Shown here piece after piece: positions 1-32,000 of a DNA stretch of 32,000 bases. The stretch spans positions 1,530,001-1,562,000 of the forward strand of contig NZ_CP007536.1 in NCBI RefSeq assembly GCF_000698785.1, read 5' to 3'. How positions within the stretch are numbered: position 1 is the first letter of the stretch; each line of letters starts with the position of its first letter. The notes under the pieces are model-generated. The model saw only the letters and a program-made list of their open reading frames with translations. It was not told where the DNA came from and did no database searches. A program made the translations under genes and the position numbers. This DNA comes from Nitrososphaera viennensis EN76. GTDB taxonomy: Archaea > Thermoproteota > Nitrososphaeria > Nitrososphaerales > Nitrososphaeraceae.

Positions 1-93
1 GGGCAGTTTCTTCCAGAGTTTGCGCCCGAAATAACGCGACATTACAACCATGACGATAACTCGTAAATATTTTTTCTGCCGTACCAAGAGGCT

Positions 94-432
94 ATGAGCC
101 TTCATGAGCTAAAATGCGAGGCGTGCAGAGGAGATGTGCCCGTGCTTCAAGAAAGGGAGATTGCGGAGCTCCGGCCCGGCGTGCCCGACTGGGAATTAGC
201 CCTCGTGGACGGGATAAAAGTCCTCAGGCGGGTCTACAAGTTCAAGAATTTTGCAGAAGCGCTTTCATTTACAAACAAGGTAGGGGCACTGGCAGAAGAG
301 CAAGGGCACCATCCTGCGCTGCTGACAGAATGGGGCAAGGTAACCGTCACGTGGTGGACCCACGCGATAGGCGGCCTGCACAAGAACGACTTTATCATGG
401 CCGCCAAGACCGACAAGCTGCTGGAAAGTTGA
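94..432 (+). CDS. pterin-4-alpha-carbinolamine dehydratase (PCD/DCoH family)
   Basis: 112-aa ORF with ATG at 94. It carries family-typical motifs ([27 protein letters not shown] and KVTVTWWTH) and is full length for the family. Confidence 0.9.
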
Positions 433-515
433 GCAGGTAATTATTTCCGGTAACTGCTCACTGCTTACTTTCAGATAACTGCCGCTCTTCTGTATTTTAA
501 TAACCCTCATAATGT

Positions 516-1028
516 ATGTGCAAAGTGCACAACGACAAAACAATTCTTGAAAACAAAACGAATCATCATCGTCGTCTGTTGGCTGGTCTTGCGGCAACAA
601 TAATGGCGGCAGCAGGATTCGCAGGGGACTTTTTGTTTCCGGAATCATTTGCAGCAACAACGACAGAAGCATCCACCGCACTTCAGGAAGAAGACACCAC
701 TAAACCGACCGGAACCATCATTTCGCCGGCGCCAGGGAACACGGTTCAGCTGAACACCCCCATAACTGTGACCGGGACCGCGTTTGACGACGTAGAAATA
801 TCAAAGGTCGAGGTCAGGGCTGTGAACCTGGAAGATACAAAGGGGACGACGTACGCTCTGGCAACCTCGTCTGACGGGTATGCCAGCTGGACATTTACCC
901 TGACGATACCAAGCGAGAGTTACGAGAACATCACTGTGAGGATAACCGATACTTCGGGCAACCAAAAGTGGATGACGCACCGTGTTCAGGTCACAGGAAC
1001 CGTTCCTGTGACGACGACAACAACATAG
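516..1028 (+). CDS. secreted Ig-like beta-sandwich protein with a Tat-like signal; function unknown
   Basis: 170 aa. The N-terminus has a twin-arginine-like motif (HHRRLLAGLAATIMAAAGFAG) followed by a hydrophobic stretch. The body is beta-rich (TGTIISPAPGNTVQLNTPITVTGTAFDDVEISKVEVRA) and the tail is Thr-rich (VPVTTTTT). Confidence 0.55.
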   Translation: MCKVHNDKTILENKTNHHRRLLAGLAATIMAAAGFAGDFLFPESFAATTTEASTALQEEDTTKPTGTIISPAPGNTVQLNTPITVTGTAFDDVEISKVEVRAVNLEDTKGTTYALATSSDGYASWTFTLTIPSESYENITVRITDTSGNQKWMTHRVQVTGTVPVTTTTT

Positions 1029-1256
1029 TAGTAATAGTAGCAGTGCTCCCTGCCGCCGGAAAGAACAGAGAGGCTGCTGCGGCCGCCGTCATTCTGCCGA
1101 GGGGCAAGAAGACGGTCCGGCGCGCAGATACAAAAATCGTCTTATTGCGTTTGTTTGTCCGCGCGCGTCGGCACAGCGCGCGTAATAATAGTAATAATAA
1201 TATTTTATAGCAAGAAAGCGCCGTATCACAGTTGTCGCGCAGCAGGTCTTTTGAAA

Positions 1257-2081
1257 ATGCAGTACAGGATGATAAAACGCCTCGGGTCCGGCGGCTTTGG
1301 GAACGTCTACCAGGTAGAGGGGAGCGACGGCAACACCTACGCAATGAAGCTCCTAAAAAGCGCCGACGTGGTAAACAAGAAGCGCTTTGAGCGCGAGATC
1401 AAGATACTGGCCACCCTGGACCACCCAAGCGTGGTCAGGATATACCAGTGGAACCTCGGGGGCGACCCTCCCGACTTTAGCCCGTGGTACGTCATGGAGT
1501 ACCTGCGCGGGGGCTCGCTTCGGGAGCACATGGACGAAAAGTTCCGCGACAGGTATGTGTTCCAGCGGAACAGGTCCATAAACTCGATAATCCTGCCCGT
1601 ATGCAACGCGCTTGCGCAGGCCCACAGCCTGGGCATATACCACCGCGATTTAAAGCCAGACAACATCATGTACGTGGATGGCGACAGGACGGCCATCAAG
1701 ATAACGGACTGGGGCCTCGGCAGGGACATCAACAGAAAATCTTTGATGCTAACGGCGGAGATAGGCCACGTCGGGGGCGACCCGGGCTACTGCGCGCCCG
1801 AGCAATGGTTTGCCGCCGAAAACCATGTTGACGGCAGGGCCGACATATTCTCGATGGGGGTGATGCTGTACGAAATGATGACCGGCAGGAGGCCGGCGCA
1901 CTATGACAACCACATGGGCAGGCCCGCCGTCGAGCCGCCGTCAAAGTTCCATCCAAGCATATCTCCCCAGATGGACAGGCTGGTACTGAAGATGCTCAGC
2001 CTGCGCCAGGAAGAGAGGCCGCAGTCGGTCTGGGAGCTGATGTCAGAAATAGAGAACCTGCCTGACGCCAGGTACTACTAG
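1257..2081 (+). CDS. Ser/Thr protein kinase (Hanks type, kinase domain only)
   Basis: Kinase motifs are present: Gly loop GSGGFGNVY, YAMKLLK lysine, HRDLKPDN catalytic loop, DWG in place of DFG, and YCAPEQ (APE). I chose the ATG at 1257 (MQYRMIKRLG) over the ORF-track start at 1155, because the 34 upstream codons look non-coding. Confidence 0.85.
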   Translation: MQYRMIKRLGSGGFGNVYQVEGSDGNTYAMKLLKSADVVNKKRFEREIKILATLDHPSVVRIYQWNLGGDPPDFSPWYVMEYLRGGSLREHMDEKFRDRYVFQRNRSINSIILPVCNALAQAHSLGIYHRDLKPDNIMYVDGDRTAIKITDWGLGRDINRKSLMLTAEIGHVGGDPGYCAPEQWFAAENHVDGRADIFSMGVMLYEMMTGRRPAHYDNHMGRPAVEPPSKFHPSISPQMDRLVLKMLSLRQEERPQSVWELMSEIENLPDARYY

Positions 2082-2156
2082 AAAAACTCGTGTGGCACGC
2101 GCAATAAAAGAAAGAAAAAAGGAAGGAATGTACGGCTATCCCTCGCTCATCCACTA

Positions 2157-3140
2157 CTACTGCTGTTGCGCCTTCCACGTGTCAAAGTCGTACGTGTCGT
2201 CTGTTTCTGGTAGAGCCGTGCCCGTTTGTACGAGGAATTCCAGGGGGCTGGCTCCTGACACTATGTCCAGTTCGGTGCTGTTGGTATCGGTATCTCCTAT
2301 TTTGATGGCAACCAGGTCGGACGTACCGTCGCTGTTCCAGTCATCTGCTGCAAAATCAAACTCTTCATCTGCCTGCGGCAGTACTGTGCCTGTCTGGACG
2401 AGGAATTCTTGCGGATTGGCTCCTGACACTACTTGTATTTCGGTGCTGTTCGTGCCAGTGTTGCTCATTTTTATGGCAACCACGTCAGCTGTGCCGTCGT
2501 TGTTCCAGTCGTCAACTGCGAAATCAAATTCTTCGCCTGCCTGCGGCAGGGCGGTGCCTGTTTGAACCAGAAATGCAGTGAAATTGGATGCGCCATTCAG
2601 GACTTGTATTTCGGTGCTGTTGGTTTCTGTGTTGCTCATCTTGATGGCGACCAGGTCGGACGTACCGTCGCTGTTCCAGTCGTCAAATCCAAAGTCGTAC
2701 GTCTCGTCTGTTTCCGGCAATGCAGTGCCCGTTTGTACGAGGAATGAAGTGAAATTGGATGCGCCATCCAGAATCTGGAGTTCGGTGCTGTTCGTGCCAG
2801 TGTTGCTCATTTTTATGGCAACCACGTCAGCTGTGCCATCATGATTCCAGTCATCTACTGCAAACTCGTACGTCTCGTCTGTTTCCGGTAGAGCCGTGCC
2901 CGTCTGGAGGAGCAATTGCTGCGGATTAGTCCCTGACACCACATAGACTTCGGTGCTGTTGGTCTGGGTATTGCTCTTTTTAAAGGCAAACAAGTCGGGG
3001 GATGACGACGACGGTGGTGGTGGTGATTGGGCGGCCGCCAAGTTTGGCCCTTGGGTGGCTGCCAATGAGAGCGTGCTTGAAACAATCATCATTGAAACGA
3101 TGATTGCAGGCATTGCAGATTTTTTTCTGATATTCATCAC
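2157..3140 (-). CDS. secreted FG-GAP/VCBS-like repeat protein with Ca-binding DxNxDGxxD motifs
   Basis: 327 aa with an N-terminal signal/anchor (MMNIRKKSAMPAIIVSMMIVSSTLSLAA) and a PPPPSSSSP linker. Five repeats of about 57 aa follow, each with D-W-N-x-DGT-x-D, VAIK, NST sequons and LVQTGTALP. Confidence 0.75.
   Translation of the reverse strand: MMNIRKKSAMPAIIVSMMIVSSTLSLAATQGPNLAAAQSPPPPSSSSPDLFAFKKSNTQTNSTEVYVVSGTNPQQLLLQTGTALPETDETYEFAVDDWNHDGTADVVAIKMSNTGTNSTELQILDGASNFTSFLVQTGTALPETDETYDFGFDDWNSDGTSDLVAIKMSNTETNSTEIQVLNGASNFTAFLVQTGTALPQAGEEFDFAVDDWNNDGTADVVAIKMSNTGTNSTEIQVVSGANPQEFLVQTGTVLPQADEEFDFAADDWNSDGTSDLVAIKIGDTDTNSTELDIVSGASPLEFLVQTGTALPETDDTYDFDTWKAQQQ
2175..2993 (-). repeat. 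intragenic tandem repeat, period about 171 bp, 5 units
   Basis: Coding repeats of the FG-GAP gene. Bases 2440-2495 are identical over 56 nt to 2782-2837, an offset of exactly 342 bp (2 x 171). Segments at about 2312 and about 2651 (ccaggtcggacgtaccgtcgctgttccagtc) are also identical. Confidence 0.85.
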
Positions 3141-3411
3141 CCTAAGTTTCCGGACTTGTTTTTAACAATAGCAGGAGGGCCAGCAGAGGACAAAATAACA
3201 AAACTATGTACAGGAAGAAGAAGAAATGAAATGAGATGCATTTCTTTCCTTGCAGGCATACACACGCGCATATCGGCCGCGGACGTTTGGACGTTAGCTA
3301 TTTTTGCACCGAATATACATACACGCACACCGTGCATCCATGCATGCCATCCATAACGTTGCGCCATTTTCGAGGAAATCCCTAAATTGATAACCTGTTT
3401 TCGGCTCTATT

Positions 3412-4293
3412 ATGAAATACGCAAACGTTGTATCCACGGTCGCAGTGGCGGCAGCCTTGCTTGCCCTGGCCGTAGCTCTGGTGCAGCCGTCGCATCAGCA
3501 AACCACTGCAGTCAACAACAACAATCTTGGCAGGGTCAGGCCATCATGGCCGCCCAATGTCCACGCCAACGTCAGGACGGACTTTAATCCGGAAATTAGC
3601 ACCCCGCAAATAAGCGACACTGCTTTCATTCACCCGTTTGCGGTGGTCATAGGCGATTGCCACATAGGCAAGATGGTCATGGTGGCTCCGACTGCCGTCT
3701 GCCGGGGAGACGAAGGAACGCCGATCCACGTTGGCGACTACTCTAACATGCAGGACGGGGTCGTCATCCATGCGCTGGAAACAACCGAGAATGGGACGAT
3801 CATTGACGGCCGGCGCTTTACAAGTGACGGAATCCGGCTTGCAGGAAAGGATGGCGGTGATGATGGCGCATTTTCAGAAGGATATGCGGTATGGGTCGGC
3901 GACCGTACAAGCCTGGCTCACGGCGCCATGATTCATGGCCCCGCATGGATTGGAAACGACACGTTTGTTGGCATGGAAGCGATGATCTTTAACGCCAAGA
4001 TAGGGAATAACGTCGCCGTGGGCGTTTCAAGCACGATAACTGGCGGCGTTGCCATACCTGACGGCAGGTTCGTTCCGCCGGGAAGCGTGATAACCACGCA
4101 GGAGCAGGCAGACAGCCTTCCGTCCCGCATTGGAAGCCCCTACGAGGATACCAACAAGGCGGTCATACACGTCAATGAAAACCTTGCCGAGGGTTATGAC
4201 GGGCTTGGGCTGGAAGAGCTGGCCCGCCAGAGAGAGGCGCAGATGGAAGAAGGAATGATGGAAACAGCTGGCAACAGCAGCGGCGGCAGCTAG
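3412..4293 (+). CDS. secreted gamma-class carbonic anhydrase (Cam type, left-handed beta-helix)
   Basis: The N-terminal signal is MKYANVVSTVAVAAALLALAVALV. The core aligns by eye with Methanosarcina Cam: CRGDEGTPIHVGDYSNMQDGVVIHALET and SLAHGAMIHGPAWIGNDTFVGME. The three Zn-ligand His, the Arg/Glu of RGDEG, the Gln of QDG and the Glu of HALE are all present. The C-terminal half matches too (IPDGRFVPPGSVITTQEQADSLP, VIHVNENLAEGY). Confidence 0.85.
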   Translation: MKYANVVSTVAVAAALLALAVALVQPSHQQTTAVNNNNLGRVRPSWPPNVHANVRTDFNPEISTPQISDTAFIHPFAVVIGDCHIGKMVMVAPTAVCRGDEGTPIHVGDYSNMQDGVVIHALETTENGTIIDGRRFTSDGIRLAGKDGGDDGAFSEGYAVWVGDRTSLAHGAMIHGPAWIGNDTFVGMEAMIFNAKIGNNVAVGVSSTITGGVAIPDGRFVPPGSVITTQEQADSLPSRIGSPYEDTNKAVIHVNENLAEGYDGLGLEELARQREAQMEEGMMETAGNSSGGS

Positions 4294-4538
4294 CTAGCTG
4301 GTTAGCTCCCCCCTCCTCTTCTTCTTTCTTTTTAGCCGTTGCACAATTCTCTCGTTTCCAGCCGTGATATCAAGCAGGAAAAAGGATTTGGGCATAGGCC
4401 GGGGGCTCGCTGGGGTGGGGGAGGGTAGAAGGGGAACAACGCATCGTGTCACTGTCGTCACCGCAGGATCCTTTTCCCACCTGTTTCATGCGTAAATCTT
4501 AATGTTAGTAGTAGCCACAGACTTGACACAGTACCAAG

Positions 4539-5846
4539 ATGGATAACGATTATCATCATCATTCTTCTACTACTACTGCCGCCAATCTTGCGGCGTCTGC
4601 GTCGCTCATCATCGCCCGAATTTTTTACGGGGCAAATTGGTTCAATGTAGCTGCAATATTTCCCCTGATAGCACTGGAGTTTGGCCAGGATGTCTCTCTG
4701 CTTGGCTCGATATCTGCCGCATTTCTGATAGGCGTGGGAGCGTTTCAGGTCCCGTCTGGAATATTTGCAGCCAGGCACAGCCCGCGCACATCTGCCATAG
4801 CTGGAATCGCAGTGTCGTCAGCAGCCGCCCTGGTTTCCGGCCTTATCTCCGAGGCGCCTCAGCTGGTCTGGCTGCGCTTCATTGTTGGCGCCGGCATGGC
4901 TTTCTTTTTCAGCTCCGGCGTGGTGCTCATTGCAAGGTATGCCAACAGGAATTCGCCCGGTCTTTCAATAGGGGTGATGAATGCCGCCCATTCTGTAGGC
5001 GGCATCATTGGCATTCTTGGCTGGATTGTCATCGCAGTGGCCATTGGGTGGCGGCAAAGCCTTGTCCTGAGCGGGGCAATCGGCCTTGCAACTGCACTGC
5101 TGCTGGTGCTGACAATTCCAAAAAGAGAAACTACTAAAAGCACTGATGGCAGCCCACCTCCTTCTTCCTCCCCCTCTGATCGCAAGCCGCCACTCCCACC
5201 ATCACCGCCGCTGCCGCTAAACGGCGCTGCAGTCTTGAAAATACTGTCAAACCACTCGATAGTTGCGCTTGGCCTGGTCCTTACCGGAATTCAGGCGGCG
5301 TGGGCCCTGACACTGACATTTATCGTTGTATTCCTGCAGGAACTTGAAGCCTCCCTTGAAATAATAGGGATCATCGCAAGCGTCGCCTTGATCTCTGCCA
5401 TAATTTCTGCGCCGCTGATAGGGAGGGTCTATGACAGGGTAATAAGGGATGCCAGAAAGATCCTGCTGATCTGCGGAGCCGCCACAAGCCTGGCCACTGC
5501 CGCAGTATCAACAGCAATCCTTCCTGTCATAGTAGCCGCTGTCATTGTGATCGGCTTTTTTGCAGGCGGGGCGTTTACCGTTGCCTACGCAAAGGCCCGC
5601 AGGACGCCTGTCAGGGGCCTGGGCCTGGAGCCGCCGGACTCTGGCGGCGATGGTTCAGCTAGCAGCAACTATAGCGCGCTCAACGTTGCATGGGTAAACG
5701 GCCTGTCCCTCCTGGGCGTGCTATGGATGCCTGTCGCATTCTCTTATGCAGTCCAGCATGCCGGAGGATATCCAGCGGCGTGGATGCTTGCCGGCGTCTT
5801 GACGGCCTTGTTTGTGACCGTCCCTCTGCTCAAGGTGGAAAAGTAA
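4539..5846 (+). CDS. MFS-type transporter
   Basis: 435 aa with about 12 hydrophobic segments in a 6+6 arrangement. A cytoplasmic Pro/Ser-rich central loop (DGSPPPSSSPSDRKPPLPPSPPLP) separates the halves. Substrate is unknown. Confidence 0.7.
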   Translation: MDNDYHHHSSTTTAANLAASASLIIARIFYGANWFNVAAIFPLIALEFGQDVSLLGSISAAFLIGVGAFQVPSGIFAARHSPRTSAIAGIAVSSAAALVSGLISEAPQLVWLRFIVGAGMAFFFSSGVVLIARYANRNSPGLSIGVMNAAHSVGGIIGILGWIVIAVAIGWRQSLVLSGAIGLATALLLVLTIPKRETTKSTDGSPPPSSSPSDRKPPLPPSPPLPLNGAAVLKILSNHSIVALGLVLTGIQAAWALTLTFIVVFLQELEASLEIIGIIASVALISAIISAPLIGRVYDRVIRDARKILLICGAATSLATAAVSTAILPVIVAAVIVIGFFAGGAFTVAYAKARRTPVRGLGLEPPDSGGDGSASSNYSALNVAWVNGLSLLGVLWMPVAFSYAVQHAGGYPAAWMLAGVLTALFVTVPLLKVEK

Positions 5847-5959
5847 AGAGAGACACACACATATCGCCACCACAAGTCTCTTTTCTGGTCATTTGGGGTA
5901 GTGTGTCTTGTAAAAAAGAGAAAGAAAGGGATGAGGTTTTCCTGTTTTTTGCCCGTGTT

Positions 5960-6553
5960 TCAAGCCTCTTCTTCTTCAGGAATATCTGTTGAGGGATCTG
6001 TCGGTGCCGTTGTCGGCTTGAAATCCGCCCTCAGGCTGTACGTCACGTCAAACGGCTCTGCATCTAGCGAGTGCAGGGACAAGGATTGTCCCGTGAAACT
6101 GGATGCGCCGTTTTCCTCGCTTGGACTTGCCAGGGTGTCCCCATCGACCACCAGAGTCACGTTTGCGCTTGAGGACCAGATGATGTCGCCAGACCACTGA
6201 AACCCGCTGACAGGCGGCAACAGAAATACGCCCTCGACCCCATCGTGGATCCGTGAAGAATGGATTGTCCGGGCAGAGACGAATATGCTGCCATTGACCA
6301 CCACTGTCGTGTCATCATTTCCCGGCACCTCCGGAATTTCAGGCTCGGTGCCGTTGGTCATGGGCGGTTCCGGTAGCGTGTTGTTGTTTGCAGGAGGTAC
6401 GGGCGTCGTGTTGTTTGCCGGCGGAACATAAGGCGCGTACGAATAGTACTGGGGTCCCGGCGCCTGCGCCTGTACAGGAATAACAGCAATGGCATAAGAA
6501 AGCGCCGCTATCACTCCAAGCGTTGCAAGCGTGTAAATATTCGTGTCCTTCAT
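5960..6553 (-). CDS. secreted/anchored protein of unknown function
   Basis: I chose the ATG at 6553 (MKDTNIYTLATLGVIAALSYAIAVIPVQAQA, signal-like). A Pro/Asn-rich linker, a beta-rich body and an acidic tail (PEEEEA) follow. The ORF track extends the ORF to 6607. Confidence 0.45.
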   Translation of the reverse strand: MKDTNIYTLATLGVIAALSYAIAVIPVQAQAPGPQYYSYAPYVPPANNTTPVPPANNNTLPEPPMTNGTEPEIPEVPGNDDTTVVVNGSIFVSARTIHSSRIHDGVEGVFLLPPVSGFQWSGDIIWSSSANVTLVVDGDTLASPSEENGASSFTGQSLSLHSLDAEPFDVTYSLRADFKPTTAPTDPSTDIPEEEEA

Positions 6554-6738
6554 CGGTTTCAAACCGGCCATGACATGCCAGAAATACATTAGGGAAGTCA
6601 TTTTCATACGATTATGCCACTAACGTGTTTCTACCACTATTCTACACAGCCTTTCTTTTTTTATTCAGAGTTCAAAAATAAGGCTTGCTTAAATGGCCTG
6701 CCCTCGTAGAATAATTAGCAGCAGTGGCATCGGGATAC

Positions 6739-7188
6739 ATGAGAGTCTACCGCATTTCTGCTATCACACTCAAAGTAAAGGAGATGGGAAGCTCGTGCCA
6801 GTTTTATTCAAAGATACCGGGATTTAGAATCGTCTATGGGGGCGCCTCTGATGACACCTTTTCAACATTTGAGATCGGTGAAGGAGAAAAGAAGGCATAT
6901 CTCAATTTAGAGTTGGCAGAAATGGCCGCCGGGAGAAAGTCGAAGGAAGCAGGCATAGAAAGAGAGCAAGGAAGCAGCAAAAGAAATGATTTTGGGAGAA
7001 TAATATTTCATACAGAAAATGTTGACGACCTCTACCGGTACATGAAGAAAGACGAGTTTCTCTGCAAGCACGCAATATTTGAAACCGAGCCTGCTGACGC
7101 CCCCTGGGGCGAGAGGTTCTTTCACATCAGAGAGCCTGATGGCTACCAATTGTCTTTTGCCCAGCCTCTCAAGACTGTGTCGCTTTAG
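6739..7188 (+). CDS. VOC family protein (glyoxalase/bleomycin-resistance fold)
   Basis: The N-terminal strand-helix (ISAITLKVKEMGSSCQFYSKIPGF) and C-terminal FHIREPDGYQLSFAQP are typical of the VOC fold. The track start is a GTG at 6724; the ATG at 6739 is more likely. Confidence 0.65.
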   Translation: MRVYRISAITLKVKEMGSSCQFYSKIPGFRIVYGGASDDTFSTFEIGEGEKKAYLNLELAEMAAGRKSKEAGIEREQGSSKRNDFGRIIFHTENVDDLYRYMKKDEFLCKHAIFETEPADAPWGERFFHIREPDGYQLSFAQPLKTVSL

Positions 7189-7304
7189 GGCTGGATAGAT
7201 ATACGTGTGTGTACTGTCTCGGCACCTTGAACCTATGAATAGGCGTTGAAAGAAAAGGTGGAGGAGAGCCATATCGCCTTTTCGTTCCTCTTTAATATCA
7301 TACA

Positions 7305-8405
7305 GTGCTGGTATTCTTTGTGCAGGCATCTCGCAGATGTCTTCTATCACTCTTGATAATCATTACCTCATTTTCGACCATGTTCCAGTATGCGTTCATA
7401 ATAATGCCCGCTACAGCGGCAGCAGTAAACACTCGACCCAATTCAATGACTGGCTCGCCGGCATTTCTAATGCGAGAAAGCGAAGAAGGCGTATTCGCAT
7501 CAGTTGATCAGTTAAGCCGCGACCATCGCCATTTAGCCATGCAGGAACAACAACCACCCAGCATCTCTGGAGGCAGCGACACCGATGCATCGAACAATAC
7601 ATCATCACCACCACCATCATCATCTCCTCCTACTCCTGCAAGGAGTCAATCCATACCTTTCCTAACAGTTGTCGCGGATCAAGCTACCAGCACGGTTTTT
7701 CCAGGTTCCGGCCAAGTGCTAAAACTAATGATAGATGTCAGAGAAGGCAGAGGAGACATCTTGGTAAATACAAATATTTTCTCAGGAGGGTTGTGGCAGA
7801 ATTCGGCCAGGATAGCGGCATCGGTAGCCCAGTCCTTAACGCACGTTGACCTCTCTTCAAAAGAGGTGATACTTACGATAAAGAGCACAAACGCTACAGA
7901 AAGTGAAGAGGTATTAAGAAAATTCGGCGGCGGTGTCGATGGTCCAAGTGCCGGCGGAGCCATGACCGTCTTGCTAATTTCGGAACTTGAAGGAAAGGCA
8001 ATTAACAACTATACAGCCATGACAGGAACGATCAATCCAGACGGCACTATCGGTCCTGTTGGAGGGGTCATAGAAAAGGCGGTTGCAGCAGGAAAGTACG
8101 GGGCAAAGGTAATGCTGGTTCCAGCGGGCCAGGGTTATTATCCAGAATTGTCTTGCAAATATCAAGAACCACAACCATCATCATCATTGTCATCGTCGTC
8201 TTCCAGCGCGCTAACGGACTCGCAAATATGCAGGTTAGAGCAAAAGCCACTTTCAGCTTTGATGGAATCGCGGTACGGCATGAGGGTGATAGAGATTCCG
8301 GACGTGCAGTCAGCATTGCGTTATTTCCAGTCTGACAGCGGCAACGGGACAACAATTGTAGACTCGCCACATCACCAAAAACAACTGGAAGGTGGCCCAC
8401 CATAG
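7305..8405 (+). CDS. secreted/anchored Lon-type (S16) serine protease domain protein
   Basis: The Lon_C catalytic dyad context is present: VDGPSAGGAMTVLLISELEG (Ser) and GPVGGVIEKAVAAGKYGAKVMLVPAGQ (Lys). There is no AAA+ module. The N-terminus is hydrophobic and is followed by a Ser/Pro linker. The start is uncertain (GTG 7305 or ATG 7380). Confidence 0.7.
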   Translation: MLVFFVQASRRCLLSLLIIITSFSTMFQYAFIIMPATAAAVNTRPNSMTGSPAFLMRESEEGVFASVDQLSRDHRHLAMQEQQPPSISGGSDTDASNNTSSPPPSSSPPTPARSQSIPFLTVVADQATSTVFPGSGQVLKLMIDVREGRGDILVNTNIFSGGLWQNSARIAASVAQSLTHVDLSSKEVILTIKSTNATESEEVLRKFGGGVDGPSAGGAMTVLLISELEGKAINNYTAMTGTINPDGTIGPVGGVIEKAVAAGKYGAKVMLVPAGQGYYPELSCKYQEPQPSSSLSSSSSSALTDSQICRLEQKPLSALMESRYGMRVIEIPDVQSALRYFQSDSGNGTTIVDSPHHQKQLEGGPP

Positions 8406-8475
8406 AGACGGAACCGCCCACAAAAAACAAATCAAAACCCATGGAGGTGGGGAAGGAGGAGGAGAAAAATAACAT

Positions 8476-10299
8476 ATGAGCATGAAAGCGGTGATTATGG
8501 CGGCGGTGATGATGGCTATCGGAAAAAGAAGAAGGATATCGTCGCATGCGGCGGCCCTAGCGACTCTTCTTGTGATTATTGCGTTGCTGAATACAAGCTT
8601 TGAATCAAGCATTTTATTTCAGCAGCAAGGTCAACAATCATCATCCATTCAGGCCTTTGGGCAACAACAAGACGAGGAAGGCACCAGCAGCAACAACAAT
8701 AGCAACCTGATAAGCGGCGATGATAATAAGAATGATGATGGTGGTGCAGCTATCAACCTGAGCAACGATAACGGAACGTCATCCTTTTTCATGACAGCCG
8801 AAGATGTCAGCAGCAACGCCATGATAGCCGCCTCGGGTAATAATGTCTACGCAGTCTGGGTAGACAATAGCACAGGGCTGCTGGGCAGTTACGACATTTT
8901 CTTTGCAAGAAGTGCAGACGGCGGAGACTCTTTTGACAGTCCTGTGGACCTCAGCACGCCTATCCGGAACAATGGTAGCACATATGGGAATTCTTACTCG
9001 CCACAGATCGCTGTCTCTGGAAACAATGTCTATGTTACATGGATTGAAAGTGTTTACGCTCCTTCACAAGACAGACAAGACACCCACATACTATTTTTGA
9101 GGAGTGATGACGGCGGAAGTACCTTCCAGGGCCCCATTGACATAAGTGGCGGCACATCGGGAATTCCAGAACCAGAATCACTATCGCTTGCTTACCCGCT
9201 GTATTCCAGCAATCCACAGATCGCCGTTTCCAGAGATGATGATGATTATAATGAAGGTACCGTGTATGTTGTTTGGACTGTCCATCCATTAATAATACCA
9301 GCGACAGACACGCAGCAGCAAGAAGAACGGGTTGGAGAAGGAGACATTTTCTTTACCAGAATCGGGCCAGACGGATCATCAACCGAACCTGTAAACCTGA
9401 GCAACAATACAGGCGAATCGCGCTTTCCCCGCATAGGATTGTCGGGGTCCAATGATGTCTACGTGGCGTGGGCAGATGATACCTATGGCGATGGCGAGAT
9501 ATTTTTCAGGCACATCTCAGATAATGGCTCCACGCTTGGGCCAGTTGTCAATATCAGCAGCAACTATTTCCAGGACGACAAGCCGCAGATAGCGGCTGAT
9601 AGGAACAATGTGTATGCAATATGGCAAAACTATGGGAAAAATGAAACCGGCGGGACAGTAGGAGCAATAGGGTTTGCATCAAGCCAAGACAACGGCACCA
9701 CATTTGGCGAACCAATGTTGGTCATGACCACAAAGATTGATCCTGCTATAGGCCCACTCCATAACCTGGCCACCATTAGTACTGCTGCTGTTACTACTGC
9801 AGGCAGGAACCTCGATCAGACAGGCAACGTCAGCTCTAATGGCAATAATAATAATGATGATGATGTCTTTGTCGTCTGGTCCGACGGAACAATTGGAAAT
9901 CGCGACATATATTTCTCAAAAAACAATGCCACGAGCAACGACAGCCCCTTCTTCCCCTACTATTACTGGACCATAAGCGACAATGCAGGAGAGTCTCTCC
10001 TGCCAGAGATTGCGGTCTCGGGTAGCGGCAATGTCTATGTGGTCTGGATGGACAATGCTTCAGGGACATACGAGATATACTTTAGAGAAGCCAACTTTAC
10101 GACGACAACAAAAACAGCAACAAATGGCAATAATGATTTCGAAGTAACATTTTCAGACACCATAAATATTAGCAATACCACCGGCAACTCCATGTTCCCA
10201 CAGATAGCTGCAGAAGGTAACAACGTCTATGTCGCATGGGAAGAGTATGCCAGTGATGGCGAGAACCCGGAGATCTATTTCAAAAGGATAGAACGATGA
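8476..10299 (+). CDS. membrane-anchored Asp-box (BNR) beta-propeller protein, sialidase-like fold
   Basis: 607 aa with an N-terminal anchor (AAALATLLVIIALL). Asp-box motifs SADGGDSF, SDDGGSTF, SQDNGTTF and SDNGSTL are present. About 8 blade signatures recur (NNVYAVWVD, NNVYVTWIE, VYVVWTV, DVYVAWADD, NNVYAIWQN, VFVVWSDG, NVYVVWMDN, NNVYVAWEE). Confidence 0.7.
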   Translation: MSMKAVIMAAVMMAIGKRRRISSHAAALATLLVIIALLNTSFESSILFQQQGQQSSSIQAFGQQQDEEGTSSNNNSNLISGDDNKNDDGGAAINLSNDNGTSSFFMTAEDVSSNAMIAASGNNVYAVWVDNSTGLLGSYDIFFARSADGGDSFDSPVDLSTPIRNNGSTYGNSYSPQIAVSGNNVYVTWIESVYAPSQDRQDTHILFLRSDDGGSTFQGPIDISGGTSGIPEPESLSLAYPLYSSNPQIAVSRDDDDYNEGTVYVVWTVHPLIIPATDTQQQEERVGEGDIFFTRIGPDGSSTEPVNLSNNTGESRFPRIGLSGSNDVYVAWADDTYGDGEIFFRHISDNGSTLGPVVNISSNYFQDDKPQIAADRNNVYAIWQNYGKNETGGTVGAIGFASSQDNGTTFGEPMLVMTTKIDPAIGPLHNLATISTAAVTTAGRNLDQTGNVSSNGNNNNDDDVFVVWSDGTIGNRDIYFSKNNATSNDSPFFPYYYWTISDNAGESLLPEIAVSGSGNVYVVWMDNASGTYEIYFREANFTTTTKTATNGNNDFEVTFSDTINISNTTGNSMFPQIAAEGNNVYVAWEEYASDGENPEIYFKRIER

Positions 10300-10373
10300 G
10301 GCAAAAAGATTTTGGTAGTTCTTCTTCTTATTATTATTCCGCCGTCATGATAATAATTGTTGGAGATATATCA

Positions 10374-10619
10374 TCACTGATCTCTAGGCTTCTTTAGTAC
10401 GGCTTCCAACTTCATGCCGTTTTCTATTTTCAATATTTTTTTGTCATCCTTTACGGGTTTTTCTTTGCTGTCGTTAGAAAAGTAAAGCGCATACTCGGTA
10501 GGGGCAAAGCCTGCCCTCTCCAGCACCTCTTCAGCAGTAAGTGACTCTTCAATGATTGGGGTCTCTTTGCCGTTTACAAAGACCATCTTTTCCTTTGTGA
10601 CGCGTGTTAGGTCAACCAT
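10374..10619 (-). CDS. small beta-grasp (ubiquitin-like, multiubiquitin-type pattern) protein without a C-terminal GG
   Basis: 81 aa. The pattern MVFVNGKETPIIEESLTAEEVLERAGFAPTEYALYF...ILKIENGMKLEAV reads as strand-strand-helix-strand-strand, like beta-grasp/multiubiquitin domains. It ends KKPRDQ, so it is not a SAMP/ThiS/MoaD-type conjugatable tail. Confidence 0.45.
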   Translation of the reverse strand: MVDLTRVTKEKMVFVNGKETPIIEESLTAEEVLERAGFAPTEYALYFSNDSKEKPVKDDKKILKIENGMKLEAVLKKPRDQ

Positions 10620-10794
10620 ATTTCAAGCCACAAGTACACACTTGCAATAATGATTCAAATGATTTTCTGGCTCCCCGCAGTGAACGAAGCTTGCTATTGT
10701 AACATTTCCTAGAGATAACGAACTTCTGGAGGCCGTGATGCTCCTGATGAACCAGAAGATAGTCATAAAGTCATAATAATAATTAAAGAGTGTT

Positions 10795-11634
10795 TTAGAC
10801 GGCTTCAGGCATACCAGGCGGATTAGAGATAAAGCGAATGCCTGCAATCGTCTTTCCAGAAGCGACAGCGTATCGAATATTTTTTCCATCATCCTTGACA
10901 GCCGGGTTTTCGAATGAAACAGGATATTCTTTCACTCCACTAACGCCGTCCCTGTTTGGTATCAACATGTTGTATGGACGGTAATCGATCGTCCTCCTAG
11001 TTGACATCCCATCATCATAGGTGGCTTGGCCGAAACTCAGGTTTGAGACTTCCACCTTGTATCTAACTGGGAAGGGAGTGTTGCCATTACTGCCGCCAGC
11101 CTTGTTCCACCATTCTATTCCTGTAAAATGATTGCCTCCCTGATACGAAAATCCTTTATTATTATCTTCCGAAGAGACATCGAAAACAAAAGCTTCATTT
11201 TGTTCCGTACTGAGGTCTGTTAATGAAAATTCAATTGACTTCTTTTCCTTTTTCATTATTATCTCACGGAGATAAGAGTGTCCTACGGCAGGAAGGACTT
11301 TGGTGAACTTGTATCGATTGATCCCCCTAAAGATCGCCCAAAAATTGTCCCTATCATTGAACTGACATATCAGATCAAGCTCCAGGGCAGCCGCTGTATT
11401 CTTGTCAAATAATTCAAGCAGGTAAAGCATCCAGGACTTGTCAGGGATATGGTTTCCGAGGTCTTCCAAGATGGTCAGAGTATCAGAAATTGCAATGACA
11501 TTGGGTGGGTAGGATGGGGATGGCGGCCGCTTGACGTGAGCAGTTGTTGATGATACCGGAGTTAGAGTTGTAGAGGAGGAGGATGATGATGGCGCTCGTA
11601 GGCAAAGTGAACCAACCCAGAAATGGTTTGCCAT
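10795..11634 (-). CDS. hypothetical protein (Ser/Thr/Pro linker, then helical and beta-rich domains)
   Basis: The long ORF has no recognisable motif. I chose the ATG at 11634 (MANHFWVGSLC); the track start at 11712 is a TTG. It lies upstream of the beta-grasp gene and on the same strand. Confidence 0.5.
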   Translation of the reverse strand: MANHFWVGSLCLRAPSSSSSSTTLTPVSSTTAHVKRPPSPSYPPNVIAISDTLTILEDLGNHIPDKSWMLYLLELFDKNTAAALELDLICQFNDRDNFWAIFRGINRYKFTKVLPAVGHSYLREIIMKKEKKSIEFSLTDLSTEQNEAFVFDVSSEDNNKGFSYQGGNHFTGIEWWNKAGGSNGNTPFPVRYKVEVSNLSFGQATYDDGMSTRRTIDYRPYNMLIPNRDGVSGVKEYPVSFENPAVKDDGKNIRYAVASGKTIAGIRFISNPPGMPEAV

Positions 11635-11959
11635 TTTAGGATGTGCCTCCCTCCCTCTTTTCTTATCTTGCGCAAGACACGTATTAAAAAGTACGGAACA
11701 AGACGCTGTCAACTATTTGTACGCTGCCGATTTCAAGTGATCTAACTGAAATTCATGCTCAATATCGCTAGCGAGCAAGCAAAAACCCGCATATTCAGCA
11801 GTGCCAGCTTTTGACCAGGATAGATTTGAACGCACTGAACGGTTGTTGGTCGGGTATAATATTTAGCGAGCAAAAATCAGATAATTTTTATTGTGATATC
11901 TTTACCTTACGAGTTTACCGAATGTATTTAAAAAATTATGACAGTGTAGCTGGAAGAAC

Positions 11960-12916
11960 TTGCGACTAACGAAAAATATCTTCGAAAGTGTCACCGGGAA
12001 GCTCATCAGGACAGGTCTTCTGCTTTCACTTTTCATGATTGTTCTTACTGTTTCGATTCCGATGAAACCGATTGCGTTTGCAGCGGATTCTTCTAGTAAT
12101 AATCATACGGAAGAGCTCAGGAGTTTACACGAACAATTTGCGAAAGAGGCCAATGTCGCAAATAATGTTGTCGTTGCTGCTGTCGCCGGTGATTCTGCCG
12201 ATAACTCTGGTAAGAAAACCGATTGGTCAGACATTGAGTATGCCCGTGACAAGAATAATATCACGATGGTGGATTACAAAAACCTCTTTGGCCTGCAAAT
12301 AGGCAAAGTCTACAATCCTAACTTTGTCGACGATGCTGACTGGTTTCTCAAAAACTATGAAGATCATGGCAATTATTACCTGGTACCGTATAACTACGAC
12401 TGGTTCTTTTATTCTCACATACCAGCTCCCTGGTACGGATGTGAGGCTCAGAGTAAGGCGATGCTCGTGACCGCCAAAGAATACAATGAGACAGGAGATC
12501 GCAGATACCTGGAATTTTCCAAAAAAGTACTCAATGGCTTTAATTCCACAACCATGAACCATGACGGATGGCTTTTGGGCGTGGTGGGAAAGAACCACAA
12601 TGTCGCCATACTGAACAGTCAGCTGTTTTGCGTTGCGAATTTGATGACTTATTACGAATACACAGGGGACGAGAAGGCGCTGACATTATTTCAGAGTGGG
12701 GTAGACGTATTAGAGAAGAACATCGGTAACCTGACGGCAGATTGTGGCACATACTATTCCCTGTTTAAAGATAGGTTCGTGCCGCACCACGAGCATCCCG
12801 AATACATGGAGATGCTGGACAGGCTCTATTCTATGACGGGCAGCGCCACGCTGAAAAACACGCTGGATAAATGGCAGCATGACTACCTAGCCTGCGGCAA
12901 AGGCAGCCCTCAGTAA
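11960..12916 (+). CDS. secreted D-glucuronyl C5-epimerase C-terminal-domain-like protein (alpha/alpha barrel)
   Basis: The N-terminal signal/anchor is LLLSLFMIVLTVSIPMKPIAFAADSS. APWYGCEAQSKAMLVTAKEYNETGDRRYLEFSKKVLNGF matches the pWySAMaQGqaiS...Y..tgd..YL pattern of the C5-epimerase C-terminal family. A later segment (ILNSQLFCVANLMTYYEYTGDEKALTLF...YMEMLDRLYSMTG) also matches. The start codon is TTG. Confidence 0.5.
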   Translation: MRLTKNIFESVTGKLIRTGLLLSLFMIVLTVSIPMKPIAFAADSSSNNHTEELRSLHEQFAKEANVANNVVVAAVAGDSADNSGKKTDWSDIEYARDKNNITMVDYKNLFGLQIGKVYNPNFVDDADWFLKNYEDHGNYYLVPYNYDWFFYSHIPAPWYGCEAQSKAMLVTAKEYNETGDRRYLEFSKKVLNGFNSTTMNHDGWLLGVVGKNHNVAILNSQLFCVANLMTYYEYTGDEKALTLFQSGVDVLEKNIGNLTADCGTYYSLFKDRFVPHHEHPEYMEMLDRLYSMTGSATLKNTLDKWQHDYLACGKGSPQ

Positions 12917-13146
12917 AAAGTCAGGCAAACGTATACTTCAGAATGCCACACACACGCATAAAAAAAAGAATATGTGAACTGGGGTGCTGTCAGTCTGCGG
13001 TTGCCAACATTCAAGAATTGCACATACCATCAACCGGCAACTTGGCAGTTCTGCCGTATATGCTATCTTTAGTGCCCCGCCTACGACAAAACTCGATAAC
13101 GGGGGGGGGTGAAGTGCAAGATCCCCGGTGTGGACACGGTTGGATT

Positions 13147-13791
13147 CTACCGTGAGTGGACCACCCCCTTGCCCGACTGGCGCAGAACAGTGAAATGACA
13201 GTAGGTGTCCTCGAGGTTGAGGGCGATTGAGGCCATCGTCTTGGTGGTACCACTGCCGATCTCCGCGAGGTCGAACTTGATCCCATTCGGGAGGTTGATG
13301 CGGACGCGATGCTCAGCCCCCGTCGCAGGGCTTCGGATCGGACGGGCGGTGGACTCGAGCACGTCGGGGATCACGATGCGTGCTTTTCGGCGCTCGATAT
13401 TCACGTCAAAGTCGATGTGTTTGAAAAGCGGAGGATGGACGGTGCTTGACATCATCCGATAGACCCACCAATGGGTCGCCCCCTCGCTGGTCTCGCCACC
13501 GTACAGGACGGTAGCAAGAGCGTCTCGTTGCTTGCCGTCCGCCCGCTCATCGATGACGGCCTGACACTCGCCGTTGCCCTCGTAGATCGGTCCCGGGAAG
13601 GCGTAGAGGAGGGCTGCGCCGAGGCCATCGAGCGCCACGTCTCCAAAGTGGCCCTTATCGATGCGAACGGCCGCGAAGCCGCGGCAGTATCCGTGCGTGG
13701 GGCGGCGTGACTCGAACTGACAAGGGCAGGCGTAGTCGCAGTTGCAATTGCTGAACTCGGCTCCTTCGATGTACCAGTCAACCTGTGCCAT
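13147..13791 (-). CDS. DUF1326 family protein (bacterial type)
   Basis: The sequence MAQVDWYIEGAEFSNCNCDYACPCQF...GYCRGFAAVRIDKGHFGDVALDGLGAAL...IDERADGKQRDALATVLYGG matches the DUF1326 signature (W.l.G..C.C...CPC.F, G.yGDV.LDGL, DERA..QRDAL). GC is about 63% against about 40-50% in the flanks. A GGAGGG Shine-Dalgarno-like element sits 5 nt upstream of the ATG at 13791. Confidence 0.75.
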   Translation of the reverse strand: MAQVDWYIEGAEFSNCNCDYACPCQFESRRPTHGYCRGFAAVRIDKGHFGDVALDGLGAALLYAFPGPIYEGNGECQAVIDERADGKQRDALATVLYGGETSEGATHWWVYRMMSSTVHPPLFKHIDFDVNIERRKARIVIPDVLESTARPIRSPATGAEHRVRINLPNGIKFDLAEIGSGTTKTMASIALNLEDTYCHFTVLRQSGKGVVHSR

Positions 13792-13897
13792 GGTGCCCTC
13801 CGTCAGAACCACCTCCCGACGACGACATGATGATGCTCGCGTGCTGCGCCGAGACGACGACGAGGATGACGAGAAGCGGAACGCGGGTGATGTTCAT
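13778..13897 (-). CDS. possible 39-aa signal-peptide-like mini-ORF upstream of DUF1326
   Basis: The peptide is MNITRVPLLVILVVVSAQHASIIMSSSGGGSDGGHHGTG. It is preceded by GGGAGG plus a 5-nt spacer and overlaps the DUF1326 start by 14 nt. It has the same high GC as DUF1326. No homology is recognised. Confidence 0.2.
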   Translation of the reverse strand: MNITRVPLLVILVVVSAQHASIIMSSSGGGSDGGHHGTG

Positions 13898-14168
13898 GGC
13901 TGCCTCCCGCTGACTGAGTGGCTGGAATATCGATTTTGTTCTGATTGCCAAGCGTCTTGCGTCAATCAGGGTCATATTTTATTACACGAAAAGGTTTGCT
14001 ATTAGTCTTTGATGAAATTGTCATTCCTGGTCTATCTACTCGCAAAATTCTAGCATCACCCTAATTCAACACGCGATGACCCGAATTCAGCAGGCAGTCG
14101 GTTTTCACCCGATTTTTCACCAGTGTCCAAAAGCGAGCTCGATAAATAAGACTTGACGTATTCTATAT

Positions 14169-14555
14169 GTGGAGGATTGTTTGTGTGTGTCTGACGCAAA
14201 ATTGTTCTATGACCTGAAAGAAAGGGCAAAGTGGTCACGCGATGTTGAAGAAAAGAAGGCAGCCATCAAGCAGTTGTCATCCCTCGGTGAAAAAGCCCTT
14301 CCCTCTTTGGAAGAAATCCTGAGTGTAACGGCCTACGAGGACATCAAGGCGACCTGCCTTGATGCAATAAAATCAATCAAAGAAGGAAAGGAAAAGGAGG
14401 CGGCGGTGGTAATGGATAAACAACCGTCAGCTTCTACGGCCAGTGCAGCAGCTACTGCTACTGCAGATGATGTTAAAAAAAAGGAGCAAGAAAAGGCGGC
14501 CGAAGGAGGCGAGGCAAGCAAGGCCAGACCAAAGCTAGCTGACTTGCCTCCTTGA
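14169..14555 (+). CDS. small HEAT-repeat-like protein with a low-complexity acidic/Ala tail
   Basis: DVEEKKAAIKQLSSLGEKALPSLEEILSVTAYEDIKATCLDAIKSI resembles PBS-lyase/HEAT-like repeats. The start is GTG, and the first in-frame Met lies far inside the ORF. Confidence 0.4.
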   Translation: MEDCLCVSDAKLFYDLKERAKWSRDVEEKKAAIKQLSSLGEKALPSLEEILSVTAYEDIKATCLDAIKSIKEGKEKEAAVVMDKQPSASTASAAATATADDVKKKEQEKAAEGGEASKARPKLADLPP

Positions 14556-14782
14556 ATTTTTTTTACTACACATTGTTCCAACTTACTTGGGCACATGAAA
14601 TTCTCAGGTCCTGTTTGATCTGCAGGCTCTAGTTGAATATATGTGACCGACTATTATCATCACAGGAGTTGAATTATGGCATATGTCACATAGTACAGAG
14701 GGCCAGCTCTACATCCCCTATTTGAGAGCCACAGTTGTAGAGCCTAACTTTTCAACAGCAGTGTCCTGCGAGATCTTATAAC

Positions 14783-15889
14783 GTGGTTCGATTCCGGTAT
14801 CTCGCATTGGTCAAGCCAACAGTCGTTTCTCCCGATGATGTACAGAACGACTACGAGGAGCCTTGGCAATCGCCAAACGCCATCGGCGTAAATTTTGGTG
14901 CAGCTCAGGCAGCCTACTATCAAAACCGGCCAGACGAAAACCCACCTTTCTTTTATGTTGAGGATTCCATGAAGATCTTCCGGCAGGCCGGGATCCGCAC
15001 GATCCGGGTCCCTTTCTATTGGGAGAGCTACGAGCGCAACCGGCAGGAATTCTACAAAGACCTGTTTCATATTCTGGAACAAGCCAGCATCAACAACCTG
15101 CAGGTTGTCCTGGATAACCATCAGTGGGAAACGGGCAGCTGGCTTGGATGGGGCCTTGGCTTTCCCAATTCTATCCTGTCAGTATATTATCCCAAGGGCT
15201 CCGGGCAACCAAACTATGACCATGTCAGAGACTTTTGGTTTCGATTTTGGGACAGGACAGCCAGAGACAGCAATGGCCGTGATGTATGGGAACTGCACGT
15301 CGAATTCTTCAAAGAGGTGGTTACGCTGACAAGGGACCATCCGGCCGTCGTTGCCTACGAGATACTGAATGAGCCCGAGGTTTGGCGTAAAGCGGATTAC
15401 TTCAAAATCAGCCAGTACAATGCTTTCATGCTTGGCCAGCTACGGCCGCTGGCACGGAGCTGGCACAGGTTTGTCATCTCCTGGGCTCTGCCAAGAGGAG
15501 GCGTGACAGACACCGCGGGACGCCAAAGGAGCCAGTTTGCCGGCCTGCCGGATCTCCGGGATCTTATCTATGATGGCCACGCCTATCCGCCGAACCATTT
15601 CCGCTTTTCCTACTTTCGCTCTATCGTTGCTCCACTGGGCTTGCCGCTATGGATTGGCGAATTCAATTCCGGGTTTACAGCAGGGGTCACGCTTGGCAAG
15701 AAACAGCTGTTTCAATACATACGCAGGTTCAAGAACAGCGGCGTTTGCGGCTGGCAGCTGTGGAAATTCGACTATAGATTTGATTCTAACATACCGGCAT
15801 TTAATCTAGCTCGGATAATCAACAACAGAATCAAACCTGCAGAACCCTTTTACCATCTAGCAGAAGCAATCAGCACCATAAAGCCATAA
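14783..15889 (+). CDS. glycoside hydrolase family 5 (cellulase/mannanase superfamily)
   Basis: All GH5 landmark residues are in order: IRTIRVPFYWE (Arg), VVLDNHQW (His), YEILNEPEV (acid/base Glu), DGHAYPP (His-x-Tyr), LWIGEFNSG (nucleophile Glu), GWQLWKF (Trp). The start is GTG, directly after a TAA. No signal peptide is present. Confidence 0.8.
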   Translation: MVRFRYLALVKPTVVSPDDVQNDYEEPWQSPNAIGVNFGAAQAAYYQNRPDENPPFFYVEDSMKIFRQAGIRTIRVPFYWESYERNRQEFYKDLFHILEQASINNLQVVLDNHQWETGSWLGWGLGFPNSILSVYYPKGSGQPNYDHVRDFWFRFWDRTARDSNGRDVWELHVEFFKEVVTLTRDHPAVVAYEILNEPEVWRKADYFKISQYNAFMLGQLRPLARSWHRFVISWALPRGGVTDTAGRQRSQFAGLPDLRDLIYDGHAYPPNHFRFSYFRSIVAPLGLPLWIGEFNSGFTAGVTLGKKQLFQYIRRFKNSGVCGWQLWKFDYRFDSNIPAFNLARIINNRIKPAEPFYHLAEAISTIKP

Positions 15890-16517
15890 TGCTTGGCGAC
15901 CCCGGACACGTACACACTGCGGCATTGGCGTAGGCTGACCCAGATCCGAGGTAAAAAAAATCTCCAGCCGACGACGAATTCCGCGCCTCTTGTCAGAAGC
16001 GCGGGACGTGATGAACGCTTACTCTGGCGGGCCGACTGTAACAACTCAGGTGATCAGGGGAGCAGTATCAGTCGATCTTGAGGGGACCTCCCTTGCCCAG
16101 ATGACCTTGCTGCTCAGCCTGACCCCGTTGTTATTGATTACAGGAGCAGCTTACTATATTAGCAAATAGAATATTGTACTATAATTAAATGACTTGTTTG
16201 TTCAAAAATTAGCCTTCACTGGGCGCAGGTTGGCTCGGTTGGCTGAAAGAAATCATACTGATTAGAGCCTATTAATCGTCTGTTCTATAACATTTCTACT
16301 TTTCCTTCCAGGATACAAGGTTGCCCCGAAGGATGCTAAAATCATACACCGTTCTACCCTCAGAGGATTCTGGCACTCTATTCAACAAAGAGGATTTTTA
16401 AATAATAGCCTTACATACAACTAACAAAGTTGCACAGGCTAGAAGAAGAAGAGTGCGCCAATTTTGCTTTTTGCTGCCAGAAAAGAGTACAACAGCAGAG
16501 GGAGAGTGAGTGACTGA

Positions 16518-16811
16518 TTGTCAGTGTATGACCGGCGACAGGTCGTATCCGAGATCCAAAAGACGTTACGTGAATTCTTGTTTACCGAAACCGAGGTTTT
16601 CTACTACCATCTTGAAAATGTAGGTGTAAGCCGTGACGAAATACTGGACAAGCCAGAGCAGTTCGTTGATGCGCTTCACGACATCTTTGGAAACGGAGCC
16701 GCGCTGATAGAAAGCGCCATCATATCAGAGATATCAAGCCAGAATACGGGCTCCACCGCAGAGCAGAGCCTTGTTGATGTACTAAAGTCCATCGAGAGGA
16801 GGGCGAAATGA
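16518..16811 (+). CDS. small helical protein, first gene of the GT2 module
   Basis: 97 aa with no internal Met (start TTG 16518 or GTG 16524). Its stop overlaps the start of the next ORF as ATGA. The motif VFYYHLENVGVSRDEILDKPEQFVDALHDIFGNGAALIESAII resembles small thaumarchaeal domains, but I could not verify this. Confidence 0.5.
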   Translation: MSVYDRRQVVSEIQKTLREFLFTETEVFYYHLENVGVSRDEILDKPEQFVDALHDIFGNGAALIESAIISEISSQNTGSTAEQSLVDVLKSIERRAK

Positions 16812-17779
16812 GCGGCATGGGGCTTGATAGTAATAACAGGAGCAGCATGGATCTCAAAGATGATAGCACGCTTGCATTCCTGGCGTCTTTTGCAAAAAAG
16901 CACAGGGAGGACATCCAGCCACAGTTTAGGCACGGCGTCGGCATAATCTATGAGATAGAGAACGCGGACCTTTCCTTTGAAAGGATAAGGAATTATGAGC
17001 AGGAAAAATTGCTATCGGTGACAGGTTCCAGGTCCTACTCTGCATGCCCCAGATGCAAGAGCCTGCTTCTATCACTCAGGCTCTCCTGCCCCGACTGCAA
17101 GAAACTCTCCCTTGCAAGATCAGAGATAATGATACACTATGGCTGCGAATACTCCGGGCCGGTGGAAGAGTTTGTCTCTCAAAAGGACAGCGAGTACGTG
17201 TGCCCCAAGTGCTCAAAGCAGATGAAGCGGGTGGGAATCGAATACGGCAGGCCGGGCATAGGATTCAAGTGCCAGGACTGCGGAAGGGTTTTTCAGTACC
17301 CTCTTGTGAACGCAGTCTGTCATAACGGCCACGAGCTAAAGGTCGATGAAATCGACCTCCAGCATTTTCCCGTGTACAGGATCAATGACGAAATACGGAA
17401 CTTTGCAGAAGTGGCCGAGTATTTTGCCTCGATTCAACAGGCACTGGCAGGCAAAGGCCTCGAGGCCCAGGTCCTCTGCAAGATAAGGGGAGGAAGTGGC
17501 GTCATCCACATTATACCACTTGTAGTGAGGGCAGGAAAGACGCAGGTTATTGTGGATTTTATCCTGGATGAATCAGGATTTGACGCCAAGATCCTGCAAA
17601 AGATACTGAGGGGGGCAGATCTCAGCAAATACGTCATGCTCTTGTTCGTGCCGGAAGGCCTGGTCGGCAGACTTGCACCGATCGTCAACCCGGAGAAGAT
17701 AAAACTCGTGCCTCTTTCCGGCAACAAGAAGAAGGATCCGGCTGCTGTCGCGGAAGAGGTAATCAAAGCTGCAGGCTAG
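16808..17779 (+). CDS. double zinc-ribbon protein with a C-terminal alpha/beta domain; function unknown
   Basis: 323 aa with two Cys4 ribbons (CPRC...CPDC and CPKC...CQDC). The C-terminal domain is GSGVIHIIPLVVRAGKTQVIVDFILDE...YVMLLFVPEGL. The gene is translationally coupled to the upstream ORF and ends 25 nt before the GT2 start. Confidence 0.6.
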   Translation: MSGMGLDSNNRSSMDLKDDSTLAFLASFAKKHREDIQPQFRHGVGIIYEIENADLSFERIRNYEQEKLLSVTGSRSYSACPRCKSLLLSLRLSCPDCKKLSLARSEIMIHYGCEYSGPVEEFVSQKDSEYVCPKCSKQMKRVGIEYGRPGIGFKCQDCGRVFQYPLVNAVCHNGHELKVDEIDLQHFPVYRINDEIRNFAEVAEYFASIQQALAGKGLEAQVLCKIRGGSGVIHIIPLVVRAGKTQVIVDFILDESGFDAKILQKILRGADLSKYVMLLFVPEGLVGRLAPIVNPEKIKLVPLSGNKKKDPAAVAEEVIKAAG

Positions 17780-17804
17780 GCGCGTCGCCGTCTTTGTTGC
17801 ATGC

Positions 17805-19103
17805 ATGTCGGCGCTTGCGGCCTTTGCTGCACTGATGCCATCGGCGTTTCTGTTTTCACTGGCTGCGGGAATTACCGCCATCTACACGGCGTGGGGCGTC
17901 TACCACCTCATAGTCACAATATCGGGCATAAAGCCTCCACTGAGCCCCGACACGAGGCTTGAGGTCTACCCCAGAATCTCTGCAATAATTCCGGCCAGAA
18001 ACGAGCCGATACTCGGAAGGACGATTGAGGCCTGCCTTTACCACGTTGACTACCCTCAGGACAAAAAGGAGATAATTGTAGTCGTCGACGACGAGGGAGG
18101 CGAGCGCATTGCGTTCTGGTACCAGCAAAAGCACCCGGAGACAGTCAAGGTGCTGGCGCGGCGCCAGTTTTTTCCTACAAAGCCATCTGCGCTAAACGAT
18201 GCCATGCTGCTTTGCACCGGGGACATCGTGGTGATAATGGACGTGGAGGATATTCCTGACAGGGACGTCTTCAAAAAGGCAGCCGCAGCCATACAGGGAG
18301 GCAAGCAAGCGGTGCAGGTCATGCTGCGCATTGGCAACACCGAGGACTCGTGGATATCCAGGATATTTGCAATGGAGTACGCAGGGTGGTTCCGCATTAT
18401 GCTCAACGGCAGATCGAACCTGAAAATGTTTGCACCGCTTGGCGGCACGGGTAACTACTTTAGCAGGGCCGCCCTGCGTTACGTGGGCGGGTATGAGCCG
18501 ACTAACCTGGCAGAGGATGCCGAACTTGCAATACGGCTCAGGATTGCCAGGTGGAATGTCTCGACGCTTGACGCCCGGCACTGGGAAGAGGCGCCGGTCA
18601 AGTTTGACGCATGGCTCAAGCAGAGAACCCGGTGGTTCCGCGGATGGATGCAGAGCTTCTGGAAATACGCTGGCATATTGTTGCTCCAGCCAACCGTTGC
18701 AAGAAGGATAGGTTTTCTGGGAATATTTTCAACGCTTGTGATGCTGGTCAGCCCACTGATAGTGGTGCTCAACTGGATCGCATACGCAATCACCGTGCTA
18801 TGGCTGCTGGAAGGGGCAGGATTGGTTCCGCAGTTTATTACCGCCGATACGGTTCCTTTCTGGACAATAATACCGCTTGGATTCAACGGCCTTTACTACT
18901 ACATCTGGATAAAGGGGGCCAGGCTGGAAGGCATAGAGGTAAAGACCTTGAAGTATCTGCCGCACATGTTCTTTTACATGAATGTCATGATGCCCATCGC
19001 ATCTTTGCGGGCTTTTTATCAGGAGCTTTTCAAGTCAGTCTTTTGGGAAAAGACCACGCACCACGGAAGAGGAGTAAGGTCGACTGCGGTGGAGAAACAT
19101 TGA
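17805..19103 (+). CDS. processive family-2 glycosyltransferase (membrane beta-glycan synthase; BcsA/PgaC/IcaA/NodC-like)
   Basis: GT2 synthase motifs occur in order: ISAIIPARNEP, IIVVVDDEGG, VVIMDVEDIPD, GGTGNYFSRAAL, LAEDAELAIRL, QRTRWFRGW (Q-x-x-RW). Two N-terminal and at least four C-terminal hydrophobic helices are present. Confidence 0.85.
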   Translation: MSALAAFAALMPSAFLFSLAAGITAIYTAWGVYHLIVTISGIKPPLSPDTRLEVYPRISAIIPARNEPILGRTIEACLYHVDYPQDKKEIIVVVDDEGGERIAFWYQQKHPETVKVLARRQFFPTKPSALNDAMLLCTGDIVVIMDVEDIPDRDVFKKAAAAIQGGKQAVQVMLRIGNTEDSWISRIFAMEYAGWFRIMLNGRSNLKMFAPLGGTGNYFSRAALRYVGGYEPTNLAEDAELAIRLRIARWNVSTLDARHWEEAPVKFDAWLKQRTRWFRGWMQSFWKYAGILLLQPTVARRIGFLGIFSTLVMLVSPLIVVLNWIAYAITVLWLLEGAGLVPQFITADTVPFWTIIPLGFNGLYYYIWIKGARLEGIEVKTLKYLPHMFFYMNVMMPIASLRAFYQELFKSVFWEKTTHHGRGVRSTAVEKH

Positions 19104-19229
19104 GAGAGAGGAGCAAAAAAAGGCAGCAGCAATTCACCGGGCGCTTTGAAAGATTGGCGGACAGGTTTTTATCAGATTAGCTTCAATTACAACGTACATG
19201 CACACACACTCAACAAGAGGAGGGGCCAT

Positions 19230-19427
19230 ATGCAAGACATGAATGAGGTTCTTTTCACATTCGTACTGCCGTCATACTCACTAGCAACCATAGTCGTGAT
19301 TTACACTCTGATAGGCCTCTTCATTTCTGCCATGTCTGCGCTTGCCCTATACAGGATGATTATTGGCAAATCCAAATCTTTGACAACGCAAGACGACGAA
19401 TTTGGCCATCCTTTCAAAAGGGAATAG
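19230..19427 (+). CDS. mini membrane protein (65 aa) downstream of the GT2 synthase
   Basis: ATG at 19230 is preceded by GAGGAGGGG. A hydrophobic stretch of about 38 aa (VLFTFVLPSYSLATIVVIYTLIGLFISAMSALALYRMII) is followed by a charged tail. Confidence 0.45.
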   Translation: MQDMNEVLFTFVLPSYSLATIVVIYTLIGLFISAMSALALYRMIIGKSKSLTTQDDEFGHPFKRE

Positions 19428-19564
19428 CACAATTATGAAATTTTATTCTAGGGAATTTCTACTATATAACATATTTACAGAATAGACGACAAAATAATAA
19501 TGGCCTTCGAGGGGTTTTGGGAAGGCAAATAAAACACGAGAACAAAGAGAGCATAGCAAATATC

Positions 19565-19933
19565 ATGAGTTACAACAAGCTGACTCCTGAAGAAGAAAGA
19601 GTAATAGTACACAAGGCAACAGAACCTCCTTTCTCTGGAGAATATGACAATTTTTACGAACAGGGCACATATGTATGCCGACGATGTAATCAGCCTCTTT
19701 TTTCATCCAAGAGCAAGTTTGATGCAGGGTGCGGATGGCCCGCCTTTGATGACAGTTTTCCTAACGCCATAAAACGTCTGCCAGATCCGGACGGAATAAG
19801 AACGGAGATAGAGTGCGCAAGATGCGGCGCTCACCTGGGGCATGAATTTATTGGAGAAAACCTGACGGCCAAGAACACCAGAGAATGTGTCAATTCGTTG
19901 TCCATACGTTTTATCCCTGCTGCCAGGACATGA
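19565..19933 (+). CDS. msrB: peptide-methionine (R)-S-oxide reductase
   Basis: Zn-binding CRRC and CARC pairs are present, with GCGWPAF, GHEF and the catalytic RECVNS motif. I chose the ATG at 19565 (MSYNKLTPEEE). Confidence 0.9.
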   Translation: MSYNKLTPEEERVIVHKATEPPFSGEYDNFYEQGTYVCRRCNQPLFSSKSKFDAGCGWPAFDDSFPNAIKRLPDPDGIRTEIECARCGAHLGHEFIGENLTAKNTRECVNSLSIRFIPAART

Positions 19934-20475
19934 AGACCGAGATTGCTACGCTTGCCAATGGCTGCTTCTGGTGTTCTGAAGCAATATTCAGCCGGCTTAA
20001 AGGCGTCAAATCTGTCCTACCCGGCTATTCAGGAGGAAAGGTTGAAAATCCATCGTACGATGATGTATGCACAGGAAGGACAGGCCATGCAGAAGCCGCT
20101 CAGATAGAATTTGATCCAGTGGTTATTTCTTTTGAAAAACTGCTTGACGTTTTCTGGCATACCCACGATCCAACCACCCTGAACAGACAAGGCAACGACG
20201 TAGGCACACAATACAGGTCAGCAATATTTTACCACGATGATAAACAAAGAGAGATTGCAGAAAATTCAAAAAGAGAGCTTGAGGCCAGAGGCATCTACAA
20301 AGACCCCATCGTGACAGAGATCGTGCCTTTTAAGAAATTTTACGCCGCGGAAGATTACCACAAGAAATACTATGAACAGCATCAGAACGCTCCGTACTGC
20401 AGGTTTGTCATCGAGCCCAAGGTCCGTAAGCTGCTCAAGCAATATGGAAAGGACGTAAGGAACGAGTTTAGTTAA
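19930..20475 (+). CDS. msrA: peptide-methionine (S)-S-oxide reductase
   Basis: The GCFWC active site, GYSGG, HAEAAQIEFDP and QGNDVGTQYRSAIFY motifs are present. The ATG at 19930 overlaps the msrB stop as ATGA. Confidence 0.9.
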   Translation: MKTEIATLANGCFWCSEAIFSRLKGVKSVLPGYSGGKVENPSYDDVCTGRTGHAEAAQIEFDPVVISFEKLLDVFWHTHDPTTLNRQGNDVGTQYRSAIFYHDDKQREIAENSKRELEARGIYKDPIVTEIVPFKKFYAAEDYHKKYYEQHQNAPYCRFVIEPKVRKLLKQYGKDVRNEFS

Positions 20476-20534
20476 TTGTCGAGGTCCTGTATCATTATTA
20501 TCGTCGGATTGCATTTTGTCTCGTTATCGAATCG

Positions 20535-20690
20535 GCCGGTGCGAATGATACAGTACCAATTCCTTGTTCCCACAGATAGTTGCCGAAGGCAGTAACATCT
20601 ATGTCGCATGGGAAGAGCATATGCCAGTAACAACAGCGACGTGGATAGAAATTCCGAGATCTATTTCAAAAGAATGGTCAGATGAGGTAT
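20535..20690 (+). pseudogene. 3' fragment of a paralogue of the Asp-box propeller gene
   Basis: Roughly 80% nucleotide identity by eye to 10170-10300 (ttcccacagatag..gaagg.a..aac.tctatgtcgcatgggaagag...gagatctatttcaaaag). A 2-nt insertion breaks the frame and there is an extra insert of about 11 nt. Nothing upstream of about 20535 is retained. Confidence 0.65.
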
Positions 20691-20792
20691 AGAGTATCAG
20701 CCGTTACTGTTTTTGCATGTCAATTCAATTCAGGTGCGTTTCATATACGCCAACCAATCTTGAAAAAGAAAGACCGCATAGAAATTAAAGGT

Positions 20793-20824
20793 GGAGAGAG
20801 CATTTTTCTTAGAACGCTCTCTTC
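20793..20824 (-). terminator. hairpin directly after the stop of the small amber-containing gene
   Basis: GGAGAGAGC (20793-20801) pairs with GCTCTCTTC (20816-20824), with one G-U pair and a 14-nt loop. On the minus strand the hairpin is followed by TTTAATTTC. Confidence 0.3.
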
Positions 20825-20992
20825 TCATTTTATCTTGAGGAGCTCTTTTAGCATCTTTGCATGCTTTTCTTCGTCCACTTTAATCTCCTTGAAGACCTTG
20901 ACGCACTCCTAGTTTCCGTCTTTCTCTGCATCTTTTATGTAGCCGTCAAGATGCCAAAGAAATTCCAGCTTTTTCTCAAGCTGTTTTGCCAT
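20825..20992 (-). pseudogene. small two-helix protein gene interrupted by an in-frame TAG (codon 28)
   Basis: The minus-strand translation is MAKQLEKKLEFLWHLDGYIKDAEKDGN*ECVKVFKEIKVDEEKHAKMLKELLKIK. Both halves are in the same frame and read as one coherent helical hairpin. The TAG lies at 20909-20911. The gene is below the 60-aa ORF-track cutoff. Confidence 0.45.
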
Positions 20993-21154
20993 GTTATATT
21001 GGCAGTCCGTTAGGACTTGCGTTGACCTCTGCATTCTCAAAGACCACCTAACAAGGATATACAACATCGTCGTTATCAAGATGAGCGATCGAAAAAAGAT
21101 GCAGCAGTGGTAATAACAGTAGCATCACGGACTCATTCTCTCGCTCCACATCAA

Positions 21155-21778
21155 TCACGGTAGCAGTAGCAGGGGTTCCTTGGTCCTTATGTGGTAGATT
21201 AGCTCCCTAATCTGCTGCAAACTCTTTTCCAAATATGGCATTACTTCGACATTCACGATAGTCTGTTCGAACATATTATCACCTTCAGAATCGCGTTGAA
21301 CCTTCATGAAGCGCAACTCCGAATGTTCGCCAGAAAACCCTTTCACCGTCGTGGTTTTCTTGAGAAATGTTGTATGCACCGATTGGTTTCTCAATTCGTC
21401 CAGAAGCGCATACCATTTGCCATGTTGCCTAGCCTCATCCAATTCGCCAAGCAAATCTATCTTCTTTGTCTTGGCACTGAGCGCGCTCTGCACGTTAGCA
21501 AAGGATACATCGTAAGGACGGATGCCCAATTCCAATTTGTTGTTTATCTCAAACAACAAAGAGTCCACGGCTCCCATAAGATGTGACAAGAAACAATCTA
21601 TCTCCATCTCGACTTCAATCCTAGCATTGTCCTTAGCAATATCGTCTCCGATCTCCTTGAGCCTGTTAAGATGCTGCTCGGCCGCGTATAGTCTGAATTC
21701 TACTCGGTCGTGCAGCAATTTCAAAGAAGTACTGTCATACTTGCCGCCACCATCATCATTTGGGAGCATATGTTGCAT
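21155..21778 (-). CDS. hypothetical helical protein with a HEPN-like RNxxxH motif
   Basis: 207 aa, predicted all-helical. The motif WYALLDELRNQSVHTTF fits the HEPN Rx4-6H signature, with the typical Asn after Arg. The gene sits in a mobile-element remnant zone. Confidence 0.5.
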   Translation of the reverse strand: MQHMLPNDDGGGKYDSTSLKLLHDRVEFRLYAAEQHLNRLKEIGDDIAKDNARIEVEMEIDCFLSHLMGAVDSLLFEINNKLELGIRPYDVSFANVQSALSAKTKKIDLLGELDEARQHGKWYALLDELRNQSVHTTFLKKTTTVKGFSGEHSELRFMKVQRDSEGDNMFEQTIVNVEVMPYLEKSLQQIRELIYHIRTKEPLLLLP

Positions 21779-21957
21779 CGATCAGCATGAATCTATTAAA
21801 ATAATCTACCTGTATCTACGTGTTTTGTATTAATAATCATAGACTGGCCTCTGCAGAACTGCTGCCATGATCTGCTGCAACATCATATTTTGAAGAGGAA
21901 GAAGAGACGCCAGAGCTACCTTTGGGTTTACTATCGCTAGTGATTTAAGAGTGAAAA

Positions 21958-22005
21958 TGGTGCGAAGTGCGGGATTTGAACCCGCGATCCCGAGCTCGGC
22001 AAGTC
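21958..22005 (-). tRNA. 3' fragment of a type-II tRNA (probably Leu) with encoded CCA; no 5' half
   Basis: The minus strand reads GACTTGCCGAGCTCGGGATC-GCGGGTTCAAATCCCGC-ACTTCGC-A-CCA. That gives a variable-arm hairpin, a perfect T arm and a 3' acceptor strand. No GCGAAGT-like 5' acceptor strand or D arm lies upstream, where the sequence runs into tRNA-Gly on the other strand. Confidence 0.6.
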
Positions 22006-22055
22006 TTTTACTCAAAGATTTTAATATCGAAGCTAACGCGGTTGTTTACAACAGA

Positions 22056-22127
22056 GCGGTCATGGTCTAGTGGTTATGACTCGGGCTTCCCAAGCCCGAT
22101 ACCCGGGTTCGAATCCCGGTGACCGCA
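22056..22127 (+). tRNA. tRNA-Gly (anticodon CCC)
   Basis: A 72-nt cloverleaf folds by hand. Acceptor GCGGTCA pairs with TGACCGC plus discriminator A. The D arm is GTCT-AGTGGTTA-TGAC, the anticodon arm CGGGC-TTCCCAA-GCCCG and the T arm CCGGG-TTCGAAT-CCCGG. CCA is not encoded. Confidence 0.9.
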
Positions 22128-22137
22128 TTTCTCCATA

Positions 22138-23026
22138 CTATTCCTTAACCAGGCTGGGGTGAACCACCTCCATACGAGGCTTCTCGCTTCCTTGGCTGAA
22201 CTTGCTTATCCGTCTAACAAGTAGCGGTTCTGCCTCTGCGCGGGCTCGTTCCAAGCCCAATTTCAGTATGTTCAAAGCTGCATTATGGTCTCTGTCCATC
22301 GTTAGACCGCAGCTTGGACATTTATGCACGCGTACAGACAGGTCTTTTTCCACCACAACCCAACATCCGGAGCATTTTTGCGACGTACCATTTGGGGTGA
22401 CAATTATTGTCCGTCCTCCGCGTCTTTCTACCTTGTAGGCAGTATATTCGCGCAGCTTTCCCCAAGTGGCATCCATTATTGTTGATGCCAGACTATGGTT
22501 TTTGACCATGTTATCGATTGTCAGCTTTTCAAATACAACAGTATCGTAATTGGCTGCAAGTTTGGCAGAAGGCATACCACTGGTCCACGTCACGAATGAC
22601 TGTACATGTTTTCAATACGCCGACAGGTATTTGGTGCATCCTAATTCTGATAGCGCCGATAAACGAAAGTACTAGCCTGTTACTCTTGAATTGAAAGCCG
22701 CCATATTGTGGATACGTGAAAGAATTGTATTTCCTTCGTTTCTTGAATCTTGGAAATTTGGCAAGCTTGTTGAAGAAGGCTTGGTACGCCTTATCTAATC
22801 TCAACAGAACATCCTGCAATACTTGGCTATGCACCTGTTTGTAGTATTTGTTGTCCTCCCTTCTCAGGGTCAATAGTTGCTTTTGAACCCAATAATCTAC
22901 ATCCCAATCTATACTTCTCTCGCCAAGCGAATCATTGTAGAGATGTCTGCAAGTTTCAACAGTATCGTTCAGGACTTTGGTTTGCTCTTCTGACGGATAA
23001 ATGCGAAATTTGTATGATCGGATTAT
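22138..23026 (-). pseudogene. tnpB: IS200/IS605-family tnpB (OrfB) remnant with no start codon, an internal deletion and a frameshift
   Basis: The N-terminal part (IIRSYKFRIYPSEEQTKVLNDTVETCRHLYN...KQVHSQVLQDVLLRLDKAYQAFFNKLAKFPRFKKRRKYNSFTYPQ) has no ATG. The C-terminal part is in another frame (AKLAANYDTVVFEKLTIDNM, CSGC...CPSC zinc finger, DRDHNAALNI). About 110-130 aa between them are missing, including the first RuvC Asp segment. Confidence 0.8.
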
Positions 23027-23120
23027 TTTTGGTTCTTGATTTATTTCATCGTAATGTTCGATATAAATTTTTAAAATTGAAGATCCGCTGGGCTAACTTC
23101 GCACTACTGCCGTACGAAGT
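22138..23120 (-). mobile_element. decayed IS200/IS605-type (tnpB-only) element
   Basis: The feature comprises the tnpB remnant plus a possible subterminal hairpin, ACTTCG(13 nt)CGAAGT, at 23096-23120 on the tnpB 5' side. The 3' side has only 10 nt before tRNA-Gly, so the usual right-end/omega-RNA region is absent. Confidence 0.5.
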
Positions 23121-23508
23121 GGAATTTTGAAGCTGAAGATAAAAGCCTTTGCCATTAATGGTCATGGTTGCAATGTATTACAGAGAGATCTCTTCAAGCC
23201 AGAAGGAGTAAACAACTTCTCTACCGATGCAAAGTCAGAAAAAGAGGAGAGAAAAAGAAGGGAAGGCAGCCGCGCCGCATTTTTTGCTGTCTTGTCTATG
23301 CATCAAGTGATGTTTGGAAACACCATCACGTGAATATCTTGTGCATCACAGGCAGAAGCGCCAGCGTCCAACTTTACCTTAACTATGGTTCCAGATTTCC
23401 ATCTGCCTTGTGGGAAGCTGCTACCAGATTGTGACTGCATTGTCGTCGGCATCATCATCGGCGACAGATATGCTATCTTCTTCTGATTCGATTCACTCTC
23501 ATACTATC

Positions 23509-24258
23509 TCATGTGAGGCTGAGCTCAGCCTCCACATTGGAGCCTGTTGACGTGAATCTTTGGTTCACCGTATCATATTTTATTGACAGGCTGTTACTTT
23601 GGCTATCTAAGGGTATAGTGCTGCTGTTGGCGTTTATCTTGTCCTTGGCGAACAAGGATGCAGTGAATTTACCTTTATCATCATCCTGGTCTGTGAAATC
23701 TGCATTGACGGTCAGTTTTGCTCCCTTGACATCGAAGGTGATGTTGCTAAGATCCATTGTTGCAGCAGTGTTGCCATTCCTATCGCGGATTTCTGCGCTT
23801 CCAGTGACTGAATCGGTTTGTAATCTAAGAATAGTGCCCTTCTTGGTGTCAATGTCTACTGTGGCTTCTATTGTTGCCGTTGCAAGTGCGTTGGAACCAC
23901 TTACCTTCCCCGTAGCAGATATATCGAGTGTAAGTTGTTTGGTAGCGCCGACGTCTCCGCGGATAAGGCACTGAAAGCCCGGAGGACACTGTGCATTACC
24001 GTTGTTACCGCCACCACCAGTATTATTGCCATTGTTCGCTCCTGCCTCGTTGCCGCCAAGATTGCCCACCGCATCTTTGGAAATCAGAGCTTGCTGCGGT
24101 TGGAATGTAGGTTCTGCGGCCGCTGCTGCGGGTCTTATCAAGCTGCTACTTATCGACGGTGCCAGAACCAAGCTCAGCGCAGCAACTAGCAAAAAGAACA
24201 TTGCCGCGTGTCTTGGACCACCGCCACTACTAACGGATTTTTTGTTAAAAAAAGACAT
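23509..24258 (-). CDS. secreted/anchored beta-rich protein of unknown function
   Basis: 249 aa. The N-terminus (RHAAMFFLLVAALSLVLAPSISS) is followed by a Gly/Asn-rich linker and then a beta-rich body. Confidence 0.5.
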   Translation of the reverse strand: MSFFNKKSVSSGGGPRHAAMFFLLVAALSLVLAPSISSSLIRPAAAAAEPTFQPQQALISKDAVGNLGGNEAGANNGNNTGGGGNNGNAQCPPGFQCLIRGDVGATKQLTLDISATGKVSGSNALATATIEATVDIDTKKGTILRLQTDSVTGSAEIRDRNGNTAATMDLSNITFDVKGAKLTVNADFTDQDDDKGKFTASLFAKDKINANSSTIPLDSQSNSLSIKYDTVNQRFTSTGSNVEAELSLT

Positions 24259-24521
24259 GCCATCATAACAAGCTTTATGTAAATAAAAAATCTGACGCCA
24301 CCTTCTACTCTAGTAATTATTTGATATAATTTCTGCTAATTGCATTATCTTATAATTGCAGTAGCGATTTTGATAGAATGTTTACTTCCTTTATGCATTT
24401 GATATTCTGATGGCACAGGCCTGCTTCGTTTGTGGCCCTTCCTACATCATTATACCATCGTTATGCTGCTGCCCGCGTCCATTTTGGACTTTAGCCACTT
24501 GTTGAAGCATTTGTTTTGTCA

Positions 24522-25055
24522 TTATGGTGTTCTTGTAGAATTATTATTCTGCACATAGTTATGTATGCCTGTGTCTCTCATCGTTATCGCATCTAGAGAG
24601 AATGCGACAGTATATTGGTCGCTCGACGCGGAATGGGCCAGGATCTCAGAGCCTACAAAGTCAACCGTGCCCGAAGTGGCGTTTGTCATCAGCGTCGTAG
24701 TGGCATACTTGCGTCCCTCGACGGTCCACGTCTTGATCCCAGTCGTGTTTCCTTGTTGGTCGGTAATGTCATGGATTGCTATTATATCCACACCTTTTGA
24801 TGCGGTAAATGTCACTTTTCCGTCGTACACCTGCCCTGCTTGAGGCCAGACAAAATGCACCGCCTGATGTGATTGGTGGCCTTCTGCATTATGCGCAATC
24901 GACGTCTCGACCCAGCTTCCCGCTATCCTGCGGGGCATGTTTGATGATGCAGTGGCATTTTGCATCGAGGCTGCGACCATCGACGCACCCAAGATCGTCG
25001 CGAACACTCCTATGGCAATGACAGCCACTATCATCCTATGATTCCCAAGTGTCAT
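24522..25055 (-). CDS. secreted/anchored protein of unknown function
   Basis: 177 aa. The N-terminal anchor is MIVAVIAIGVFATILGASMVAA. The beta-sandwich-like body contains several His (AHNAEGHQSHQAVHF). Confidence 0.5.
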   Translation of the reverse strand: MTLGNHRMIVAVIAIGVFATILGASMVAASMQNATASSNMPRRIAGSWVETSIAHNAEGHQSHQAVHFVWPQAGQVYDGKVTFTASKGVDIIAIHDITDQQGNTTGIKTWTVEGRKYATTTLMTNATSGTVDFVGSEILAHSASSDQYTVAFSLDAITMRDTGIHNYVQNNNSTRTP

Positions 25056-25167
25056 CTAGATTCGGATCGAAGACTGGATGCATCGTATAAAAATTTTTTT
25101 CAGAAATCAAGACAATGCCGTTGCCGGAGTGACAGCAGACAGCGTAGTAGTTGTCATCTTCATTTTG

Positions 25168-25821
25168 TCATCTCTGCATGTAGTAAGGCCTGCCTGGGCG
25201 GAACGCAATCGTCCTTGCAGACATCCTGTCGCGGATGCCCCGCCTGTTTACCTCGTTGTTTTGCGGGCGGGACGTGCCGTGCTCGTCCACTATCTCCACC
25301 TCGACATCGTCGTGGAACTTTTTCTTTAGCGCCCACGCCATCGAAAGCGCCATCCTGATGTTGCCGTCGCCGATCTTTACCACCTTTCTGTGCGAGCTGA
25401 CTCCCCCGAGCACCGCGGAAATCTGCCCTATCGCGCTTGCGGGCGACGACTCGACAATGCTTGCTATCTCTTCGTGCAGGTACATCACAGAGATCCCGAT
25501 CCTGTTGCCCGGGTCGATGCCAATGGTCAGCTGGTCGTCGGCCTGCGAGCCGGCGATGCTCCTCAGTATCTTTGCCTTGGCTATAGCAGGGTATTTCACG
25601 AGCTCGGTGTCAAGCATCACCGCCTTGCTGCCTCCTCCCCTGGCAGCAATCATGCCTGCCTCGTCGCGCGTGGTGATCACGACCTTGCAGCTGGAATCTG
25701 CCGCTTCCTCAGGCGATATAGAGTCGTACCTTACCCCCATCTGCTTTAGCGCGTGCGTGATTTCATAATATGGGCGGCCGCGGAGAGTTGCCACTGACAC
25801 CTTGTATTGTTGTTGTTGCAA
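25168..25821 (-). CDS. putative RNase H-fold (RuvC/YqgF-like) protein
   Basis: LTIGIDPGNRIGISV and VEIVDEHGTS resemble the first Asp strand and the DExxTS motif of YqgF/RuvC-like nucleases. The start is TTG. The assignment is tentative. Confidence 0.4.
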   Translation of the reverse strand: MQQQQYKVSVATLRGRPYYEITHALKQMGVRYDSISPEEAADSSCKVVITTRDEAGMIAARGGGSKAVMLDTELVKYPAIAKAKILRSIAGSQADDQLTIGIDPGNRIGISVMYLHEEIASIVESSPASAIGQISAVLGGVSSHRKVVKIGDGNIRMALSMAWALKKKFHDDVEVEIVDEHGTSRPQNNEVNRRGIRDRMSARTIAFRPGRPYYMQR

Positions 25822-25896
25822 AAGCTCCTTTGTCAGGGGCGCTTCATCGACAGCTAGCTTGTATGGAAAATCGCTTTTAAGCTTTGCTGCTGCCGC

Positions 25897-26328
25897 CTAG
25901 CTCACGGGCTTGCCGTCAGAGCCGTACTTCTTGACCTTCGGGGCCTTTTTCTCGCCCTTTTCTGCCGCTGTTTCCTGCCCGAGGACCGTCTTTACTATGC
26001 TCTCGACTGCCTTGTCAAACGAGGAGTCGATGTTCTTTTTTATCGAAGTCAGGCTCGTCTCGGCTTCCTTCATAATCTGCGCGGACTCGGACTCTGCTTC
26101 CGCCCTTGCCGCTTCTACTATCCTCTTGGCCTCCTCGTTTGCCATGGAGATTATCTGCTGCTTCAGCTTGTCCACTTCCTCGTTGGAGTGCGCAAGCAGG
26201 CGCTTTTTCATTTCGTCCACGCGTGCGTTCATGCTGTCGATGTCGCTCTCCAGCTCGGCCAGCGCGCCGACGATGGACTCTACGGCAGAATGCGAAGTAA
26301 GAGTAGCAACGGGTTTATCGTGTCCCAA
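25897..26328 (-). CDS. coiled-coil protein (resembles A/V-ATPase subunit H/E-like stalk proteins)
   Basis: 143 aa, Glu/Ala/Lys-rich with heptad character (KQQIISMANEEAKRIVEAARAEAESESAQIMKEAE). The start is TTG and no ATPase genes are adjacent. Confidence 0.3.
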   Translation of the reverse strand: MGHDKPVATLTSHSAVESIVGALAELESDIDSMNARVDEMKKRLLAHSNEEVDKLKQQIISMANEEAKRIVEAARAEAESESAQIMKEAETSLTSIKKNIDSSFDKAVESIVKTVLGQETAAEKGEKKAPKVKKYGSDGKPVS

Positions 26329-26376
26329 GACAGGACAATTGCCGTGGCAGGGCTATTTAAAAGTATGAGGCTGTTG

Positions 26377-26712
26377 TCAGGTCGTGAGCGTCAGGATCGC
26401 CTGCGCCATGTCGCCTTTTGACTCGGTCAGCGCCTGGACCGCCTTTTCCCTCGACACATTTGCCTGCTGCATGACAAGCAGTATGTCGTCTTCCTTGAAC
26501 GTCGGCACCTCGCGCTGCTTTTCCTCGATGTCCGTCGCGACCACCTGGAAGATGGTGCTGTCCTTGCCCTTCATCTCTATGATCTGCGGCTTGACCAGGT
26601 AGAACTCTTTGGTGTCGGTCTTGATTATGACTTCCTCAACGTTTGGCATCTCCTTCATGTCAAGGCCCATCTTGTCCAGCATGCGCCTCATTTCGCGGTT
26701 GCCGCGCATCAT
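26377..26712 (-). CDS. nac: nascent polypeptide-associated complex protein (NAC + UBA)
   Basis: The NAC domain (EEVIIKTDTKEFYLVKPQIIEMKGKDSTIFQVV) and a C-terminal UBA-like segment (DDILLVMQQANVSREKAVQALTESKGDMAQAI) are both present. Confidence 0.85.
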   Translation of the reverse strand: MMRGNREMRRMLDKMGLDMKEMPNVEEVIIKTDTKEFYLVKPQIIEMKGKDSTIFQVVATDIEEKQREVPTFKEDDILLVMQQANVSREKAVQALTESKGDMAQAILTLTT

Positions 26713-26722
26713 GTCACACTTG

Positions 26723-27214
26723 CTAGGCCGTTCGACCTTTTATTCCTTCCCTGACTTTGACTGCGACGCCCTTTGAGAACCTGTTCATCAGGCCTGCGCC
26801 AAGAACGGCAATGCCGACAGCAATCACGCTGTTGTTCTTGTCGTCAAGCACGGCGACATCCGAGCCTGCCCTCACGTTAGAGCCGCACCATGCCACGTGG
26901 CGGCAGAAAAGCGACCTTCCCTCGCTCACAAACGGCACCGCTTCTTCTGCCGGCACCACGCAGTTTTTCCGGAAAGCCTTGCTGTTGTTCACAAAGAACC
27001 GGGCGCCTTCCACGGTGAGCGCAAGCCCGCCGTCGGTGCGCAGGGTGGCGACAAGCGCGCTGTCGATTGAAAAGTTCTTGATCCTCCCCGTTTTTCGCGA
27101 GTATTCAAACTGCATGTTGCTGTTGGCCGGCAGGGCCTCCGAGACGCCGGCGCCAAATATGGCGTCTACGTGCCGGCAGACCTTGTCCCGTGCGTCGAGT
27201 GGAAGCGGGTTCAA
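26723..27214 (-). CDS. PUA domain protein
   Basis: The C-terminal PUA pattern is VRAGSDVAVLDDKNNSVIAVGIAVLGAGLMNRFSKGVAVKVREG. The start is TTG. Confidence 0.7.
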   Translation of the reverse strand: MNPLPLDARDKVCRHVDAIFGAGVSEALPANSNMQFEYSRKTGRIKNFSIDSALVATLRTDGGLALTVEGARFFVNNSKAFRKNCVVPAEEAVPFVSEGRSLFCRHVAWCGSNVRAGSDVAVLDDKNNSVIAVGIAVLGAGLMNRFSKGVAVKVREGIKGRTA

Positions 27215-27285
27215 TTCGATTCAGGCATCAGAGTTGCAGGGAATCCCACATAAATACAGTGCCACTTTACTGTCGTTTGTTCTTT

Positions 27286-27314
27286 CTATATAGAAAATGG
27301 GTAGGCATATATAG
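27286..27314 (+). promoter_or_regulatory. two TATA-like boxes upstream of the PhoU-like gene
   Basis: ctatatag (27286-27293) lies about 27 nt upstream of TTG 27317. catatatag (27306-27314) lies about 28 nt upstream of ATG 27338. Either spacing fits a leaderless archaeal transcript. Confidence 0.3.
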
Positions 27315-27337
27315 AATTGAGTAAAATCCTACAATCA

Positions 27338-28411
27338 ATGGAAAGCATCGTAGAAAGTGGCAACGGCAAGGGCGGCCATGGCGAGGAAACGAGGAAATTG
27401 CAGTACACCGGCGGCTCGTCGTACATCGTGTCACTTCCGAAAAAGTGGATACAGGAGCTTGGCCTCAAGCAGGGCGACCACGTGACGATACTGAGGCAGG
27501 GCAACTCGACCTTGCAGATTGCCCCGGCATCAAAGCGCGTCGCAAAAGAGCAGAAGGACGCCACGATCGAGGTCGCAAAGGACAACAACCCCTACTTTAT
27601 CGCAAGAAAGCTCATCGCTCTCTATTTTCTCGGCTACAACGTCATAAACGTCGTCCCAAAGGACGGCAGGCTGCAGGTGGAGCAGCGCGAAGTCATCAAG
27701 AATATCGCCCGGCGCATCCTCATGGGGACGGAGATAATAGCCGACTCGGCCGCGGGCATAACGCTCCAGGTGCTCATCAACCTGCTTGACCTGTCGGTGG
27801 ACGCCGCGTTCAAGCGCATGCTGTTGATTGCCAAGTCGATGTACCGCGACGTGATGATGGCGCTCCGGGAAAACAACGCCGAACTTGCGGAGGAGGTGAT
27901 AAAATCAGACGACGAAGTAGACAGGTTCAGCTTCTATATAGTCAGGCAGTTGAAAATAGCAATCAAGAACGAGCACCTGCTAAAGGAGATAGGCCTTGAG
28001 GAGCCGCGCAACTGCCTCGGCTACAGGCTCGTCGCCAAGTCGGTCGAGCGCGTCGCCGACCACGCGGCAATAATCGCCAAGGACATCATAGAGATGCGCC
28101 AGCCGGCAAACAAGGACATCGTTGAGAAGATAGACGAGATGTGCAACTTTGCCCTCGAGGTGCTCGACGACGCGTGCCTGTCGATGTTCAAGCGCGACTA
28201 CGAGGCCGCGGACAGGGCGATTGAAAAGGCGCGCAAAGTCGACGAGATGGAAAAGGCGATAATAAAGTCCATCTCAAAGCCCAGGGACGCAAGCGAGATG
28301 TACAGGGTAAAGCTCATCACAGAGAACGTCCGGCGCGTGTCAGAGTGTGCAAGCGACATTGCCGAGATCGTGCTCAACATGACGGTGCAGCAGACAATTC
28401 GGAAAAGTTAA
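27338..28411 (+). CDS. phoU: AbrB/SpoVT-domain + PhoU-domain regulator
   Basis: The N-terminal swapped-hairpin motif is GGSSYIVSLPKKWIQELGLKQGDHVTI. Two PhoU-like helical repeats follow (DDEVDRFSFYIVRQL, RLVAKSVERVADHAAIIAKDI, RRVSECASDIAEIV). An alternative TTG start lies at 27317. Confidence 0.8.
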   Translation: MESIVESGNGKGGHGEETRKLQYTGGSSYIVSLPKKWIQELGLKQGDHVTILRQGNSTLQIAPASKRVAKEQKDATIEVAKDNNPYFIARKLIALYFLGYNVINVVPKDGRLQVEQREVIKNIARRILMGTEIIADSAAGITLQVLINLLDLSVDAAFKRMLLIAKSMYRDVMMALRENNAELAEEVIKSDDEVDRFSFYIVRQLKIAIKNEHLLKEIGLEEPRNCLGYRLVAKSVERVADHAAIIAKDIIEMRQPANKDIVEKIDEMCNFALEVLDDACLSMFKRDYEAADRAIEKARKVDEMEKAIIKSISKPRDASEMYRVKLITENVRRVSECASDIAEIVLNMTVQQTIRKS

Positions 28412-28452
28412 TTGCATCCGCATGCGTCTAGCAGGTTGGAAACAATAACAAT

Positions 28453-28881
28453 ATGTCCTACTGCGAGCTTTGCGGCAAGCACGCCGCCGAAAAAAAGATG
28501 GTGGTAGTGGACGGCACCGTTTTCAAGGTCTGCATGTCCTGCTCAAAGCACGGCAAGCCCTACACGCCCTCGCAAGTGCCGACAGCAGCAAAAAAGAAAA
28601 AAGCCGCGCCGGCCCCTACCCAGAGGCAGGCAAAGATCGGCATGGCCGACGACCTCGTGCTAGACCCCGAGTTCCCGAGGCTCATCAGGGAGGCGAGGAT
28701 GAAAAAGGGCGTCACGCACGAGCAGCTGGGCATGCAGATGAACGAAAAGGCCAACCTGCTGAGGAGGTTTGAAACAGGCTCCCTCAAGCCGGACGAGCTT
28801 TTTGCAAAAAAGCTGGAGCGCCACCTTGGAATCAAATTGTATGTCAGTGCCTCGGCAGCAGCAGAAAAAGAAGAAAAGTGA
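28453..28881 (+). CDS. mbf1: archaeal multiprotein bridging factor 1 (Zn ribbon + HTH)
   Basis: The N-terminus has CELCGK...CMSC. The cro/C1-type HTH is LIREARMKKGVTHEQLGMQMNEKANLLRRFETG. Confidence 0.85.
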   Translation: MSYCELCGKHAAEKKMVVVDGTVFKVCMSCSKHGKPYTPSQVPTAAKKKKAAPAPTQRQAKIGMADDLVLDPEFPRLIREARMKKGVTHEQLGMQMNEKANLLRRFETGSLKPDELFAKKLERHLGIKLYVSASAAAEKEEK

Positions 28882-30026
28882 AGATGCTGTTGGCTGCTGC
28901 TTACAGAAAGGCCATACTGATAACGTACCCCTATGACGAGGCGATAAGCGAGGCAGTGTCGCTTGCCGACGCCGCCGGCTACAGGGTAGAGAAAATAGTG
29001 ACGCAAAAGCATATCACGAAATCGCGCTATGGCATCGGCAGGGGCAAGGCTGAGGAGGTGAAAGCGATTGCAGAAGAGATCCAGCCCGAAGTGATAGTGT
29101 TTGACGAGGTGCTCAAGCCGAGCCAGACCTACAACCTTGCAAGCGTCTGCAAAAAAGAAGTCATTGACAGAGAGCGCCTGATACTGGAGATATTTGAGCG
29201 CAGGGCAAGCACCACTGAATCAAAGACGCAGATCAAGCTGGCGCAGCTGCGCTACGACATGACTCGCGCAAGGGAGGCAGTGCGGCTTGCAAAGGCCGGC
29301 GAGCAGCCGGGATTTTACGGCCTTGGCAAGTACGAGGCCGACACGTACCTGCTGGACATAAAAAACCGCGCGCAGGCGCTCAAGAAAAAGCTGGAAAAGG
29401 AAGTGACCAAGAGGCAGCTGCACAGGAACCAGCGCGCAAAGGCTGGGCTGATGTCGGTTTCGCTTGCCGGCTACACGTCGGCGGGCAAGACCACGCTCTT
29501 TAACGCGCTCACAGGCGAAACCAAGAGCACGGCGGCAAGCGTCTTTACCACGCTTTCCACGTTTACCCGCGCAATCGACCTTGACGGCGACAAGGTGCTG
29601 TTGCTGGATACAGTGGGTTTTATCAGCAAGCTGCCGGCGTACATGATTGACGCATTCAAGTCCACCCTTGAAGAGCTGTCGTACGCAAGCCTCGTGTTTC
29701 TCGTGATTGACATCAGCGAGCCCGTCCTTGAGATAAGGCGCAAGCTGGCAAGCTCGCTTGAAGTGATAAGGGAGTTTGAGGTGCCCGAGACCAGGATCGT
29801 CTATGTGCTGAACAAGGTCGACAGGACAACGGTGGAGGATGCCTTTGACAAGGCGGGCCAGCTTGGCCTGCTTGCGTCAAGGCGCGTCCTGCCGGTGTCG
29901 GCAAAGACCGGATACAACATGGATCAGTTGAAAAGCCTGGCAAGGTCCCTGCTTTTTGAAACGGAGAGGGTGGTGCAGGATGACAATGAAAAAACAACAG
30001 GTGGCAGTGCTCAGGATAGGGCATAG
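28878..30026 (+). CDS. hflX: GTPase HflX
   Basis: The HflX N-domain is followed by G1 (GYTSAGKTTLFNALTG), G3 (DTVGF) and G4 (NKVD). GTG 28878 overlaps the mbf1 stop as GTGA. An alternative ATG lies at 28884. Confidence 0.9.
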   Translation: MKMLLAAAYRKAILITYPYDEAISEAVSLADAAGYRVEKIVTQKHITKSRYGIGRGKAEEVKAIAEEIQPEVIVFDEVLKPSQTYNLASVCKKEVIDRERLILEIFERRASTTESKTQIKLAQLRYDMTRAREAVRLAKAGEQPGFYGLGKYEADTYLLDIKNRAQALKKKLEKEVTKRQLHRNQRAKAGLMSVSLAGYTSAGKTTLFNALTGETKSTAASVFTTLSTFTRAIDLDGDKVLLLDTVGFISKLPAYMIDAFKSTLEELSYASLVFLVIDISEPVLEIRRKLASSLEVIREFEVPETRIVYVLNKVDRTTVEDAFDKAGQLGLLASRRVLPVSAKTGYNMDQLKSLARSLLFETERVVQDDNEKTTGGSAQDRA

Positions 30027-30516
30027 GCTGGTCAGGGACGACCGCGTGACGACGCACGCGGCGCTTGTCTCCCGGGCGTTTGGAGCCGAGCGGATCTACA
30101 TGACAGGCATAGACCAGTCGGTGAAGGACACTGTTAATGCTGTTGGCAAGCGCTGGGGCGGCAATTTCGAGGTGGAGATAATAGAGGACTGGAAGGGAGT
30201 CGCAAGGGCGTGGAAAAAATCAGGCGGCAAGATTGCGCACCTGACCATGTACGGCATCAACATCGACGACGCGATTGAAAAAGTGCGCAAGGAGGAAAAA
30301 CTGCTGGTGATAATAGGCGCGGAAAAGGTGCCAAGGGAGGCGTACGAGCTTGCCGACTATAATATCGCCGTCGGGAACCAGCCGCATTCGGAGATAGCGG
30401 CGCTTGCGATATTCCTTGACAGGGTGTTTTCCGGCAAGCAGTTGAAAAAAGAGGTCGCCGGCGGCCAGCTGAGGATAGTGCCTTCGGAGAAGGGCAAGCA
30501 GGTGGAAAAGATTTAA
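29980..30516 (+). CDS. trm56: tRNA (cytidine56-2'-O)-methyltransferase (SPOUT, aTrm56)
   Basis: VAVLRIGHRLVRDDRVTTHAALVSRAFGAE matches the aTrm56 N-terminus, and later segments (LLVIIGAEKVP, IAVGNQPHSEIAALAIFLDR) also match. The start could be ATG 29980 or GTG 30001. Either start overlaps the end of hflX. Confidence 0.85.
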   Translation: MTMKKQQVAVLRIGHRLVRDDRVTTHAALVSRAFGAERIYMTGIDQSVKDTVNAVGKRWGGNFEVEIIEDWKGVARAWKKSGGKIAHLTMYGINIDDAIEKVRKEEKLLVIIGAEKVPREAYELADYNIAVGNQPHSEIAALAIFLDRVFSGKQLKKEVAGGQLRIVPSEKGKQVEKI

Positions 30517-30639
30517 TCGCTCTCTGATTCCATCAGTGCCAGTGATGACACTAACCTGCGCCGATCGCCCATTCAGCGAGATGAGGAAATGCACCTCGAC
30601 TGAGACATACTGAAAAAAAGTGTGTCACCCGGGTGCACA

Positions 30640-31500
30640 TCACTTCCCTTCTTTTTGTTGCATTGCTAGTTGCTCCACAAGGCGATCCAGGTTCTGGTTC
30701 AGCCCCTCGATGGCGTACTTCTTGGCCACATCGTCGCGTTCTTCGGGCGACTTGAAGAGCATCCGCACTGTAACCTTGGTCTTGCCGCCAGCCTCCTGCT
30801 CGGCAAAGGTCACCGTCGCGCGAAATTGCGGCCCTGATACATGGGAGTAGACTATGCGCTCCGGCTTCACTATCTCGTCATAGACCATCTTGTTCTGGTA
30901 GTCGACGCCATCTGGGCCATGCATGACAAACCGCCAGACGCCGCCCGGCCGCACATCCATCTCGTAAATAGTGGTCGTAAAACCTCTTGGCCCCCACCAC
31001 TGCGCCACGTGTTTTGGATCGGTCTACATGCTGAACACGAGCTCATGGGGCGCGTCGATGACTATTGTCTTTCTGATTTCTTTTGTGCTGTTTTTGCAGT
31101 AATCTGCAAGCTGGACTGTAAAGTAGGACCAGCCCTCGTTGACGTCCTTGGCCCACTTGCCCTTCAGCCCGGTGTGCACAACCGTAACCAGCGTCTTGCC
31201 GCCTGCCGCCGGCTCAAGCGTCCACGTGACCGTCGTGTCCGGAAAGTCTGGGTCGGAGGTGTTTTTCCACGACATCGAGAATTTCCTGTCCGGGATTATC
31301 TCGAGTACCTTTCCGACGACGCGGTGATCCACCGTACCGTCGGCGCGCAGGAACCGAAACTCGACTGCTCCTCCGGCCCTCGGCTCCAGCTTGACCTGGT
31401 TTGGGAACCAGTGCGTAAGGTCATTTTCGCTTGTCAGCGCCTTGAATACCGCGGCCTGCGGCGCGTTGATGACTATGCTCTTTTCTATCGTTTCGGTCAC
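30640..31500 (-). pseudogene. tandem SRPBCC/AHSA1-like protein interrupted by one in-frame TAG
   Basis: Track ORFs 31024-31500 and 30640-31008 are in the same frame. They are separated only by a TAG at 31024-31026, read as ...IVIDAPHELVFSM*TDPKHVAQWWGPRGFT.... The second SRPBCC domain needs the residues upstream of the stop. Family members typically have Trp at that position (aWTdPe..WWgP). Confidence 0.7.
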
Positions 31501-31814
31501 TTTCTTTTCGCCCCCTCCCTGTTCTCCACGTACTCCTTCAGGCTGTCCAGCTTGTCGTCCCAGAACGCGTCAAAGAACCGCACCATCTCGGACATCTGCG
31601 CCCTGTTGACTGAATAGAGCCTGTTCTGCCCTTCCCTGCGCTCGTTTACAAGCCCGGCGTCCCGGAGCACGCGCAGGTGCGTCGAAAGCGCGGGGAGCGT
31701 AAAGTGAAAGTGCGTCGCTATCTCGCTTGGCGTCCTTTCCTTTTCCTTCAGCATCACGAGTATCTGTCGGCGGCTGTCGTCGGCCATTGCTTTCCACGGT
31801 GATCCCATTGGCAT
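31497..31814 (-). CDS. ArsR/SmtB-family transcriptional regulator
   Basis: The winged HTH is RRQILVMLKEKERTPSEIATHFHFTLPALSTHLRVLRDAGLV...GQNRLYS. The stop overlaps the SRPBCC GTG start as GTGA. The start is ATG 31814 (the track gives TTG 31820). Confidence 0.85.
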   Translation of the reverse strand: MPMGSPWKAMADDSRRQILVMLKEKERTPSEIATHFHFTLPALSTHLRVLRDAGLVNERREGQNRLYSVNRAQMSEMVRFFDAFWDDKLDSLKEYVENREGAKRK

Positions 31815-31847
31815 ATTCAATAATTAAATAATTATTTAAGTATTTAG

Positions 31848-32000
31848 CTACTGCATCATGAGGGCGACTATCGCCTTTGCCGCTTCTGAATTCCCAAACA
31901 GCAGTTCTACTGCTTTTTCCTTCTTTTTGCCGGGGTTCAGCTCGATTATGTGGAGCCGGCCGTCTACCAGGAATTCAAGGTGGAGCGACTTTCTTGCAAT
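31848..32000 (-). CDS. C-terminal end of a CDS running off the window (possibly ATP-grasp-like)
   Basis: The translation is ...IARKSLHLEFLVDGRLHIIELNPGKKKEKAVELLFGNSEAAKAIVALMMQ*. LEFLVDGRLHIIELNPG resembles the ATP-grasp C-terminal strand motif. Only 50 codons are visible. Confidence 0.3.
   Translation of the reverse strand: MARKSLHLEFLVDGRLHIIELNPGKKKEKAVELLFGNSEAAKAIVALMMQ

Follow-up and report, generated by a model that had tools for sequence, protein, structure and literature searches.

A conserved TackOD1-glycosyltransferase gene pair in the Nitrososphaeria and its possible role in the control of archaeal polysaccharide synthesis

Gene organization of the Nitrososphaera viennensis locus

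Four open reading frames of the soil archaeon Nitrososphaera viennensis, NVIE_018110 to NVIE_018140, follow each other on one strand within the window (the whole stretch of 32,000 nucleotides that was analyzed), and are listed in Table 1 together with the domains of NVIE_018120. NVIE_018110 and NVIE_018120 share an ATGA overlap (sequence gaaATGAgc), a 25-nt gap separates the NVIE_018120 stop from NVIE_018130, and another 126 nt precede the NVIE_018140 ATG at 19230; a preliminary description, made from the sequence alone, had given the positions, the overlap, both gaps, and the non-ATG start (TTG) of a 97-aa frame devoid of internal Met, all correctly. The first three genes are real, each having a homologue family as well as transcripts in N. 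viennensis cultures. No PilZ or related Pfam match was found in the four proteins, bearing out the earlier remark that equivalents of PilZ, PgaD, and IcaD are absent, and there is no histidine-kinase or REC neighbor in the N. viennensis locus. A TnpB/IS605 remnant lies about 3 kb downstream.

Table 1. Genes and domains of the N. viennensis locus (positions within the window)
Feature	Position	Strand	Description
NVIE_018110	16518..16811	+	97-aa acidic helical NitrOD5-like small protein; TTG start, no internal Met
NVIE_018120	16808..17779	+	323-aa soluble TackOD1/Mrr-like protein, conserved partner of the GT2
TackOD1 zinc-ribbon core, NVIE_018120 residues ~76-192	17033..17383	+	Two Cys4 sites and a probable Cys2His2 site
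C-terminal alpha/beta domain, NVIE_018120 residues ~193-323	17384..17776	+	Predicted degenerate Mrr-like PD-(D/E)xK fold
NVIE_018130	17805..19103	+	432-aa membrane GT2, predicted cellulose/hyaluronan-synthase-like fold
NVIE_018140	19230..19427	+	65-aa single-TM ORF; adjacent, not a conserved member

The TackOD1 and GT2 genes form a strictly conserved pair

When the TackOD1 protein was used as query, the GT2 gene was found directly downstream and on the same strand in 34 of 34 loci from GTDB species representatives; in a reverse search that started with GT2 homologues (48% and 55% identical), TackOD1 lay directly upstream in 4/4 loci. Of the four genes whose co-occurrence the preliminary description had proposed to check, those for the zinc-ribbon protein and the GT2 form a strictly conserved pair. 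The distance from TackOD1 stop to GT2 start varies from overlaps of 4-23 nt up to a 25-nt gap, the pair ranges through Nitrososphaerales, Nitrosomirales, Nitrosocaldus, and Caldarchaeales, and in one locus (L034) it has been duplicated as a unit, the copies being each other's nearest relatives. Of 14 other genes in the window, none keeps its place beside the trio in other loci. Several Nitrososphaera loci have histidine-kinase or REC genes as neighbors, an adjacency which in these other species may be partly explained by chance because two-component genes are abundant in Nitrososphaera genomes; and in one clade a nucleotide-sugar epimerase/dehydratase gene precedes the pair (6 loci). We conclude that the core is a two-gene TackOD1-GT2 unit conserved across the class Nitrososphaeria.

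NVIE_018130 resembles processive polysaccharide synthases

NVIE_018130 belongs to a GT2 family of at least 415 clusters, matches Pfam Glyco_tranf_2_3 with an E of 5e-26, and carries the entire processive-synthase motif set attributed to it previously: DDE at residue 95, DVED at 146, AEDAE at 236, and QRTRW at 273, with D96, D146/E148/D149, E237/D238, and Q273, R274, R276, and W277 invariant in 46 GT2 sequences. In the AlphaFold2 model (pLDDT 90.9, pTM 0.89) the GT-A domain rests against a bundle of membrane helices, an arrangement known from BcsA and HAS, and Foldseek aligns the model with BcsA 4p00 (TM 0.64-0.67, ~440 columns, E about 5e-17 to 7e-17) and with CvHAS (E 1e-15). The last helix is followed by an invariant W-E-K-T-x-H-x-G-x-G loop, at what we take to be the position where BcsA and HAS carry gating loops. 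Sequence and model together indicate that NVIE_018130 is a GT2 of predicted BcsA/HAS fold in which the processive-type active site is intact, and its product may be an exopolysaccharide.

It is also possible, although rather unlikely, that NVIE_018130 is no processive exopolysaccharide synthase but a transferase of minimal cellulose-synthase-like fold forming a lipid, N-glycan, or oligosaccharide (comparable to PcManGT, NodC, or GT21 glycolipid synthases), its partner still serving as regulator or adaptor. Several observations point this way: i) PcManGT of Pyrobaculum calidifontis (6yv7), which has a minimal cellulose-synthase-like fold, is the best PDB sequence match of NVIE_018130 (E 4e-10), and among archaeal relatives of solved structure the one nearest to it in sequence, as well as a strong fold match (TM 0.73 on target); ii) there is a weak match to Glyco_transf_21 (E 1e-5); iii) only about 5 membrane helices are predicted, fewer than in BcsA; iv) no conserved export, hydrolase, or outer component was found beside the GT2 in related loci; v) scores against the NCBIfam synthase equivalogs fall far below every cut-off (PgaC/IcaA TIGR03937, 56 bits against 422; CelA TIGR03030, 46 against 699; NodC TIGR04242, 34 against 550; EpsU NF041865, 64 against 700); and vi) induction in biofilm, described below, is weak. 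Against it stand the invariance of the QRxRW and ED motifs and of the loop after the last helix, the long alignment to BcsA and hyaluronan synthases, which includes the membrane part, and the fact that the best NCBIfam similarities (EpsU, PgaC/IcaA, and CelA) are all to exopolysaccharide synthases. The PcManGT alignment ends before the QxxRW helix, whereas NVIE_018130 continues with the invariant QRTRW and additional C-terminal helices. PcManGT is not known to have a TackOD1 partner.

NVIE_018120 is a TackOD1 protein with an Mrr-like C-terminal domain

TackOD1 (PF18551/arCOG06883) has been described as an output domain of TACK-archaeal response regulators, a zinc-ribbon domain of some 200 aa which is of obscure function and has been noted in type IV pilus loci (PMC5847659; PMC4858521). 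The preliminary description had thought the 323-aa protein reminiscent of TackOD1, and the resemblance is real: residues 45-190 of NVIE_018120 match the Pfam model with 100.7 bits (E 9.7e-29; cut-off 32 bits), as do 23/23 orthologues, and by HMM score the protein thus qualifies as a bona fide TackOD1 member. Its family comprises 29 clusters; the protein has no hydrophobic segment, and its AlphaFold2 model has a pLDDT of 82. The zinc-ribbon motifs CPRC80, CPDC94, CPKC132, and CQDC155 are present as noted, and a third likely metal site, missed earlier, pairs H110-x-x-C113 with C171-x3-H175. C80, C83, C94, H110, C113, C132, C135, C155, C158, and C171 do not vary within the family, and C97 and H175 hardly do. 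The published pattern consists of eleven conserved Cys in five CXXC and one HXXC (Galperin 2018, PMC5847659); NVIE_018120 follows it in four CXXC (C80, C94, C132, and C155) and the HXXC (H110-C113), with C171-X3-H175 in place of the fifth CXXC.

The remainder of the protein had been called an alpha/beta domain with no recognized enzyme motif; canonical D...(D/E/Q)xK catalytic residues are indeed not found there, but the fold can be recognized as Mrr-like. Foldseek matches to the C-terminal domain are AF1548 (1y88, E 1e-4), VC1899 (1xmx), Bax1, Can2, the R2 endonuclease domain, and Hjc. This domain has no Pfam match in NVIE_018120 itself; Mrr_cat (PF04471) matches one of 23 orthologues (E 0.005) and scores above the Pfam cut-off in the paralogues P0234, P0304, P0321, and P0269. 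The paralogue motif GxSGxxHxFD...AKxxD has become GxSGxxHI(I/F)P...VDFI in the NVIE_018120 family, so that the catalytic Asp of HxFD corresponds to Pro237 and the beta-3 triplet, D250-F-I252, lacks Lys. We conclude that the C-terminal half is a catalytically degenerate Mrr-like PD-(D/E)xK nuclease-fold domain.

Related proteins reveal a second setting for this architecture. Most of the top-150 TackOD1 relatives have the Mrr-like C-terminal domain, and REC-TackOD1-Mrr_cat response regulators occur among the paralogues. One paralogous TackOD1-Mrr-like subfamily is found in 80 loci beside genes for KaiC-like ATPases and T2SSF/PilC (type IV pilus), and in 0/80 of these is a related GT2 present within 7 kb. 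GT2 and pilus/KaiC loci thus contain separate paralogues, each serving a membrane machine of its own; whereas published TackOD1 was noted at pili, NVIE_018120 represents a distinct orthologous subfamily tied to GT2.

NVIE_018110 and its fusions to REC domains

The 97-aa protein had been likened to small Nitrosopumilus-type output domains, and the likeness is real but weak: NVIE_018110 matches NitrOD5 (PF11537, DUF3227, "archaeal Death-domain-like") with 18.8 bits (E 0.0019), below the cut-off of 27, and 15/18 members of its family do likewise (best E 2e-4), all of them sub-threshold. NitrOD5 occurs both stand-alone and in REC-X fusions (Galperin 2018, PMC5847659). The NVIE_018110 family is similar to it in size and in taking both forms, but is a separate, GT2-operon-specific family below the Pfam threshold, with 26 clusters of 52-99% identity and a median pI of 5.1. 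In most loci the NVIE_018110-type gene overlaps or abuts the TackOD1 gene. A REC domain is absent from NVIE_018110; two lineages, one of them Nitrosomirales, have the domain fused to REC, the proteins of loci L015 (312 aa) and L022 (301 aa) having the same operon position, a REC domain (E 5e-17 and 5e-16, respectively), and a C-terminus which is an NVIE_018110-type domain (hhalign probability 98%, E 1e-13 and 5e-14; hmmsearch E 1e-18). In other clades this place is taken by different small proteins, such as two Lrp/AsnC RAM ligand-binding proteins. As the preliminary description had supposed, the 97-aa protein has a place in the system, its gene being conserved as the third of the set throughout the Nitrososphaera clade; these sequence relationships indicate a real, lineage-restricted third member.

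Expression

NVIE_018110, NVIE_018120, and NVIE_018130, whose transcription it had been suggested to look up, are all transcribed in the N. viennensis cultures of a biofilm comparison (PMC12448741, Dataset S2). Induction in biofilm is modest but significant for each (log2FC 0.52, 0.64, and 0.72 in gene order, padj <=2e-7), and the neighboring GH5 gene is not up (log2FC 0.19, padj 0.21) (PMC12448741); earlier-proposed candidate biofilm genes, CAZymes included, were not differentially expressed except for adhesion genes (PMC12448741). NVIE_018110 and NVIE_018120 have near-equal TPM (113 and 112), and the GT2 transcript lies ~4.5-fold below them (PMC12448741), so that stoichiometry is not 1:1. The GH5 gene is not a conserved partner and does not belong to the system.

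Possible functions of the operon

We propose that NVIE_018110, NVIE_018120, and NVIE_018130 constitute one operon, which encodes a sugar-polymer synthase (a membrane GT2) and the cytoplasmic proteins that control it, a reading to which we would assign a probability of roughly 0.45. The TackOD1 protein, co-produced with the synthase, would dock on its cytosolic face and gate GT2 activity as an indispensable regulator or adaptor subunit; NVIE_018110 would be the signal-input piece, a response-regulator output domain that stands alone; in lineages with the REC fusion, phosphorylation by a histidine kinase would act directly on the complex; and in other clades alternative input proteins such as RAM may have been exchanged at the NVIE_018110 position. 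As a cytoplasmic regulatory subunit the TackOD1 protein would in this way pass signals from two-component systems or ligands on to the synthase, and the system would stand in for the c-di-GMP/PilZ or PgaD control of bacterial synthases. In favor of this reading are the unbroken synteny of the pair and its duplication as a unit, the separate paralogues at pilus/KaiC loci, the REC fusions and flanking two-component genes, the fold and motifs of the GT2, the epimerase/dehydratase gene, the shared induction in biofilm, and the lack of HTH matches. Against it count the lower abundance of the GT2 transcript, the absence of a histidine-kinase or REC neighbor in N. viennensis, the possibly fortuitous adjacency of such genes in other species, the sub-threshold NitrOD5 match, and the small size of the biofilm induction.

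The main rival to this synthase-subunit reading is an autoregulatory, DNA-binding role, in which the TackOD1/Mrr-like protein would bind the promoter of its own operon and be tuned by the NitrOD5-like or REC-fusion protein, control of the GT2 being transcriptional. Zinc ribbons and nuclease folds (the latter indicated by Foldseek and by Mrr_cat in paralogues) are typical nucleic-acid binders; the REC-fused paralogues resemble response-regulator transcription factors, and a REC-wHTH-TackOD1 architecture has been listed (Galperin 2018, PMC5847659); a separate paralogue for each operon type (GT2 or type IV pilus) is the usual pattern of pathway-specific regulators; transcripts of the TackOD1 gene outnumber those of the GT2; and a first-in-operon position also fits autoregulators, for example ArsR in arsRBC. 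However, no HTH or other DNA-binding family was detected in 63 members (23 orthologues and 40 paralogues), the pI of the family is neutral (median 7.0), the wHTH already provides DNA binding in REC-wHTH-TackOD1, and an overlap-coupled adjacency of 100% over class-level divergence, with duplication as a unit, is tighter than usual. On balance we regard this role as unlikely.

A broader version of the adaptor idea, likewise unlikely, is that TackOD1-Mrr-like proteins in general would be cytoplasmic adaptors of archaea linking phosphorylation signals (REC, NitrOD5-like) or small-ligand signals (RAM) directly to surface machines, one subfamily acting on the GT2 and others on type IV pilus or KaiC machines; this would be a counterpart of the bacterial c-di-GMP/PilZ network, built on a docking fold derived from a nuclease.

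The preliminary description had envisaged a four-gene system with NVIE_018140 as a mini membrane subunit, in effect a PgaD/IcaD-like co-synthase subunit. The gene has the orientation of the other three, begins 126 nt after the GT2, encodes one hydrophobic segment, and has an SD-like GGAGG 5 nt upstream of its ATG; but no homologue was found in 42 related loci (tblastn E>0.4), nor any conserved small hydrophobic ORF at that position, its 90%-identity cluster has 2 members, it is missing from the RefSeq-based expression table, and in the closest other species an opposite-strand REC gene starts 84 nt after the GT2. As a conserved component the 65-aa protein is effectively refuted, and the four-subunit model is very improbable. 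Least credible of all is an active nuclease of a defense system or mobile element that neighbors the GT2 by chance, as the nuclease fold and the nearby TnpB/IS605 remnant might suggest, since the catalytic Asp and Lys are lost, PADLOC matches none, and the gene has been inherited vertically with the GT2 across the whole class.

Comparison with known systems and significance

Archaea are largely without c-di-GMP signaling. Our preferred reading, a synthase with its own control proteins, shares a proposed logic with BcsA, namely control of a membrane synthase by a cytoplasmic module that receives the signal, and NVIE_018130 shares with BcsA the GT-A and membrane-helix architecture and the D, DxD, ED, QxxRW active site. 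The differences are considerable: NVIE_018130 is about half the size of BcsA; BcsA has a c-di-GMP-gated PilZ domain and BcsB, and the NVIE locus has neither; the control module here would be a separate protein of zinc ribbons and an Mrr-like domain, in fold unrelated to PilZ; and in place of c-di-GMP, phosphorylation by a two-component system or contact between proteins is implied as the signal. PgaC-PgaD and IcaA-IcaD are likewise small GT2s (~410-440 aa) that need a small co-encoded partner, but the PgaC_IcaA match of NVIE_018130 is weak (56 bits), and their partners PgaD and IcaD reside in the membrane, unlike the soluble TackOD1 protein conserved beside NVIE_018130.

The names TackOD1 and NitrOD date from 2018, when the function of these domains was called obscure, as are the targets of the output domains in which archaeal two-component systems end. 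With this locus, TackOD1 and a NitrOD5-like domain acquire a definite and conserved candidate target that is open to experiment, a single membrane glycosyltransferase, in a cultivable ammonia oxidizer. The locus also adds a previously unreported Mrr-like domain to the description of the TackOD1 family. It may further help to explain how archaea control synthase-type polysaccharide production without c-di-GMP, which would be relevant to soil biofilms. The conserved pair, together with the small signaling domain frequently found upstream, suggests a testable on/off switch for archaeal surface sugars.

Conservation of the TackOD1-GT2 gene pair

The TackOD1 gene NVIE_018120 and the GT2 gene NVIE_018130 directly downstream of it form a conserved, tightly coupled pair. 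Scanning one genome per GTDB species with an alignment of the TackOD1 family yielded 34 loci (from Nitrososphaera, Nitrosomirales, Wolframiiraptor, Geocrenenecus, Caldarchaeales, and other Nitrososphaerota), and every one is followed immediately, on the same strand, by a close homolog of the window GT2, with E-values ranging from 1e-264 to 1e-46, the latter for a gene cut off by a contig end. The reverse comparison, starting from distant GT2s, places a TackOD1 gene directly upstream of P0173 (48% identical to the window GT2) and of P0142 from Nitrosocaldus (55%). The stop-to-start distance within the pair is +25 nt in Nitrososphaera, and elsewhere the two genes overlap by 4 to 23 nt. One locus (L034) carries two tandem pairs (4439-6723 and 7914-10223); since each is the nearest relative of the other, with GT2s 70% identical but TackOD1s only 41%, the pair duplicates as a unit. 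The mirror-tree correlation between the TackOD1 and GT2 families is high (r = 0.95), but we do not take it as evidence for interaction because it is expected from shared vertical descent. The TackOD1 and GT2 genes of MAG NZ_1224 (L004 / L011 5918-8178) are each broken into two ORFs, reflecting either frameshifts (pseudogenization) or assembly errors.

A metagenome scan with a 4-sequence alignment retrieved 80 loci (L048-L127) of a paralogous TackOD1–Mrr-like subfamily, whose identity to the window protein is about 20%. No related GT2 could be found within 7 kb in any of the 80, nor does P0029, a homolog with 24% identity, have a GT2 neighbor. The paralogs instead adjoin KaiC-like ATPases (39), T2SSF/PilC-like proteins (about 30), and a second tandem paralog (29), in agreement with the published placement of arCOG06883 at type IV pilus loci of Thaumarchaeota (PMC4858521); as many as three KaiC-like ATPase genes lie alongside (e.g. 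L079 3129-3893, L073 8101-8916). The GT2 link is thus confined to one orthologous subfamily, and the concern voiced in the preliminary description, that the family might occur mostly away from GT2 genes, applies to the paralogs but not to the orthologs, where the pair is kept.

Gene layout in the window

On re-reading the sequence, the coordinates of all four ORFs agree with those first assigned, as do the positions of the GT2 motifs (DDE95, DVED146, AEDAE236, and QRTRW273) and of the four CXXC motifs in the 323-aa protein. In the original GenBank annotation the start of NVIE_018110 is set 60 nt further downstream (77 aa, skipping window 16518-16577) and that of NVIE_018120 39 nt further downstream (310 aa, skipping window 16808-16846); RefSeq and homolog alignments favor the longer forms of 97 and 323 aa, and it is these that give rise to the ATGA overlap.

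Features of the window, with expression in biofilm versus planktonic cells where available (Dataset S2 of PMC12448741)
Feature	Window position	Remarks	log2FC	padj	TPM biofilm/planktonic
D-glucuronyl C5-epimerase-like gene	11960-12916	upstream of operon			
GH5 cellulase-like gene NVIE_018090	14783-15889	upstream of operon	0.19	0.21	16 / 17
97-aa ORF NVIE_018110	16518-16811	TTG start, no internal Met	0.52	2e-7	113 / 97
323-aa ORF NVIE_018120	16808-17779	ATGA shared with preceding stop, read in sequence	0.64	2e-8	112 / 88
432-aa GT2 NVIE_018130	17805-19103	25-nt gap before	0.72	3e-12	24.5 / 18.3
65-aa hydrophobic ORF NVIE_018140	ATG at 19230	126 nt past GT2; GGAGG 5 nt upstream of ATG			
msrB (SelR) and msrA (PMSR)	19517-20475	directly downstream, overlapping reading frames			
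tRNA-Gly(CCC)	22056-22127				

The preliminary description had counted the 65-aa mini membrane protein as a member of the system. We reject it as a subunit because neither a tblastn homolog nor a positional analog could be found in any of 42 loci; only two members make up its 90%-identity cluster. Two upstream genes were also rejected as members, the GH5 gene for want of synteny elsewhere and of co-regulation, and the C5-epimerase-like gene for want of synteny with the trio (NVIE_018110, NVIE_018120, and NVIE_018130) in other genomes; GH5 and 13 other window genes are syntenic with the trio in no other genome examined. The msrB and msrA genes are unrelated to the operon and show no synteny with it elsewhere. 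Directly beyond the tRNA, on the opposite strand, is a TnpB-like ORF fragment with a Cas12f1-like TNB domain (within window 22056-22873), for which the genome annotation has an extra HTH_OrfB_IS605 piece; this is probably a decayed IS200/605 element.

Domains of the TackOD1 protein

The suspected kinship of the 323-aa zinc-ribbon protein with TackOD1 is borne out by Pfam (100.7 bits; cut-off 32). In its AlphaFold2 model (pLDDT 82), a short alpha/beta region at the N-terminus is followed by the beta-rich zinc-ribbon core (~76-192), then by a long helix, and finally by a compact alpha/beta domain (~219-323). In addition to the two Cys4 ribbons there is probably a third metal site, made up of H110-x-x-C113 and C171-x3-H175; within the family three of these residues (H110, C113, and C171) are invariant and H175 almost so.

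The C-terminal domain had been described as alpha/beta with no recognized enzyme motif; alpha/beta it is, but an Mrr-like PD-(D/E)xK fold can now be recognized. Foldseek consistently matches it to PD-(D/E)xK nucleases, including AF1548 (E 1e-4), VC1899, Bax1, Can2, the R2 endonuclease domain, and Hjc, and, independently of Foldseek, Pfam Mrr_cat scores above threshold over the same region of the more distant relatives P0234, P0304, P0321, and P0269. Comparison of the paralog motif GxSGxxHxFD...AKxxD with GxSGxxHI(I/F)P...VDFI in the GT2-linked subfamily indicates that the putative catalytic Asp is Pro237 in NVIE_018120 and that the beta-3 triplet lacks Lys; we read the domain as a nuclease fold that has lost catalysis. 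A role in defense is rejected, as PADLOC gives no matches.

A profile search with the 323-aa family returned 2255 representatives at 50% identity; for 198 of these, E is ≤1e-30. The majority of the best 150 matches cover almost the entire family profile, so the zinc-ribbon module normally comes together with the Mrr-like domain; the published description of TackOD1 does not include the latter. The longer proteins of the family are response regulators of the type REC–TackOD1–(Mrr_cat), where REC is the receiver domain of two-component systems. P0229, P0240, P0304, P0320, and P0321 have the full REC–TackOD1–Mrr_cat arrangement, and in P0321 (779 aa) the nuclease-like module seems to occur twice, with GKSGAEHDFD as the second motif.

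A variable third gene

The 97-aa protein is acidic (median pI 5.1) and belongs to a tight family of 77-119 aa. Its resemblance to NitrOD5, the Nitrosopumilus output domain, holds in part: 15 of 18 family members match the Pfam model, every one of them below threshold. The gene lies upstream of the pair in Nitrososphaera-type loci (L001-L012 and L016), mostly with a 4-nt overlap with the next gene, and no homologs turned up in thermophilic clades or Caldarchaeales-type loci when hmmsearch was run twice, once with --max. At the same position in L015 (Nitrosomirales) and L022 is a 301-312-aa protein with an N-terminal REC and a C-terminal domain like the 97-aa protein (hhalign probability 98%, E 1e-13 and 5e-14; hmmsearch E 1e-18), a fusion that ties the small protein to two-component signaling. 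Additional small ORFs with weak similarity to NitrOD5 lie near the Nitrosomirales operon (L015 3209-3535 and 5931-6287, E 0.002 and 0.025) and in a pilus-type paralog locus (L060 10092-10571, E 4e-5).

In four Wolframiiraptor loci the pair is preceded by two tandem genes for stand-alone 77-aa Lrp/AsnC RAM (ligand-binding) proteins (L017 7246-7805, L018 4045-4519, L020 755-1228, and L021 7381-7855), which take the position of the NitrOD5-like gene in Nitrososphaera. The clade with ~510-aa GT2s (L030-L038) has a NAD-dependent nucleotide-sugar epimerase/dehydratase upstream of the pair in 6 loci; on the downstream side, 7 loci have a DUF998 membrane protein (for example, L035 6521-7471 and 10541-11092 for the two genes).

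The GT2 enzyme and its product

The GT2 is a synthase-type enzyme: the high-confidence model (pLDDT 90.9, pTM 0.89) superposes on BcsA over ~440 columns (TM 0.64-0.67, E 5e-17), further fold matches include Chlorella-virus and Xenopus hyaluronan synthases, PcManGT, and plant CesA, and the catalytic motifs are invariant in 46 homologs. Equally invariant in the 46 is W-E-K-T-x-H-x-G-x-G (GT2 residues ~413-424, window 19041-19076), located in a low-confidence C-terminal tail beyond the last helix; it is a candidate gating loop. NCBIfam scores, in bits against the cut-off, are 64/700 for EpsU, 56/422 for PgaC/IcaA, 46/699 for CelA, and 34/550 for NodC, and judged by sequence the GT2 is orthologous to none of the curated synthases. 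That PcManGT is the top PDB sequence match and that the GT2 has only about five membrane helices would suit a glycolipid, N-glycan intermediate, or oligosaccharide product rather than an exported polymer, which we consider somewhat unlikely.

Expression in biofilm

According to a 2025 transcriptome study of N. viennensis biofilm (PMC12448741, Dataset S2), the trio is expressed and shifts together, unlike the GH5 neighbor; the change is modest, and GT2 mRNA is ~4.5-fold below that of the two upstream genes. All three families are flagged there as N. viennensis only and as missing from N. franklandianus and N. maritimus.

Possible regulation of the synthase

RefSeq annotates the 323-aa protein as a 'TackOD1 domain-containing metal-binding protein' and UniRef the 97-aa protein as a 'Nitrosopumilus output domain-containing protein'. 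The literature searched links TackOD1/arCOG06883 to response regulators and pilus loci and calls its function obscure (PMC5847659, PMC4858521). The tags NVIE_018110-018140 are not mentioned in the main texts of the literature searched, nor does that literature report a TackOD1–glycosyltransferase link. The sources searched also appear not to report the linkage to the GT2, the presence of an Mrr-like domain, the fusion of the small protein to REC, or the division into GT2 and pilus subfamilies.

The GT2 partner, then, is a soluble protein with zinc ribbons and a former nuclease fold, whose relatives are fused to REC, as is the small third protein elsewhere. Its domain types, and the pattern of one paralog per operon, would fit an operon-specific DNA-binding autoregulator. 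This is the main rival, and we think it unlikely: a helix-turn-helix could be found in none of 63 family members when the N-terminal region was searched, the family pI is neutral (although pI by itself is not discriminating), and linkage of the pair is extremely tight. We tentatively prefer, with a probability of about 45%, that i) the TackOD1 protein would serve the GT2 as a dedicated cytoplasmic subunit with a regulatory or adaptor role; ii) a signal would be delivered to it by the NitrOD5-like protein, the REC fusion, or the RAM proteins; and iii) polymer synthesis would thereby come under phosphorylation or ligand control, instead of the bacterial c-di-GMP/PilZ or PgaD mechanisms. Accessory control proteins would be common to this system and the known synthases, but the partners here are unrelated, and the type of signal would be different.
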